Shown: piece after piece, positions 1 to 64,000 of the stretch | Layout: each line of letters begins with the position of its first letter | How positions within the stretch are numbered: position 1 is the stretch's first letter | Virus record (IMG/VR): IMGVR_UViG_3300025646_005470 | DNA from: a virus | Strand: one strand, 5' to 3' | DNA: 64,000 nt | Translations under genes and position numbers: made by a program | Notes under the pieces: generated by a model | Seen by the model: the letters and a program-made list of their open reading frames with translations, nothing else | Told to the model about the DNA's origin: nothing | The model's database searches: none

Positions 1-118
1 ACTCTGACCATCTTTGTTCATTTTTCCAATCAACATAATAAGCAGAATAGTCATTACTACCTTGATGAGTATGCATTTCTTGAGTATGACTTGTTCCAAT
101 TGCCACAAAATTTTTCAT
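1..118 (-). CDS. Partial hypothetical protein (5' end only; MKNFVAIGTSHTQEMH...), possibly SGNH-hydrolase-like
   Basis: Manual translation: ATG at 118-116 directly after the nrdB stop, open to the window edge; G-x-S-H-T near the N-terminus resembles SGNH block I. Confidence 0.5.
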   Translation of the reverse strand, partial: MKNFVAIGTSHTQEMHTHQGSNDYSAYYVDWKNEQRWSE

Positions 119-120
119 AA

Positions 121-1221
121 TTAAAGTTCAAAATCTTCAAAAGTTTTATCATCAACATCTTGTTTTAACCCGCCAATAATATAACTTTCAACTTCTGTTT
201 CTTGTGGAGCAACCTGCATACCAGCACTTGATAACCAATTTGCTGTCCACGGTAAAGGATTAGCATTTGCTGGCTGATCATAAATTGGATCATAGCCAAT
301 TGCTTTTAATCTTTTGTTTGCAATCCATTCTACATAATTGCCTAGTAATTTTTCATTTAATCCAATGATTGATCCATCTTTGAATAAATGCTGTGCCCAT
401 GCTTTTTCTTCTTCTACACATTTTTTAAACATGTTAATTACTGTATTATCTAAACCTTTAATTGCTTTGGTCATCCCAGCATCATCACCTTTGTGCCAGT
501 TTTTGATAACCTGTGTTGACAAGTTTAAGTGTGTTGCTTCATCACGTGCAATAAGTGAAATGATCTTTGCTGATCCTTCCATTAACTTTAATTCGCCAAA
601 AGCAAACGTACAAGCAAATGAAACATAAAATCTTAGTCCTTCTAAAATATTTACGTTAATCATTGCAAGATACAATTGACGTTTAACATCAAGTATATCG
701 CCTTCGCCTTTAACAAAATAATCTTCTGCCATTTTAGAAAACGTATCATAATTTTCTGTAACTGATACTGCTCTCTTTAATATTTCTTCATCATTTAAAA
801 TTGTGTCAAATACTTCAGTTGGGTCAGCATACACATTTTTCATAATGTGTGTATATGAACGTGAGTGAATTGTTTCAAAGAAATCCCAAGTAACAATACA
901 ACCTTCTAGTTCTGGATTTGATACATACGGTAAAAAAGCCAAACTAGGACCTCTACCTTGAACTGAATCAAGCAGTGTTTGATATTTCAAATTTGATGTA
1001 AAAATATGTTTTTGTTCAGGACGAAAATTTTGATAATCAGCACGATCTTTTTGTAGACTTACTTCTTCTGGTCTCCAAAAATAACCAAGCATGGTTTGGT
1101 TAAGTTTATCCAATGCAGGATATTTAAAAACATCATATCTCTGCACACTCTGATCTTCTCCAAAGAACATTGGCTCTTTTGTAAAATCAACTTCATTTCT
1201 ATTAAATACTGTTTTTGCCAT
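121..1221 (-). CDS. nrdB: Ribonucleotide reductase class Ia beta subunit
   Basis: WRPEE, LDSVQ, ETIHSRSY, EGLRFY, RDEATH di-iron/tyrosyl motifs; adjacent to nrdA. Confidence 0.97.
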   Translation of the reverse strand: MAKTVFNRNEVDFTKEPMFFGEDQSVQRYDVFKYPALDKLNQTMLGYFWRPEEVSLQKDRADYQNFRPEQKHIFTSNLKYQTLLDSVQGRGPSLAFLPYVSNPELEGCIVTWDFFETIHSRSYTHIMKNVYADPTEVFDTILNDEEILKRAVSVTENYDTFSKMAEDYFVKGEGDILDVKRQLYLAMINVNILEGLRFYVSFACTFAFGELKLMEGSAKIISLIARDEATHLNLSTQVIKNWHKGDDAGMTKAIKGLDNTVINMFKKCVEEEKAWAQHLFKDGSIIGLNEKLLGNYVEWIANKRLKAIGYDPIYDQPANANPLPWTANWLSSAGMQVAPQETEVESYIIGGLKQDVDDKTFEDFEL

Positions 1222-1227
1222 AGTTAT

Positions 1228-1255
1228 ATTATATATTCTTTCTTACGTGTGTCAA
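1228..1255 (-). promoter_or_regulatory. sigma70-type promoter for nrdB (leaderless geometry)
   Basis: TTGACA-N16-TATAAT, then 6 nt to the ATG; no SD. Confidence 0.75.
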
Positions 1256-1262
1256 TATTTAT

Positions 1263-3605
1263 TTAAATTGTACAAGAATCACACGCTTCATCTTCTTGAT
1301 GTGCTTGATGTTCTTCTGCACTAGCAATTGCTTCATCTAGTGTGCTTACGTTTTCTTGATCTGTTATGTTTGGTTCTTCACCTTTAAAGTCATAGGTGTT
1401 TTGATAGTAACTTGTTTTCCAACCAAGTTTATATGTTGTTAAAAAGTCTTTGGTTAACACACTCATAGGAACTTCATTGTTTTCAAATTTTGTTGGATTG
1501 TATGACCAGTTACCTGAAATTGCTTGATCAAAGTATTTTTGCATTGCCGCAACAATATTAATATATCCTTCGTTGCTTGGCATATCCCATAATAGTGTGT
1601 AGTATTTTTTGTATGTTTCATACTGTGGAACTATTTGTTTTAGTGGACCTTTTTTACTTTTCTTAATACTCAAATATGCTCTTGGTGGCTCAATACCGTT
1701 AGTTGCATTGCCAACCACACTTGATGATTCACTTGGCATTTGTGCTGACAGAGTTGAATGTCTTAGTCCATGTTCAACAATGTCTTTTCTCAATGCTTCC
1801 CAATCCATGGTTAACTTTGCAGATACAATAGTATCAACATCTCTTTTGTAAGTGTCAATTGGTAATAAACCTTTTGAATATTTTGTTTTCTTAAAGTAAT
1901 CACACGCACCTTTTTCTTTGGCAATTTCATTTGATGCTTTTAACAGATAATACTGGAACGCTTCTGTTAGTTCGTTGACCATTTGCCATGCTTCTTTGTC
2001 ACTGTACATCACTTTGTTTTTAGCCAAATAGTGTGCAAGACCAATATAACCAATACCTAGAGATCTTCTTGCTTTGGTTGAAATTTCTGCCGCTTTAACT
2101 GGATATTTTTGATAGTCAATAATTTGTTCTAATCCACGCACAGCAAGATCACACAGTGATTCTAACTCTTTGGTATCTTTAAGTGTGCCAACATTGATAG
2201 CACTTAAAATACACAGTGCAATTTCACCTTTGCCATCAATGTGCTGTAGTGGATCAGTTGGTAGTGTAATTTCTTGACATAAATTACTCATACGCACAGG
2301 ATCAATAAATGAGCTGTGATCATTTGCGTGGTCAACATTCATAATGTAAATACGACCTGTTTCTGCACGTTCTTTTAGTATGTCTCCAATTAGTGTGCGA
2401 GCCTGAATAGTTTTTTTTGGTATTTTTTTGTCTTGTTCATATTTTTTATATAGTGCATCAAATTTTGGTGTACCAAATGCTTCATACAAGCCAGGTACTT
2501 CATGTGGTGAAAACAGTGTAATGTCTCCACCTTTGATAAATCTTTCATAGAATATTTTTGACATTTGAATTGAATAGTCTAGTTTTCTAACTCTATTATC
2601 TTCTGTGCCTTTGTTGTTTTTTAATACAATAATATCTTCAATCTCTTGGTGCCAAATTGGGAAGTGAACTGTTGCACTACCACCACGCACACCATTTTGT
2701 GTACAACATCTCACAGTTGCTTCAAACTTTTTTAGAAACGGGACAACACCAGTGTGGGCTACTTCGCCTCCTCTGATACGTGAGTTGATTCCACGTATTC
2801 TACCTGCGTTGATTCCAATACCAGCTCTTTGAGCAATGTATCTGCCTATGGCCATGTCACTTGCAAAAATACTATCTAGTGTGTCATCTACATCAACAAG
2901 CACACACGAAGCAAACTGTCTTAGTGGTGTACGCACACCTGCCATAACAGGTGTAGGAATATTAATTTTAAATTTTGAAACTGCATCATAATATCTTTTG
3001 ATGTATCCCATTCTTGTTTCTTTTGGATAGTTAGCAAACAGTGTAGCCGCAATCAGCATGTACATATATTGAGGTGTTTCAAATACTTTACCTGTGCTTC
3101 TGTCTTGTACAAGATATTTGTCAACCACTTGTCTTAGACCTGCATAGGTAAAATCATAATCTCTATCATGTTTAATATATGAATCTAGTGTTTTAAATTC
3201 TTCATCTGTGTACTGTTTCATGATTGCTGAATCATATAAACCTTTTTCAACATTTCTACCAACTAAAAATTGTAGTGGTACTTGATATTGGTGATCAATG
3301 TGTTTACCAAAAACTTCTTTTCTAATTGTAAACAATAATAGACGTGCCGCAACATATTGGTAGTTAGGATTTTCTAGTGTTATTAAATCGTTTGCTGATT
3401 TGATTAAAATTTCTTGAATTTGTTGTGTGGTCATTCCATTTGAAAACTGTAGACCAGAATTCATTTCTACCAATGATGAAGATACTCCTGACAGGCCATC
3501 ACATGCGGCTTCTGTCATTTTGTGTACTTTGTTGATATCTAAAGGTTCCTGTTGTCCGTCTCTTTTTATAATGAAAATGTCTGTTTGATTTTTTACTGCG
3601 TTCAT
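1263..3605 (-). CDS. nrdA: Ribonucleotide reductase class Ia alpha subunit
   Basis: N-terminal ATP cone (KRDG), ASCVL, SNLCQEI, ALCILSAIN, YYQ, C-terminal CDSC. Confidence 0.97.
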   Translation of the reverse strand: MNAVKNQTDIFIIKRDGQQEPLDINKVHKMTEAACDGLSGVSSSLVEMNSGLQFSNGMTTQQIQEILIKSANDLITLENPNYQYVAARLLLFTIRKEVFGKHIDHQYQVPLQFLVGRNVEKGLYDSAIMKQYTDEEFKTLDSYIKHDRDYDFTYAGLRQVVDKYLVQDRSTGKVFETPQYMYMLIAATLFANYPKETRMGYIKRYYDAVSKFKINIPTPVMAGVRTPLRQFASCVLVDVDDTLDSIFASDMAIGRYIAQRAGIGINAGRIRGINSRIRGGEVAHTGVVPFLKKFEATVRCCTQNGVRGGSATVHFPIWHQEIEDIIVLKNNKGTEDNRVRKLDYSIQMSKIFYERFIKGGDITLFSPHEVPGLYEAFGTPKFDALYKKYEQDKKIPKKTIQARTLIGDILKERAETGRIYIMNVDHANDHSSFIDPVRMSNLCQEITLPTDPLQHIDGKGEIALCILSAINVGTLKDTKELESLCDLAVRGLEQIIDYQKYPVKAAEISTKARRSLGIGYIGLAHYLAKNKVMYSDKEAWQMVNELTEAFQYYLLKASNEIAKEKGACDYFKKTKYSKGLLPIDTYKRDVDTIVSAKLTMDWEALRKDIVEHGLRHSTLSAQMPSESSSVVGNATNGIEPPRAYLSIKKSKKGPLKQIVPQYETYKKYYTLLWDMPSNEGYINIVAAMQKYFDQAISGNWSYNPTKFENNEVPMSVLTKDFLTTYKLGWKTSYYQNTYDFKGEEPNITDQENVSTLDEAIASAEEHQAHQEDEACDSCTI

Positions 3606-3731
3606 TTTTTACTTAATTTTAATACCTTGTTGTGTTTTTATTCAGCACAATAATTAATTATACTATCATACAATTGATAAAAGCAATAGTTAAATCCAAA
3701 ATAACAGAAAAAATCTGTTAACAACCTACGG

Positions 3732-5003
3732 TTAGGCTTGTAACCAACGTTCTATCTTGTATGACAAATTGGCATCAGAAGCATTAGCATTTTGATAATT
3801 TAATTGCAATTTAGAACTGCTAACGGCCGCTGAAAAAGTTACATCAGATGTACTTGCAGTTTCAACATGTGTGTCGTTAATTACTGTTGTTGTTCCATCT
3901 GTTGTAATATGAATTGTTCCTGTTCTAAAGTTAGAACCTAACTTTAAACTGTAATCAATTTTATAAACATTTGATTCTGTTATTGAGTATTCAAATACTA
4001 AAGTATCTACTAGTGTAGTATTAGTTAATGTTTTTGTTTGCATACTACCAATATATTGATTAGTCTGATAACGTGGATAACTTGCTTCAGTAAATATTTC
4101 AATGTTACTTGCTACTCTTGAAACACTGCCTCTTTTTTTGTTTATAAATCTTGAAATGTTATATGCTTGTTGTGGAGTATCTAAATCAATTTTTAAATTT
4201 GAATCTATTTCAACATCTCTTACAGGTGTATGTATTGCAGAATTTTCTCCTAAAAAACTATAAGTGCTAGGCTCACCAATTGTATTAATACAATCATTTA
4301 CGTTTGCTGTTAATAAATCTGTTTTTTCAGACGCTGTTACAAATTGTACAAAACCTGTTCCTGTTGTTACATCAACAAATACTTGATTAGTTGACAAATT
4401 TCCTTCTTGCCATTTATCATATGAAGCAATAGAATTATCACTTGCTTCCCAACTAGCACGAGTTCTAATATGCTCTGTAATTTGTGCTTTGGTCCATTTT
4501 GATACTATAAGTGATGATCCAACTTCTGGAACATTTGCTCCTGTGAAATTAATGTAAGTTGTTGTTCCACTAAATGCTAACGTGTATTCTGAAGCATCAT
4601 ATGTTGTTGGAATACCGTTTACGTATTTTGTAACTACTAAATCGGATTCTTCTAATCCACCTGATATCTTTGGATGACCTGTTGGTAGCCCGTATTGTGA
4701 TGTATTAAAAGCAAGTGCAATATTTGCCCCTGGACTTAGAACTTCTGTACCTGTAATATTAAAATTTAAAATACCATTATTTGTAGTAGATGATGTTAAA
4801 TTTCCTAAGTCATCTGATATTGTTGATTGTGCATCTAAAAAAGGTGTTACTTGTACATCTGTGTTTAATAAATCTTGATTTCCAGCACCAATATATACTT
4901 CACGTGTGTCTAATGCTAGACCTATTTCGCCATCAGCCAACGGCTGTGGAAGATCTGCTTTATTACCACGTCTATTTTTAATTCTAGTATATGTTGTTGC
5001 CAC
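3732..5003 (-). CDS. Virion structural protein with Mtd-N-like (tropism determinant/hyaluronidase N-terminal) domain
   Basis: RIKNRRGNKADLPQPLADGEIGLALDTREVYIG N-terminus; Thr/Ser-rich beta-type body; TAAATA and GGAG upstream. Confidence 0.65.
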   Translation of the reverse strand: MATTYTRIKNRRGNKADLPQPLADGEIGLALDTREVYIGAGNQDLLNTDVQVTPFLDAQSTISDDLGNLTSSTTNNGILNFNITGTEVLSPGANIALAFNTSQYGLPTGHPKISGGLEESDLVVTKYVNGIPTTYDASEYTLAFSGTTTYINFTGANVPEVGSSLIVSKWTKAQITEHIRTRASWEASDNSIASYDKWQEGNLSTNQVFVDVTTGTGFVQFVTASEKTDLLTANVNDCINTIGEPSTYSFLGENSAIHTPVRDVEIDSNLKIDLDTPQQAYNISRFINKKRGSVSRVASNIEIFTEASYPRYQTNQYIGSMQTKTLTNTTLVDTLVFEYSITESNVYKIDYSLKLGSNFRTGTIHITTDGTTTVINDTHVETASTSDVTFSAAVSSSKLQLNYQNANASDANLSYKIERWLQA

Positions 5004-5024
5004 TTGATTTACTCCAATATACTA

Positions 5025-5732
5025 CTATTTATTCATTTTGTAGTAAGTTTCAACTCTATCTAACCACTTATTTGTAAATGATTTAAATTCTTCACCTTCT
5101 ACAACAAATTGCTGGTATTGATTGTCATGTGTAACCATAAAAATCACACTTTTTTGTATGTTTGTACCATATACTTCGTTATGAGCTAGTGCATAAGCAG
5201 ATGCCTGCATAAAATAGTCTTCAATCCATTCTTTTTTCTTAAACTTGCGTGATGTTTTAAAGTCACCTATACTAGGCACTCCTTCATGCACACAAATTAA
5301 ATCTGCTGTTCCGCCGTACAATCCTGGAAATGCTAGATGTGTTTCTATACCCCAAACTTCATCAACGTTTTTAAGCCCATGCTCAATCACAGTTTCACTT
5401 AGATTCTTTGCTTGTACATATACTTGATTTGTACCGCTGGGTCTTTCTATACCTTCAATATAACATTCTAAATGTTTGTGCATGATTGTACCTAGATTTG
5501 CTGATTCAGTTACAATACGTTGTGCTTCAGAGGCGCCTACTCGTTTTTTCCACTCATTAAGAGCTGTCATATCTTTGGTTTTAGAAAGTATAGAGGTTAC
5601 TGACGGCACCGGATCGCCGTCAGCATTTACATAATATCGTTGCCCATCAACATTTTTTCTTTTGAATTGTTGATATTGGAATTTTTCTACTAATAAAGAT
5701 TTATTGTCTACTTTTTGGTTTTCTTCCAACAT
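5025..5732 (-). CDS. PD-(D/E)XK exonuclease (Cas4/MGME1-like)
   Basis: PSVTSIL, GTIMHKHLE, GTADL...IGDFKTS, Q-x-x-A-Y motifs. Confidence 0.85.
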   Translation of the reverse strand: MLEENQKVDNKSLLVEKFQYQQFKRKNVDGQRYYVNADGDPVPSVTSILSKTKDMTALNEWKKRVGASEAQRIVTESANLGTIMHKHLECYIEGIERPSGTNQVYVQAKNLSETVIEHGLKNVDEVWGIETHLAFPGLYGGTADLICVHEGVPSIGDFKTSRKFKKKEWIEDYFMQASAYALAHNEVYGTNIQKSVIFMVTHDNQYQQFVVEGEEFKSFTNKWLDRVETYYKMNK

Positions 5733-5889
5733 AATTTTTAATCACATTCTTCTTTTTTGCAGTTGCTTTTATTTTAGCAACTTTTTTTGTAGAAGAAGCC
5801 TTTTTTACTGTTGGAGATTCATTAGGTGTTTTTTCTTTTGGTTTATCCAAATAAAACAATCCCAATAACCAATTTACTGCGTTTGTCAT
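5701..5889 (-). CDS. Small Lys/Ala-rich basic hypothetical protein
   Basis: ORF with AAGGAG SD and its own promoter; KKASSTKKVAKIKATAKKK; overlaps the nuclease start by 32 nt. Confidence 0.55.
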   Translation of the reverse strand: MTNAVNWLLGLFYLDKPKEKTPNESPTVKKASSTKKVAKIKATAKKKNVIKNYVGRKPKSRQ

Positions 5890-5912
5890 TTTTGTACTCC
5901 TTAACTGTGTTT

Positions 5913-5940
5913 AGTATAGCACAAAAACAGAATCTGTCAA
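5913..5940 (-). promoter_or_regulatory. sigma70-type promoter
   Basis: TTGACA-N16-TATACT with extended TG; AATCTGT/ACAGATT inverted repeat overlaps the -35. Confidence 0.65.
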
Positions 5941-5991
5941 TCACAGATTTTTGTCAGCATAATTAGTAATATCTCCAATTATTTTATAACT

Positions 5992-6020
5992 ATTATAGCA
6001 ACTTAATAATCAAATGTCAA
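5992..6020 (-). promoter_or_regulatory. Consensus sigma70-type promoter
   Basis: TTGACA-N17-TATAAT with extended TG. Confidence 0.8.
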
Positions 6021-6350
6021 TTAATTATCTATACTAGATTTAGCAGATTGAGTGGCCATTTTGGAAACTGTATCTGCTGTATCATCTTGTTTACTGAAAC
6101 TTGAATTACTAGCAGGTGTATCTAGTATAATTTTGTTACCGGTTATTGATTTTATTTTTCCGTTATTAAGTAAATGTGATCTTAATGCTTGACTGTCAAT
6201 ATCTGAACCTAGACCTTGTAGTTGTTTTTGAAATTCTTCTAGAGAAATCTCATTAACATTATTAGCCATCATTGTTATGATTACTGTATTAATGTCAGCA
6301 TCTAACTGATCAATATATTTGTCTTCGCCAATAACTTCTAGGATTTTCAT
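6021..6350 (-). CDS. Hypothetical protein, putative head-internal
   Basis: ORF in late cluster; MKILEVIGE N-terminus. Confidence 0.7.
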   Translation of the reverse strand: MKILEVIGEDKYIDQLDADINTVIITMMANNVNEISLEEFQKQLQGLGSDIDSQALRSHLLNNGKIKSITGNKIILDTPASNSSFSKQDDTADTVSKMATQSAKSSIDN

Positions 6351-6353
6351 TAG

Positions 6354-7397
6354 TTAAGCCTTTTTGGCTCTACCTAATGGATTTTCTTCTGGGCCACTTG
6401 CTGAATCATCTCCACCAGTTAAATCATCTGCTGGTGCTTCCAAATCAGTACCTGCATCTGCGTCAGTTTCCATGTCGCCTAGATCTGAATCTGCTGGAGC
6501 CATATCTGACTGTGCTGGTGCTTCACCAGTTAAAACTAATACTTCATTATTGACTGCTTCTTTGGCTGACTTTAATGAATCAAGTAATGTCTCTAATTGT
6601 GATGCAACTGATTGATTAAATGATGATGCCTTGTCTGCGCCATATTGATATGACATTTGATCAACTACTGCACCTAATTCGTCATTTTGCATTTTACCAA
6701 GTTGCTCAATCATATCTTGTAATTCGTCTACAAGACTTTTTGCCGCAATAACTATTTCTGCTTTTTCAACTTCTTGTTCTAATAGTGCTTTTAATGATGC
6801 CACTTTTTCTTCTACCTTGTCTTTTGGTTTGTTGCCTTGCTTTTTAGCAATTGCTTTTTGTAATCCTGCTGGTAATTTTTTTTGTTTTGCAGTAAGCTCT
6901 TCATTAGTACGTGGATCGCCTTTCATGTCTTTTTGAACTCTGTCCCAGATGTAAGCATAACGTTGGCCATGTGTTTTAATGAATTCTGCTTTGCTCATAT
7001 GTTCAGCATCTTCTTCCATTTCAAGTTTCATGTTTCCAACACCGCCTTCTTTAACTTTTTTGCCCATTGCTTTTTTAATAGCCTTGTCTTTGGCCGCCAT
7101 ATAATCATCAGAGTCAATATCACCATCTTTATCATGATCTTTTTTCTTTGCTTCAATCATTTGTTCAATTGCTTCTGCTAATAGTAAATGTTTCATATAC
7201 TTTGCATTTGTTGAATATGCATTAAAAGGCATTGATGATTCAAGTTCTTTTAACTTTGTTTTAAGATCTTTTTTAACATCATACAATTTTTTAATGTCAA
7301 TAGTGTCATACACTTTAAATCCGTATAACGAATCAAGTGTTTCATTAATTTTTGCTAACTTTTCACTAGCTGGTTTTTCGAACTCTGATATATTCAT
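6354..7397 (-). CDS. Charged modular hypothetical protein, putative head-internal/core
   Basis: MNISEFE start; DHDKDGDIDSDD EF-hand-like loop; acidic tail; TATAAATA upstream. Confidence 0.75.
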   Translation of the reverse strand: MNISEFEKPASEKLAKINETLDSLYGFKVYDTIDIKKLYDVKKDLKTKLKELESSMPFNAYSTNAKYMKHLLLAEAIEQMIEAKKKDHDKDGDIDSDDYMAAKDKAIKKAMGKKVKEGGVGNMKLEMEEDAEHMSKAEFIKTHGQRYAYIWDRVQKDMKGDPRTNEELTAKQKKLPAGLQKAIAKKQGNKPKDKVEEKVASLKALLEQEVEKAEIVIAAKSLVDELQDMIEQLGKMQNDELGAVVDQMSYQYGADKASSFNQSVASQLETLLDSLKSAKEAVNNEVLVLTGEAPAQSDMAPADSDLGDMETDADAGTDLEAPADDLTGGDDSASGPEENPLGRAKKA

Positions 7398-7419
7398 AAT
7401 GTTTCTACCTTACTTAACT

Positions 7420-7427
7420 TATTTATA
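7420..7427 (-). promoter_or_regulatory. T4-type late promoter
   Basis: TATAAATA upstream of the 7397 start. Confidence 0.65.
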
Positions 7428-7440
7428 CTTTTCTTTATTT

Positions 7441-8169
7441 TTATCCAGTATTTTTTTTAAACAAATAGGTGATCTTTGCCTTACATTCTAGTGCTAAATC
7501 TCTATTTTTTTCAAAATCGGCTTGATTTTTAGCTTCTTTTGAAAAATCTTCTCTTTTTTTAGCTTCAAAATATAATTTTTTGTATTGTGATGCTGTATTT
7601 GAATACTGCACATAGTTGTTATATATATTGTGTAGTTCGATCATCATAGGATCAGTATACAATAGTTCATCATTTAGATAGTTTACTAAACAAAAGGCCA
7701 TTTCGTATAGTTTGATATCTTTTGATACTATTTCATTGTTGTTTAAATTAACTACATCATACATATATCTTTTTTTAAAAGGACGTATTTTAATTAGATA
7801 ATTCCCTACTTTTACACCATGATCTGTTCGCTGTGTAGTAAGTGCTTTTTTAAATTTTGGATCAATTACTGCAACTTCTACTACTTCTTTTAATACTGAA
7901 TCGTCTAACTTATTAAGATTGTCAGCTAACAATTTTGCAGTGTTTATATTTTTATTTTGGTTAACTACTGCTTCTGTACTAGTTATTTTATTGATCTTTT
8001 TTTCTACTGCACTTAAAAATTCTGCACTGCCTTTAACTGGACTTCCCCATGTATTCATTATACGCCAAAATCTATAGTGTTCTTGTAGAGTACGTGCAGT
8101 CATGCCATCTGTTAGCTCATCAACATAAGCGGCAACTTCATATCTTTGTTTTCTTTTTTGTCTAAACAT
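7441..8169 (-). CDS. Hypothetical protein
   Basis: 242-aa ORF tiling with its neighbours. Confidence 0.7.
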   Translation of the reverse strand: MFRQKRKQRYEVAAYVDELTDGMTARTLQEHYRFWRIMNTWGSPVKGSAEFLSAVEKKINKITSTEAVVNQNKNINTAKLLADNLNKLDDSVLKEVVEVAVIDPKFKKALTTQRTDHGVKVGNYLIKIRPFKKRYMYDVVNLNNNEIVSKDIKLYEMAFCLVNYLNDELLYTDPMMIELHNIYNNYVQYSNTASQYKKLYFEAKKREDFSKEAKNQADFEKNRDLALECKAKITYLFKKNTG

Positions 8170-8184
8170 ATAACTTTTATTATA

Positions 8185-8685
8185 TTATTTTTTATTCTTT
8201 GCAATTATATCTGCAAACTGTACTATTTTAGCAAATTCTGGATCTTTTTGCAACTTTTTTATTGATCCTGAAATTTCTTTGTCAACATTTTTCATCATAT
8301 CTTTTGCTTGATCTTTAGATGCTTGTTGTGTACTTTGTGTTCCTTGAGTTTTTTCTGTACCTGTAGTTGTTTTTGGTGCAACTGTTGTATTACCTTTGGT
8401 ATTTCCTGCAGATGCTGTATTCTTTGATACTGTTTTACTTGTATATTCATCAAGCAAATCTTTAACCACATCGTCTAATTGATCATATCCAGATAACAAA
8501 ATACGTTTTGCACTTTCTGGATCTTCTTCGTCAACTGCTTTGGCTAGATTCATGTAATCTTTAAGTCCTAGTGGTTCTGTTAATGATTTAACAACACTTG
8601 CTGGCATATGAACTAGTTTACTAATTCGATTAGTAAATTGTTTTGGATCATCCATAGTGTTTAAAATATCATCTTTTAAGCTCAT
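8185..8685 (-). CDS. Hypothetical protein
   Basis: 166-aa ORF; TAAATA-N5-ATG at start. Confidence 0.7.
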   Translation of the reverse strand: MSLKDDILNTMDDPKQFTNRISKLVHMPASVVKSLTEPLGLKDYMNLAKAVDEEDPESAKRILLSGYDQLDDVVKDLLDEYTSKTVSKNTASAGNTKGNTTVAPKTTTGTEKTQGTQSTQQASKDQAKDMMKNVDKEISGSIKKLQKDPEFAKIVQFADIIAKNKK

Positions 8686-8693
8686 GCTAATAT

Positions 8694-8990
8694 TTACCTT
8701 CTTCTTAGTGCTTTGTTCATTTGTTGTACACGTTTAGATGCTGGATTGAAACGTTTTGTACGCAGAGATTTTCTTATAATTCTCTGTCCCATACGTGCTC
8801 TTGTTTTTTTAAGTGTAAATCTTTTTTTAATGTCTAGTGGAGCAGAACATACACTAGGGTTAGTTACAATTCTGCCTTTTTTTCTGCCAAAAGTACAACG
8901 ATATTTTTTGACCACTTTGTTTCCTTTGCGGCCAAAAATCAATCTTGATTCTGGTAAACCAACGTTGTTATCAATTTCAGCAATAATCAT
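8694..8990 (-). CDS. Small Arg/Lys-rich protein (paralogue of 58052..58402)
   Basis: Likely start MIIAEID at 8990 (the track starts at 9011); YRCTFGRKKGRIVTNPSVC motif. Confidence 0.75.
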   Translation of the reverse strand: MIIAEIDNNVGLPESRLIFGRKGNKVVKKYRCTFGRKKGRIVTNPSVCSAPLDIKKRFTLKKTRARMGQRIIRKSLRTKRFNPASKRVQQMNKALRRR

Positions 8991-8991
8991 C

Positions 8992-9255
8992 TTATCCTGC
9001 CCTATATACAATTGTAAACAATGTAGTCAATAGCGTAATAAACAATGTACCCATTGACCATATAATAATTCTTTCAATTTTTGTAAACTGTCTATCTGTA
9101 TGTTCTTCCATCTTGTCCATACGTAGATCAACTTTATCAAATCTTTTTTGTATTTCTTCGTGTCTTTCATGTGACACAACCACATGAGTTTCTAAACTCT
9201 GAGATTCTAAACTTGCTAAATTACCATGTAATTTTTTATTTGGTTGATTATCCAT
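8992..9255 (-). CDS. Coiled-coil protein with C-terminal transmembrane helix (XhlA/holin-like)
   Basis: Heptad-like FDKVDLRMDKMEE then hydrophobic IIIWSMGTLFITLLTTLFTIV. Confidence 0.6.
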   Translation of the reverse strand: MDNQPNKKLHGNLASLESQSLETHVVVSHERHEEIQKRFDKVDLRMDKMEEHTDRQFTKIERIIIWSMGTLFITLLTTLFTIVYRAG

Positions 9256-9256
9256 T

Positions 9257-9661
9257 TTATAGTGTCTCCGACTGACTAAATTCTAAATTTTTTGATCCTG
9301 TAGTTGCAATAGTGCCACCATTTAGTACAACTCCATCCATAGAACTAATTAATTTACCAACAGGATCACTATTTTCTTTAAACACATCAGGATGTTCTAC
9401 TGCAAATTTAAATATCCATCCTGCACCTGTTAGTGTTGGAGCACCATTAACATTTAGATCAGCAACCTGTACAGGATCATTTGAAATAATTACCTGTGAA
9501 AACATTGCAATCATTTGTACAAGAGAATCAAAATCTTTTTGTGTAGCATCTTGATAACTGCCTGTTTGTGTTATATCAATATTTGTATACATTATATAAA
9601 ACTGTAGATTACTACTGATAAACTCGCCACCTCTTGCCGCTCCATTAATTCTAACTGCCAT
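9257..9661 (-). CDS. Hypothetical protein (probable virion protein)
   Basis: 134-aa ORF; TAATG coupling to the upstream gene. Confidence 0.7.
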   Translation of the reverse strand: MAVRINGAARGGEFISSNLQFYIMYTNIDITQTGSYQDATQKDFDSLVQMIAMFSQVIISNDPVQVADLNVNGAPTLTGAGWIFKFAVEHPDVFKENSDPVGKLISSMDGVVLNGGTIATTGSKNLEFSQSETL

Positions 9662-11649
9662 TATTTTTTCTTCCTTCTTAAATCTAAATTTTTAACCTTA
9701 TCAGCATATGACGGACCTTTGCCTCTGCCAAATTTATATCCAATGTATGCACCTGCCAATGCCGCACCCACAGCCATTGCTTTTGATGGTTTTACTTGTT
9801 CGCCATCTGCATAATCACGCTCACGTGATAGTTGTTGTAGTGTAGACATCATTGATGATTTAGGTGCGTTAGCTCTAAAGTAATTGAATAAACTTGAAAC
9901 CAATGTTCTTTTTTCTCTTGTTTTTAGATTTTCCCAATCACCTGCTAATCTTTTCATTGATTTTAAACTGCTGTCACTTACAAAAAGCATAGATTGTAAC
10001 TGTTGTAGCATTCTTTTTTCTGCATCAGCATTTGCACCAGATGATGATATGTGATTTAAATAATCTTTAATCTGAGCCATGTTTGGACGCATTCTTTTTA
10101 ATAATATTTCACTGTTTTTTTCGTCTGCAAATTTTGTAATTGATCCTTTACCAAACAAGGCGTGTAACATTGCATACATATCTGTGCCATTTGATCTAAA
10201 ATAATCAAAGTTTCCATAACTCATTGTTTTACCAGCATAGTTACTTGCTACAGAAGAATACTTAAACTCTCTATTTAAAACCTGTAGTGCAATTGCATGT
10301 GCAAAAATGTTATTTGCCATATCTTGTGCTGAATAATTTGATAATCCGTGACGTGATCTAAACATTCTTGCTTCTGTCATTAAATCGTTTACAAAATCTA
10401 TTTCTATTTTTTCGCTTTTCATAAAATTTTTTCTACTAAAGTCTAGTCTATCCACAACTTTTACTGCATTTCCAATATGGTCAACTGCAACAAAGCCTTC
10501 TGGATCTCTTACTTTTAGTTCTCCATTAACTTCTTCAAAACTATCAATTGCTTTGATATTTGATAGTTTCTTATATAATATGTCTTTTATAGCACCTAAT
10601 TTAAGCCACAGTGCATAAAAGTTCATCATATTACTCTTATTAGTATTTAAGTAATTTAGCCCAATTTGTAGGGCATTTAAACGGCGCTGTCCTGCAGGTC
10701 CTTCTTTGCCTGTTTTTAGTGCCGCAATTTTTTCTTCTGCTCTACGTGTGTAGTCAGCAACAAACTGATTGAAAAACTGTTCAGGATCTTGCTGTATAGA
10801 ATTCTGTTTAATATTAGCATTCATGTTAGCCGCAATATTGATTTTTAAATCATTGCCTGCATCTGATCCATCTAAAAATTCAAATGCATTACCAATTGAC
10901 GTTAAATGTTGTTGTGCATCAGCAATTGCTTTTTCAACTGCATTTGATTCTTGTGCTGTCATTGTTGCCATACCTGAAAAATCTTTTATATATGCATCGT
11001 CAAACCAAACATCAGATGTAGGTGTTAGATCAGATAAATCAACTTTGAATGATGCTGACATTTTATCTAAACTTTCTCCACTATATGATGTATGAAAAAC
11101 AATACCAACTTTTGCTTGTTGTATCTTTTTACCTAATTCTGAATCTGTTGGCACTGCGTATGTGATTGTGTTTGGTTTAAATGTTATATAAGACTTGCCT
11201 TCAAATCCTCTTGTTTTTAAATCACCTTGTGTGAACATTAAATCACCTTGTAGTACACCTTTAATGTTTAACTTTGATAGGTTTTGTAAAACTAAATTTA
11301 ACTTGTCACGCAATCCACTTTTGTCTTGCTCACCAACATCTGCATGATTGGCTTCAATATCTTTTGATGATTTATTTAATTTTGGATTTTTAGCAAATAC
11401 ACCTTTTGTACCTACAAAAAATTTACCATCACTTGGATCTGTTCCGCAAACTATTGCAGGAGATCCATCCCACTTTGTGGTAATATTAAACTTTTTAGGT
11501 GAATGACCTTTTACTATAGTTGATAAATTTTTTAAAAAACGAATGGCTTCTACAGCACCTTTTTTACCTTTAAAAAGAGATAGATCTTCTAAATGCGTTA
11601 GATGTGTGTTTACATCTTCGTGTAGGATATTAATTTCCGTCAGTTTCAT
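9661..11649 (-). CDS. Covalent nucleotidyltransferase/ligase-like protein (DUF6267-like N-terminal domain) plus C-terminal unknown domain
   Basis: NTHLTHLED, TTKWDGSPA (KxDG), QGDLMF, PEGFVA, KVVDR motifs. Confidence 0.6.
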   Translation of the reverse strand: MKLTEINILHEDVNTHLTHLEDLSLFKGKKGAVEAIRFLKNLSTIVKGHSPKKFNITTKWDGSPAIVCGTDPSDGKFFVGTKGVFAKNPKLNKSSKDIEANHADVGEQDKSGLRDKLNLVLQNLSKLNIKGVLQGDLMFTQGDLKTRGFEGKSYITFKPNTITYAVPTDSELGKKIQQAKVGIVFHTSYSGESLDKMSASFKVDLSDLTPTSDVWFDDAYIKDFSGMATMTAQESNAVEKAIADAQQHLTSIGNAFEFLDGSDAGNDLKINIAANMNANIKQNSIQQDPEQFFNQFVADYTRRAEEKIAALKTGKEGPAGQRRLNALQIGLNYLNTNKSNMMNFYALWLKLGAIKDILYKKLSNIKAIDSFEEVNGELKVRDPEGFVAVDHIGNAVKVVDRLDFSRKNFMKSEKIEIDFVNDLMTEARMFRSRHGLSNYSAQDMANNIFAHAIALQVLNREFKYSSVASNYAGKTMSYGNFDYFRSNGTDMYAMLHALFGKGSITKFADEKNSEILLKRMRPNMAQIKDYLNHISSSGANADAEKRMLQQLQSMLFVSDSSLKSMKRLAGDWENLKTREKRTLVSSLFNYFRANAPKSSMMSTLQQLSRERDYADGEQVKPSKAMAVGAALAGAYIGYKFGRGKGPSYADKVKNLDLRRKKK

Positions 11650-11899
11650 TTGTGCTGTTTAACCTTCTGATTCCACGTTCAAATTTTGCAGGATCTGAAC
11701 TTTTAATGCTGTTGATTAATCTTCTAGATAATTCACCAGCAGTGTTTTCATCATATGATTCATACAGCATATCGATTAGATTGAGAGCAGATGATATAAC
11801 ATGACTAGCACGTGATTCTATCAGTGCCTCTCTATTGCTTTGAGGTACTGATTGACTAATTTCTTCTAATATTGATCTAGTATGTCTTTTCATTGTCAT
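11630..11899 (-). CDS. Hypothetical protein
   Basis: 89-aa ORF after TATAAATA (11924-11931) and AGGA. Confidence 0.65.
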   Translation of the reverse strand: MTMKRHTRSILEEISQSVPQSNREALIESRASHVISSALNLIDMLYESYDENTAGELSRRLINSIKSSDPAKFERGIRRLNSTNETDGN

Positions 11900-11923
11900 C
11901 AGCTCTTTAATTTCCTATACTTT

Positions 11924-11931
11924 TATTTATA
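11924..11931 (-). promoter_or_regulatory. T4-type late promoter
   Basis: TATAAATA in the intergenic gap heading the 11899-8694 cluster. Confidence 0.65.
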
Positions 11932-11958
11932 CTAAAAAGAAGCCTATAAACACTCATA

Positions 11959-13383
11959 CTATAGATCACCTTCACTAGAATATTGATGACGCTTTGATTT
12001 TAATATACTACGTAGGTTTGATATTTGTTCAACCTTTTCAGCCACCTGTGCGCCTTGATTTTCAGGGTTTTTTGGGGTGATTACAGTGGTTCTTTTCTTA
12101 ATAGAACTTGCTACATTGGCTGTAGTCATGCTTTCATCTTCAGCCATTTGTTCTTCTGTTAGATCTGTGATTCTTAAGGTATCTATATTAAATGCCAAGT
12201 TAATCTTAGTTCCTACGCCGCCACTTGATCTTGTTTTCATAAGTTGAATTAGATATCTGCCACGCTCACGCATAGCTCTGCTTGTTTGAATACCAATAAC
12301 ATTATCTGCTGTTTGTATTTTTGATAAACCACCAGCAATATGCGAATGGTCAAATTCATTTGATTCAACACTTGATCTATTTAACTGTGATGCCGTGGCT
12401 AGTACAATCTGATGTTCAACTGCTAGATTACGCAGTTCTTCAGATACATATTTGTCTTTGATAAACAAGTCACTTGGCGAAACTCTTTTTGAAATTGGCA
12501 TTAATAAGTCTAAATAGTCAACACAAATACAATCAGGCTTAACACCTGTTTGCACTTCATACTCTTTCAAATAACTACGCAGGTCATTTACAGTTGCACC
12601 ACTGCTGATGTATTTCAATTGAAATTTACCAGACTTTTGCCCTTGCATTCTAACCATCAAATCAATATCATCAATTTTCTTAAATATTTCATTTGATGCA
12701 ACACCAGTTGACATACTATCAACTCTCATAGAACTTAATTCTTCGCTCAATTCAAAAGTAAAATAAATTACGTTCATACCAACGTTGGCCCAGTTGAGTG
12801 CAAGATTTTGTAAAAATAAACTTTTACCAGCACCTGACTGTCCTGCAAATATGTTTAACTCGCCTTTGTTAAATCCACCATACAATTTATGATCCAGTGC
12901 TGTCCAACCTGTGCTTACTGTACCGTTGTTATTTTTGAGTGATAACAGTCTTGCTTTAGGATCTAAAAAATAATCTGTACCTAGATCTTTTGTGAGTCCA
13001 ATTCTCACTGCATTTTTGATCTTGTCTTCTACTTGACCATAATCGCCTTTTTCTAACAAATCTGCTGATTGAATAATTGCAAGTTCTAGTGCTTTGTGTC
13101 TGCAAAAAGTTTCAAACTCATCAAAGAACCAATTTTTATGTCTTTCATCAATATCAACTTTTTTAAGTTCAACTCCACAAGTTGCTTGTATCTGTTCTAT
13201 GGTTGGAAGTGCATTGTATTCTTCTGAATGTTCTAACATGAATTTAGCCACGTTGGCCAACTTACGTGAAAAATATTCTACTTTTACAATGTTTTTTACT
13301 CGCACAAACAGTTCAGGATCTGTTGCACAAAACTCTAAAAACAGTTTTTGTAAATCTTCATTATAATCTTTTAGATCATTCAT
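11959..13383 (-). CDS. gp41: Replicative DnaB-like helicase
   Basis: Walker A AGQSGAGKS, CVDYLDLL, TASQLNR, KIQTADNVI, MKTR. Confidence 0.92.
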   Translation of the reverse strand: MNDLKDYNEDLQKLFLEFCATDPELFVRVKNIVKVEYFSRKLANVAKFMLEHSEEYNALPTIEQIQATCGVELKKVDIDERHKNWFFDEFETFCRHKALELAIIQSADLLEKGDYGQVEDKIKNAVRIGLTKDLGTDYFLDPKARLLSLKNNNGTVSTGWTALDHKLYGGFNKGELNIFAGQSGAGKSLFLQNLALNWANVGMNVIYFTFELSEELSSMRVDSMSTGVASNEIFKKIDDIDLMVRMQGQKSGKFQLKYISSGATVNDLRSYLKEYEVQTGVKPDCICVDYLDLLMPISKRVSPSDLFIKDKYVSEELRNLAVEHQIVLATASQLNRSSVESNEFDHSHIAGGLSKIQTADNVIGIQTSRAMRERGRYLIQLMKTRSSGGVGTKINLAFNIDTLRITDLTEEQMAEDESMTTANVASSIKKRTTVITPKNPENQGAQVAEKVEQISNLRSILKSKRHQYSSEGDL

Positions 13384-13389
13384 TGTTTT

Positions 13390-13418
13390 ATACTACACGT
13401 TTTCTTTTGATTTTTCAA
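13390..13418 (-). promoter_or_regulatory. sigma70-type promoter for the helicase, inside the thyX 3' end
   Basis: TTGAAA-N17-TAGTAT, 6 nt to ATG. Confidence 0.6.
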
Positions 13419-14025
13419 GTCTTAAATATTTCCAACTGTATGGAAATTCTTCATTGCAGAATTGGTCAATAGCATCTGCTACAATTCTAGTTTCTTCTTG
13501 TGTATCTTCAGCACATCTTAGATCACACACTCTAGCAAATGCGTATAAACTTCCTGTCCAATACCATTCAGTCATCATGTTTTGTGGCAGTACCATTCTT
13601 GCTAATTCAGGAGCGATACCTTTGGCCAGCATGTCATTGTATGTTGTATTAGCATTTTTTATTGTATTAGCGATATCATATTCAACTGTTTCGTTGCTAC
13701 TGCCTTGCTTTTTATCTTCTGCTCGCAGTCTCCAGTTTTTAGGAATATAATATTCTGGCTCATAATCAACGTAGCGTCTTGAAATTTCGTTCCAACTTAA
13801 ACCTACTTGATGTTTAACCAACTGCCTAGCAACAAATATAGGTGCTTTGATTCTAAACTGCACACTGCAATGAGCAAACGGTGACCAATGATTATGCCTT
13901 GCTAAAAATGAAATTAAACGTTCATCTGATGCTTCAAATACTTCTTTGTTTTTGCCAAAACTCACTCTAGCCGCATTGACCACTGTGAGGTCACTGCCCA
14001 TTTTATCAATTAGTTCTACTTTCAA
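13393..14025 (-). CDS. thyX: Flavin-dependent thymidylate synthase
   Basis: VNAARVSF, HWSPF, RQLVKHQ...SWNEISRRY, PELARMVLPQ; TTG start with AGGAG SD. Confidence 0.95.
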   Translation of the reverse strand: MKVELIDKMGSDLTVVNAARVSFGKNKEVFEASDERLISFLARHNHWSPFAHCSVQFRIKAPIFVARQLVKHQVGLSWNEISRRYVDYEPEYYIPKNWRLRAEDKKQGSSNETVEYDIANTIKNANTTYNDMLAKGIAPELARMVLPQNMMTEWYWTGSLYAFARVCDLRCAEDTQEETRIVADAIDQFCNEEFPYSWKYLRLEKSKENV

Positions 14026-14034
14026 TTTTTGCTC

Positions 14035-14637
14035 CTAATAGGTTGAAACAATTTTATCAGCAATGCCATACTTAACTGCTTCTTTGGCACTTAACCAAAC
14101 ATCTTCTGCAGGTAATAGTATTTCTCTAATTTTCTTTTCTGATAGACCTGTACATTTTTTGTAATGGTCCATCATACGTGCTGTGCTTAGTTCAAATTCT
14201 TTTACACGAGCAAATAGTTCATGTTCTTTACCAACACTGCCCCAACTGTACTGATGTGACAGTATAGATGTGTTTGGTGTAATAAACCTACGACCTTTTG
14301 TACCAGCCATAAATGTTAGTATACCACATGATGCAATCATACCAAGTCCAATTGTTTTTACAGGAATTGCTGATCCTTTGATTGTATCAATAAGTGCAAA
14401 TGCTGAATGGACTTCTCCACCTGGAGAGTTAATTACCAATGTGATTTCTTTTGGTCTTTCACGTTGTGGCAAAAGATTTTTTTCAATGATTGTGTTAATC
14501 ACTGGTTTAGTAGTGCTACTATCAAAGTGATCACTAAAATAAATTATTCCGCTTTCGTACATCAACATACCAGGTTGTAGTGGTTGTTTTTGTGGTTGTA
14601 TTTGTTTCTTTTTATTCTCTATTTCTAAGTTTGCCAT
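14035..14637 (-). CDS. clpP: ATP-dependent Clp protease proteolytic subunit-like
   Basis: INSPGG, ASCG (Ser), SHQ (His), DVWLSAKEAVKYGIADKI. Confidence 0.92.
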   Translation of the reverse strand: MANLEIENKKKQIQPQKQPLQPGMLMYESGIIYFSDHFDSSTTKPVINTIIEKNLLPQRERPKEITLVINSPGGEVHSAFALIDTIKGSAIPVKTIGLGMIASCGILTFMAGTKGRRFITPNTSILSHQYSWGSVGKEHELFARVKEFELSTARMMDHYKKCTGLSEKKIREILLPAEDVWLSAKEAVKYGIADKIVSTY

Positions 14638-14645
14638 TTGTTCTC

Positions 14646-15635
14646 CTACGCAATTTTTCTTAATACTTGTATCTTTGTCTTATTATTTACCCTACTGTCT
14701 ATGATGCTTTTTACTGTGAACAATTGTCCATAGTGCTTTACTGCATCTGCACAGTCTTTGATGTGGTCTTGCCACGGCGGAAAACTCACAGCCCATCCGT
14801 TGTCAACTGCTTGATCAATCAACGTTGATCCTGCGGCATCTCTATCTGGACATACAATAACTTCTCCATCAAACTGTTTTATTAAATCAATTTGCATTTG
14901 ATTTAATTTATTATGTAGCACTGCTAGGCCGTCAATGCTTAATGCATCTAACACACCTTCTACTACTATCAAATATTTTCTTTGCTTACTCAACACATCC
15001 ATGTTGTACATATAATTAGGTTGCGAATTTGTAAAATACTTTGGCTTGTCTTTGTTGTTGTCAATTATTCTTGATGTATAACCAACTGTACTGCCATTGT
15101 AATAAAATGGTACAATAAATCTTCTATTCAAATCTAAATATGTATCATTGCACCAATAAAAATCACCAAAGTGATCTAGACCTCTGTCAATAATATGTTT
15201 GTACACCCATACTGCATCTTCAGGTGGTGTGTCTTGTTTTATAATTTCTATCAAAGGTTTTGAACCTTTTGGTAATTGAATTTCTCTCCAACTGATCTTT
15301 GGTTTTGGCTTTTCTTCTACGTTTGGATTTTCTTCTTTTTCACGTATTGCCAAAAGTTGCAGTCTTCTTATTTCATTATCAGGAACTCCAATGCCACGCA
15401 ACAATCCAACCATTTTTTTACCAAACGTTTTGCCTGGTTTGTAACTTGTGCTAAAGCCACAATTAAAACAATGATACACAACTCCATCAATAAACTTAAA
15501 TCCACCTCTTGAACGTGTATCTGGTCTTGACTGGCCATTGGTTGTACACATTGGACAATTTATGGTTGTCCACCCACTAGGCGTCTTTTTTCTTTTGCCT
15601 GGCATGTGTGTAACGATTGTGTTTTGTAGTTCCAT
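14646..15635 (-). CDS. gp61: DNA primase
   Basis: Zn finger CPMC...HCFNC; TOPRIM VEGVLDA and PDRDAAG; KDCAD. Confidence 0.9.
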   Translation of the reverse strand: MELQNTIVTHMPGKRKKTPSGWTTINCPMCTTNGQSRPDTRSRGGFKFIDGVVYHCFNCGFSTSYKPGKTFGKKMVGLLRGIGVPDNEIRRLQLLAIREKEENPNVEEKPKPKISWREIQLPKGSKPLIEIIKQDTPPEDAVWVYKHIIDRGLDHFGDFYWCNDTYLDLNRRFIVPFYYNGSTVGYTSRIIDNNKDKPKYFTNSQPNYMYNMDVLSKQRKYLIVVEGVLDALSIDGLAVLHNKLNQMQIDLIKQFDGEVIVCPDRDAAGSTLIDQAVDNGWAVSFPPWQDHIKDCADAVKHYGQLFTVKSIIDSRVNNKTKIQVLRKIA

Positions 15636-15642
15636 GTGTTAT

Positions 15643-15671
15643 ATACTATAACACTTTTGCCAAAAAGTCAA
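15643..15671 (-). promoter_or_regulatory. sigma70-type promoter for primase
   Basis: TTGACT-N17-TAGTAT, 7 nt to ATG; GTGTTATA/TATAACAC inverted repeat across the -10. Confidence 0.65.
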
Positions 15672-16823
15672 TTAAATCCTGTAGGTATTATTTCCAGTGC
15701 GAACACCACTTATGCCATCCATGCTCATTTTAAACCTATTTGGCTTACCATCAATTGCTTGTCCTATTTCACTGCAAACATCTGCTGGAGAAATTCTGTT
15801 TTCGCTGGCAATATCTAGAATCTTTATGGTTCTGTCGTATATGGTTTCAATCAATTTAAATGATTCCTCTTCGTCTCTAGATTTAAGAATTACACCTGCT
15901 GATCTAAAAACTCCGCCTGCGTTTGCTAGAGTGTCTGGAACATAGGTAATTTTTTGATCTATCAGCAGTTGTTTTGCATGTTGTGGATCCACAGCATCCA
16001 ATTGATTGTTGGCCGCACCACAGATAATTTTACAATTCATTTCAGGAATAGTTGACGTTTTAATGTCATTACCTAAAGCACATGGAGAATATATATCAAC
16101 CTGCTGTTTATGAATTTCGTCAGTGCTCATTGGTTCAATCATAAAAGGATATTTTTCGTGGTAATCTTTAAGGTTTGATAACTTTGCAGAGTCAACATCT
16201 GCAACAAATACTTTTGCACCATCTTCAAGCAAATAGTTTATCAACTGAAATCCAACTTTGCCAACTCCTTTTACTGCAACAGATAATCCTTCAAATGAAT
16301 CTTTTTCAAACTTATATTTGACTGCACCTCGCATGGCATTGTAAACTCCATAGGCAGTACAAGCACCACCAATATCAGGATGTGAATATGTGGTTGTATA
16401 GTCTGTGTATCTTCTTAGTTTTTCAAGCATGTTAAAATCAAAGCCAGCATCTAGGCCGCCATAATAGTCACCTTTGAGATAGTTTATAAGTTCGCCTAGA
16501 TAAGGATAAATTCTTTTTTCTTCTACACCGCAGGCACCAATATCTTTATAGTAGGTTTTTTGAATTACTGTTTTTCCGCCACTTAATTTTATTCCTGCTA
16601 CCATACACTTTTCTGTCATTGCACGAGAAAGACTCAAAACATCAAGCATTGGGATACAATTGTCTTTGTATTTCCAATAACGAATACCGCCAAATGCAGG
16701 TCCATTTTTTAATGTGTGAATTGCTATGTAGGCACTGAAGTTACTTGCTTCATGATACCCGTGAACTACTCTTTCAAAACCTTGTGTTTTGATTTCCTTA
16801 ATCTCCATTGGAAGGATTGGCAT
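15672..16823 (-). CDS. Leu/Phe/Val (Glu/Leu/Phe/Val family) amino-acid dehydrogenase
   Basis: GPAFGGIR, LSRAMTEK, GGKTVI, TAYGV, GVGKVG Rossmann, PCALG, GAANNQL, PDTLANAGG. Confidence 0.9.
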   Translation of the reverse strand: MPILPMEIKEIKTQGFERVVHGYHEASNFSAYIAIHTLKNGPAFGGIRYWKYKDNCIPMLDVLSLSRAMTEKCMVAGIKLSGGKTVIQKTYYKDIGACGVEEKRIYPYLGELINYLKGDYYGGLDAGFDFNMLEKLRRYTDYTTTYSHPDIGGACTAYGVYNAMRGAVKYKFEKDSFEGLSVAVKGVGKVGFQLINYLLEDGAKVFVADVDSAKLSNLKDYHEKYPFMIEPMSTDEIHKQQVDIYSPCALGNDIKTSTIPEMNCKIICGAANNQLDAVDPQHAKQLLIDQKITYVPDTLANAGGVFRSAGVILKSRDEEESFKLIETIYDRTIKILDIASENRISPADVCSEIGQAIDGKPNRFKMSMDGISGVRTGNNTYRI

Positions 16824-16825
16824 TT

Positions 16826-17614
16826 TTAATTCCTTAACAAGACTTTATCAAAGGTGCCACTGTTGCCTGTATCTGGATCATATGCTATTCTAATCCATTT
16901 TGCTTGAGTAGTAAAGTTATACGACTCTATTGCAGTTGCATTTGTAACTGTAACTGATGTGTTACCGTTATCAAGTGTTACATCAAACCAATCTGCATCA
17001 TTTGTACTTGCTGTTGCATTCATACAACCTTGCACTTTGTATACTCCATCAAAAGAGGAAGTATAGGTTGCAATCGTATGTTTGGCGGTAACTAAATTTC
17101 TTTCACTTGCTCCTGATACTGCATTTGAGTTATACCATTGTGCATTATCGTATATAAATGTTGACATTTCTTGAGTTGCTTTTGAACTTGCAACAACTCC
17201 TTCAACCACTTCTAAAGTGCCTTTTGCCGCTTCATTGAGGTCTGTATACACCACTTGTTGCTCTGAACTAGTGTTTGTAGTGTATAAAGAATAGTTGTAA
17301 AATCCTCCAGAAACATTGTCTAGATCTGATGCTGGTAAATTGATCTGAGCAAGGCCTTGCACAGCATTTGATACTGTTAATGGTCTTGCAAGAATTAATT
17401 CACTGGTTGTTACATCTAATACATTAAAAGTCACAGTTAAATTGGTTAAATCTACTGCTTTTCTATCATTGTCTTTTAACGCAAACTTAACAGTGTTATC
17501 AATACCTTGATACAATTTTATAGTTTTATCATACATTGTTGTACTACCTTGACTTGCACTTGTATTTACTATCACTGTATGAGTATCGTCATATACATAT
17601 AGCGTTACTGTCAT
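16826..17614 (-). CDS. Virion structural protein (BppU-N-like beta sandwich)
   Basis: DNTVKFALKDNDRKAVDLT...FYNYSL; TAAATA upstream at about 17641-17646. Confidence 0.55.
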   Translation of the reverse strand: MTVTLYVYDDTHTVIVNTSASQGSTTMYDKTIKLYQGIDNTVKFALKDNDRKAVDLTNLTVTFNVLDVTTSELILARPLTVSNAVQGLAQINLPASDLDNVSGGFYNYSLYTTNTSSEQQVVYTDLNEAAKGTLEVVEGVVASSKATQEMSTFIYDNAQWYNSNAVSGASERNLVTAKHTIATYTSSFDGVYKVQGCMNATASTNDADWFDVTLDNGNTSVTVTNATAIESYNFTTQAKWIRIAYDPDTGNSGTFDKVLLRN

Positions 17615-17648
17615 ACTATGGTTTCCTTAAACTTCATATATATTTATG

Positions 17649-17677
17649 TTGCTAAATAGAAGTACTGAAAGTATAAT
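17649..17677 (+). promoter_or_regulatory. sigma70-type promoter
   Basis: TTGCTA-N17-TATAAT upstream of 17697. Confidence 0.6.
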
Positions 17678-17696
17678 ATAAAGAAATTATAAACAC

Positions 17697-18071
17697 ATGG
17701 ATTATAACGAACTAGCAGAGAAATTTCCTTTTTTATCATGCGTAAAGCATGGATTAAACGAATACGTAGGTATTGTACAAAATCAAGATGACTTTGTTAC
17801 CAGCATTTATGTATATGATGAAATTCCCACTGAATTATTACGCGGTGAATTCTTACGTCTAGGTGATGTATGGTGGTGGGAGTCAAATAGAATCATTCCT
17901 ATCAACATATTTTTAGCCGGTGATTTTAATGTATTTCAAAACTATCTCAAAACATTTACTACCAAAGATACAAAGATGGTGTTTGGCCCAACTACTAGTT
18001 TAAACAATATCGTAAAGAAAAGAATAAAAAGGCGTCAAATACAATTGGTTAAAAAAACTACCGATCGATAG
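17697..18071 (+). CDS. Hypothetical protein
   Basis: 124-aa ORF with its own promoter; WWWESNR motif. Confidence 0.7.
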   Translation: MDYNELAEKFPFLSCVKHGLNEYVGIVQNQDDFVTSIYVYDEIPTELLRGEFLRLGDVWWWESNRIIPINIFLAGDFNVFQNYLKTFTTKDTKMVFGPTTSLNNIVKKRIKRRQIQLVKKTTDR

Positions 18072-18624
18072 ACATTTTGTATTTTATGTCCTGATAAAAT
18101 GCTTCAATTAACATATCAACAGCACTTTGTTCATCTATTCCCCTACTTCTAAGATAGAATATTTGATCTTTATCAATTGGCCCTGTCGTACTACCGTGTG
18201 TACAAACCGTATCATCATTGTTTATATCTAACTCTGGTTTTGAGAATGCTGTCGAGTCCGTGTCTAATAAAAGATTTTTATTAAGCATGTTGCTTTCACA
18301 ACCTGTTATGTTTTTAGGTATGGTTATTTTTCCTTGGAATGAACTATTGGATTGTTTATTGATAAATCTAAAATCTTGATCGCATTTAGACTTTTTGCCA
18401 TTGTGTGTTACTGTTGTTACTACGTTTGCATTTTTACCATTGCTCTTAAAAAAGCCATACATTTCACAGGTAGCATTTTCATGTAAATTTACATTAATGT
18501 TTAGGTCAAATCCTTCGTGGTCACAAAAAAATAATCTAGCAGATGCATTAGATTTTATGTCATAATTTAATACTGCATTGTCTTTCAAATTCACAGTTTC
18601 TTTATAATGGTCGGTTACTTCCAT
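18058..18624 (-). CDS. sufD: Short SufD-like Fe-S assembly protein (C-terminal beta-helix part)
   Basis: NKNLLL...SKPELDI..DD..CTHGSTTG...FYLRSRGI; only 188 aa; TAATG-coupled to sufB. Confidence 0.85.
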   Translation of the reverse strand: MEVTDHYKETVNLKDNAVLNYDIKSNASARLFFCDHEGFDLNINVNLHENATCEMYGFFKSNGKNANVVTTVTHNGKKSKCDQDFRFINKQSNSSFQGKITIPKNITGCESNMLNKNLLLDTDSTAFSKPELDINNDDTVCTHGSTTGPIDKDQIFYLRSRGIDEQSAVDMLIEAFYQDIKYKMSIDR

Positions 18625-20072
18625 TATCCCACTGACCCTTCCATACTGACTTCTAAAAGTTTATTTGCCTCTACTGCAAACTCCATAGGAAGTTGTTGAA
18701 AAACTTGTTTGCAGAAACCAGATATCAACATATTGGTTGCATCTTCTTCTCCAAGTCCTCGCTGTCTCAAATAAAATAACTGATCATCGTTTATTTTAGA
18801 TGTTGTTGCTTCATGATTGCAGTAACTATTTTTATTTTCATTTTTTATGTAAGGAATAGTTATTGCAGAACATTTGCTACCCATCATCAATGAATCACAA
18901 GCAGTAAAATTTTTAGAATTAGTTGCTGACTTCATTACTTTTACTAATCCCCTATAAGTGTTGGTTGAATTTCCAGCACTAATACCTTTTGAAATGATCG
19001 TGCTTTTTGTATTTTTACCAATGTGTATCATTTTCGTTCCCGTGTCTGCCATTTGGTGACCATTTGTTAGTGCCACACTGTAAAACTCTCCTACACTATT
19101 ATCACCCTTTAAAACACAACTAGGATATTTCCAAGTTAATCTCGATCCTGTTTCAAATTGTGTCCAAGTAATCTTCGAGTTTGCACCTTTGCACAATCCC
19201 CTTTTGGTAACAAAATTATAAATACCACCTTTGCCTGTCACTGGGTCTCCAGGATACCAATTTTGTATTGTTGAATATTTTATTTCAGCATCTTTTAGTG
19301 CTACTAGTTCTACATTGGCCGCATGTAATTGATTTTCATCTCTCATAGGAGCAGTGCATCCTTCTAGATAACTAACGTAACTTCCTTCGTCAGCAACAAT
19401 CAAAGTTCTCTCAAACTGTCCCGTATTGGCTGTGTTTATCCTAAAGTATGTCGACAGCTCTAACGGACATCTTGTGTTCTTTGGAATGTAAACAAATGTA
19501 CCGTCCGAGAACACCGCTGAATTCAATGTGGCGAAATAGTTATCTGATTTTGGAATGACTGTACCAAGATATTTCTTAACAAGTTCAGGATGATTATGCA
19601 CTGCTTCTGAAAAAGAGCAAAATATAATTCCTTTATCTGCCAATTCTTTTTGGTATGTTGTTGCTACTGACACACTGTCAAAAACCGCATCGACGGCCAC
19701 ACCTGCTAGTTTGGCTCTTTCTCCTAGTGGTATGCCCAATTTCTCAAAGTCTTTTTTGATCGCTGGATCAACTTCATCATAACTCGCCGGGCCTTTTTTA
19801 GGTGCTGAATAATAACTGATTGATTGATAATCTATTGGTTCAATATCTAGTGTTGACCAATCTGGTTGTTTCATTGATTCCCAGATTCTGTATGCGTTGA
19901 GTCTAAAATCCAACAACCACTTTGGTTCTTTTTTGATCGCTGATAATTTGGTTATAACGTCTTCATTAATTCCTGGTGGAAATGTTTCGCTTTCAACATC
20001 AGTAACAAATCCTGCACTGTATTCTTTGGCGAGGGTGTTTTCAATTTTTTTTCTATCTTTGATTTCTGGCAT
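18624..20072 (-). CDS. sufB: Fe-S cluster assembly scaffold SufB
   Basis: [60 protein letters not shown]; full length, no intein. Confidence 0.97.
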
Positions 20073-20077
20073 AACAT

Positions 20078-20083
20078 TATTTA
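20078..20083 (-). promoter_or_regulatory. Putative late promoter for sufBD
   Basis: TAAATA-N5-ATG with no SD, the same geometry as at the terminase and other late genes; overlaps the upstream stop codon. Confidence 0.45.
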
Positions 20084-20668
20084 CTCTGATTTGGCCTGCT
20101 CAGTAAATAAATTCAATTGTACAACAATCGCTAGTGCATATCCAATAGCATGACTTTTCTTAAAATAATAGGAATCATCTGTTGGTTTTTTCCAAACATT
20201 TTCTTTTATATCACTCCAGTTTTGTTTGAGTAAATGCCTTTTTGCTGGACGTATTATTGCCAAAACTGCCGCTAGTTCTTCAACTGATTTTGGCTTCAGT
20301 TTATTAACAATATCAAAATGATTGTGTATATGAAACAGTTGCTCAACTATTTCTTTGTGTTCTAACAAACTCCAATTAGGTTCTTGATTAATTAATTCTT
20401 GTAGATGTTTTTCATTTTTAACCCCATCATACACACCAACATTAAGTATATCTAATTTAAAATATCCTCTATCTTCTGCTTCTTTGTAATCTATATTTGC
20501 AGAATTAGTAAACGGATGTGTAGGTATATCTGTAAAATAAACACCAGTGTTGTGTTTTTTGATTTCACCATCTTTTATAATACTAGCAGGTACGTGTTTT
20601 AGTTTTTCTAATAGCACATCTCTGTCTTTTACATCAATATCAATATCTGTTTTTGCTATGTTTATCAT
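20081..20668 (-). CDS. Minimal DNA polymerase III alpha (DnaE)-like protein
   Basis: [33 protein letters not shown] match ordered DnaE core motifs within 195 aa. Confidence 0.75.
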
Positions 20669-21195
20669 TGATTATGTTTTGGATCTTTTTGTTGTTTAAT
20701 TTTTTCTTTAGACCATTCTTCAATTGCTTCATATTCTGATAATGGTGTTGACAGTGTATTTTCTTCTATGTGCTTTATTTGTTCTTCAGTTAATCCTGCA
20801 TTTGCATATTCTTCTTCTTCAGTCATTGGAAAATTTATTTCCATTTGATCATCTTTATCATCATTATATACATCCCATGTCGTTGACATAGCCGTTGCAC
20901 CATTGTCAAGACTTAAACTTACACCGCCGCCTATAACACCATAGTCAACTCCAAAGTCATCAGGTTCTAAACCAACACCCCAAGATGACTGTTGTAATTT
21001 TGATAGTTTTCTATTAACATCACTCATACCACTTTTCCAATCATCAAGTTTTTTACGTTGTCGTAATACTTCATCTTTGTGTACTAGATGTACTAGTGTT
21101 TTTAATTCTTCCCATTTTTCTTTTACAGTTTCATTGTCACTTGAATCTGCAACTTTGGCTACTATTTCTGGAATACCCTCATTTATTTTTATCAT
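20665..21195 (-). CDS. Hypothetical protein
   Basis: 176-aa ORF with ATGA overlaps on both sides. Confidence 0.65.
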   Translation of the reverse strand: MIKINEGIPEIVAKVADSSDNETVKEKWEELKTLVHLVHKDEVLRQRKKLDDWKSGMSDVNRKLSKLQQSSWGVGLEPDDFGVDYGVIGGGVSLSLDNGATAMSTTWDVYNDDKDDQMEINFPMTEEEEYANAGLTEEQIKHIEENTLSTPLSEYEAIEEWSKEKIKQQKDPKHNQ

Positions 21196-21866
21196 AGTCC
21201 TGCCTTTTCTAGCACCTGTTCAACAAACTTTACATCCTGTTGTGCCATTTGGAATTTTGCTGTCCAGTAATCAGGATCAATATAATCATGTACCAGTCCA
21301 ACCTGTTCATTGTTTAGTTTTTCTAATAGTTTAACACCACTTTCACAATTATACAAGATCCAAGGTGATAGTTTTCCTGACCTAATAAAGTGTACTGCTC
21401 TATTTGGTGTTAGAGTTTCTAAGCAATCATTAAAATTGCAATTGTTATCTATACCCCAACGTTTCATTATAATAATTGCACGTTCTACTGCCTTTTGTGC
21501 AGTTTCTTTTTTTAAATGTTCTTTGATGTATTTTTCATATACAGAATCAAAGTGCCATCTATCAATTTTAATCATATTCTTTAACAAATAATCTATATAG
21601 TTACTAGGATCATCAACGTGAACATCATACAAGTATCTGCCAAATTTTGTAAATGCTGTGTAGTATTTGCTTTTTGCAAAATCGTCATAAGTTCTTTCAC
21701 GTGATGTTTGTGTCATAGTTTGTTTGTAAAAATATTGATATGCTCTAAATGCCAACTGAACAAAACGTTCATCTTTTTGTTGATAACGTCTTTTTGGTTC
21801 ACATAAATGAACTGCTAGTGTTGATTCTTTTGTAAATTTTGCTTTACAGTATTTGCATTCAAACAT
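21192..21866 (-). CDS. Hypothetical protein with N-terminal zinc finger
   Basis: FECKYCKAKFTKESTLAVHLC. Confidence 0.75.
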   Translation of the reverse strand: MFECKYCKAKFTKESTLAVHLCEPKRRYQQKDERFVQLAFRAYQYFYKQTMTQTSRERTYDDFAKSKYYTAFTKFGRYLYDVHVDDPSNYIDYLLKNMIKIDRWHFDSVYEKYIKEHLKKETAQKAVERAIIIMKRWGIDNNCNFNDCLETLTPNRAVHFIRSGKLSPWILYNCESGVKLLEKLNNEQVGLVHDYIDPDYWTAKFQMAQQDVKFVEQVLEKAGL

Positions 21867-22348
21867 TAATCGTTTATCTCTTTTATTTCTTTATCTGTCC
21901 AGCCTTGCTGACGTGCTAGTTTTTTAAAACTATCTATGTTATTAATTGTTTTTAGTGCTTCTAGCTCATCTGTTTTTGCATGTGGAAAACACTCTGCTAG
22001 TAGTTTATCTAAACCAGTTTTTTTGCCTTTGCCTTTGGGTGCTTTTACCCAAGGATGAAACATTTTCTTTTTGATGCCTGCTAGTGATAGCAACTTCCAA
22101 AACAATTCAGAATCACCTTCATGCTTTTGTGTTGTGCTAAAATGTTTGTTAGCAAAATCATTTACAGATAAAATATAGTGTTCTTTAAATGCTTTTTGTC
22201 CTTGCACATTACTAGTAAATCTCATTGCTGTGTATGGCGAAAATGTTTTCTTTTCTTCTTCATCAAGTGTGTTATACCATCTTGAATTTGCCATATCAAT
22301 GTTATACAACATTTGATTTAGATTTATTTTTTTAGTAGTTATAGCCAC
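21866..22348 (-). CDS. gp62: Clamp loader small subunit-like
   Basis: FSPYTAMRF and KKKMFHPWVKAPK resemble conserved gp62 blocks of T4-like phages. Confidence 0.6.
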   Translation of the reverse strand: MAITTKKINLNQMLYNIDMANSRWYNTLDEEEKKTFSPYTAMRFTSNVQGQKAFKEHYILSVNDFANKHFSTTQKHEGDSELFWKLLSLAGIKKKMFHPWVKAPKGKGKKTGLDKLLAECFPHAKTDELEALKTINNIDSFKKLARQQGWTDKEIKEIND

Positions 22349-22515
22349 TATACAATTTCCTCAACTATTCCTAATACTTCTGCTAGTATTAAAAGTACTC
22401 CGCACATAAAAACGTCACCAAGCAATAGCCAAACTCCAGCACCAATTCTTAAACCACTTTTAAACATTGATACCCAAAAATGTCCTTTACCTGGATCTTT
22501 ACTTGCTATCTTCAT
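22348..22515 (-). CDS. Small membrane protein, 55 aa (missing from the ORF track)
   Basis: Manual translation MKIASKDPGKGHFWVSMFKSGLRIGAGVWLLLGDVFMCGVLLILAEVLGIVEEIV; exactly fills the gap with overlapping start/stop. Confidence 0.75.
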   Translation of the reverse strand: MKIASKDPGKGHFWVSMFKSGLRIGAGVWLLLGDVFMCGVLLILAEVLGIVEEIV

Positions 22516-23012
22516 ATTAAATCTCCTACTTGCATTACATCAGGAATTTGATTTAGTTCTTTTGCAAAATAAACGCACTGTGGCTTTTCACCCACAGTTA
22601 ATGGCATAGTTAAAATATGACCATTTTTTAATTTTGGAAAAAACCATTTTACTTCCTGAAACACATTTACTATTTTAATTTCTTTAAAGTCGTGTGTATA
22701 GCCTGAAAATGGATTATACACAAATGCTTCAAAACCTCTATCATTTAGACTTGTTAGTGGAACCATTTCGCACTGTCCCATTTCTTTTTCACCAATCATT
22801 ATACTCCAATCCATGGGCATTTCTAGTGTTTGTCCGCCAATATCAAGTATCACTGCTGGCGCATTAAACGACTCTAAAAATATAAGAGGTATATAAAAAT
22901 AATCTAATGATTTTGAATTTGAACAATCTAACACACAGTATTGCAAATCATCCACTTCATTTGGTACTGCATTTAGATTATATGTGTTGTTGTCAACTGT
23001 TAGTATGTTCAT
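22512..23012 (-). CDS. Hypothetical beta-rich protein
   Basis: 166-aa ORF coupled to uvsW. Confidence 0.7.
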   Translation of the reverse strand: MNILTVDNNTYNLNAVPNEVDDLQYCVLDCSNSKSLDYFYIPLIFLESFNAPAVILDIGGQTLEMPMDWSIMIGEKEMGQCEMVPLTSLNDRGFEAFVYNPFSGYTHDFKEIKIVNVFQEVKWFFPKLKNGHILTMPLTVGEKPQCVYFAKELNQIPDVMQVGDLI

Positions 23013-24466
23013 TCTATGTTTACTTTCTCTACTGTAAAAGGATAATTTGCTTCATTGTAAAACTTTTTTCTAGTTGTTAAATGTCGTTTAGAAAATTTAC
23101 AAGCACTTGTAATATCCCATATTTCTACGTGATCTTTATCTTCTGCTTTTCTTATACCTCTTCCAATTGACTGTATAACTCTTACAAAAGATTTACCTGG
23201 TTCTATCAATACCAAATTAAATATTCTTGGCAAATTAATCCCCACCGCCGCTACACCATATGTAGCAATAATGACTTTGTGCTGTTCTGTAGCAACTTCA
23301 TCATATTCTTCTTCTCTATCTTCTAGTTTGGTTCTACCTTGAATAAACACAGAATCAACAATGATACTTTCAAGTAATTCTCCTGTTTTAATTCTATCAA
23401 CTAGAATAAGAGTATTTCCTTCTGCTCTCATTGTATCAACCAAATCAGCAATAAAATTTAATCTTGTTTCATTGGTTACTAAAAATGTTTGTTCACTAGC
23501 ATAGTTTGAAAACGCATTTGTTTCTTGTGTTTGTACAACGTTCACATGACAATTTGCAAGTACACCTTTTCCTTGTAGTTCACTTGCTGACAATGTATTA
23601 ATAACTTCTCCTAGACTTGCTTGTAATGAAACACGTTCATAATCTTCTTTTGGTATTGTTCCTGTTAGTCCCCAACGTATAGGTACTCCAGCAAATGGGC
23701 CTGTTAATAGTGTTTTAAGCACGTCTGCTTTGGCTTGATGCACTTCATCTACCATAACACATACTACATCATGTAAAAAGTCACCTATGTCAACTTCCGC
23801 TTCAAACTTTTTGGTTTTCTTTAGCATATTATTTAAACTTTGCCATGTACAAATTGTGTGTTGCTTGTTAAATTCTTTACGTTCGCCATAGTATACACCA
23901 ACATCTAGTCCAAGTGTTTTGTAATCACCTTCTGTTTGTGTAACAAGTGATTTGTTAGGTACAATTACAATTGACCTTCCGTAGGGTTGTACCAGTTGTG
24001 AAAGTGTTGCAGTAATAATTGTTTTACCAGCACCTGTGGCAATTTCTTGTAAGCATTGTGGGTTTTCTAAAAATTTGTTTATAGTTTCTACTTGATAATC
24101 TCTAAGAACAATTGGTTGTCCTGCTTGTGGATGTTTTGGTCCCCATGTTTTTTCAAAATGCAAACTTTCATCTATTTGTGGAAAGTTAAACTCATGCTGT
24201 TGTCTAAGATCTTCTATTTCAATTTCATAATCTTGTTCTTCAATAATTGGCAGTATTCTGTCTAATAGATTTAGATATGTTCTTCCGCCTATATCACAAA
24301 ATCTAATATTACCATCCCATCTACCCAATTTATAAGCAGGAAGATGAAATGCATATGGTAAAAAGAATTTGAGTTTATCTGAAATTTTACGTCTTGTGAT
24401 TACATCAAGCCCTTCAAACTTCACATTAACTTCATCTCTAATAATTAGTTTCGCAATCTTTGACAT
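23009..24466 (-). CDS. uvsW: UvsW-like SF2 DNA helicase
   Basis: LRDYQ, ATGAGKT, DEVH, GLTGT, QSIGRGIRK. Confidence 0.92.
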   Translation of the reverse strand: MSKIAKLIIRDEVNVKFEGLDVITRRKISDKLKFFLPYAFHLPAYKLGRWDGNIRFCDIGGRTYLNLLDRILPIIEEQDYEIEIEDLRQQHEFNFPQIDESLHFEKTWGPKHPQAGQPIVLRDYQVETINKFLENPQCLQEIATGAGKTIITATLSQLVQPYGRSIVIVPNKSLVTQTEGDYKTLGLDVGVYYGERKEFNKQHTICTWQSLNNMLKKTKKFEAEVDIGDFLHDVVCVMVDEVHQAKADVLKTLLTGPFAGVPIRWGLTGTIPKEDYERVSLQASLGEVINTLSASELQGKGVLANCHVNVVQTQETNAFSNYASEQTFLVTNETRLNFIADLVDTMRAEGNTLILVDRIKTGELLESIIVDSVFIQGRTKLEDREEEYDEVATEQHKVIIATYGVAAVGINLPRIFNLVLIEPGKSFVRVIQSIGRGIRKAEDKDHVEIWDITSACKFSKRHLTTRKKFYNEANYPFTVEKVNIE

Positions 24467-24472
24467 AACACT

Positions 24473-24501
24473 ATAATAACTTATTTAGAATAAAAATGCA
24501 A
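24473..24501 (-). promoter_or_regulatory. sigma70-type promoter for uvsW with embedded TAAATA
   Basis: TTGCAT-N17-TATTAT, 6 nt to ATG. Confidence 0.6.
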
Positions 24502-24505
24502 GAAA

Positions 24506-25150
24506 TTACTTGTTCTTATAGATAATTTGGCCTCTTATATCAACTGGCAAATCTTGATAGTAACCTTCTTTGTGAATTAACAAAATAATTTCACCTAATC
24601 GTTGTGTGTATATTTCTCCTAACTCACTCCAAGCAACTAAAAAACGAGCCAACGTTGTTGCATTGGTATATCCATACATTTGGATTTCCCATTTTCTAGC
24701 ATATCTAAATTCTTCATAGGCAGGATGATTGTTTAATATTTGAATATAATCTTTTATACAAGCACACATAGTAGGATACTTTTTTACTCCCCATGGAGCA
24801 TTAGGTTTTTTCCTTGCTTTCATATGCGGAACTGTATCTAAACTCCAAGTTCTAATTCCAAAGTAATTATTACCTTCACGTGCAAATCTAGATTGTCCCC
24901 ATGCACTTTCATAGGCCGCCATGGCCACAATTAGATCAAATGGTACTTGTCTTGCAATTGGATATTTTTTATAATCAGCATAAAGTTTTTCAACACAATA
25001 AAAAATTTGTTTTACAAACTGTTCATTACTTTCAATTGGTGTGTTAAAAAAATCTGCTTGATCGTTATTTGTAACTGACTTAGAATAAGCCATTACCATA
25101 CTAAAAGAAATAATTGCTGTTACTAAAAGTAACTTTAAACGTTTCATCAT
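24506..25150 (-). CDS. GH73 glucosaminidase (Bax/FlgJ-like) with N-terminal signal or anchor
   Basis: AAYESAWGQSRFAREGNNYFGIR, Y..ILN.HPAY; hydrophobic N-terminus. Confidence 0.85.
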   Translation of the reverse strand: MMKRLKLLLVTAIISFSMVMAYSKSVTNNDQADFFNTPIESNEQFVKQIFYCVEKLYADYKKYPIARQVPFDLIVAMAAYESAWGQSRFAREGNNYFGIRTWSLDTVPHMKARKKPNAPWGVKKYPTMCACIKDYIQILNNHPAYEEFRYARKWEIQMYGYTNATTLARFLVAWSELGEIYTQRLGEIILLIHKEGYYQDLPVDIRGQIIYKNK

Positions 25151-25153
25151 AAT

Positions 25154-25181
25154 ATAATAACATATTTACCTGTTTTGTCAA
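25154..25181 (-). promoter_or_regulatory. sigma70-type promoter for the glucosaminidase
   Basis: TTGACA-N16-TATTAT, 6 nt to the second ATG. Confidence 0.55.
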
Positions 25182-25204
25182 TGAATATTTTGCTAAATAA
25201 TAGT

Positions 25205-25417
25205 ATGAAAATCAACGAAATACTAGACGAATGGAAGGGCAAAGTACCAACTTCTGTGTGTAGAAGTGATAGAAAATTAGGTGCTTCAGATGAGTCTAGT
25301 TGTAGATCACAGGGTTTACGTTCTAGAGATAGTGGTAAAAAATACAAAGGCAAAACCCTAAGAGGAAAAAAAGTTCGTGGCCAAAAATATGGCGGTCCTC
25401 TTAAAGATTATTCTTAG
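25205..25417 (+). CDS. Small basic protein, putative head-internal
   Basis: Likely start MKINEILDE at 25205, preceded by TAAATA-N5; Gly/Lys/Arg-rich with two Cys. Confidence 0.7.
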   Translation: MKINEILDEWKGKVPTSVCRSDRKLGASDESSCRSQGLRSRDSGKKYKGKTLRGKKVRGQKYGGPLKDYS

Positions 25418-25637
25418 ACTTTTTTAACTTATATAACTCTTCGTTAAGTTCTTTTACTCTTTTGTATAAAGAATATTTTTCCTTAACTTCATCTGCTACA
25501 GTCTTTTTTAATTGCTGAATTTGATCATCTTTTGCAAGTAATGATCTACGCATTTGCTCCATAGGATCAAGTTCGTGATTTTTAAAACCGTATTGTTTTG
25601 TTTTATCTTGAGTTTTTGCTGTATAGTTCCGCGTCAT
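25401..25637 (-). CDS. Small coiled-coil hypothetical protein
   Basis: 78-aa ORF overlapping the uvsY end; heptad pattern. Confidence 0.5.
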   Translation of the reverse strand: MTRNYTAKTQDKTKQYGFKNHELDPMEQMRRSLLAKDDQIQQLKKTVADEVKEKYSLYKRVKELNEELYKLKKSKNNL

Positions 25638-26079
25638 CTAATCCTGCTACTCTTAATTTAACAATGTTGTTGATTTGAAATTGCTTGGCATCAATTGCTT
25701 TTAACAAGCCAAGATACTTGTTACGTACAAGAGCAAATTCATTTATAAGTTGGCTCATAGTAACAACTTCGTCTTCACCATCAATATACTTTTCAGCATC
25801 TCTTGATGTTAAAGCTCTTTGGTATGCTTCTAAAAACTTTTTATAATGCTTTGCTCTTGTTCTACGTAATTCTATATTAAGATGCTCTAGTATGGCTTCA
25901 ATTTCTTGTAATTGATTAAACCTATGTTCAACTACACCAGGTATTTGTGAAGCATTACGTTCAATATTACCTACTAGTCCTGCTTCTACTCTGGCTTCTT
26001 CTAGTTCCTTTAGATAATGATCAATACAATCAGGCAACTTGCCTAGATCTTTTGAAACCAAACCATACCAGTTAATCAT
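25603..26079 (-). CDS. uvsY: Recombination mediator UvsY-like
   Basis: Helical; DAEKYIDGE; position downstream of the recombinase. Confidence 0.75.
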   Translation of the reverse strand: MINWYGLVSKDLGKLPDCIDHYLKELEEARVEAGLVGNIERNASQIPGVVEHRFNQLQEIEAILEHLNIELRRTRAKHYKKFLEAYQRALTSRDAEKYIDGEDEVVTMSQLINEFALVRNKYLGLLKAIDAKQFQINNIVKLRVAGLDDAELYSKNSR

Positions 26080-26327
26080 TAATAATCCTCATTATCATCA
26101 TAAGAATCATCATCATCTTCATCTTCTTCTATTTCCCCATAAACTTCATTGTATGCTTGATGTAGATGACTTGAGTGTGAAAATACTTCACGCCAATCTG
26201 AATCATCTGCACCATAATCATCAATCAAAGCCACATAGGCAATAGCCGCATCCAATCTATCTTTTGCTGGTACATAGTTTTTCAACTTATCCCATGCTTC
26301 AATTAACACTTGAATGTCTTCTGTCAT
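26079..26327 (-). CDS. Small acidic hypothetical protein
   Basis: 82 aa with Asp/Glu-rich tail. Confidence 0.65.
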   Translation of the reverse strand: MTEDIQVLIEAWDKLKNYVPAKDRLDAAIAYVALIDDYGADDSDWREVFSHSSHLHQAYNEVYGEIEEDEDDDDSYDDNEDY

Positions 26328-26329
26328 TT

Positions 26330-27397
26330 TTATGCCTCCACGTCAGCAGTTTCCTCTGCTTGTACATCAGACTTAGCAGTTCCCCACTCAGCCATAATTA
26401 AATCAAGATTTTCTCCTGTCCAATCTTTTCTGTAGTGTTTATGTTCTTTGCCAAATCTATCAACATATTTAAGTCTATTACCATCTTTGGTCAACAGTCC
26501 TTTTTTCTCACAAAGATCAACTAAACCACTGTATGGGTCCATTCCTGCTTCATATGGAATTTTTACCTGTACACTTTCAAACGGTTTATTAAATCTTGTT
26601 TTCATAACTTTAACTGCTGATCTAATACCAGTAACATCAGATATTTTGTTTCCACTTTCATCTTCTTTTAATTTAAGTTTTTTCATAGCAATCACAACTG
26701 AACTTGCATACACAAATCCTTGTCCGCCACTAATCTTATCATCTGGATCAAACATATCTTGTGATGCGTATGTGTGGTTAGTTGCTACTAAACCAATGTT
26801 TAGTTCTGCAAACATGTTCACACAATTTCTAATAAGTGCTGTAAGTGCCTTAGGTTTTCTACCCATGTCACCTTTTAAATCACCCTTATCAAATTGATCC
26901 TTGTCTGTTTGTGTTAACAACATACCTAAACTATCTATTACAAACATAACTTTTGGTCTTTCGTTGTGTTCTAAAGACCCATAGTCTGCTCTGTAATTTG
27001 TTACAAACTCAGAAATAGTTTTTGCTACATCATCAATCATTGCAACATTAATACGCATTAATTTATCCGGTGATGTGTCTACGTTAAGTGCTTGTAACCA
27101 TCTTTCATCTAATGCATTTTCAGAATCAAACACAATACAAAATATACCTTGATCCTGTGCATTTTTAATAATGTTACCTGATGCAATCAAACTCTTACCA
27201 GAACCTGATTCACCTGCTAACATTGTTACACGACCTAGCGGAACACCTTTGTTAAAGTCACCACTAATCAAATAGTTTAGAGTATAATTACCTGTTGATA
27301 TCCATGTGTCTGGATCAGATTCAAAGCCAACAGATATACCACCAATACTTTTTGTTACTGACTTTCTAAATTTACTTACGTCAAATGGTCTTACCAT
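26330..27397 (-). CDS. uvsX: RecA-like recombinase
   Basis: Walker A AGESGSGKS, FVIDSLG, ATNHTY, SGGQG; start likely MVRPFD at 27397 after AGGAG. Confidence 0.93.
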   Translation of the reverse strand: MVRPFDVSKFRKSVTKSIGGISVGFESDPDTWISTGNYTLNYLISGDFNKGVPLGRVTMLAGESGSGKSLIASGNIIKNAQDQGIFCIVFDSENALDERWLQALNVDTSPDKLMRINVAMIDDVAKTISEFVTNYRADYGSLEHNERPKVMFVIDSLGMLLTQTDKDQFDKGDLKGDMGRKPKALTALIRNCVNMFAELNIGLVATNHTYASQDMFDPDDKISGGQGFVYASSVVIAMKKLKLKEDESGNKISDVTGIRSAVKVMKTRFNKPFESVQVKIPYEAGMDPYSGLVDLCEKKGLLTKDGNRLKYVDRFGKEHKHYRKDWTGENLDLIMAEWGTAKSDVQAEETADVEA

Positions 27398-27455
27398 AAT
27401 ATCTCCTTGTCTGCAATAGTGCATAGTTGCCTACGCACTATTACTATATACGATT

Positions 27456-28457
27456 TTATTTGCTTTGTCTAGCTCTGATCATTGCCAAAATATCATCTGC
27501 TGATGGTTTTGACTTATCTTCAGTTGCTGTTGCTGTAGCAGTTGCCACTTCTGGCTGTGCCGCAGGTGCAGGTGTTTCTGTTACAGGAGCCGCAGTTACT
27601 GGTGCTTCTACTTTTGGAGCAGGAGCAGTTGTTGCCGCTGGTGCTGTTTCAGTTGCTGTACTTGGTGATGATGCCATACCAGCTGGTCTGTAATACTGAC
27701 CAAATCTGCTTTCATCATATAACTCACCGTCAACAGATGCTTTAAACATTTCTGCAATAACTTTTACTTCTTCTGCAGAAGGTTTCTTAGGAAGATAATC
27801 ACTTAGATTAAACAAACCATTTGAGTCAACTGCTGATCTTTCACTGTCACTGATTGATCTTTCTTTGAAAGACCAAGTTGAAGTTGAATAATCTGCATAA
27901 CCACCTTTTTGAGTTTTGGTTAATTTAAAGTCTCTACCTTTTTCAATATCAGTTGGCAGATCTTCCATGTCTGGATTCATCAATGCTGATCTGATAATGT
28001 TAAAGATTGACGGATTAATTACAAAACGTCTAATTGGATTTTCTGGTGTTGACTCTTCATCCAGTGGAGAGTTAACAACAAAACCTTGGAAGATATAACT
28101 TCTTTTCTTCCAATACTTACGACCCATGTCTTCTAAACTTGGATCTTTAAACCATGGACGTATTTCACTTAATACTGGGCATGGTTCACCCCACATTTCC
28201 ATACAAGGAACCTGTACTGATGTTGGTTTTGCTTCAGACTGACCTTTGATACCAGCAAATGGTAATCTAATCATTTGTCTTTCAACCCAAAAGAAAGTAT
28301 TGTTTGGATCTTTGTCTGCTAAAAATCTTAGTGTTGCTGTTGTGCCTTCAGGAATATTCCAGAACGGATAAATTGCGTTGTCGCCTCCTGAACTATTTGG
28401 TGAACGTTTTACTTCTTGTTCTTGAAGTTTTGCTCTTATTTCTGCTAGAGTTGCCAT
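27456..28457 (-). CDS. gp32: Single-stranded DNA-binding protein
   Basis: IRFL.DKDPNNTFFW, CMEMWGEPCP, WKKRSY, GRDFKL, YADYSTS; C-terminal DDILAMIRAR. Confidence 0.85.
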   Translation of the reverse strand: MATLAEIRAKLQEQEVKRSPNSSGGDNAIYPFWNIPEGTTATLRFLADKDPNNTFFWVERQMIRLPFAGIKGQSEAKPTSVQVPCMEMWGEPCPVLSEIRPWFKDPSLEDMGRKYWKKRSYIFQGFVVNSPLDEESTPENPIRRFVINPSIFNIIRSALMNPDMEDLPTDIEKGRDFKLTKTQKGGYADYSTSTWSFKERSISDSERSAVDSNGLFNLSDYLPKKPSAEEVKVIAEMFKASVDGELYDESRFGQYYRPAGMASSPSTATETAPAATTAPAPKVEAPVTAAPVTETPAPAAQPEVATATATATEDKSKPSADDILAMIRARQSK

Positions 28458-28470
28458 TTTATTTTCTCCT

Positions 28471-28510
28471 ATATTAGCCTATATTAGCCTCTGTTAGTAT
28501 ATGTTAGCCT
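28471..28510 (-). repeat. Four in-phase 10-nt repeats in the gp32 5' leader
   Basis: mRNA sense AGGCUAACAU AUACUAACAG AGGCUAAUAU AGGCUAAUAU, followed in phase by AGGAGAAAAU (SD). Confidence 0.85.
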
Positions 28511-28545
28511 ATAATTAAATAATGCTTTGCTTAACATTATCTACT

Positions 28546-28574
28546 ATTATATTTATTATCTTTTGATTTGTCAA
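28546..28574 (-). promoter_or_regulatory. Consensus sigma70 promoter for gp32 with embedded TAAATA
   Basis: TTGACA-N17-TATAAT. Confidence 0.8.
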
Positions 28575-28615
28575 GCGATTTTTAGAAGAATTTTATCTAA
28601 ATTTTAAAAGGAGTA

Positions 28616-31600
28616 TTAAAGACCTGCTAGAGTTTTAATTCTTTGAATGTTTTCGTTGCTTTTTTCTAACTCATCAGCAATTGCATTTAACCATCCTGAT
28701 TCTTCTGGACGTCTATCGCCGTCTGATACATCAGCATAACCAATTGAGTCTGCTTCTTGTCTTAGCATTGCAACTATTTCTTTTGTGGATTTACCAGCAA
28801 ATTGACCTTTGCCTTGTTTACCATCTTCAATTTCACTCATAACAGCATCTTTGTATTCTTCCCACTCGCCTTGAGCGTCCATTCTCATGCTGTTCCATTC
28901 GTCTTTTGCAATTCTGTCCATGTCTGCTTGTGACATAGGCTCTTCTTTTACGCCTTTGATTTTCGCTGTTACGGCTTTGAATTGTTGATACAGTGTTTTG
29001 ATCTTTGATGCAAACTTTTTATCCACTAGCACAGCATCACCTTGTCCTGCAAACCCACCTGGTTGTGCTTGGCTGACTGCTGTGGACACAGTGTCAATAA
29101 AGTCCTCATAAAAATCGTAACCTGGAATACCGGACATATCCAAATATTGAAGAACATCACCATATGAGAACATATCGTCCTCTGAAACTTCTTCACCAGC
29201 CATTATGGTTTGATAAATGTCTTTCATGTTCCACAGTGCGGCATTTACCAATGCTGGATGATCTTCACCTTCGTTGTGATCATAAGGGTTGTCGTTGATT
29301 CCTGTGGCTCTTCTGGTTTTGCCTTTTTTGCCATATGCTACAGTGCCTGTGCTCATGTCATCTTCACCTAAAAAATTAACGCCCATGGATTTCAGCATTT
29401 GATAGACCATCTCCAGAGTGTCTTCACCACCTTGGCCAATGGTGCCAAACATCTCTTCAATTTCATCGTGCATGGCTTTGGTTATGGGCATGTACTTCAT
29501 TACTTGATCAATTTCCATTGAATCTGCTTTGTCCTCACCAAACTTATCAACCACTGCCGCCCATTCATTTTCTTCATAGGCATCTGTGAGTATGCCTGTG
29601 TCTGTCCATGCTTTGATCATTCCCCAAACAAGATTATCATAATTGTTTGATTGATACTTGCTGTATTTGTCATACCATGCCTTGAGTTTATTCTTGTCTA
29701 CTTTTTTTGCTCTTGCTCTTAATCTTGCTTCTGCATCTGCTACTTCTTTGTCTTGTGCTTGTATATTTCTTTTCAAGGCATCCATATCTTGCTCATCGTT
29801 CTCTGCTAGGCCAAAACCCACAACATCGTCGCCTAAAATCTTTGCCGCTTCTCTGCAGTTGTCTTCGTCAATTTCAGACACACCCATTATTTTCTTGTAG
29901 TCTTCTTGCATGGCGTGTGTGATGGGCAACATTTTGGCAAATTTTTCTGGATTAGCAAATAGATCTTGTTCAGCTTCGTATTTGTCACCGCCTATGGCTT
30001 TAACTGCTTTTGCGAATTCATTGGCTTCTACACCGTCTGTTAAAATGCCTGTATCTATGTAGGCCTTCAACATACCTGCTGGTAGCTCATCTGCATTGTT
30101 GCCTTTATATTTTTTGTATTTGTTGAACCAATCTTGGAGTGCTGACTTGTCTACTGCTTCATTAACATCTTCGCCCATACCACGATCTTGCATTTTAGCC
30201 TTTAGATTGTGCATGTCATCTTCAAGCTCTTGTTTTCGTTTCATTAACTCTTTTTTAAGTTCTGGATCTTTTGCTGTGTTTGGATTTAATTGAATATCTT
30301 GTAGTGCTTTTTTCTTTGCTAGAATATTCTGCATTTGTGCTTTGAAATCTTTTGTGTCTTGATATTGACCTAGTGTTTTTGCTACAGATTCATCTGCTTT
30401 AGAAAGTTTTTGAATTTCATGACAGTTACAGTGTTCGCAATCTGGACCGCATGAACATTCCATCACTGGTTTGCCACAACATGCTTCTGGACACATTAAT
30501 TCACCGTCTACTTTTCTTTCTATTAATGATTCATCTTCACCATATGGTGCAACCATTTCTTCTAATTCTTTTTCTGGATTAGGAATAACGTCTTCTGCTT
30601 TTGGTAATTTATCTAATTCAGGTTTAACAGTTTTCATTTTTACACCTTGGATAATTGCTTTTGCAGTTTCTTTTTCCCATGGTTGAATTTGATATGTTTC
30701 TGGATCTTGTTTGATCTTCATTTGAATGTTTGGATCAGTTGCATAACTTGTAAACTTGTCTGAAAGTCTTGCAAGGAACACACTCATTTCATCATCTTTG
30801 ATTTTAGCCGCTAAGTCTGAAAGTCTATATGCCACTTTTGCATCTTTGTTTGTGAATGAACCAACTTTTTCTGGATCATATTCTTGCTGTGTAGCATTTG
30901 GGGCATGCATGTCTACAGGATCACCTGCTTTGATCTTTGCCATAATTCTATCTGCTAATGCTTTTGATGAATTATCTTGCTCTGCTTTTGCTTCATCAAC
31001 AATTGATTGTAATAAAGGAAGTACTTCACCAATCTTTTCATCAAATTTTGTAACTGTAAATTTGTTTTTTAATTCTTCAAGTGCTTCAATTGTTGGTTGT
31101 ACCGTTTCACTTGCTTTGTAGTTTTCTTTAAAGTCAGCATAACCAGTTGCTGTGGTTAGTTTATGAACTGTATTTTTAATTTTTGCAATTTTGTCATTTA
31201 CTAATGGCAATATATCTGCCGCTTGTTCTTGCACTTGTTCAAAACGTCTTGCGAATTTTGTAACTTCTTTTAATTTTGCCAATTGATCTGATAGGTTAAC
31301 AATTGCTTCACCAACTTCATCATGTGGTTTACCACCAGCATGTACGTGACGTGCCATTGCTCTTGCACCATTTAAATGAATGTGTGGATATTTAAATCTT
31401 TCGCCTTCTGATGTTTCTACAAAAATACCTTGAATGTTTCTCGATCTAGCACCTCTGCTGTTTTCATCAACTGCTTTGTTGTGTCTTACAATCACTTTAA
31501 CACCTTCAAGTTTTTGTTCACTTGTTTTTGTTGATCCTTGTAATGGTGTATAACCTTCTGTTTGTAACTCGCTCATATCTATTTCATTCCTATTTTGATC

Positions 31601-31930
31601 AATTTTAAATGCATAGTTTTTTGGCTTTAGTTCTTTGCCAAATATTCTATGATCAAAATCAAGCATATAGCTCTTTGCAATATGCTTTATGTTATTTATA
31701 ACTCCTTTGACTTTTTCGTCTGTTTTTTCAGCACCTTGATGTAGTTTAATTTCGCTGTTATCTGCGTCTACATGCACCATATAATTGGGCATTTTCACAT
31801 AAAAGTAGCGAGAAAGCTCTGGATTCACTGTTTCGTTGCCTGTAGATGCGTCATACATCTTAACATCGTGTCCAGATCCTTTGATAATTTTAAAAATCTT
31901 GTTTGCTACTGTGTCAATATTAACTGCCAT
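28616..31930 (-). CDS. Large modular hypothetical protein, putative head-internal
   Basis: 1104 aa; TAAATA-N5-ATG; internal ~90-aa duplication; Cys cluster; C-terminal IQRIKTLAGL. Confidence 0.8.
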   Translation of the reverse strand: MAVNIDTVANKIFKIIKGSGHDVKMYDASTGNETVNPELSRYFYVKMPNYMVHVDADNSEIKLHQGAEKTDEKVKGVINNIKHIAKSYMLDFDHRIFGKELKPKNYAFKIDQNRNEIDMSELQTEGYTPLQGSTKTSEQKLEGVKVIVRHNKAVDENSRGARSRNIQGIFVETSEGERFKYPHIHLNGARAMARHVHAGGKPHDEVGEAIVNLSDQLAKLKEVTKFARRFEQVQEQAADILPLVNDKIAKIKNTVHKLTTATGYADFKENYKASETVQPTIEALEELKNKFTVTKFDEKIGEVLPLLQSIVDEAKAEQDNSSKALADRIMAKIKAGDPVDMHAPNATQQEYDPEKVGSFTNKDAKVAYRLSDLAAKIKDDEMSVFLARLSDKFTSYATDPNIQMKIKQDPETYQIQPWEKETAKAIIQGVKMKTVKPELDKLPKAEDVIPNPEKELEEMVAPYGEDESLIERKVDGELMCPEACCGKPVMECSCGPDCEHCNCHEIQKLSKADESVAKTLGQYQDTKDFKAQMQNILAKKKALQDIQLNPNTAKDPELKKELMKRKQELEDDMHNLKAKMQDRGMGEDVNEAVDKSALQDWFNKYKKYKGNNADELPAGMLKAYIDTGILTDGVEANEFAKAVKAIGGDKYEAEQDLFANPEKFAKMLPITHAMQEDYKKIMGVSEIDEDNCREAAKILGDDVVGFGLAENDEQDMDALKRNIQAQDKEVADAEARLRARAKKVDKNKLKAWYDKYSKYQSNNYDNLVWGMIKAWTDTGILTDAYEENEWAAVVDKFGEDKADSMEIDQVMKYMPITKAMHDEIEEMFGTIGQGGEDTLEMVYQMLKSMGVNFLGEDDMSTGTVAYGKKGKTRRATGINDNPYDHNEGEDHPALVNAALWNMKDIYQTIMAGEEVSEDDMFSYGDVLQYLDMSGIPGYDFYEDFIDTVSTAVSQAQPGGFAGQGDAVLVDKKFASKIKTLYQQFKAVTAKIKGVKEEPMSQADMDRIAKDEWNSMRMDAQGEWEEYKDAVMSEIEDGKQGKGQFAGKSTKEIVAMLRQEADSIGYADVSDGDRRPEESGWLNAIADELEKSNENIQRIKTLAGL

Positions 31931-31948
31931 ACTAGTATTTATGCTTTC

Positions 31949-33544
31949 CTATATAATTATTGGCATTGGTTCTTGATAATCATCGTCATCATCAAGAGTT
32001 GCCCCCAAAGATTGTTCCATTGTAGCGTCATATTTGGTTAAAAAGTCTGTCATACGCACAATTAACAGCAATGCTGACACTAGATCATCATGCTCTCCTG
32101 ATTTTGCTTCAAACGAATTGCCTTTTGCAACAAAAACCTTTAGCTCTCGTATAAGTGGTTTAGAATAAAGTGTGATTTTGTCTGCTTCTACCCATGCTTT
32201 TAGTTTAGAACAAGCAGTGACTTTTGATTTGTTGGTTGTGTTGTAGCCTTTACGCACTACTCTACGCTGTTGTCCACCTCGTCTTGGTTCATGTAAGAAA
32301 TATCCTGGAAATTTATCTTCTCCCATTTCATCAACAGTTACAATTGCGGCTTCACCAAGTGTATTGTTTTCAATAGTCCAGTATATTTCTGGATTTGGCG
32401 TACCACTTGCTCGTAACTGCTGATCTATTTCTTTGAGTATGCTGTGCATTACTCTAACTTGCCCCTGGATAGGTGTTTTATTATGTTGCCATTCAGCAAC
32501 TTGTTTGAAATCTGGTAAACTAAACACTTGTATGGCCGCAAAGTCGCCGCCTGTACCCAAACATGGGTCCAATGATACTAAATAGGTGTTGCCTTTTTGT
32601 ACTTTTTGATACCAACGTACTTGTCCATGCTTAACCAGTGGTTGTGTACCTTGCAGTGTAATTAATTTTATACCATTAATAAGTGTTTCATCAAATGCAA
32701 TAAACTCACATTCGTGTTCTCGTCTAAATCTTTCTTCACCAATACGTTGTCTTTCTTCTTTGGCCCATACTTCATTTCTTTCTGGATGCTGACTCCAGTG
32801 TACAAACTTTGGTCTAAAACCATTTAAGCCTACATCTGCTGGATTACCGTATTCATCTTGTAGTTTGTTAGCACCTCTCCATAGTTGTGCAAACAAATCA
32901 TCATCATTGTTTGGTGTACTTGTAATAATACACTTACCACCTGTTGACAGTGTTGGTGAAAGTGAAGTCCAAAATTCTCTAGCCTTGTTTTGTGGTTCAA
33001 CGAATGCAAACTCATCCATGTATATCATTGATATAGACATACCACGTCCTGTTGTTTCTGTGGTTGTTTGTGCAATAATTCTTGAACCGTTGTCAAAATC
33101 CATAGATCCTTTGTTGTAGGATGTTACTCCACATCTAATATAGTCTGGACATTCTTCATATGCAAATCTCACACGTTGCATAATGTCTTGAGCACCTTGA
33201 TATTTGTGTGCCGCAATTAGTATTAGTGTGTCTGGATGGAACATAGCATACCATAATAGGTATCCTGCCGCACAGGTTGTCTTGCCTGTTTGTCTAGCAC
33301 ACATGGCAATAGCAAATCTGTAGTTGTTGTATGTTTCTAGTAGTTCTTCTTGAAACGGATATGGATCAAATCTCATTCTACCTTTGGTAGGATGTTGAAT
33401 CCACATGTGTGATTTCATAAAATGTATGTAACCTGTGTCTAAATCTGCACATTTTTTTAAATCTTGTAGTTGTTCTTCTGTGTATTTAGATTTTGAGTAG
33501 GCTTTTTTGACTAGGTTACCTTCTAAAATTTTACTTCTTGCCAT
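31949..33544 (-). CDS. gp17: Terminase large subunit
   Basis: ARQTGKT Walker A, IYMDEFAF Walker B, ITSTPN, SLDP...GGDF, HDDLV. Confidence 0.95.
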   Translation of the reverse strand: MARSKILEGNLVKKAYSKSKYTEEQLQDLKKCADLDTGYIHFMKSHMWIQHPTKGRMRFDPYPFQEELLETYNNYRFAIAMCARQTGKTTCAAGYLLWYAMFHPDTLILIAAHKYQGAQDIMQRVRFAYEECPDYIRCGVTSYNKGSMDFDNGSRIIAQTTTETTGRGMSISMIYMDEFAFVEPQNKAREFWTSLSPTLSTGGKCIITSTPNNDDDLFAQLWRGANKLQDEYGNPADVGLNGFRPKFVHWSQHPERNEVWAKEERQRIGEERFRREHECEFIAFDETLINGIKLITLQGTQPLVKHGQVRWYQKVQKGNTYLVSLDPCLGTGGDFAAIQVFSLPDFKQVAEWQHNKTPIQGQVRVMHSILKEIDQQLRASGTPNPEIYWTIENNTLGEAAIVTVDEMGEDKFPGYFLHEPRRGGQQRRVVRKGYNTTNKSKVTACSKLKAWVEADKITLYSKPLIRELKVFVAKGNSFEAKSGEHDDLVSALLLIVRMTDFLTKYDATMEQSLGATLDDDDDYQEPMPIII

Positions 33545-33549
33545 ACTTG

Positions 33550-33557
33550 TATTTATA
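33550..33557 (-). promoter_or_regulatory. T4-type late promoter (leaderless geometry)
   Basis: TATAAATA-N5-ATG. Confidence 0.75.
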
Positions 33558-33573
33558 CTAATTATATACGCTG

Positions 33574-34017
33574 TTAATTTTTATCAAGAAAAGAACGTAT
33601 TCTAATTTTATTTTTGTTGGTTACGCAGGTGTTGATAAATGCTGAGAGAAAATCAAAATGATTTCTCAAATCCAAAAATAATGCATCATTTAATCTATCA
33701 CGTGCAAGGTCGTAACTGGATTTTCCAATATTGGAAAAATATTCTTGTGAAAGACCTTTGCGTTGACCATATGTTGGAAACACTCCCATGGTAAACAAAC
33801 AAGTATCTCCTAGTTGTTTGGCTCTAATGCCGTATGGACTATCTAGTTTTAAATAACTTTCTGCAAAACTATCATCAGGTAAAAAATTTGTTTTCTCAAC
33901 ATGGTCTGCAAGAAGCATTATGATATATGTTTCAATATCAAATGATAAATCATAACCGTATGTGTCTTGTGTTTCTTTTACTATACTATGAAACACAGAA
34001 CAATAACTGTCTTGCAT
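33574..34017 (-). CDS. Hypothetical protein
   Basis: 147 aa; KQLGDTCLF..GVFP...YFSNIGKSSY; TAAATA-N5-ATG. Confidence 0.7.
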   Translation of the reverse strand: MQDSYCSVFHSIVKETQDTYGYDLSFDIETYIIMLLADHVEKTNFLPDDSFAESYLKLDSPYGIRAKQLGDTCLFTMGVFPTYGQRKGLSQEYFSNIGKSSYDLARDRLNDALFLDLRNHFDFLSAFINTCVTNKNKIRIRSFLDKN

Positions 34018-34035
34018 ACAAATATTTATGGTATA

Positions 34036-34404
34036 CTAGTAAGCAAGTAATACTATAATATAATATGTAACGTAATGAAGCATCTGATCAATAGATGCAA
34101 AAAACCAATATCCCCGTGATGGTGATTGTATACCAAAATATTTTTGTGTTCTTGATTTTACATGATCAATATTCCAATGTGCTAGATAATCTAACAAAGA
34201 TAATAACAATGCAAACTGCCAAGAAACAAAAAATATCAAAACTAAAAATGCTAGTATACCGTGTTGCAGATAGTGTGCCTGACCCATTAGAGAAAAATAG
34301 TTTGATTTTTTTTGACTGTAATGAATAAGACTTTGAAGATAGAGATCAGCGACTGCATGTTTGAATAGTAGAAAAAGGAACAGCGTCATTCCTTCTACAA
34401 ACAT
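34036..34404 (-). CDS. DUF3307-like membrane protein
   Basis: KHAVADLYLQ, HYLQHG, HWNIDHVK, DQMLH with hydrophobic segments. Confidence 0.75.
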   Translation of the reverse strand: MFVEGMTLFLFLLFKHAVADLYLQSLIHYSQKKSNYFSLMGQAHYLQHGILAFLVLIFFVSWQFALLLSLLDYLAHWNIDHVKSRTQKYFGIQSPSRGYWFFASIDQMLHYVTYYIIVLLAY

Positions 34405-34405
34405 A

Positions 34406-34714
34406 CTATTCTGATTTAAAATCTAAATATTCTTGAGCTAAACGTTGTTCTTTTTCTTCCAACGTTTCTTCAATTGGATTATCACCATGTCTAGCAGGAA
34501 CAAATCTTAATTTTCTCTGTGCCTTTTTAGTTGGTGTTAATGCGTCAATGTCAATGTCTTGCTCATTCGGTTCAGTTGTTGCGTCTAAAGTTACTTCGTC
34601 TTCTTCTGCAACATCTTCTTCTGCTTTAGGTTGTACAACTAAAATAGTTGGCTGAATCCCAGCAAGTGTAAGTAATCTTGACAACGCATCATTTTCATTA
34701 ATTTTGTCTGACAT
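34406..34714 (-). CDS. Hypothetical protein with scaffold-like LAGI motif
   Basis: INENDALSRLLTLAGI. Confidence 0.7.
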   Translation of the reverse strand: MSDKINENDALSRLLTLAGIQPTILVVQPKAEEDVAEEDEVTLDATTEPNEQDIDIDALTPTKKAQRKLRFVPARHGDNPIEETLEEKEQRLAQEYLDFKSE

Positions 34715-35283
34715 TACTTTTTTCCTTTCGCAATATAACTTGTAACTTTTGATTCTTGTAATCCAGTTACTACTTCAACATTGCCGCCTTCGCTTTTTTG
34801 TTCTTTAGCAAGTGCTTTTAAAAAATTTTGTTTTGATTTTTCATCATGTACAATACCTTTAGTATCTGCTGATTCTTGTTTTGCATAGTCTTGTCCCATA
34901 ATTGGTTCATAAGCATCATTAGATTTTTGTGCATTTAGTTTTTCTTGTTCTTGATTTAAAGGATCACCTTCGTGTGTTACTACTACACATTCGTATGGTA
35001 AACCCATTCTGTCTGATAAATGTCTTGCAAGTGTATCATATGATACTGGCATAGCAGTTGTAACTTCAACTATTGTTACTTCTGTATTGGTAACATTTGC
35101 TGGAAAATGCAGTGGATGTTCCTGCATAATAGTTTTTTTAGGGCTACCTATTTTTACTACACTGTATGGTGCAAGTGCTAATTCCATTGCATCTAGGTGT
35201 GAGTTTTCAAGTATACCTGCAAAGTGTACTTTAAATGTGTACTCTTTTACTGCTTCTGCTAGATATTCTTTAAATGTTTTCAT
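34714..35283 (-). CDS. Putative capsid-internal protein
   Basis: N-terminus MKTFKEYLAE closely matches the T4 internal-protein capsid targeting sequence. Confidence 0.7.
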   Translation of the reverse strand: MKTFKEYLAEAVKEYTFKVHFAGILENSHLDAMELALAPYSVVKIGSPKKTIMQEHPLHFPANVTNTEVTIVEVTTAMPVSYDTLARHLSDRMGLPYECVVVTHEGDPLNQEQEKLNAQKSNDAYEPIMGQDYAKQESADTKGIVHDEKSKQNFLKALAKEQKSEGGNVEVVTGLQESKVTSYIAKGKK

Positions 35284-35301
35284 CGTTAATTTCCTATAAT
35301 T

Positions 35302-35889
35302 TTATTTATCTTTTTTATCGTTATCTACTCTATCTAAGATCTGCTTTAATAGTTCATTACGATCACCTACAACATAGCCTTCTCCTTCAACTATATCCGC
35401 ACTAGAATCGCCTGTTTTGCTCATTTGATCTATTCTTTGCTTCTTTAATTGTAGTTCAACCATGCGTAATTTCTTTTCTAGTTTAGCATTTTTAGCCTCA
35501 ACAGCGTTTTTAAGCATAGTAGAAGCAACTTCAAACAGTTTGCCTGAATGTCTTACTTCTACATTCATACCTAAATTCATTAGATCTTGATAGGATTTCA
35601 TTGCTTCGTTGGCGTATGTGTCCATGTCTTGATCTTCTGCATCTAGTCCTGTTACTTGTGGTAAAGCACGATCTATTTTTTCAGCAGTTGAAATTGCTCT
35701 TAGGATTGGTGTTGCAGAGGTGTCCTCATTGCTCGTTTCTTCAACTTGCTCACTATTTTCCTTTTGAATTTCTTCACCGCTGTTCTGATGTTGTGCATCC
35801 TCCTCTTTGGTGTCATTTTTTGGCTCATCTAAACCCTCCTTGGCTTGATCTATAATTTCTTCCATTGATATTTTATTTTCGTCTGTCAT
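35302..35889 (-). CDS. Terminase small subunit-like
   Basis: LFEVASTMLK...coiled coil...VGDRNELLK resembles gp16 of T4-like phages; lies near gp17. Confidence 0.5.
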   Translation of the reverse strand: MTDENKISMEEIIDQAKEGLDEPKNDTKEEDAQHQNSGEEIQKENSEQVEETSNEDTSATPILRAISTAEKIDRALPQVTGLDAEDQDMDTYANEAMKSYQDLMNLGMNVEVRHSGKLFEVASTMLKNAVEAKNAKLEKKLRMVELQLKKQRIDQMSKTGDSSADIVEGEGYVVGDRNELLKQILDRVDNDKKDK

Positions 35890-35921
35890 AACTAGTTCCT
35901 ATTAACTACGTATATAATTAT

Positions 35922-36824
35922 TTATCCAAGTATTGCACCACCACTAAAAGTTATACCGCCAGACGCTATAATATGTTCATAATCTGCTTGGTATCCTGAG
36001 TTATCACCGGAAGCAAATATAGTTGACATTGTTGCAGTGTTGGGTGCTGTCAAAACTTTTGCCGCGGTGTCTAAATATAATTGATGTCCTAGCGAGTTAT
36101 ATGTTTGTACTCCTGCAGAATTGATTGCACTATCATTCCATTCTGGTGCCATTGAAGTTGAAAACGTTGATATGTAATTCCATTCAGCCGCAACTAACAA
36201 GTAGTAATATTCTCGCATTAACAATGCTCTGAAATCTGCATCGTTGGCAAAGTCACCTGAATATCCTGACGTGTCAAATATTGGATTGCCATCTGATCCA
36301 TTTGTGGTTCTTGCCTGTTGCATAGCATTGTAAATATCGCTTGTTTGATTCATTTGATTCATCTTAGTTGAAAATGTTTGTTGTAGGCCAAACACTGTGA
36401 TTGTGTGTAACAAGTGTTCAACAACTTCCATCACTGCCCCATTGCCTGCTGATACTTCCCAAATAAAATCAACATTTGGATTGTTGTATTTTGTATAATC
36501 AATGCCTGGATAGTTGTCATTGGCATTATCTGCCACTATGCTTGGTGTGTAGGAACCTGGTCCTGAATAACCAAGTAACTGTGATATGCTTGACTGTGCC
36601 ATTTGATTCATAGTGTCGTTTTGATTTGTGGTGTTGATTGATGCTCCCGACCCAAACATCAGTTGCACTGTCTTTGCAACTTTTTTAATCCATGCATCTG
36701 ATACTGCTGTTGCACCACCTAACGTTGGCAGTGCTAATAATTTTATTCCATTTACTAAACAAAATTTTGTCCATGGTGGATAACCAGACGTTGATGTAAT
36801 TGGGCCTCCTGTTTTTGTTGTCAT
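35922..36824 (-). CDS. Hypothetical protein with zincin-like EHxxH motif
   Basis: MEVVEHLLHTIT ... REYYY. Confidence 0.6.
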   Translation of the reverse strand: MTTKTGGPITSTSGYPPWTKFCLVNGIKLLALPTLGGATAVSDAWIKKVAKTVQLMFGSGASINTTNQNDTMNQMAQSSISQLLGYSGPGSYTPSIVADNANDNYPGIDYTKYNNPNVDFIWEVSAGNGAVMEVVEHLLHTITVFGLQQTFSTKMNQMNQTSDIYNAMQQARTTNGSDGNPIFDTSGYSGDFANDADFRALLMREYYYLLVAAEWNYISTFSTSMAPEWNDSAINSAGVQTYNSLGHQLYLDTAAKVLTAPNTATMSTIFASGDNSGYQADYEHIIASGGITFSGGAILG

Positions 36825-36827
36825 GTT

Positions 36828-37259
36828 TTACCTCTTTAGTTTATATATTGAATCTTCGTTGAGTATTCTAAACATAATGCCTTTGCGTTTGCACCATTCT
36901 CCAGCCGCTTTCCATTTGGCTCTGTTTAATGCAATAGTGGCTCTGTCTTTGGCATTTTTTGCCGCTTCTTGTAGTGTTTGGGCTCTTGGCTTTACTTCAA
37001 TCATTTCAGCACGTGGCTTACCACTTTTGGTTAGATACTGTATTAAAAAATCTGGAACATACACTGTGTACTTGCCTGTGAAAGGATTGCGATAGGGTAT
37101 TTTAACAGGTTCACTTGACCATGCAACAATATTTGGATTTGTATCACAAAATTGCATGAATGCCGCTTCCCAACTTGATCTATAAATTGGTACTCGCTGA
37201 CCCACATACTTGCGTGGGTTTTTCATTTCAAATTGTCCTTGTTTAAAATATGCCATCAA
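36828..37259 (-). CDS. gp4: Head completion nuclease (TnsA-N-like)
   Basis: YRSSWE..FM..CD.NP....WSSEP..IPY...Y.PDF...EVKP. Confidence 0.85.
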   Translation of the reverse strand: MMAYFKQGQFEMKNPRKYVGQRVPIYRSSWEAAFMQFCDTNPNIVAWSSEPVKIPYRNPFTGKYTVYVPDFLIQYLTKSGKPRAEMIEVKPRAQTLQEAAKNAKDRATIALNRAKWKAAGEWCKRKGIMFRILNEDSIYKLKR

Positions 37260-37275
37260 TAGTATTTAACCACTA

Positions 37276-37716
37276 TTAATAGGCAATCATTCTTTTGATG
37301 TGGTTTGGTGTTTGTGAAACTGTTATAACTGTTCCAATTTGACTAGTAGTTGGTCTATAATGGTTAATTAATGTTAAGCCTAAATTAGAAAATGAAACTG
37401 GATCCGAAGTTGATGTAAACAATTCATCAACTGTAATGTTTAAAGTTTTTACAGCATCAATGCAAAGTAATGCGTATGCTTTTGCAAGTTGTAATTCTGT
37501 TCCTTCTGATGTGAAAATAGCAAGTATTCTATCGTAATGTGCTGGAGAAATTTGTGTTTGTACACCTCCATATTGATTTAATATTAATGTTGTTACATCT
37601 TGTGCATTTAATTTTGGCTGTGCATTTTGAATTGCATTAAACACATTTCCAAATAATGCAACTATTTTACTTTCACCACCTACTCTTGCTATTTGTTTTG
37701 TACTTTGATTTGCCAT
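37276..37716 (-). CDS. Hypothetical protein
   Basis: 146-aa ORF in the tail operon. Confidence 0.65.
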   Translation of the reverse strand: MANQSTKQIARVGGESKIVALFGNVFNAIQNAQPKLNAQDVTTLILNQYGGVQTQISPAHYDRILAIFTSEGTELQLAKAYALLCIDAVKTLNITVDELFTSTSDPVSFSNLGLTLINHYRPTTSQIGTVITVSQTPNHIKRMIAY

Positions 37717-37724
37717 ATTAACCT

Positions 37725-39347
37725 CTAATAATTAGTTGAGAATCTTGTTCCTTGTCTTATAGCATTGCCATTTGAATCTTTTATGATTTTACCACTAGAA
37801 TCTTTTACTACTCCTCCTTTTGGTGGTACATAATTTTTACTATCTGCATTGTATTTGCCAGTTCCTGCTGTTGCACTTTTAAACTTATCACCTAACCCTC
37901 CAAAAAAGTCTGTACTACTTCCGCCTGATTTTCCGCCAGCACTAAAACTTGATACTGCTGATTTTGTAGTACTGTAAACTTCACTAGCAATTTTATCAAT
38001 AGCATCACTAAAAGGTGTTGTACTAATGTTTTGTAAACTTCCGCCATATGCCGCACCTGCTGATGTTACATTGTGTGCAAATGCTTGTGAATTCATTACA
38101 TTTGATCCGCTACCTACTGTTGCTGATCGTTGTTCGTCTGGCATTGCAGTTGTTAATCTTGTCCAGTCAATTTGTGTATTAGATGTTCCGGAACTACCTT
38201 CTGCTGGTGTTGTTGCAGTTATAGGTGTATCTGGCATTGTTAAACTATTTTGAAAATATTCATCAAAATTAATTGATACATCTTTAGCATCGGCCATATC
38301 ATAATTTAATGTTTCATATATAACTGTTTCATATGCAAACTGCATACCAATTTCAATTGGTGCACTTGATTCATAAGTTAATGTATCATGGTCCATTGAT
38401 ATTATTTTAGGATGTACAAATCTAATTAAATTATATTTTCTTCCATGCACTATAAACAAATCTAAACTTTTAATTGGGTAAGTTGTATTACTAATACTTG
38501 ACTCTAAACCAAAACTGTGTTGAGTTAAAAAATCTGATTCAGAAGATAGAGGATTTGTTTGATACAATCCTTTTTTATGTTGTCTATTGCCTCCATACTG
38601 GTCACTTCTATTTCTACCGTCTTTTAAATTTAATTCATACAAGTACTTAAATAGTTTAAGTGCGGCATTATTCATTGTATCATAAAAACGCACACTAATT
38701 GGATCATAATCAATACGTCTATATACATTTCTTTTTCTATTATATTGATTTAATGTATCATATTGAAAATTAACTTTTGGACCATCAATTTGTTTAATAT
38801 TAAAAACTAAAGAACGTTTAAGAGCATCCATTGCCCCTGAACGAGTTCTTTTTAAATCTGCTACTCGTTGACTAAACATTCCTGGAGGTCCTGAACCTAT
38901 ACTTTGTTGGTTTGTAAGTATTTGTTGATCTAATGATTCTATTTGTTCGCTATTAGCAAAAATTGTTTCAAACAAATCTTCACCTGCAAATCTAAATGTT
39001 GCAAGGTATTCAAATTTTTGTCTTGGAACACCAGTCATCAATGCTGTTGGTGACTGCCTTAATGAAAATGTATCTTGAGCTTTTGTTGGACCTTGTATTA
39101 TTGGATCACTTTTATTTGATGATCCTCTTTGAAAACTATTTTCGTTATTGACTTGAGCAATTGCTACTCTATTATAGTCATCTGTGTTCAAACTGTTGAT
39201 TGCTTGTTCGTTTTGTAATCTTAAAGTATTTTCTAAAGCCCCTGCCGCGGCTTGAAGTTCTGCTTCTGTGGAGACCGCAAGTTCAGTGTTCGCTTCAATG
39301 AACTTTGCGATCTCCGGAGTAATTTTGCTTGGGTCGACTGTACTCAT
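37725..39347 (-). CDS. Tail tube-fold baseplate/tube initiator protein (gp48/54-like)
   Basis: RKRNVYRRIDYDPISVRFYDT and DTLTYE resemble the tube fold; follows gp19. Confidence 0.55.
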   Translation of the reverse strand: MSTVDPSKITPEIAKFIEANTELAVSTEAELQAAAGALENTLRLQNEQAINSLNTDDYNRVAIAQVNNENSFQRGSSNKSDPIIQGPTKAQDTFSLRQSPTALMTGVPRQKFEYLATFRFAGEDLFETIFANSEQIESLDQQILTNQQSIGSGPPGMFSQRVADLKRTRSGAMDALKRSLVFNIKQIDGPKVNFQYDTLNQYNRKRNVYRRIDYDPISVRFYDTMNNAALKLFKYLYELNLKDGRNRSDQYGGNRQHKKGLYQTNPLSSESDFLTQHSFGLESSISNTTYPIKSLDLFIVHGRKYNLIRFVHPKIISMDHDTLTYESSAPIEIGMQFAYETVIYETLNYDMADAKDVSINFDEYFQNSLTMPDTPITATTPAEGSSGTSNTQIDWTRLTTAMPDEQRSATVGSGSNVMNSQAFAHNVTSAGAAYGGSLQNISTTPFSDAIDKIASEVYSTTKSAVSSFSAGGKSGGSSTDFFGGLGDKFKSATAGTGKYNADSKNYVPPKGGVVKDSSGKIIKDSNGNAIRQGTRFSTNY

Positions 39348-39371
39348 AAATACTCCCTCCGTATATTAACT

Positions 39372-39974
39372 TTAGTTGATACCTGTTGTGCCACCAAATG
39401 TTAATGGGAAGTTAGGGAATATCTCTCCGCCGCCTGGACCAAAGTGTGTTGCATTGTCATATCTCATTGTCATGATAACTTGTACTGGTTCTGAAACCGC
39501 ATAATCACCATCTGAGTAGTCAACATTCTGTAAGAAACAACCTTCTAAGTTCCACTGTTCTAATTCAGCATCGTTAGTACCATCTAAGATTTCAATCTTT
39601 GTAGTGAATTTGTACTGACCACCACTGATTGGACCAGTTTGTTCAAAGTGGTTTAACTGCTTCTGAACTTGCTGACCTGTTAATCTTGAGATACTGTTAT
39701 TGATGTCATCACGTAGAGTAATTGTTACCGGTTCCCACGTGTGTTTACCCATCAAGTATGCTACTGAGTTATAAACATGTACAGGAACTTCTTCGTGTGT
39801 TACTTTTGGTCTTGTTATGTTCATAACCTGCTGAGTTAAATCAACTGGGTTAGCACCTAAGTTACCAAAACCTGTGAAACGTACTCTAAAACGATATTTA
39901 AGTTTTGGTTGTAAAATACCACCTCTACCTGTAGCACCGTCTATTGGAACGCCAAATTTGTTTAATGTAGCCAT
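39372..39974 (-). CDS. gp19: Tail tube protein
   Basis: GKHTWEPVTITLRDD, WNLEGCF, MRYDNA; follows the sheath gene. Confidence 0.85.
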   Translation of the reverse strand: MATLNKFGVPIDGATGRGGILQPKLKYRFRVRFTGFGNLGANPVDLTQQVMNITRPKVTHEEVPVHVYNSVAYLMGKHTWEPVTITLRDDINNSISRLTGQQVQKQLNHFEQTGPISGGQYKFTTKIEILDGTNDAELEQWNLEGCFLQNVDYSDGDYAVSEPVQVIMTMRYDNATHFGPGGGEIFPNFPLTFGGTTGIN

Positions 39975-40060
39975 TGTAATCTCTCCTTACAAATTAATTT
40001 GTATTACTAGTATTTAGTCAAATATAGGAAAATTTAAGAAAAAGTTTGAACTTAAAGGGT

Positions 40061-40098
40061 AAAAAAAAGGCTACTGCATCTCTACAGTAGCCTTTTTT
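40061..40098. terminator. Bidirectional intrinsic terminator after the sheath gene
   Basis: A8-GGCTACTG-N8-CAGTAGCC-T6. Confidence 0.85.
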
Positions 40099-40113
40099 GG
40101 TGTATTTTAACTA

Positions 40114-43110
40114 TTAACTATAGCTCATATTCTCACCAGTGTTCTTTATTCTGATTGGAATGTAAATAAATTCTGCCGCTTTTGCTGGCTGAATTGCTAC
40201 ATCAATCCATAACTGGTTAGCATCAATACGTGTTGGTGTGTTGTTTGATTCGTCACAAACTACTAAGAAATCGTATAATGCTCTTTTTGATGATAAGTCT
40301 GATAAAAATCTTTCAAATGTATCAGTTACTTGATCTCTTGTCATTCTGTCATTTAATTCAAATAAGAATGGTTTTGCAAGTTGATCAAATTGATATCTTA
40401 AGTAACAAATTAATCTACCTACGTTTACTCTATCAAGTGCTGATGCTACTGAATGTAAAGATTTTTGCCCAAATACTACTAAACCTCTGTTTGGCATGTA
40501 AGCAATTGGGTTAACTTTAGCCGCGTATAGTGTGTCTCTTGAACCTTCGCTTAATACAACTGAATTATATTCACCTGTTGCTGGATCAATATAACCAACT
40601 GATGAAGCATTTGATACTAAGCCTCTTTGATAACCTGCCGGTGCAAACCATTGGAATGCCGCTTGATCATTGTAAGCAATAGTTCTTAATGCTACGTGTG
40701 AAGCAGGAACAACCACGTTGTTACCACTTAAATCAGTTGATAGTGCTGATGGATAGTATACTGCTGAATAAGTATGAGCTGATACTAAACCGTCTTCACC
40801 GTTAGTTGTTGCATTTGCATTATTTGACATCCAACTAGATACTTCTGAAGGAGTTTTTAATCTAAATGGAGCGTCAACAATAATAAATGCAGTTTCTTTT
40901 CTTGCAGTGTTAAGTGCAATCATTTCATCATAAGTTTCAGAGTAACCAGGACATGCAATCAAGTTAAAGAATCTTGATTCAGCTCTGATTTCATCATTTG
41001 CTGTAAACACAGCCTGAAGTGCTGTTACAACAACTTGTCTTTGAGCTTTTCTGCCCATATATGGTGAACCATCTGGTTTGTTACCAGCCGCATTAATCCA
41101 AATTGGACCAATATCAGTACCATTAACAACATATGATGTTTTATATCTTTTTACATTGTATCCAGATAATCTTGTATTGAATAGCAATGTACCTTCTGCA
41201 TAGTTTGCCGGATCTAAGCCATCTTGATCAAAAGATGCGTATGCTGATCCCCAACCTTGATCTGCTGTTGTTGTTCCAGCTGGGTTACCTACACCATCAC
41301 CAAACACAATGCCAGAAGCTGATGATTGATCAGTGTTATCAATTAAAACCCAACTTGATGAAGTTGTATTATATTTGTAAATTTTTGGATATGCTTCTAA
41401 TTCATTTGAATCAATCCAAATGTCACCGTTTTCAAGTGCTGTACCGTCTGACTGTGTAGTTGGCTCTGAAGATACCATTTGCAAGTCTCTTAAACCACTT
41501 GCTTCACCGTTTGGACCTGTGTTAACATTACCTGCTGTGAATGTATCTTTTGAGTTTGCGTATGCTAACCACTTCATAGTACCACCATCGTTTTCAGCAA
41601 TGTATAAATCTGCTGTTAGGTTAGTGTCATACCATAGTGTGCCATCTACCGGATTTGAAGTTGGTGCAGATGCTGACCCTTCATATGATAAATCGCTCCA
41701 AATTGAAGCCATATACCACCCATTTAAACCTGAAGCCATATTATTTGTAAAGCCTAAATTTTCTGTAGTTACACCATCAATTGCTCCAACTGTTGAGGTA
41801 TCTTCAATCCAAATGTTTTTACCATTTGTTCTTTCAAGTTTCAAATACTCTTTTGTACCTGAACTTGCTTCAATTGATGCTTTAACAGTTAATGCCGCCA
41901 AGTTTGCGTCATTGTTAATACCTGCAACGATTTCTGCAAGAGTAACTCTTGTACCAGCCGCGCCTGCTGTTGATATCGTAACATCTTGATTACAAATGTT
42001 TAATTTAATACCTGTAGCAGAACCACCTAATGTATAATCAGCATCTGTACTGTTGAAGTCCTTTGTCCCAGTAGCCGTTGTTGTAGTTGCAGAACCTCTT
42101 ATTTTGATGTTGTACTCTACTTCTGGTGTTGAGTTGTTTGCTGTTTGTTTGTATGTTGCATTATCAATTCTATCATTGTCCCATGCCGCATCATTGTCAT
42201 CATCAAATTGCACGTATAATGAACTTGCCGCAGGTGTTAAGGCTGTGACAGCATTGTCATCATCAGCATACAAAGGTGCTGATTTTGTTGACCATGAAGA
42301 TGTTGATGTTGAATAGTATTTTACTACTACATTAGCACCACCACCTACTGCTGTTGTTTTAACCCAAATAGAACCTGATACTGACGCACTTGGAGCCGAA
42401 CCTGTACCTGGTTGCATGAATACAACTGGTGTACCTGTTTTTGCCGCTACCCACGTGTCAGCACCTACTTGGTACCATAAACCTGAAACTTTTTCCCAAA
42501 GTTTTGCCGGTGTTGCTGAAGCAACCACAACAAAGTCACCATTAGCACCGTAAGATGTTTTTGGTGATTTTTCAGTGTCATTGTTTACGTTTGATGTTGC
42601 TGATGAGCTAGGTGTATCAGTTAATACAGTTGGAGTAACTTTGCTCCATGATGTACCGTCTGCTTGGTATACACCCCAATCAGTTGATGCTGTGTCTAGC
42701 CAGTAAGTACCATTTGCTGGTGCTCCGGCTGGAACAGTTGTTGAGCCTGTAAGTTCTGCTAAATCTACATTAGCACGAACTACGTATGCTCTATTTGAAA
42801 TTCCTAAGTATGAATAAGCGGCTAATAAACCGTATTCATTTCTTTCATCACCTGGTATCATAGTTGACCCAGCTGAATAAAATGTTGGTGTACCGAATGT
42901 TGATAACAGTTCTCTTTGTGAACCAATCAAATACGCTTTACCTACGTTAGCACTTGTAGTACCTACTGCTGTAGCACCTGTAGAACTTGGATCAGCCTTG
43001 TCTTGTGCTGATGCCACTACAAATAGTGGTACTGTACCCTGTGCCGCGCCGGCGTAAAACGATTCATCAGTTACTGTAACTGAAACACCCGGTGAAACTA
43101 AATCTGGCAT
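40114..43110 (-). CDS. gp18: Tail sheath protein with large insertions
   Basis: LVSPGVSV, FNLIACPGY, WFAPAGYQRG, KVNPI, VFGQKS, RVNVGRL, AEFIYIPI. Confidence 0.93.
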   Translation of the reverse strand: MPDLVSPGVSVTVTDESFYAGAAQGTVPLFVVASAQDKADPSSTGATAVGTTSANVGKAYLIGSQRELLSTFGTPTFYSAGSTMIPGDERNEYGLLAAYSYLGISNRAYVVRANVDLAELTGSTTVPAGAPANGTYWLDTASTDWGVYQADGTSWSKVTPTVLTDTPSSSATSNVNNDTEKSPKTSYGANGDFVVVASATPAKLWEKVSGLWYQVGADTWVAAKTGTPVVFMQPGTGSAPSASVSGSIWVKTTAVGGGANVVVKYYSTSTSSWSTKSAPLYADDDNAVTALTPAASSLYVQFDDDNDAAWDNDRIDNATYKQTANNSTPEVEYNIKIRGSATTTTATGTKDFNSTDADYTLGGSATGIKLNICNQDVTISTAGAAGTRVTLAEIVAGINNDANLAALTVKASIEASSGTKEYLKLERTNGKNIWIEDTSTVGAIDGVTTENLGFTNNMASGLNGWYMASIWSDLSYEGSASAPTSNPVDGTLWYDTNLTADLYIAENDGGTMKWLAYANSKDTFTAGNVNTGPNGEASGLRDLQMVSSEPTTQSDGTALENGDIWIDSNELEAYPKIYKYNTTSSSWVLIDNTDQSSASGIVFGDGVGNPAGTTTADQGWGSAYASFDQDGLDPANYAEGTLLFNTRLSGYNVKRYKTSYVVNGTDIGPIWINAAGNKPDGSPYMGRKAQRQVVVTALQAVFTANDEIRAESRFFNLIACPGYSETYDEMIALNTARKETAFIIVDAPFRLKTPSEVSSWMSNNANATTNGEDGLVSAHTYSAVYYPSALSTDLSGNNVVVPASHVALRTIAYNDQAAFQWFAPAGYQRGLVSNASSVGYIDPATGEYNSVVLSEGSRDTLYAAKVNPIAYMPNRGLVVFGQKSLHSVASALDRVNVGRLICYLRYQFDQLAKPFLFELNDRMTRDQVTDTFERFLSDLSSKRALYDFLVVCDESNNTPTRIDANQLWIDVAIQPAKAAEFIYIPIRIKNTGENMSYS

Positions 43111-43239
43111 TGTAATCTCTCCTTCGTAATTGTGGCAACTTCAATGTCGCCATCATATATTATATTTATTAGAAGTCCACTAAAAGAGGGTGGTTTAAGC
43201 ACCATTATTTTCCCCTTTAAAAGGGCAGTAAATACAGTT

Positions 43240-43596
43240 ATGACAGATAATAGACCATTGTGTACGAAATGTAAGTCAAGACCTAGAGCCTTTAATTATA
43301 AAAAAGGTGATAAGACCTATTATCGTAAAATGTGCGATAAATGTATACGTCTAAGCAAAGGCAAAGGTGTTAGTTCTAGTGCTACTTGGCAACAGAGTGG
43401 CTATAAAAAGAAAGCCATATGTGAAAAATGTGGTTTTAAAGCCAGACACCCTGCACAACTAGATGTGTATCACATCGATGGTGATCTACGCAATAGTGCC
43501 ATTAATAATTTAAAAACTATATGTGCTAACTGTCAAAGAGTTATGACAATGGAAGAATTTAAATGGCGTCAAGGTGATCTAATGCCTGATGTTTAA
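43240..43596 (+). CDS. Zn-ribbon plus HNH-like protein
   Basis: Likely start MTDNRPLC (TAAATA-N5-ATG); CEKCGF...HIDGD..N...NL..ICANCQ. Confidence 0.75.
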   Translation: MTDNRPLCTKCKSRPRAFNYKKGDKTYYRKMCDKCIRLSKGKGVSSSATWQQSGYKKKAICEKCGFKARHPAQLDVYHIDGDLRNSAINNLKTICANCQRVMTMEEFKWRQGDLMPDV

Positions 43597-44255
43597 AATG
43601 TTTGTGTAGTTTTTTTATTTTTTGTAACTTTATCAAGTACTTTTACTACACCACTAACTTTGTCTGTAAGTTGCTCTAGTGTACCGTTATTTTCAATTAT
43701 AAAGTCTACTAGTACGCCAGTATGATCCCATTCACTTGCATGTATACCAATATCTGACAATTGCTGTATAGCAAACTCGTCGTCTTGCTGTGCTTGTTTA
43801 GCCAGTTCTGTCCAGTGTGGATCATCACCACGTTTTACTCTAATGGTAAATCCGCCCATTTGTTTGATAAAAGCAAGTTCGTTTCTAAAACGGCAATCTG
43901 TGATAATAGTGGGTTTTTGTCCACTTGCTATGTATCTGTGCTCTAGACTGTCTAGCCAAATTTTAGGATGAAAATGTTCTCTAAACAATTCTGTACCAAC
44001 AATTTGCAGTGCTAGTCTTGGTGTAAAGTTTTTAATACCTAATTTATTTGCCCAATATGGATCAACACATTCTCTAAAATGTCTGCTGTGATCTGTGTCA
44101 CCTTCTAGTGTTTTCCTAGGCCAATTAAATATGTTTGCTGTGGCATCTTTTAATGGTGCCGCAAAAGAATCTTTTTTATACTCATGCTGTGATGACAGTA
44201 TATCTGCTACAGTGTTTTTGCCACTGCCAATCCAACCTACTAATCCAATAATCAA
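43593..44255 (-). CDS. gp1: Deoxynucleoside monophosphate kinase
   Basis: GWIGSGKNT, SFAAPLK, TPRLALQ.VGTE, ITDCRF.NE, HASE. Confidence 0.9.
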   Translation of the reverse strand: MIIGLVGWIGSGKNTVADILSSQHEYKKDSFAAPLKDATANIFNWPRKTLEGDTDHSRHFRECVDPYWANKLGIKNFTPRLALQIVGTELFREHFHPKIWLDSLEHRYIASGQKPTIITDCRFRNELAFIKQMGGFTIRVKRGDDPHWTELAKQAQQDDEFAIQQLSDIGIHASEWDHTGVLVDFIIENNGTLEQLTDKVSGVVKVLDKVTKNKKTTQTF

Positions 44256-44256
44256 T

Positions 44257-44517
44257 TTACCACCTTAATTTTAACTGTGTTGCAATATCTTCGCTGTTAA
44301 CTTTTACAGTTAATTCGTCACAACCAGCATCTTCCCAATGCCAGTCTTTTTCATACTTGTAACCAAGCATACCCATGTAGTTGGCTACTCTGGCCACTGC
44401 ATCCACTTCTCTATAGTTGGCATTAAGAGCACCGCCTTCTACACTGGTTCCGGTTGATTGTCCTATGTATTCATCTCGCTTGGAAATTTTATCTACATCT
44501 AATGTAACTTCAATCAT
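44257..44517 (-). CDS. Hypothetical protein
   Basis: 86-aa ORF with its own promoter. Confidence 0.65.
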   Translation of the reverse strand: MIEVTLDVDKISKRDEYIGQSTGTSVEGGALNANYREVDAVARVANYMGMLGYKYEKDWHWEDAGCDELTVKVNSEDIATQLKLRW

Positions 44518-44523
44518 AGCTAC

Positions 44524-44552
44524 ATATTATACTATAAACTAACTATTGTCAA
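44524..44552 (-). promoter_or_regulatory. sigma70-type promoter (leaderless geometry)
   Basis: TTGACA-N17-TAATAT, 6 nt to ATG. Confidence 0.65.
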
Positions 44553-45399
44553 TCAAAATCAAATTAAAAGTGCTACTGACCAAAGAATTGTTGGTTGTAG
44601 AATATGCTCTTACTTCTATGTCAGTTTTTTCAGTGAATTGTAGTGGAATTTTGTAGTCTTTGCTGTAGGTTGTAGCACTCACTGTGATGATGTCTTTGCT
44701 GTTCCAAGCACCGTTGCCGTCAAACGGTCTAGCCAGTATAAAAGCCACAGCATCTGTGTTCTGTTTGCCTGCACCCACTGTCCACTGTGTCAAATATGCT
44801 GTTTTTCCTGCTGGCACTGTGTACAAACACATAAATGTCTGACCTCTACCTGCCGCACTGGATCCTGTGCCATCAACACCAATCTCAGCCAACACTGTGC
44901 TGGTGCTTTGACTTGTGACACTGATTGTGCCTTCATTAACACCACTAGTGCCTGCTGTGCTTACTCGGGCTCTGAACACTCTGACAAATGTTTCAGTGCC
45001 TGCTGAACCGCCCACTGTGAGTGTTTCTGTTACCACTTCGTATGCAGAATTTAATCCCTGGATCTCAACAGTTCTTGCACCTGTGCCTGTGGCTGAATCT
45101 GTGCCACTGCTACTGGTAATTGCTAGAGTCTCTGGAGATGCGATATAAGAATATATTCCACCGCCATCCCATATGGTTTCTTTGTTTGAATCTACATCCA
45201 CATTCATACCAAACTTTTCAATGTAACCAACACCATCAACTGCACCAGCACTGATATTGATGCTCCAGTCGTAACTAGAACCACTGGTTCTCACAATGGG
45301 TTGGCCTGCTTGATTATAATCTAGAGCTTTGTGTATGTTATATGTGTTAGGTTCATCTGAGTGAACGTAATCAGTTGAGTTTGGATTCTTTATTCCCAT
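44539..45399 (-). CDS. Probable virion structural protein
   Basis: Thr/Ser/Gly-rich beta-type 286 aa; KFG.N.DVD...ETIW. Confidence 0.6.
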   Translation of the reverse strand: MGIKNPNSTDYVHSDEPNTYNIHKALDYNQAGQPIVRTSGSSYDWSINISAGAVDGVGYIEKFGMNVDVDSNKETIWDGGGIYSYIASPETLAITSSSGTDSATGTGARTVEIQGLNSAYEVVTETLTVGGSAGTETFVRVFRARVSTAGTSGVNEGTISVTSQSTSTVLAEIGVDGTGSSAAGRGQTFMCLYTVPAGKTAYLTQWTVGAGKQNTDAVAFILARPFDGNGAWNSKDIITVSATTYSKDYKIPLQFTEKTDIEVRAYSTTNNSLVSSTFNLILIDNS

Positions 45400-45405
45400 T
45401 TTTTA

Positions 45406-46047
45406 TTAAACCTTAATTCCTATAAAAATATGATCTACACGTGATGCTGTCCATGTGTTTGTTGCTGTTGCTCCAAAGCCTGTAGTCAGTGCTGATCTAA
45501 CATTACTGTCAAGAGCACTTGCATCCCACACAGTTAATATCACAATGCTTCCATTAGAAACACTGTTTAGTGCATTGGCTAGTGACGTTACTGCTCCAGG
45601 ATCGCCATAGGTATCATAATTTGCTGTGCTGAGTGTGTTACCATATGTATCTAATACTACCATGTTGTGACCACGAGCGCCAATGTTTAATACTTCAATA
45701 TCATTAACCACTACACGAGCATTTTGATATCCTGGTACATCAAAAGATGATGAATATACATAAATTTTATTACCACTTGCATATTGTGTTGTTTCAATAG
45801 CACTGATTGTGTTGAATTCTTCATATACTGTAAAAGACGATGTTGGTATCCACGGACGGCCACCTACTAACCCTCCTGTATTTGGATTATCAATTACATC
45901 ATTGTCATTGTATTGAGTTGGCAATTGTGTTATATCATATGTTGCTCTAGGATGTCCAGCGGCGGCACGTTTACTTGCGGCTAGATCTAATTTGGATTTT
46001 TGACGCAACTCTTTGGTTGAAAGTGTTGATATACCGTTAGCCGCCAT
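45406..46047 (-). CDS. Phage protein with C-terminal ILEI/PANDER-like (GG lectin) domain
   Basis: RGHNMVVLD...YDTY...L...GSIVILTVWDAS...R.AL...G...W...HIFIG.K. Confidence 0.65.
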   Translation of the reverse strand: MAANGISTLSTKELRQKSKLDLAASKRAAAGHPRATYDITQLPTQYNDNDVIDNPNTGGLVGGRPWIPTSSFTVYEEFNTISAIETTQYASGNKIYVYSSSFDVPGYQNARVVVNDIEVLNIGARGHNMVVLDTYGNTLSTANYDTYGDPGAVTSLANALNSVSNGSIVILTVWDASALDSNVRSALTTGFGATATNTWTASRVDHIFIGIKV

Positions 46048-46051
46048 TGTC

Positions 46052-46801
46052 TTATCCTATTACAAATGATAGTGGATCACCACCATCTACATATTTTTGA
46101 ATTTCGTCTTCAAGTCTTTCCATGGCTGTTTGTGCTTCAGCCTTGAGTGCATCACCATTTAGTGTAACACCACCCTGTGCACCAGGCAAAGAAGCAAATT
46201 TTGAACGTGCTTCTCCCAGCATCATTTTACACTGTGCAAGTGCATAATCTCTTATCCATGTTTTTGCATACGGGTCATCTAGCAGTGTTTCATCTGTTCT
46301 AAGCATATAAACTTGCAATAACAATGTTTCTGCATTTCTTGGGCGTCTAACAATTGTTAGTTTTTTAGTTACTGTATCCCAAGTAAAATTAATTTTGTTA
46401 CCAAACAATCTACCCACAGTTTCTTGATATTGACTGAATGCTTCCCAAGTGGATAATCCGCCAATTCTACCTGCCTGTAAAAAATACAAGTTAGTGTAGG
46501 CAATTTCAAATGGATCAACATCAATACCTGATTGTTGATCAGAGCCCAAAGCACGTCTAAATGTTTCACGCACTTCAATTACTTCTGTTGGTAAAGTATA
46601 CTCGTTTATGTCTTTTTCTAATCGTAAAAATAGTGTTGCTTCTTCATTGGCATTTGATGATCTTGCTCTGAATCTATCAAACGCCATGTCTAAACCTTGA
46701 TTGTAGTGTTTGGGATCAAGTTCAACATCAACCATACCATCACCTAGTAGGTTGCGAATATCCTCAATGATCTTGTCTCTGTTTGATTTATCTTTGGCCA
46801 T
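46052..46801 (-). CDS. gp13: Neck protein
   Basis: LGDGMVDVELD, WIRDYALAQCKMMLGEARSKF..LPG..GGVTLNG. Confidence 0.88.
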   Translation of the reverse strand: MAKDKSNRDKIIEDIRNLLGDGMVDVELDPKHYNQGLDMAFDRFRARSSNANEEATLFLRLEKDINEYTLPTEVIEVRETFRRALGSDQQSGIDVDPFEIAYTNLYFLQAGRIGGLSTWEAFSQYQETVGRLFGNKINFTWDTVTKKLTIVRRPRNAETLLLQVYMLRTDETLLDDPYAKTWIRDYALAQCKMMLGEARSKFASLPGAQGGVTLNGDALKAEAQTAMERLEDEIQKYVDGGDPLSFVIG

Positions 46802-47053
46802 ATTTAAAATCCTATACTTGTATTTATTGTATTAGTGAAATTCAGAACTAGTACTATATGTATCGTTTTTTATTTACGCAGTAGATTCTAGTTTAAATGC
46901 CTATTTAATTGCTTGTAAACCAGGTTTATTTTAGGATCTATTAGAATTTAGAGCAAATATGTATGCTTTTTGTAAATCCAATTTAAAACGCATAACAATA
47001 GGAATCGCACATGGTTTTTAGTTGAATAAATACTTGTATAAAAGGATATAGAC

Positions 47054-48892
47054 ATGCCACGACTCAGCTTATGGAAACCACAAAAAGGTAACGATTACAA
47101 CATGATAGACCGTGTGATCCGCGAACATTTTAATGTTGGTGGCACTGGTGTATTCATCCACAAATACCTTGGTCCACATGCTCAAGCAAACACCACAGAT
47201 TCAACCCAGCCTGACAATTCTGTGGTGCGTCCTAACAACATACAAGATTTATTATTTTTAGAAAACAGAGATCGCAAGTACGATCCAGATGTGTATGATA
47301 TGCGTGGAGTATATCAAGTACAGGATTCAGATTTTGATCTAACACAATTTGGTGCATTTTTATCCAACGATACTATCTATATGACTTTTCATCTAAATGA
47401 AATGATCAATATATTAGGTAGAAAATTAATGAGTGGTGATGTATTAGAATTACCACATCAGCGTGATGACACCATGTTAGACATGGCACGTTTAGAGTTC
47501 GCTACAAAGCCAGCAAAAAAATTTAGAAAAGGTGAAACTATTACAGGTGCAACCAGTGGTGTAACTGCAACAGTAGTGAACTACAATCACGATGCAAAAG
47601 TTTTAAGAATGGTCACAGACGGTGACTTTGCAGTTGGTGAAACTGTAACCGGTACATCAAGTACAGCCGTAGGAGAAGTAGCGGCATATTACCCAGAAGG
47701 TCCACAAGCAATCAACAGATACTATGTTATCGAAGATGCCGCTAGAGGTTCAGAAGGTTATTCACCTACTTGGTATCCACACATTTGGAGAGTTAAATGT
47801 ACTCCACTAGTAGACTCACCAGAGTTTTCAGATATACTTGGTACTGGTGAACAAAAAGATGATTTACGAAATTTAATTTCTACATATCAATCAGAAATTG
47901 ACATCAGTGAAGCAATTGTTAATCAAGCACAAAATGAAGTTCCTAAAAAAGGTTTTGAAACTGCTCACTTGTATGTTAACAAAGCAGATCAATATGTTCC
48001 AGGTATGGTTTATGGTCATTGGCAAACCAATACAGCATCATTTAAACTTTACGAGTCAACAAACACAAGTTGGCAAACATTTGACTACTTTGTAAGTTCA
48101 ACGGCACCAACTGACAATTACAAAAACGGTGACTATTGGTTAGACACAGCAAATACCAGCTGGGGATTATATGTTGGCGATGGTGCTGTGTGGAACAATC
48201 AAAGTGTATCAATAGTTGACTCAGCAAACATAGACGGTACTACCAAAGCACCAATATCATCATATGTACCTTCAAGTGATTATGCTGTAGTAGTTTCAGA
48301 TAGAAACGTTGGTGCAACATATTTCAAAAAAGTCATCAACGGTTCGTGGGTAAAAATTGCAACAGATTCAACCACAACTGGATTACTTGGTGTAGATGTT
48401 GCCATTAGTGCAACTGAACCACCAACAAATACTAATGGTAAAATATGGTGGCAACCAAATACAACAGGTGGATTAAATGTATCATTTAAAAAATATTCTT
48501 CAACTACAAATAGTTGGGTAGCACAAGACATTACACTGCACTCAAGTCAAGATTCAGCCAATAACGCATTTGGATTTATGACCAAAGTTGGTGTACATGC
48601 CGGTGATGGTAAACCACCTAATGGTATACAAATTGCACACACAGGTTCAAGTTTCCCTAATTCATTAAATGATGGAGATTACATACTACGTACAGATTAC
48701 GAGCCAAATAGATTGTTCAAAAAAGTTGGTAACAGATTTATCAAAATTGAAGATGACTTGAGAGGTAACTACTCTGCGGCAAACAGAATATTAAATACAT
48801 TTATAGAAAATACAAACACAAGCACACAAACTGCTGACGGTAAAGAACAGCAAGGTTTAAGCAAAGCAGTTAAACCAAGGACAGATGTATAA
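47054..48892 (+). CDS. gp14: Neck protein with insertions
   Basis: IQDLLFLENRDRKYD, FDLTQFG.FL.ND, GRKLMSGDVLELPH, WYPHIWRVK. Confidence 0.75.
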   Translation: MPRLSLWKPQKGNDYNMIDRVIREHFNVGGTGVFIHKYLGPHAQANTTDSTQPDNSVVRPNNIQDLLFLENRDRKYDPDVYDMRGVYQVQDSDFDLTQFGAFLSNDTIYMTFHLNEMINILGRKLMSGDVLELPHQRDDTMLDMARLEFATKPAKKFRKGETITGATSGVTATVVNYNHDAKVLRMVTDGDFAVGETVTGTSSTAVGEVAAYYPEGPQAINRYYVIEDAARGSEGYSPTWYPHIWRVKCTPLVDSPEFSDILGTGEQKDDLRNLISTYQSEIDISEAIVNQAQNEVPKKGFETAHLYVNKADQYVPGMVYGHWQTNTASFKLYESTNTSWQTFDYFVSSTAPTDNYKNGDYWLDTANTSWGLYVGDGAVWNNQSVSIVDSANIDGTTKAPISSYVPSSDYAVVVSDRNVGATYFKKVINGSWVKIATDSTTTGLLGVDVAISATEPPTNTNGKIWWQPNTTGGLNVSFKKYSSTTNSWVAQDITLHSSQDSANNAFGFMTKVGVHAGDGKPPNGIQIAHTGSSFPNSLNDGDYILRTDYEPNRLFKKVGNRFIKIEDDLRGNYSAANRILNTFIENTNTSTQTADGKEQQGLSKAVKPRTDV

Positions 48893-50265
48893 TGGCACAA
48901 TTTTGGTATGATCAACAGATAAGAAGATATCTACTACAGTTTGTACGTATCTTTAACGGCTTTCAAATTCAAAGCGGACAAAAAAATGCAGGTGGTACTG
49001 CTTCACAAACATATAGAACTGTACCAATGCGTTATGCAGATATGTCAAGAATGGTTGCACATATACTACGTGGCAATACAGAAAATGCATTAAACTCTGC
49101 ACCATTTATGACTTGTCATATTGCTAACATGAATATTGCAAGAGAACGCAGACATGATCCAAAATTAATTTCATCACAACAAGTACAGGAACGCAAGTAT
49201 GATGCTATCAACGATCAATACACAGCAGAACTTGGCAATACATATACAGTTGATAGATACATGCCTGTGCCTTATGACTTAACCATTAATGTTGATGTGT
49301 GGTGTTCAAACACAGAACAAAAACTACAGTTGCTAGAACAAATACTTACACTGTTTAATCCCACAATAGAAATTCAAGCAAATACTAATCCACTAGATTG
49401 GACCAACATCACAGTTGTAGAACTAATTGATATCCAATGGTCATCTAGATCAGTTCCACAAGGTGTTGATTCACAATTAGATATTGCTACACTCATTTTT
49501 CAAATTCCTATTTGGATTAACCCTCCAGCAAAAGTTAAAAAACAATCAATTATACACGGAATTATTAATAGAATACATATGGATGATCATTTATCAGATT
49601 TAGAATATGATAAAAACATGCAAGACTTTTTTGATCAATTTAGTAACCTAGAAGAAATAGTTGTTACTCCTCAAGATGCTCAAATTGATGTAACTGGTAA
49701 TACAATTAGTTTATTAAATGCACATGGTGTAAATGAAGGTTATTCATGGAAAGAATTTTTTGAACAATACGGAGAATTTCAAGCATCAACATCAAAAATT
49801 AAATTAAGACGTGCATCTAATATAGAAGATTCAACACAAGACATAATTGGTACTATTGCTTATAACCCTGCAAATGATAACCAATTAATATTTACAATTG
49901 ACTCAGCAACACTACCAACTAATACAAAAACTTCTGTATTAAAAATTATTGATCCACAAAAAAACACTCCAGGTGATGGCACACTAGCAGGTCAACAAGC
50001 AGGTCAAAGATATTTAATAATTAACGACATTATAGCTAATTCAAAGAATTGGGGTACTGTTGTTGCTTCTGCAAATGATATTATAGAATTTAATGGTACG
50101 CAATGGACTGTTTCTTTTGATGCAAGTCTAAATGGTGATACTCAACAATACGTAACAAACAGCACCACAGGTTATCAATATCAATGGAATGGCAGTGAGT
50201 GGATTGACACTTATCAAGGTCAATACAAACCTGGCTATTGGATTTTAAATCTAGCAGGACTTTAA
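48892..50265 (+). CDS. gp15: Tail completion/sheath stabiliser
   Basis: FWYDQQIRRYL, MPVPYDL, QLLEQIL.LFNP, WINPP. Confidence 0.8.
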   Translation: MAQFWYDQQIRRYLLQFVRIFNGFQIQSGQKNAGGTASQTYRTVPMRYADMSRMVAHILRGNTENALNSAPFMTCHIANMNIARERRHDPKLISSQQVQERKYDAINDQYTAELGNTYTVDRYMPVPYDLTINVDVWCSNTEQKLQLLEQILTLFNPTIEIQANTNPLDWTNITVVELIDIQWSSRSVPQGVDSQLDIATLIFQIPIWINPPAKVKKQSIIHGIINRIHMDDHLSDLEYDKNMQDFFDQFSNLEEIVVTPQDAQIDVTGNTISLLNAHGVNEGYSWKEFFEQYGEFQASTSKIKLRRASNIEDSTQDIIGTIAYNPANDNQLIFTIDSATLPTNTKTSVLKIIDPQKNTPGDGTLAGQQAGQRYLIINDIIANSKNWGTVVASANDIIEFNGTQWTVSFDASLNGDTQQYVTNSTTGYQYQWNGSEWIDTYQGQYKPGYWILNLAGL

Positions 50266-50274
50266 TTTATCAAG

Positions 50275-50305
50275 TTGACTAACTAAAAAAACCATGCTAT
50301 AAATA
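50275..50305 (+). promoter_or_regulatory. Composite sigma70 and late promoter for NUDIX
   Basis: TTGACT-N17-TATAAA, where the -10 is part of TATAAATA-N5-ATG. Confidence 0.7.
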
Positions 50306-50310
50306 CTAGT

Positions 50311-50733
50311 ATGTATGACGCAGTAGGAGCCACATTTTTATCACAAGATACAAAAAAGTTTTGTCTTAATAAAAGATCAAAAAGCGTAAGCAATTCTGGT
50401 ACTTGGAGTTTTTGGGGTGGTAAAGTTGAATCTGGTGAAACTGTCATTGGTGCGTTAAAAAGAGAAATCAAAGAAGAAATTGGATTTGTTCCTAAAATAG
50501 TAAAAATACATCCTTTAGATATCTATCAAAGTAATGATGGTCATTTTATGTATCATACATTTGTTATCATAACACCAACTGAATTTGAACCAAATATGAA
50601 CCATGAATCACAAGATTATAGTTGGTCGAAACTAGCAAATCTTCCTAGACCTTTACACCAAGGTGCACGTAAAACTTTACTAGATAAAAACAATGTTAAA
50701 AAGTTAAAACTGATAGTAAATAGTATTGACTAA
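50311..50733 (+). CDS. NUDIX hydrolase
   Basis: Nudix box GGKVESGETVIGALKREIKEEIG. Confidence 0.92.
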   Translation: MYDAVGATFLSQDTKKFCLNKRSKSVSNSGTWSFWGGKVESGETVIGALKREIKEEIGFVPKIVKIHPLDIYQSNDGHFMYHTFVIITPTEFEPNMNHESQDYSWSKLANLPRPLHQGARKTLLDKNNVKKLKLIVNSID

Positions 50734-50761
50734 CAATACAATAAACTAAAGGATATAAACA

Positions 50762-51430
50762 TTGTCACGCATAATAAACTTTAATCAGGCTAGAATAGCA
50801 CACACTTTTGAAAAATTTGCAAAAGACAGTGTTATTACAGATAATATTCTTGAAAACATAGTTCCAAATTTTCATTTTCAAAGCGACATAGATGATGTTT
50901 TAAACGAATATACAGATCGTGATCGTAAACGTTACTTTAAAATTTTACAAGATATGAAAAATGCTGTAAAACAAATGACCAGCGAAGACAACATGAGTAT
51001 ACGTTTTCAATTAGAAGATGAGTATTTTGAACTACTACAAAAATTAGAAACTAATAACATAAAATATAAGATACCGTCTATACTAATAAAATATAGAAAA
51101 GATATAAATCCTATTAGAGCATTAAAATTTGAACTAGAAGAAATTATGGCTATGCCTGAATCAGATGATGACTATCATATATGGTTAATTAGACAATATA
51201 AAAATGAAGAAAAAATTAATAACATTATAAAAGATATTAATGCTGATTTAAGAAGTATTGTAAAAATGCAAGAAAAATACAAAGACGCTAAAAAAGAATA
51301 TCCTTATTTTGTATTACCAATGAGTTATTATCACTGTATTGAAATTGAAACTGATATGAAAAGTTGGATTAAAACTCTAAAAGAATTTTTAATTTGGACT
51401 CAAGATTCTATCAACAAAAGATATCTTTAA
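50762..51430 (+). CDS. Hypothetical protein
   Basis: 222-aa ORF, TTG start after AAGGA. Confidence 0.65.
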   Translation: MSRIINFNQARIAHTFEKFAKDSVITDNILENIVPNFHFQSDIDDVLNEYTDRDRKRYFKILQDMKNAVKQMTSEDNMSIRFQLEDEYFELLQKLETNNIKYKIPSILIKYRKDINPIRALKFELEEIMAMPESDDDYHIWLIRQYKNEEKINNIIKDINADLRSIVKMQEKYKDAKKEYPYFVLPMSYYHCIEIETDMKSWIKTLKEFLIWTQDSINKRYL

Positions 51431-53742
51431 ACAACAATGTTAACCAACTTAATGCCTGTGTTACTGTTATCTTCTAAAGATTTACCAATCACACAATAAC
51501 CTGCCGGTGCTGGACTATCATCTGTTAGTGTTGTAGCAGTACCTGGTGTTACATTAGTTACAAGTAGATCGCCTTTTTTAACAGGACCTTCTACTTTACA
51601 AGGAACTTTACCACGAAGTGCAACTGCTACACCATCTGCATCTTTGTTCATTAGGTAGGCTGGTGCTGTTGATACTACACCTGCTACTCTGTGATCTAAT
51701 AATCTATTACACTGTGTAACTTCATGATCTCCACCAAACACAACAACTGTACCAGGTTCATAGTCTGCATCTGATTTATAAATCTCTGCCAAGTCAGCAT
51801 ACTGTGCCTGAGTTGCTGTTAGGTATGCAGTGGCCGCCTGTATGTCTGCATTTGCTGTAGCAACAATATTTACATCTGCCGCAGTGTTTGTTGTTGTTGC
51901 CGCTACCCATCTATCATCTGTTTCATCCCAATACCATGCGGCATTGTTTTCAGCAGTACCACGTTGTACCATAACACCACCATCATTGGTGTTGTTTGCT
52001 GGTTGTGTGCTGTGTTTGTTCAGCAACATTATAGCATCTTCAACTTCAACGTTGGTTACTTCAAGTGTTGTTGCTGTACCTGTAACTGTTAAGTTACCAA
52101 GTATTTGTACAACGCCTGTACCTTGTGGATCTAATACAATATTGTTAGCACCTGTTGAAATAATTGAATGTGTTTGTACATCTAAATCCCCGCCAAGTTG
52201 TGGTGTTGTATCATCAACAACTTCTGTGATAACATCTATACCTGCTGTCCAAATAAAAGATGATGTACCATGATCGTATTGTAATAGTTTTCCATCTTCT
52301 GAAGCACCTACTGACGAAACACTACCTAAATCTGTCAATGTCATTGTAGCCGCTACTGCCTGTGGAGTAGCACCAACCCAATTTGATCCATTATATCTTA
52401 ACAAGTTGTTGGTTGCTGATGTTAATACTGGATTCATTGTAGGTGTTTGATTTATCCAAGTAGTGGTACTGTTTGCATATAGTATTTGTCCTGTTTGTTG
52501 TGATGTAATAGTTACATATTGTAAGTCATTAAGTTCGTCAGGTGTATCAATTTTAAATTCTGTTGCGGTAAAATTTATATCACTTAATTCATATGCATTT
52601 GCGGCACCTGAATTAAATTGAACTGCAATTTTATATGCTACTGATGTTACTGATGGACTAGATCCTGTTAAATCATCTAAATGTGTAAACCCTAGAGGAA
52701 AACCTTGGGTCATTGTATTGTACTCAACAACTGGTGTTGCTGGCCATACACCACTACCATTAATTGATCTAAATAAACCAATTTTAGAACCACCTGCTGT
52801 TTCTGTATCAATATTAGATGCATATGAAATTTCAACTTTTCCATTTGTTGTAATAGTAAAACTAGAAATTATTGCTACATCAGTCCAACTTGTTGCTAGA
52901 CCAGTTAAGTTAACACTAGTTGTTGACGATTTTTGTGTGTTAACTACTCCAAGTGCTGGTGACTGTGCTACAAAATTTGCACCATTATACATTAAAATTT
53001 GTCCGGTTGCTGGAGCAACACTTGTAATGTCAACATCATTTAATGCGTCTACTGATGTTGTGGCAATTCTTGCATCAATGTCTGTGTTAGCTCTTGCAGT
53101 TGTATAGTATAAGTTTGTTCCTTCACTTAAATTGGTTGTTGATTTAGTTGCTAATCTTAAATCAAATCTTGTGTCTGTGTAGTATAGATTTGTGCCTTCT
53201 GTTAAATTTGTTGTTGTCTTGCCTGAAAATGCTGTGTCAAATCTACCTGTTGTATAATATAAATTTGTGCCTTCTGCTAAATTAGTTGTTGATTTAGTTG
53301 CTAATCTTGTGTCAAATCTACCATCTGTGTAGTATAAGTTAGTGCCTTCTGCCACATCATCTGTTGTTAGTGTGTCAAATTCAACTCCTGTTTCACCTGA
53401 ATTTACTTTTAGATATCGTCCTGCTGTGCCCGTGTAACTTGCTGGAGTGTCTGATAAATTTGTCAAACTTGTACTAATAGCGCCGGCATTAACAATATTA
53501 GCACCACCAAAATCCCAGCCACTACTACTAGTGTTATAGCCAAATGTAGCAATAATTGATCCACTTGATTCAACTTCAATACCAGATAATTGAGTACCTG
53601 TTAGGGTACCGTCTTTATTAAGAGTAATTAGTCGATCTTTTACTGTTAAATCGTCTGTATTGGTTGTGATCTGTGATCCAGAAACCTGAAGATTTCCAGT
53701 AATAATTAAGTCGTTTGATCTAATAACTGTTTGATCTGCCAT
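51427..53742 (-). CDS. Tail fibre/spike-like protein with C-terminal intramolecular-chaperone-like domain
   Basis: EGTNLYYT repeats; VEDAIMLLN; C-terminal AQYADLAE...YEPGTVV...VALRGKVPCKV..GDLLV. Confidence 0.75.
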   Translation of the reverse strand: MADQTVIRSNDLIITGNLQVSGSQITTNTDDLTVKDRLITLNKDGTLTGTQLSGIEVESSGSIIATFGYNTSSSGWDFGGANIVNAGAISTSLTNLSDTPASYTGTAGRYLKVNSGETGVEFDTLTTDDVAEGTNLYYTDGRFDTRLATKSTTNLAEGTNLYYTTGRFDTAFSGKTTTNLTEGTNLYYTDTRFDLRLATKSTTNLSEGTNLYYTTARANTDIDARIATTSVDALNDVDITSVAPATGQILMYNGANFVAQSPALGVVNTQKSSTTSVNLTGLATSWTDVAIISSFTITTNGKVEISYASNIDTETAGGSKIGLFRSINGSGVWPATPVVEYNTMTQGFPLGFTHLDDLTGSSPSVTSVAYKIAVQFNSGAANAYELSDINFTATEFKIDTPDELNDLQYVTITSQQTGQILYANSTTTWINQTPTMNPVLTSATNNLLRYNGSNWVGATPQAVAATMTLTDLGSVSSVGASEDGKLLQYDHGTSSFIWTAGIDVITEVVDDTTPQLGGDLDVQTHSIISTGANNIVLDPQGTGVVQILGNLTVTGTATTLEVTNVEVEDAIMLLNKHSTQPANNTNDGGVMVQRGTAENNAAWYWDETDDRWVAATTTNTAADVNIVATANADIQAATAYLTATQAQYADLAEIYKSDADYEPGTVVVFGGDHEVTQCNRLLDHRVAGVVSTAPAYLMNKDADGVAVALRGKVPCKVEGPVKKGDLLVTNVTPGTATTLTDDSPAPAGYCVIGKSLEDNSNTGIKLVNIVV
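53085..53375 (-). repeat. Four tandem ~25-aa (75-nt) coding repeats in the fibre
   Basis: (T/D)NL(A/T/S)EGTNLYYT..RFD..L..K repeated four times. Confidence 0.85.
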
Positions 53743-53814
53743 GCTGTATTATGCTCCAATGTATATTACTTATTTAGCAGATTTGGCCAATTTATAATAT
53801 GTGTACAGTCAAGG

Positions 53815-53841
53815 GAAACCCCGGAATAAATCCGGGGTTTC
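53815..53841 (-). terminator. Hairpin after the major capsid gene (probable terminator or stabiliser)
   Basis: GAAACCCCGGA-N5-TCCGGGGTTTC perfect 11-bp stem; weak U-tract. Confidence 0.7.
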
Positions 53842-53858
53842 TATATTGATATCTAATA

Positions 53859-55028
53859 TTAGATAAATGTTGCGTTTGAAATAGCAATTTTTGATAGGTA
53901 GTCTGCTGAATTACCAAGTGATGATGCAGTGTTTGTTAACTCTACATAACCGTATCTTGTCATAAAGCTCACTACTGGTTCAAAAGTTGATGGATCCACA
54001 ATAACGCCTGATGACATTAATGGGATGTATGGGCAATAGAATGCCGCCGCATCAACTTCACCTGCACCTTTGTAACCAATAAGTACTGGTGAATCATCTA
54101 CTAAGTATGAGTTTACATATACTCTCATTGCACCGTTTAAAGTACCTACAAACTTAGTGTTTGTTGGAGCTTCAAAAGTACCTTCAGTTGTTCTTGCAAA
54201 CGCTGAAGTTGTAGCTGATTGTAAAATTGTCAAAGCCTGTGGAGAAACAACAGCCCAGTTAGCCGCGCCTCTTCTTGTTCTTTGAGCAATTAAGTTTGCT
54301 TCTCTGTTGATAGCAACTGCCAATGCCGCATGTTCGTCACCAACAAATGTTGCTGTACCTGATACAGATGATTGATTGTATGCTGTACCTGAACCTGCTA
54401 AGTTTGTTAATGAAGAAAGGATCTCTTGATCGATCTCAGCAGTAATTTCTTGTGCTAATGCCGCCATTACTTCTGCTTCTACATCTAAACCATGCATTGC
54501 TGATGCGTCTTGTGCCGCTTCAAATGTCCAACGTGCAGATAGCTTTCTTGTTTTAGCTTCTACAGTTTGTTTTAAAATTTGAATTGACATTTTGTTACCA
54601 GCTTCACCCTCTAAAGATGAAGTTGATGCACCTGCTACTGGTGATTGTGCACCAGAACCTGGATTTGCTGAGTAAGATCTTGCAATTTCAAAAGGTGAAA
54701 GTGCTTCAGTACCTGCTGTTACACCGTCTTTTGCATCTGAGTATCTAACTCTTAATGTGTGGATTTGACCTACTGGACCTGTCATTGGTTGTACACCAAC
54801 GATTTCGTTTGCAATTACTGTAGGCATCACACGTCTGATTATTGGAAGAATTACTTTGTTTAAAGCCGCTACGTTACCAGCACCTGTGGCACCAGTTGAA
54901 GCCGCTTCAGCCAAGTACTTCTTTGTATTCTCAAGGACAGCATCCATTGATTTTGCTTTAGTGCCTGAAAGGCCTTCCATCAATGCTGATTTTGTTTCTG
55001 TCCAGTTTTCGTTGATCATGTTTGTCAT
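53859..55028 (-). CDS. gp23: Major capsid protein
   Basis: RRVMPTVIANEIVGVQPMTGP.GQI, RKLSARWTFE, EIDQE, FYCPYIPL, FMTRYG. Confidence 0.96.
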   Translation of the reverse strand: MTNMINENWTETKSALMEGLSGTKAKSMDAVLENTKKYLAEAASTGATGAGNVAALNKVILPIIRRVMPTVIANEIVGVQPMTGPVGQIHTLRVRYSDAKDGVTAGTEALSPFEIARSYSANPGSGAQSPVAGASTSSLEGEAGNKMSIQILKQTVEAKTRKLSARWTFEAAQDASAMHGLDVEAEVMAALAQEITAEIDQEILSSLTNLAGSGTAYNQSSVSGTATFVGDEHAALAVAINREANLIAQRTRRGAANWAVVSPQALTILQSATTSAFARTTEGTFEAPTNTKFVGTLNGAMRVYVNSYLVDDSPVLIGYKGAGEVDAAAFYCPYIPLMSSGVIVDPSTFEPVVSFMTRYGYVELTNTASSLGNSADYLSKIAISNATFI

Positions 55029-55029
55029 T

Positions 55030-56136
55030 TTACTTAACTCCTAGACCTGCTAGTTTTCTAAGTTCAACAATGTCACCAATGTCTGAACTTTTTGTTTCAG
55101 CAGGTGCCTCTCTGTTACCAGTTACCTCTGTTACTGATTCAGTAACAATAGTTTTATTTGCATCTGCTCTCACAGATTCATTTAAAACTGCTGGTAAGTA
55201 TTTGTTAAACTGTTTTTTCAAATCGCTTGTTTGTACAGATTCAAGCAATTCGTTCATTACTCGACGCTTTTCTTTGGATAAATTTGCAGTTAACTCTGTA
55301 AGAGCTTTTTCACGTACATTTTTATCTTCAGCAATTCTTAATTTAGTTTGAACTGCTTCAATTTCTGCGTCTTTTTCTTTTAGTTTAGATTCTGCTTCAA
55401 CAGTAGTTGATTTTACAGTTTCTAATTCTTTTTGAAGTTTTCTAACCTCTGTACCCTCGGCTAGATGAGAAGACATATACTCGCCTGCGAATGCTTCAAA
55501 TACTTTTCTACCAAAGTTGTTTTCTTTAGCAACTTTAATGTCATCTTTAAGTTGTGATAATTCGCTTCTCAAACTCTTCTCAACAGTGTTTTCAACAACC
55601 TGTGCCGCTTTAGAAACAAAACGTTGTTTCGCTTCAGCAATCATTTTCTTGCCTTCTGCTACTAATTTAACTTTTTGTTCTACAACTGCTTTTTTGTCGT
55701 TTTCAAACTCTGTTATCTCTTTTGCTAATTGTTTAACAACAAAGTTTTCCAATTTTGCAAAATTGTTTTTCAAGTCTGTTCTATCAGCGTGTAGTTCTTT
55801 TACTTCTTTAGCTAATTGCTCAGCAACAAATTTGTCTACTAGACCAACATGTTTTTGAATGTTAGTTTTGTAAGCAACTGTTTGCTCAGCCAATGCCGCT
55901 CTGTCAGCCTTCAGCTCTTCAATTTCAGCTGTAATTCTGTCAGTTAGCATTTTGTCCATAGCTTCAACTATTTGCCCTTTGTCATTTTCATAACGTTGAG
56001 CAAATTCATCGCGAAGTTCAGCAGTGATCTCTTCTCTGGCTTCATCTAACTTAGATTTCCACGTTTCTTGAATCTGAGTTCTCAATTCTTCTGAAATGTT
56101 ATCTGACTCAAGTATTCCGTTAAAAATATCTGCCAT
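55030..56136 (-). CDS. gp22: Prohead scaffold/core protein
   Basis: Long coiled coil between protease and MCP; FGRKVFEAF; C-terminal LRKLAGL. Confidence 0.85.
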   Translation of the reverse strand: MADIFNGILESDNISEELRTQIQETWKSKLDEAREEITAELRDEFAQRYENDKGQIVEAMDKMLTDRITAEIEELKADRAALAEQTVAYKTNIQKHVGLVDKFVAEQLAKEVKELHADRTDLKNNFAKLENFVVKQLAKEITEFENDKKAVVEQKVKLVAEGKKMIAEAKQRFVSKAAQVVENTVEKSLRSELSQLKDDIKVAKENNFGRKVFEAFAGEYMSSHLAEGTEVRKLQKELETVKSTTVEAESKLKEKDAEIEAVQTKLRIAEDKNVREKALTELTANLSKEKRRVMNELLESVQTSDLKKQFNKYLPAVLNESVRADANKTIVTESVTEVTGNREAPAETKSSDIGDIVELRKLAGLGVK

Positions 56137-56148
56137 GAGTAGTTCTCC

Positions 56149-56778
56149 TTATAACTTCAACTCTTTTATTAATTTAACTATCTCATCTCTAAGATAGTTT
56201 TCTGCTTTGCGATCATACATAGCATCTGCGCCTATACCATATAAACGTCTTCCACCACGCATGTTCATCAAACCTTCGTATATTGCTTTTGGATAAGCAT
56301 CTGGGGCCGATGGTTGTGCAACAATATCTACTGTAACAATTTCAAAATCAGACACTTTGCCTGACTCATTCACGTTACCAGTACCTCTTGATGACACACC
56401 CAATTTTGCTCCACTTTCCAAAAGGGTTTTTACAATGTTTCCCATTGGGGTTGGTAAAATTTTAAGTTTACCAATTCCGTTTGGACCGTCCATCCACATT
56501 GATTCAATCATGTGTGACACACGATCTAAATTCACTGTTAATTCTTCAGGGTGATCTGCTTCACCTAGCACAGAATAACCACCTTTCAAACGTTCGTCCA
56601 CTGAAGTCACCGCTTTTTCGATTTCTTCAAGTGGATAAACACGTTGATTTTGATTCTTTACTCCGCCTTGGATGAATACACCTTTCATGAATAAGTTTTT
56701 CTTTCCCTCTTCACCTTCATGTAATACTTGCATGCCGGCTTGATCAAAAGTTAAACTTTCTAAAAGTGGTTTTATCAT
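56149..56778 (-). CDS. gp21: Prohead protease
   Basis: NQNQRVYP, GEADHP, VSH, LGVSSRGTG, DIVAQPSAPDAY. Confidence 0.93.
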   Translation of the reverse strand: MIKPLLESLTFDQAGMQVLHEGEEGKKNLFMKGVFIQGGVKNQNQRVYPLEEIEKAVTSVDERLKGGYSVLGEADHPEELTVNLDRVSHMIESMWMDGPNGIGKLKILPTPMGNIVKTLLESGAKLGVSSRGTGNVNESGKVSDFEIVTVDIVAQPSAPDAYPKAIYEGLMNMRGGRRLYGIGADAMYDRKAENYLRDEIVKLIKELKL

Positions 56779-56802
56779 CTTGACGATCTCCTATAAATCA
56801 AA

Positions 56803-57696
56803 TTATGCTTTAGCCTTTGGAGCAGGTGATAATTTAGCCGCGCCTTGTTTAGGACTATCTGGATTGTCCTTCACTGCTGGTGCCTTACCGCCTTTTTCCT
56901 CACCGCCTTGAGCAATGTTTGATGTTGAACCACCCATATCGTTTTTACCCGCTACTGGTGATTTTGAATTAGCACCGTTGTCTCCACCTTTTGGAGTTGC
57001 AACAGCTTTTAATTCAGTTGCTTCTTCAAGCTCTTCGCTTTCATCTGAATCAGATGCATCTTCAAGTGCAACTTCGTCAGCAACTTCAACAGTTTCTTCT
57101 GCTGGCATTTCCATAGATGGCATTTCTGCTTCTAGGTCGTCAGCGGCTTCTTCGTTGTCGTCACCTTCTTCGTCGTCTTTGTCGCCCATCATTTTTTCAA
57201 ATTCAGCTTTAAGATCTTCTAAAGCATCTTCTAGATCGTCAACTCTGTCTTCAACTTCCTCATGATCATGGTCATCAGCTTCGCCATCTTCATCACCATC
57301 ATCTTCGTTAGTTTCTTCATGCTCAATTTCTTCAGCATGAGCGTCTGCTTCGTCTTTGACAGCAGTAGTTAAATCTTCTTCTTGATCGCCTAAACCGCCA
57401 ACTTTTTCTTCAACGGTTTCATCACCTGACTCGTCAGTTGCTTCTTCAACAGCTTCCTCATCTGATTCTTCTGCTTCTTCAACTGCTTCTTCAGTTGATT
57501 CTTCTGATTCATCTACAGTATCTGTATCTTCTTCAGTTAAATCTTCTTCAATTTCGTCAGTTTGACTTTCGATCAACTCTTCATGTATTTTTCTAGCCTT
57601 TTCAACAATTACATCATGTAAAAGCTCTTGAGCTTTTTCTGATTCATTGTTAACTAGATATTCTAGAACTTGTTCTAGTTTAGACTTTGTAGTAGA
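56803..57696 (-). CDS. Highly acidic prohead core protein (gp67/68-like position)
   Basis: Very Glu/Asp-rich; directly upstream of the protease; start likely MSTTKSK at 57696 (GGAG upstream). Confidence 0.65.
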   Translation of the reverse strand, partial: STTKSKLEQVLEYLVNNESEKAQELLHDVIVEKARKIHEELIESQTDEIEEDLTEEDTDTVDESEESTEEAVEEAEESDEEAVEEATDESGDETVEEKVGGLGDQEEDLTTAVKDEADAHAEEIEHEETNEDDGDEDGEADDHDHEEVEDRVDDLEDALEDLKAEFEKMMGDKDDEEGDDNEEAADDLEAEMPSMEMPAEETVEVADEVALEDASDSDESEELEEATELKAVATPKGGDNGANSKSPVAGKNDMGGSTSNIAQGGEEKGGKAPAVKDNPDSPKQGAAKLSPAPKAKA

Positions 57697-57842
57697 CATA
57701 ATGTTAATCTCCATAATATTACTAGTAATATCGCATAGAGCTCTATAGAAAGCTCTAACGTATGTATTATTTACTTATTTATAGAAAAATTAGTGGAAAA
57801 GGCGCCTATTTTGACTCGTTTTGTAATAATAATGTAATATTA

Positions 57843-58043
57843 TTATACAGCAGGCGGTTGTGCGTACATCGTAGCCACAAATTCACGGTTTTTTTCTTGA
57901 TCTGCTTTACGCATTTCACGTACTTTACGCAATTTGTTAAGGTGTTTTAGTGTAAGACGTGTTTTGCGACTATCATCAATATGAGCCATATGATAGTGAT
58001 CATGCTCTGGAAAATAGTTTTCTTTTAGTTCACTGTAACGCAT
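57843..58043 (-). CDS. Small basic protein
   Basis: MRYSELKE start; TAAATA-N5-ATG. Confidence 0.7.
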   Translation of the reverse strand: MRYSELKENYFPEHDHYHMAHIDDSRKTRLTLKHLNKLRKVREMRKADQEKNREFVATMYAQPPAV

Positions 58044-58051
58044 GTTTGTAT

Positions 58052-58402
58052 TTACCTTTTTCCTCTACGAGCTTTAATTGCCAAGTTTGCACGTTTTACA
58101 CGTTGTGATGCTTGACTGAACTTTTTAGTATATGTTGATCTTTTACCGTGAATTGAACCTTTTGCTCTACGTGTGCTTTTCATTTTGGTACTTTGTCTAA
58201 TATTTAAAGGCTTGTTACAAGTGCTTGGATTAGCAACAATACGTCCTTTTCTTGGTCCAGTAGGACATCTAAAACGCTGTGTTGTTATAGTTCCTTTACC
58301 TTTGGTTTTTGATCTGGCTGTACGACCAAATATCTGTCTTGCACCTTCAGTAATAGGTTCAAAACAATATAAATCTGTTGTGCTAATTTCGTAAATTTTC
58401 AT
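58052..58402 (-). CDS. Small Arg/Lys-rich protein (paralogue of 8694..8990)
   Basis: FRCPTGPRKGRIVANPSTC motif. Confidence 0.75.
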   Translation of the reverse strand: MKIYEISTTDLYCFEPITEGARQIFGRTARSKTKGKGTITTQRFRCPTGPRKGRIVANPSTCNKPLNIRQSTKMKSTRRAKGSIHGKRSTYTKKFSQASQRVKRANLAIKARRGKR

Positions 58403-58424
58403 AACAATACCTTTGTTATGTTAT

Positions 58425-60134
58425 TTATGTCGCTGGAGTATCTGTGTCTGGAGTTAATGGTGATTCAGCACCGGCATCTGCGGCATCACCTGCTGGCTCA
58501 TCTGTAGGACCTTCTAGATCAGAAGCTGGCATTGGAGCCGCGCCTACATCTGATAATCCTGCACCTCCGGCTACATCATCACCTTGTGCTGGTGGTTGTG
58601 TACTATTAGCATTTTCTTCTGCCCATAGTTTTTCATTTCGATAAATTTCACCTTCATCAAGTCCAAGATAACGTGACATAGCAAAACGTTTTGAAATAAA
58701 TGGAATCTGTTGTAGTTGTGTAAAGATACTAACCTGTTGATTGTCGATTTCAATTTGTCTGTATTTGCCAAAGTTTTGTGGCTCATTAAATTGTATTTCA
58801 AATGAACCAGAATCAATTTCAATACCTCTGTGCTTTAAGAACATTTTGAATTCTTTGTCAAGTGTAGGCATAACCATTGACTGTAAACGTTGACAAAATT
58901 TTGTAAAACGGAATTCTTGAATATATGCTGTACCAACTCTACCATCAGTGAATGCTGAACCTGGATCATCTGGTGTTGATGGCAAATAACTTGATGGAAT
59001 TCTTAAACCTTTCATTAGCTTATTATTAAAGTATTTTAAGTCATCAATTTCACCTAGGTTTTGACCACCTGGTAGTGTTTCAACTTTAGAACCTCTACCT
59101 TCAGCCGTTTGTGCAAAGAAATAATCTTCAATCTGTGATAATGGATTGTAAGCGGCATCCATAATGTTTGCTCCACCGCCTGTTTTGTTTGGAATACGTT
59201 TTTGATGAATTTCATTTTTAACACGTTCAATAAATGCCATCGCTTTATTGGTTGGCATGTTACCTACGTCAATGTAAAACACTCTACGTTCTGGTGCTCT
59301 TTGAACTCTATAAATGATAATTGCATCTTCTAGTAATTCTTTTTGTTTGTACACTTTGAATATTGCTTCTAACACCGAAGTACCAAAAGGCCAAAATCTA
59401 TCCATGCCTTCTGATAATGAAATGTGTGCAATGTGTGAAGCATCAACAGGTGTTGTCATCACTTCTAAATTAAATCTACCTGCTTGTGAACTTGTTGTTG
59501 CTGTGGTAATACCTCTGTATTTTGCATCAGTGGCAAAAGGCATGTTACCGCTTTGGTATGCTGTTGGAGCCGTGTATTGGTATTGACTCATTGTGGTTAA
59601 ATTTAAATTTTGTAAATTTAAATCCAAGTCTCTGATAAAATATGCTTCTGGCTTTTTACCTTTGCCTTCGTTAACAACAATCTTTTCAATCTTTGCATGA
59701 TCAACCCATAACAACTTGTAGGTTTCTGGATCTCTAACAAATACCTGATCACCATACTTGATTACATTTCTAAAAAGTTTAAAACATCTCTTGTCCCAAT
59801 CATTAACATTGGACCATTGTTTGATTGCTTGATCTAAAATTTCTGTTTCTGTATCAGTTGGTTTGTCTTTGTAAAAAATTCTAAACGGAACACCTGTCTT
59901 TGGATCGTTTTGAGTTGAAAATTCTGCAATGGTATCAAGTGCCGCGTTTATCTCTGTGTCAAGATCCATTTGATCATATTGATAATAACGCTCAATACGA
60001 TTTGGCTGACCTGCATATACTTCTGGTAACCATGAGCTGTATTTTGATTGTGATGATTGTCCGTATGAACTGCCCACAGGACTTTGCTGTCCTAGTTTAG
60101 TTTCATATGTAGTAAAGTGTTTTTTCCAACTCAT
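58425..60134 (-). CDS. gp20: Portal protein
   Basis: LEDAIIIYRVQRAPERRVFYIDVGNMP, EDYFF, GSKVETLPGG, LRIPSSYL. Confidence 0.96.
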   Translation of the reverse strand: MSWKKHFTTYETKLGQQSPVGSSYGQSSQSKYSSWLPEVYAGQPNRIERYYQYDQMDLDTEINAALDTIAEFSTQNDPKTGVPFRIFYKDKPTDTETEILDQAIKQWSNVNDWDKRCFKLFRNVIKYGDQVFVRDPETYKLLWVDHAKIEKIVVNEGKGKKPEAYFIRDLDLNLQNLNLTTMSQYQYTAPTAYQSGNMPFATDAKYRGITTATTSSQAGRFNLEVMTTPVDASHIAHISLSEGMDRFWPFGTSVLEAIFKVYKQKELLEDAIIIYRVQRAPERRVFYIDVGNMPTNKAMAFIERVKNEIHQKRIPNKTGGGANIMDAAYNPLSQIEDYFFAQTAEGRGSKVETLPGGQNLGEIDDLKYFNNKLMKGLRIPSSYLPSTPDDPGSAFTDGRVGTAYIQEFRFTKFCQRLQSMVMPTLDKEFKMFLKHRGIEIDSGSFEIQFNEPQNFGKYRQIEIDNQQVSIFTQLQQIPFISKRFAMSRYLGLDEGEIYRNEKLWAEENANSTQPPAQGDDVAGGAGLSDVGAAPMPASDLEGPTDEPAGDAADAGAESPLTPDTDTPAT

Positions 60135-60217
60135 TGTGTGTACGTACCTTTATATGCTAGTATTTATGTAATTATATAGTATTTTAAATTTTAATGCAAC
60201 CACTATGTTTTGGCCTA

Positions 60218-62536
60218 TTATAGTTTTTCTAAAGCCGCTACTTGTTTTTTCATTGTCTCAAGTTGCTGTTGTTGTAGAGAAATTGTTGTTTCATAAAATG
60301 CTGTTTCTGGAGAAGAATTTGGATCGCTTGATCCTCCCATTGGAAGATACTGTTTCATAATACGCATTCTAGCATCATTTAAAACTGATGGGTCTGTGTT
60401 TGCTACTCCATTGGCTTTTTCTTCTTCATTTTCTTTATTACCTAGATCATCAATTTTAGCTTTTTCTATCAATTTACCAGCTTCTAACGATGCTTTGTAA
60501 TCGTATTCACTAAAATATTTTTCAAATTCGCTACGATTTCCTTCCATTAATTTAGCCATAGCATCTTGATTTTTTTTGTTATTCTCATCAAGTGTACTAA
60601 CTAAGTTTTTTAATGTTGTGTCTAACTGTGTAAGTTCGTCAGTGTACTCTGCAATTTTACTGTCATCACGATATTTTGCATTGCTTTCATACCATGCGGC
60701 GCCGCCGGCTGGCATAACTGCTTTGTTTTGTTCTCTTTCAAGTTTGCTTTGAAGTCTTTCTCTTCGAGCTTGTAAATCTGTAATCTCTTGACCGCCATAT
60801 ACATTTCCTTGTCTTGCTTCTTTTTCAATTGCTTTATATGGATTTAAGAAATCCTCGTTGAATCTTTCATTTCTAGATGTACCAATAAATGGTATATCCA
60901 TTGATATCATTTCCCAGCCGGCTACAATTGCTCTTGTAATTGCATCACCTAGTGCTGAAAAAATTGGTCCAAGTGCTTTTGCAATAAAGTCTCCAATACT
61001 TGTTGCTTGGGTAAGATCACCCATCCAGTTGCCTAACCATGTGCCTATTTTATCAGCAAAACCCAAAACCCAATCTGCTAATTTTTGTGCATTCTCTGTA
61101 AGCATAGTCATTGTTTTTTCAATTGCTTTTAGTAATTTGTCATTGCCAAATAATCTTGTAAAGAATGTGTTAAATACCATTTTAAATTTTTGTGTTGCAC
61201 GTTCAAAATTAATAAAAGCAACTGACAGTTGATCAATTTTTGATTCTTGTCTTAGTTTTTGAAGATCTTTGTATATTTCTATTTTACCATCTTCTTCTAA
61301 CTGTTGAATTTTATTAATTAATGCAATTTGTTGTCCAGCCGCCGCCGCATATTCTGTGTTAGAACGTTCAATAATTCCTAGTCTTTCTCGTTCAGCTTTA
61401 CTAGTGTTAGCAATTTCATCAATTAAATTTGCAGTGGCTTCTGCCGCTTCTTGATCACTCATGCTTTCTAAATTGTTTATAATACCATCTAATGAATTAT
61501 ACAATCTCTTGTTAACTGCTAGTAATGATCTACCTGCTTCTGTAAAGAACAATCCTCCTCGTCCATATGCCTGTGTAAATGTTGTAGCAAGTTGATCACC
61601 AAACTGTGTTCCTAGTCCAGCAAACATACCTGCAACTGTTTGTGTTGCGGCTATCAATGTACGCTGTACTGTTGCTGGTAATGTATTCATTCTATTAGTA
61701 AATGCGTCTATCGATGTTGCTGATTTTATCACTGCATCAATTTGATCTCTACTTACATTTGAAAGTTGAGTAAACGCTGTAATATTTTTTAAATAGTTCG
61801 AAGCCATTTCTTCTAAATATTCGTTATTTTCGTTTGAAAGAATACCAGCATCTTTTAGTTGTTCAATATAACTTCCGGTATATTCTGTTAGTTCTGACAA
61901 ACTCATGCCTAACAAACCTTGACTTTGTAAATTATCCCTAATTGATTTGTTTAGCTCAGAAAAATTTCGAGTTCCTAAAATTCCAACTGATGTTGCATAC
62001 TTGCCAAGAATTTCTGTATATTGATCTATACCCATTTCAGCCGCCACTGCCGCCTTTGCTAATCCCATTGCTCCCTGTTCAAATCTAAAACCCATTGAGA
62101 ACATTTGTCTATAAGCATCTGAAAACTGTTTTAATCTTCCAATTACTGCTCCAATTGCCATTGCAAAGCCGCCTACAGCCGCACCTATAAATCCTAATTT
62201 CATAGCAAATCTTCCCATTATTAGGTTAACTGATTTGAAAGGAGTTTTTAAATTTTTATCAACTAAACTTTTAGTATAATTTCCACTTTTTTCACGTAAC
62301 GACTTAACAAGATTTTTCGAATTTTGACTTTGTGCTTTCATGCTTTCTTCAAATCTTTGAGTAAGTGTTTTTATTGATTTAGTTTGAGTTTGTTGTTCTT
62401 TTAAATCTTTTTCGTCGGATTTTTTAGAACCTTCTAATGCTTTAAGAATTTTGTTTTGAGTGGCTTCGGTAGCCCATTCTGGTATATCGCTACCAAAATT
62501 TATTTTATCTATAGTGATTCTATCGCCGTCAGCCAT
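60218..62536 (-). CDS. Probable tail tape measure protein
   Basis: 772 aa, helical Ala/Gly-rich with hydrophobic segments; divergent from the gp26-like gene. Confidence 0.65.
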   Translation of the reverse strand: MADGDRITIDKINFGSDIPEWATEATQNKILKALEGSKKSDEKDLKEQQTQTKSIKTLTQRFEESMKAQSQNSKNLVKSLREKSGNYTKSLVDKNLKTPFKSVNLIMGRFAMKLGFIGAAVGGFAMAIGAVIGRLKQFSDAYRQMFSMGFRFEQGAMGLAKAAVAAEMGIDQYTEILGKYATSVGILGTRNFSELNKSIRDNLQSQGLLGMSLSELTEYTGSYIEQLKDAGILSNENNEYLEEMASNYLKNITAFTQLSNVSRDQIDAVIKSATSIDAFTNRMNTLPATVQRTLIAATQTVAGMFAGLGTQFGDQLATTFTQAYGRGGLFFTEAGRSLLAVNKRLYNSLDGIINNLESMSDQEAAEATANLIDEIANTSKAERERLGIIERSNTEYAAAAGQQIALINKIQQLEEDGKIEIYKDLQKLRQESKIDQLSVAFINFERATQKFKMVFNTFFTRLFGNDKLLKAIEKTMTMLTENAQKLADWVLGFADKIGTWLGNWMGDLTQATSIGDFIAKALGPIFSALGDAITRAIVAGWEMISMDIPFIGTSRNERFNEDFLNPYKAIEKEARQGNVYGGQEITDLQARRERLQSKLEREQNKAVMPAGGAAWYESNAKYRDDSKIAEYTDELTQLDTTLKNLVSTLDENNKKNQDAMAKLMEGNRSEFEKYFSEYDYKASLEAGKLIEKAKIDDLGNKENEEEKANGVANTDPSVLNDARMRIMKQYLPMGGSSDPNSSPETAFYETTISLQQQQLETMKKQVAALEKL

Positions 62537-62583
62537 TTTTCATTAAATACCCATATAATTAAGTAGATAAGTACTACTATTAC

Positions 62584-62595
62584 ATAAATATTTAT
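62584..62595. promoter_or_regulatory. Palindromic bidirectional late promoter
   Basis: ATAAATATTTAT gives TAAATA on both strands between the divergent tail genes. Confidence 0.6.
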
Positions 62596-62634
62596 CGTAT
62601 TAGTTATCTACGTATATAATAGGAAAGAAAAAAC

Positions 62635-63477
62635 ATGAGCGAAAGCAAACTAGCAAAATACTACAGAGCACCAAAACTGTATGTTCGTATACCAAGTCAG
62701 GGTGCATTTAATCCTGATATAGAGCAGTCTATGAGTGAAGAACTTGCTGTTATGGCAATGACTGGGCGTGACGAAACTATGATCAAAAACCCAGATGCGT
62801 TGTTAAACGGAGAAGCAATTACATCAGTTATCAAAAGTTGTGTTCCAGGAATCAAAGATCCAAAGGATATTCCAATCACAGATGTTGATACTCTTTTAAT
62901 TGCTATTAAAATTGCAACCAACGGTGAAGAACACGAAGTAAGTGCTAAATGTCCAAAATGTAAAACAGAAACTAGAGGTGTAGTAAATTTAAGAAACGTA
63001 CTACCTACTGTAAAATTATTGGAATCAGAATACCCAATCAAATTAGATACCGGTGTAACCGTTTATATTAAACCTTATACCTATGCTATGCAAACCGAAG
63101 CGGCGTTGGCGGCATTTGACGAAACAAAAACATTGCAAAACTTAACTAAAGAAAAAGAAATAAATTCTGAAAGTATGGCAATATATAATAAAAGTTTTAG
63201 AAGAATGGCAGAAATGAGTGTTTCATTACTAGCAAGAAGTATTGTAAAAGTTGTTACTCCGGAAGGCGATGAAGTTTCTGATCCAAATGAAATTTTTGCA
63301 TTTATTCAAAACATTGACTCTACTGCGGCAAAAACAATCGATGACACTTTAGCAAAAATCAATTCAATTGATATAGACAAAAGAATTGAAATGACTTGTG
63401 AAAATGAAAACTGTAAAAATGTTTGGAGCACTGAAGTAGAATATAATGCGGCAGATTTTTTCGGAATTGGCTCTTAA
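62635..63477 (+). CDS. gp26: gp26-like baseplate hub/tail assembly chaperone
   Basis: RAPKLYVRIPSQG, MTGRDE...PDALLNG, DVDTLLIAIKIAT.G, CPKC and C-terminal CENENC, ends DFFGIGS. Confidence 0.7.
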   Translation: MSESKLAKYYRAPKLYVRIPSQGAFNPDIEQSMSEELAVMAMTGRDETMIKNPDALLNGEAITSVIKSCVPGIKDPKDIPITDVDTLLIAIKIATNGEEHEVSAKCPKCKTETRGVVNLRNVLPTVKLLESEYPIKLDTGVTVYIKPYTYAMQTEAALAAFDETKTLQNLTKEKEINSESMAIYNKSFRRMAEMSVSLLARSIVKVVTPEGDEVSDPNEIFAFIQNIDSTAAKTIDDTLAKINSIDIDKRIEMTCENENCKNVWSTEVEYNAADFFGIGS

Positions 63478-63692
63478 AGGCTGAGCCACAAGAAATAAAT
63501 GTCTACTTTGAACAATTAGAAAAAGAAAGAAACTCAATCAAACAACAGATAACCGAAATCTGTTGGTACATGCGTGGTTCCATATCTTGGGAAGAAGCAT
63601 GGAGTTTGAGTGATGTTGACCGTAATGACTTAACTAAATTTATTGGTGAAAACGCCGAACGATTTAAAAAGGCCGGTCAAATAGTTGTTTAG
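63447..63692 (+). CDS. Start-less ORF in the -1 frame (gp51/gpT-like extension), not in the ORF track
   Basis: Open 63447-63692: ...FFRNWLLKAEPQEINVYFEQLEKERNSIKQQITEICWYMRGSISWEEAWSLSDVDRNDLTKFIGENAERFKKAGQIVV*; first ATG only at 63570. Confidence 0.75.
   Translation, partial: CGRFFRNWLLKAEPQEINVYFEQLEKERNSIKQQITEICWYMRGSISWEEAWSLSDVDRNDLTKFIGENAERFKKAGQIVV
63456..63488 (+). other. Putative -1 programmed ribosomal frameshift signal
   Basis: Slippery T TTT TTC (63456-62), 5-nt spacer, stem TGGCTC/GAGCCA (63468-73/63483-88). Confidence 0.7.
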
Positions 63693-64000
63693 GTAGACTG
63701 CTGTTTAACAGCATCTGAATTTAATTGCCAAAAATCTTTATATTCAATATAATGAAATTGTTTATAATCTTTAGTTTGTTTTAAATTGTTCCATTGAGTT
63801 GGATCCCATAATACAAATTCACCTTGTCTAGAAATTTTAACACACAATAACCATTTGTCATTTGCTTCACATGACTCTTGTGCTTGTTGAATAAAACTAT
63901 CTAATTGTTTTACTTCTTTACCAAGTGCAAGATTATGCCACTGTAGTTCGCCATAATTTTTTGCTTCAATAACCAACAATGGAAATGTATCAGGTGGAAT
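63689..64000 (-). CDS. Holliday junction resolvase-like PD-(D/E)XK nuclease (partial; 5' end outside window)
   Basis: Frame open to the window edge: IPPDTFPLLVIEAKNY. Confidence 0.6.
   Translation of the reverse strand: MPPDTFPLLVIEAKNYGELQWHNLALGKEVKQLDSFIQQAQESCEANDKWLLCVKISRQGEFVLWDPTQWNNLKQTKDYKQFHYIEYKDFWQLNSDAVKQQST

What the first reader, a model, noticed from the sequence alone, without database searches (positions are those of the whole stretch)
62635..63692. Programmed -1 frameshift fusing the gp26-like gene to a hidden ORF: a lambda G/GT-type tail chaperone system in a T4-like phage
gp26-like ends GCA GAT TTT TTC GGA ATT GGC TCT TAA. T TTT TTC is a canonical X XXY YYZ slippery heptamer, followed 5 nt later by a 6-bp GC-rich stem (TGGCTC/GAGCCA). 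The -1 frame is open from 63447 to 63692 with no usable start codon before 63570 and encodes a protein-like 78-aa extension (..CWYMRGSISWEEAWSLS..). Its stop overlaps the convergent neighbour's stop by 4 nt, as other real gene pairs here do (43593-6, 51427-30). The locus adjoins the tape measure gene, as lambda G-T and P2 E-E' do. To my knowledge T4 gp26 and gp51 are treated as separate genes, so this would unify T4-type hub-assembly factors with frameshifted tape-measure chaperones.
Basis: partly seen in the sequence, partly recalled or inferred. Interest (0 to 1): 0.85.

Follow-up and report, generated by a model that had tools for sequence, protein, structure and literature searches.

The report
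Frameshift in baseplate-hub chaperone gene
One tail-assembly gene of this uncultured marine giant T4-related phage very probably makes a 280-residue and a 352-residue protein, because some ribosomes slip back one base on an invariant TTTTTTC; phage T4 makes the same short/long pair from two separate genes, 26 and 51.

Summary
The gp26-like gene (62635-63477, Pfam PF12322) carries an in-frame T_TTT_TTC at 63456-63462, 15 nt before its stop. A 76-codon -1 frame follows, with no ATG/GTG/TTG before 63570.

This is not chance. The same heptamer, in phase, plus a 55-95-codon -1 ORF occurs in every relative of this gene type that I sampled. That is 196 loci, 167 distinct peptides and about 26 clusters at 50% identity. 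They include RaK2, 121Q, PA5oct, Atu_ph07, KVP40 and 80/80 cyanophage contigs. The codon before the heptamer varies (10 codons, 9 amino acids) but always ends in T. The extension evolves as coding sequence.

Natural in-frame fusions exist. One 330-kb contig has a short and a long paralog in tandem. T4 gp51 is a PF12322 domain plus the same kind of C-terminal tail. So T4's gp26/gp51 pair equals the frameshift pair.

The G/GT-like tape-measure chaperone role is inferred, not shown: fold searches were inconclusive. I found no paper or database record reporting the slip.

This scan has noted the same signal on other DNA (142 notes, at least 137 genomes). I reached my reading before looking at those notes.

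The parts
62635..63477 (+). gp26-like baseplate-hub gene. The 0-frame product is 280 aa (the short form).
   Evidence: PF12322 T4_baseplate, E 4e-19, 69.6 bits against a cut-off of 24.5. phrog_150 baseplate hub, E 3e-23. 582 homologs of about 280 aa. AF2 model with pLDDT 85.
63456..63462 (+). Slippery heptamer T_TTT_TTC, in X_XXY_YYZ phase with the gp26-like frame. It encodes the invariant F275-F276.
   Evidence: Sequence. Present and in phase in all 196 related loci of this arrangement; the preceding codon always ends in T.
63468..63488 (+). Hairpin 5 nt after the heptamer: 6-bp stem TGGCTC/GAGCCA with a 9-nt loop. It encloses the 0-frame stop and is a possible weak stimulator.
   Evidence: RNAfold gives -9.2 kcal/mol, z = -1.2. 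It is kept in the four close relatives and in SCTP-2. Its arms also encode the conserved -1 peptide, so there is no independent covariation.
63462..63692 (+). -1 frame extension: 76 codons plus TAG, a gp51-C-terminal-like helical module. It is read only after the slip.
   Evidence: No start codon before 63570. Substitutions among five close relatives fall at codon positions 3/1/2 as 177/95/30. Homologs lie in the same place in 17 jumbo phages. There are 101 representative hits, including 11 in-frame fusions.
60218..62536 (-). Divergent 772-aa neighbour, the probable tape measure / hub protein and presumed client of the chaperone pair.
   Evidence: No family match. 22% identical over about 248 aa to RaK2 ORF088, E 2e-6, which its depositors call tape-measure-like. 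The synteny portal <- this gene <- | -> gp26-like is the same in 121Q, RaK2 and L185. This assignment is an inference.

Best explanation
The gp26-like gene is decoded in two ways.
- Most ribosomes stop at TAA 63475-77 and give a 280-aa protein.
- A fraction slip back one base while Phe-tRNAs occupy TTT_TTC within T_TTT_TTC (63456-62). They then read CGG AAT TGG... to TAG 63690-92, giving a 352-aa protein: the gp26-like domain (residues 1-276) plus a 76-aa helical tail (junction ...ADFF|RNWLLK...).

The short and long forms correspond to T4 gp26 and gp51, the two hub-assembly chaperones. T4 encodes these as separate paralogs.

By analogy with lambda gpG/gpGT, I propose the following. The shared domain holds the tape-measure/hub protein encoded next door. 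The extra tail, present in a minority of molecules, docks that complex to another tail part (hub or tube). Both forms leave before the tail is finished.

Shown here: the signal, its conservation, the coding nature of the extension, and the existence of in-frame and two-gene equivalents.
Inferred: that slippage occurs, its efficiency, and every binding step.
For: 1. The family assignment is solid: PF12322, E 4e-19.

2. The heptamer is conserved in phase.
- It is present in 15 annotated phages from distant groups: Atu_ph07, Phosso, PA5oct, SCTP-2, RAS14, RsoM2USA, 121Q, RaK2, CBB, XbC2, Munch, Vibrio 2.275.O, LR756511, KVP40 and cyanophage Bellamy.
- It is present in 80/80 cyanophage-type contigs, 10/10 distinct IMG/VR jumbo loci and 79/80 metagenome loci.
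- Totals are 167 distinct extensions in about 26 clusters at 50% identity. Of these, 165 have TTTTTTC and 2 have TTTTTTT.

3. Selection acts on the nucleotides. The codon before the heptamer is AGT, AAT, TCT, GAT, CAT, GGT, CGT, TAT, GTT or ACT (9 amino acids), and always ends in T.

4. The extension is coding. Differences fall at codon positions 3/1/2 as 177/95/30, and similarity between relatives begins directly after the heptamer.

5. No independent start exists in this window before 63570. In 40/167 relatives there is no ATG/GTG/TTG up to 12 codons past the heptamer.

6. Natural in-frame fusions exist. Eleven clusters of 327-346-aa proteins combine PF12322 with this tail. Their junction is F-R..., not an indel of the T run. 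The fused protein folds as one confident unit: pLDDT 95, pTM 0.90.

7. Two-gene equivalents exist.
- Contig L185 has a 286-aa short paralog without a slippery site, directly followed by a 340-aa long paralog.
- T4 gp51 residues 1-201 are PF12322 (E 4e-52), like gp26.
- The T4 gp51 tail matches phrog_634, as do the -1 ORFs of KVP40 and Bellamy.

8. In SP-15, LIS04 and HSE3 the gp26-like gene and its small ORF sit between the tube and tape-measure genes, which is the classical chaperone position.

9. A T4 review lists gp26 and gp51 as hub assembly chaperones and says gp51 is absent from the particle (PMC3004832).
Against: - No protein or ribosome data exist for any of these phages, so the slip itself is unobserved.
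- The hairpin is weak (z = -1.2) and differs among relatives.
- About three quarters of relatives do have some ATG/GTG/TTG near the junction: ATGA or TAATG in Atu_ph07, Phosso, 121Q and KVP40. Separate initiation is therefore possible there.
- In a Gram-positive phage group and in LR756508 the homologous ORF is in the +1 frame, sometimes with its own ATG. Covalent linkage by a -1 slip is therefore not universal.
- The window's extension matches the gp51-tail profile only weakly: no phrog_634 hit, hhalign P 5e-4, probability about 30%.
- Similarity to a solved tail chaperone is only suggestive: HK97 2ob9, Z 6.0, rmsd 3.9 A, 91 of 107 residues aligned.
- The neighbour shows no detectable similarity to T4 gp29.
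Confidence: 0.82

Rival explanations
1. The downstream ORF is a separate small gene (a free gp51-like peptide of about 8 kDa). It would be translated by termination-coupled re-initiation or from a non-canonical start. The T run would be kept only because the gp26 domain needs Phe-Phe.
For: Several relatives have an ATG overlapping the stop, and databases annotate a separate small gene there. T4 gp26 also ends ...EFFELL, so Phe-Phe is a protein-level feature. Relatives with the ORF in the +1 frame sometimes carry their own ATG.
Against: This window has no ATG/GTG/TTG for 36 codons, although that stretch is conserved as protein. 40/167 relatives lack any start. Phe-Phe does not explain why the first Phe codon is always TTT, nor why the third base of the variable preceding codon is always T. 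T4, which lacks the extension after gene 26, uses the non-slippery TTC TTT. In-frame fusions and T4 gp51 show that the tail works attached to the domain.
Confidence: 0.08
2. The long form is made, but by RNA polymerase stuttering on the T run (an extra U in some transcripts) rather than by ribosome slippage.
For: Homopolymer runs can cause transcriptional slippage (general knowledge). The product would be the same, and nothing tested here separates the two routes.
Against: The run is only 6-7 T, short for efficient stuttering (from memory, not tested here). It is kept at exactly T6-C in 165/167 cases rather than growing longer. It is always in the X_XXY_YYZ phase that tandem tRNA slippage needs, and most relatives have a stem a few bases downstream.
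Confidence: 0.07
3. Chance open frame after a chance heptamer; only the 280-aa protein is made.
For: In-frame heptamers are common in this AT-rich window: 141 in 51 ORFs.
Against: The ORF is conserved across about 26 divergent clusters with a coding substitution pattern, and in-frame fused homologs exist.
Confidence: 0.01

Closest known systems
Phage T4 gp26 (208 aa) and gp51 (249 aa), hub assembly chaperones (Leiman et al. 2010, PMC3004832)
   Same: Same Pfam family PF12322 for the shared domain. gp51 is that domain plus a C-terminal tail of about 48 aa of the phrog_634 type, so T4 has the same short/long pair.
   Different: T4 encodes the pair as two divergent paralogous genes. Gene 26 ends with the non-slippery TTC TTT and is followed by gene 25. 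The window makes both forms from one gene by recoding.
Lambda gpG/gpGT and the conserved -1 frameshift of tail assembly chaperone genes (Xu, Hendrix and Duda 2004, Mol Cell, cited from memory; paper not held); P2 E/E+E'
   Same: A -1 slip on an X_XXY_YYZ heptamer a few codons before the stop gives a minor long form that shares its N-terminus with a major short form. The gene lies next to the tape measure gene. In the Gram-positive relatives it sits between the tube and tape-measure genes.
   Different: No sequence similarity. The fold match to a solved chaperone (HK97 2ob9) is only suggestive. The domain is larger (about 275 aa, with a four-Cys zinc-ribbon-like motif). In the window the gene is divergent from the tape-measure-like gene and far from the tube gene at 39372-39974.
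KVP40 gp26 plus the 55-aa 'baseplate hub assembly catalyst' ORF, and cyanophage gp26/gp51 pairs as annotated in GenBank
   Same: Same arrangement and the same T_TTT_TTC 6 nt before the stop.
   Different: They are annotated as two independent genes starting at an internal or overlapping ATG. No ribosomal slippage is recorded in any record I opened.

Membership tests
PF12322 T4_baseplate (gp26/gp51 family) | Profile match above the curated cut-off over the whole domain | tested here: met
   69.6 bits against a cut-off of 24.5, residues 41-276; phrog_150, E 3e-23.
PF12322 T4_baseplate (gp26/gp51 family) | Two conserved Cys pairs and a C-terminal Phe-Phe | tested here: met
   C106, C109, C255, F275 and F276 are invariant or nearly so in 56 sequences. 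T4 gp26 has CTCG, CPEC and EFF.
gp51-type C-terminal tail (phrog_634) | Profile match of the extension | tested here: inconclusive
   No phrog_634 hit for the window's extension at E up to 1. Profile-profile comparison gives P 4-5e-4, probability 30-35%, over the core S.S..E...[LM][SP]..[ED]R; the reversed control gives P 0.52.
gp51-type C-terminal tail (phrog_634) | Position directly after a PF12322 domain | tested here: met
   Same position and same heptamer as in KVP40 and Bellamy, whose ORFs hit phrog_634 at E 3e-20 and 2e-25.
Frameshifted tail assembly chaperones (lambda G/GT type) | X_XXY_YYZ site near the 3' end plus an open -1 frame, giving nested short and long products | tested here: met
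   Met at the sequence level, with conservation. The products themselves have not been observed.
Frameshifted tail assembly chaperones (lambda G/GT type) | Gene lies between the tail tube and tape measure genes | tested here: not met
   In the window the gene is divergent from the tape-measure-like gene, and the tube gene is 23 kb away. The feature is met in relatives SP-15, LIS04 and HSE3.
Frameshifted tail assembly chaperones (lambda G/GT type) | Sequence or fold homology to gpG-like chaperones | tested here: inconclusive
   Foldseek places HK97 2ob9_A at rank 3, E 0.6, probability 0.41. VIA gives Z 6.0, rmsd 3.9 A, 91/107 residues aligned. The match is within the noise range.
Frameshifted tail assembly chaperones (lambda G/GT type) | Binds the tape measure and tube proteins; absent from the virion | not testable with these tools
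The only statement available is the T4 literature's, for gp51.

The most novel reading that the evidence does not exclude
A -1 frameshift on T_TTT_TTC at the end of the gp26-type gene is the ancestral and near-universal way that T4-related and many giant myophages make their tape-measure/hub chaperone pair. T4's separate gp26 and gp51 are a derived gene-duplication replacement. On this reading gp26/gp51 are the long-missing G/GT equivalents of T4-type tails, and the 'catalytic' gp51 is the minor long form.
Probability: 0.6. Interest if true: 0.85.

Novelty: new variant of a known kind. Interest (0 to 1): 0.75.

Why it matters

If the slip is real, three things follow.
- It gives gp26 and gp51 a concrete role as the short and long forms of one chaperone.
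- It shows two evolutionary routes to the same stoichiometric pair: recoding, or duplication.
- It corrects the annotation of hundreds of cyanophage, vibriophage and jumbo-phage genomes, where the long form is missing or is split into a start-less mini-gene.

It is directly testable in cultivated phages.

Tried and rejected
- **DNA search.** A DNA-level search of the phage collection found nothing.
- **Search for longer proteins.** The word-indexed search for longer proteins holding the extension found none. The full HMMER scan later found 11.
- **IMG/VR scan with a fused protein.** It returned only frameshift-type loci, whose tblastn pieces had been joined across frames. I first took these for fusions, then corrected this.
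- **Fold searches against solved structures.** They gave no clear relative for either model. The wide search was filled by matches to the long helical hairpin, and the HK97 chaperone hit seen for the window's model did not recur among the top 50 for the fused-protein model.
- **NCBIfam.** It has no model for these proteins.
- **Literature.** Ten full-text searches found no paper linking gp26, gp51 or the baseplate hub to frameshifting. Xu et al. 2004 is not held. An 'except T4' statement quoted in earlier scan notes could not be verified; it is not in PMC3185693.
- **Other heptamers in the window.** The two others followed by long -1 ORFs are plain TAATG junctions.

Full report
**What is in the window**

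The + strand ORF 62635-63477 encodes a 280-aa protein of Pfam family PF12322 'T4_baseplate' (E 4e-19) and PHROG 150 'baseplate hub'. It ends GAT TTT TTC GGA ATT GGC TCT TAA, so T_TTT_TTC (63456-63462) is in X_XXY_YYZ phase, 15 nt before the end of the stop.

The -1 frame is open from 63447 to TAG 63690-92. Its first ATG/GTG/TTG is at 63570. A slip would give 276 + 76 = 352 aa, with the junction ...ADFF|RNWLLK.

Five bases after the heptamer a 6-bp stem (63468-73 with 63483-88) can form. It is weak: -9.2 kcal/mol, z = -1.2.

The surroundings are T4-like late genes:
- portal, 58425-60134 (PF07230)
- a 772-aa protein without family, 60218-62536, divergent from the gp26-like gene
- major capsid protein, prohead protease, gp15-like protein and sheath
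- a tube protein at 39372-39974

Close relatives are marine metagenome contigs.

**Is it more than chance?**

The window's 51 long ORFs hold 141 in-frame XXXYYYZ heptamers. Only three are followed by a -1 ORF of 60 codons or more, and the other two are ordinary TAATG junctions with the next gene.

Among the window and four relatives at 82-84% identity, substitutions in the extension fall at codon positions 3/1/2 as 177/95/30. The extension is therefore translated, including the 36 codons that lie before any start codon.

**Conservation**

tblastn with the -1 peptide hits 17 jumbo phages. The hit always lies at or overlapping the end of the gp26-like gene. I read the junctions in these phages:
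- Atu_ph07, PA5oct, SCTP-2, Phosso, RAS14
- 121Q, RaK2
- Vibrio 2.275.O, RsoM2USA, XbC2, Munch, CBB
- the 595-kb LR756511
- KVP40 and cyanophage Bellamy

Every one has T_TTT_TT(C/T) in phase, 6-36 nt before the stop, followed by a -1 ORF of 57-82 codons.

Wider scans gave the same result:
- 80 of 80 cyanophage-type IMG/VR loci
- 10 of 10 distinct jumbo loci
- 79 of 80 metagenome loci

In all there are 196 loci, 167 distinct extensions and about 26 clusters at 50% identity. TTTTTTC occurs 165 times and TTTTTTT twice.

The codon before the heptamer takes ten forms, for nine amino acids, and always ends in T. 40 of 167 loci have no ATG/GTG/TTG in the -1 frame up to 12 codons past the site. Serine before the heptamer is AGT or TCT but never a C-, A- or G-ending codon. 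That points to selection on the base itself rather than on the residue.

**The link to T4**

In T4, gene 26 is followed by gene 25, and gene 51 is divergent from it. Gene 26 ends GAG TTC TTT GAG, which is not slippery.

- T4 gp51 residues 1-201 match PF12322 at E 4e-52, the same family as gp26. BLASTP of gp26 against gp51 gives E 2e-6.
- phrog_150 covers gp51 to its end, but gp26 only to profile position 235.
- The last 54 residues of gp51 match phrog_634 'baseplate hub assembly catalyst'. So do the -1 ORFs of KVP40 (E 3e-20) and Bellamy (E 2e-25). The KVP40 record itself notes the similarity to the C-terminus of T4 gp51.

T4 gp51 is therefore the in-frame counterpart of the predicted long form, and gp26 the counterpart of the short form.

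The window's own extension is more distant. It has no phrog_634 hit. A profile-profile comparison gives P 4-5e-4 over a shared core, against P 0.52 for a reversed control. Together with the identical position and signal, I take the extension to be the same module, with moderate confidence.

**Natural experiments**

A full HMMER scan with the extension found 101 representatives. Eleven of them are proteins of 327-346 aa that carry the extension at their C-terminus, after a PF12322 domain. Their junction reads ...F-R-x-K-L..., with a single Phe, so they are not T-run indel artefacts. One of them, folded with a mixed alignment, gives pLDDT 95 and pTM 0.90. The tail forms four helices packed in a defined way.

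One metagenome locus (L185, from a 329.5-kb contig) shows the T4 solution in tandem:
- a 286-aa short paralog that ends GAC TTT TTG ..., which is not slippery
- directly after it, a 340-aa long paralog
- the two are 24% identical
- both lie behind the same portal and tape-measure-like pair

Lineages that lost the slip thus kept both a short and a long form. A requirement for nested products predicts exactly this.

**Function**

The T4 literature lists gp26 and gp51 as hub assembly chaperones. [quoted passage not shown]

In Bacillus phage SP-15, Listeria phage LIS04 and Bacillus phage HSE3 the gene order is sheath, tube, gp26-like, small ORF, tape measure. That is the classical chaperone slot. 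One GenBank record already names a gp51 homolog 'tape measure protein assembly chaperone'.

The window's 772-aa neighbour resembles RaK2 ORF088 (E 2e-6), which its depositors call tape-measure-like. It does not resemble T4 gp29.

Fold comparison gives only a hint. The HK97 tail assembly chaperone 2ob9 aligns over 91 of its 107 residues to model residues 129-244 (Z 6.0, rmsd 3.9 A), and this score lies within the noise range. The viral structure library shows that the fold is widespread in myophages.

The G/GT-like mechanism is therefore an inference from gene logic, synteny and T4 genetics. It is not a demonstrated homology.

**Caveats and rivals**

- About three quarters of relatives have some start codon near the junction. 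Independent initiation could contribute there.
- A Gram-positive phage group and LR756508 carry the homologous ORF in the +1 frame. I did not resolve their mechanism.
- Transcriptional slippage on the T run cannot be excluded by sequence alone.

**Novelty**

Ten full-text searches found no paper that reports this slip. None of the 25 annotated records I opened marks ribosomal slippage here. Subscription literature was not searchable.

Earlier notes of this same scan describe the same signal on other genomes. I consulted them only after reaching this reading, and I do not count them as evidence.

Noticed in passing
L016 2690-2990; L020-L022 about 2200-2450; L023 about 2230-2500: In Streptococcus phage GXN1, Bacillus phages SP-15 and HSE3, Listeria phage LIS04 and the uncultured LR756508, the homologous extension ORF lies in the +1 frame relative to the gp26-like gene. 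LIS04 and LR756508 have an ATG in that frame inside the gp26 3' end; the others do not. This could be a +1/-2 slip at the Phe-Phe codons or separate initiation; I did not resolve it.
   Followed up: partly
L185 4139-6014 (contig VFQS010000017.1, 329.5 kb): Two tandem PF12322 paralogs, 24% identical: a short one (286 aa, no slippery site) and a long one (340 aa, extension in frame). This is an independent T4-like two-gene solution.
   Followed up: yes
L006 2803-3090 (T4, minus strand): The T4 record annotates a third product, gene 26', an internal in-frame C-terminal fragment of gp26. T4 therefore makes more than two proteins of this family.
   Followed up: no
window 34714-34725 and 9660-9692 (minus strand): A_AAA_AAG and A_AAT_TTA heptamers lie just before stops and are followed by long -1 ORFs. 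Both are ordinary TAATG overlaps with the next gene's ATG, not recoding candidates.
   Followed up: yes
window 37725-39347 (minus strand): A 540-aa protein next to the tube gene has a central region matching tail-tube PHROGs (E 3e-9). It may be a tube-like initiator or a decorated second tube protein.
   Followed up: no
L019 1501-2358 (phage CBB): CBB's gp26-like protein is annotated 'structural protein'. If that rests on virion proteomics, the short form may stay in the particle in that phage, unlike a pure chaperone.
   Followed up: no
BFVD hits of model ma6799df38f3a: The fold also matches proteins of 430-670 aa in other phages (Erwinia phage Special G, Ralstonia phage RSF1, PaBG). The gp26/gp51 fold therefore seems far more widespread in myophages than the Pfam family suggests.
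   Followed up: no
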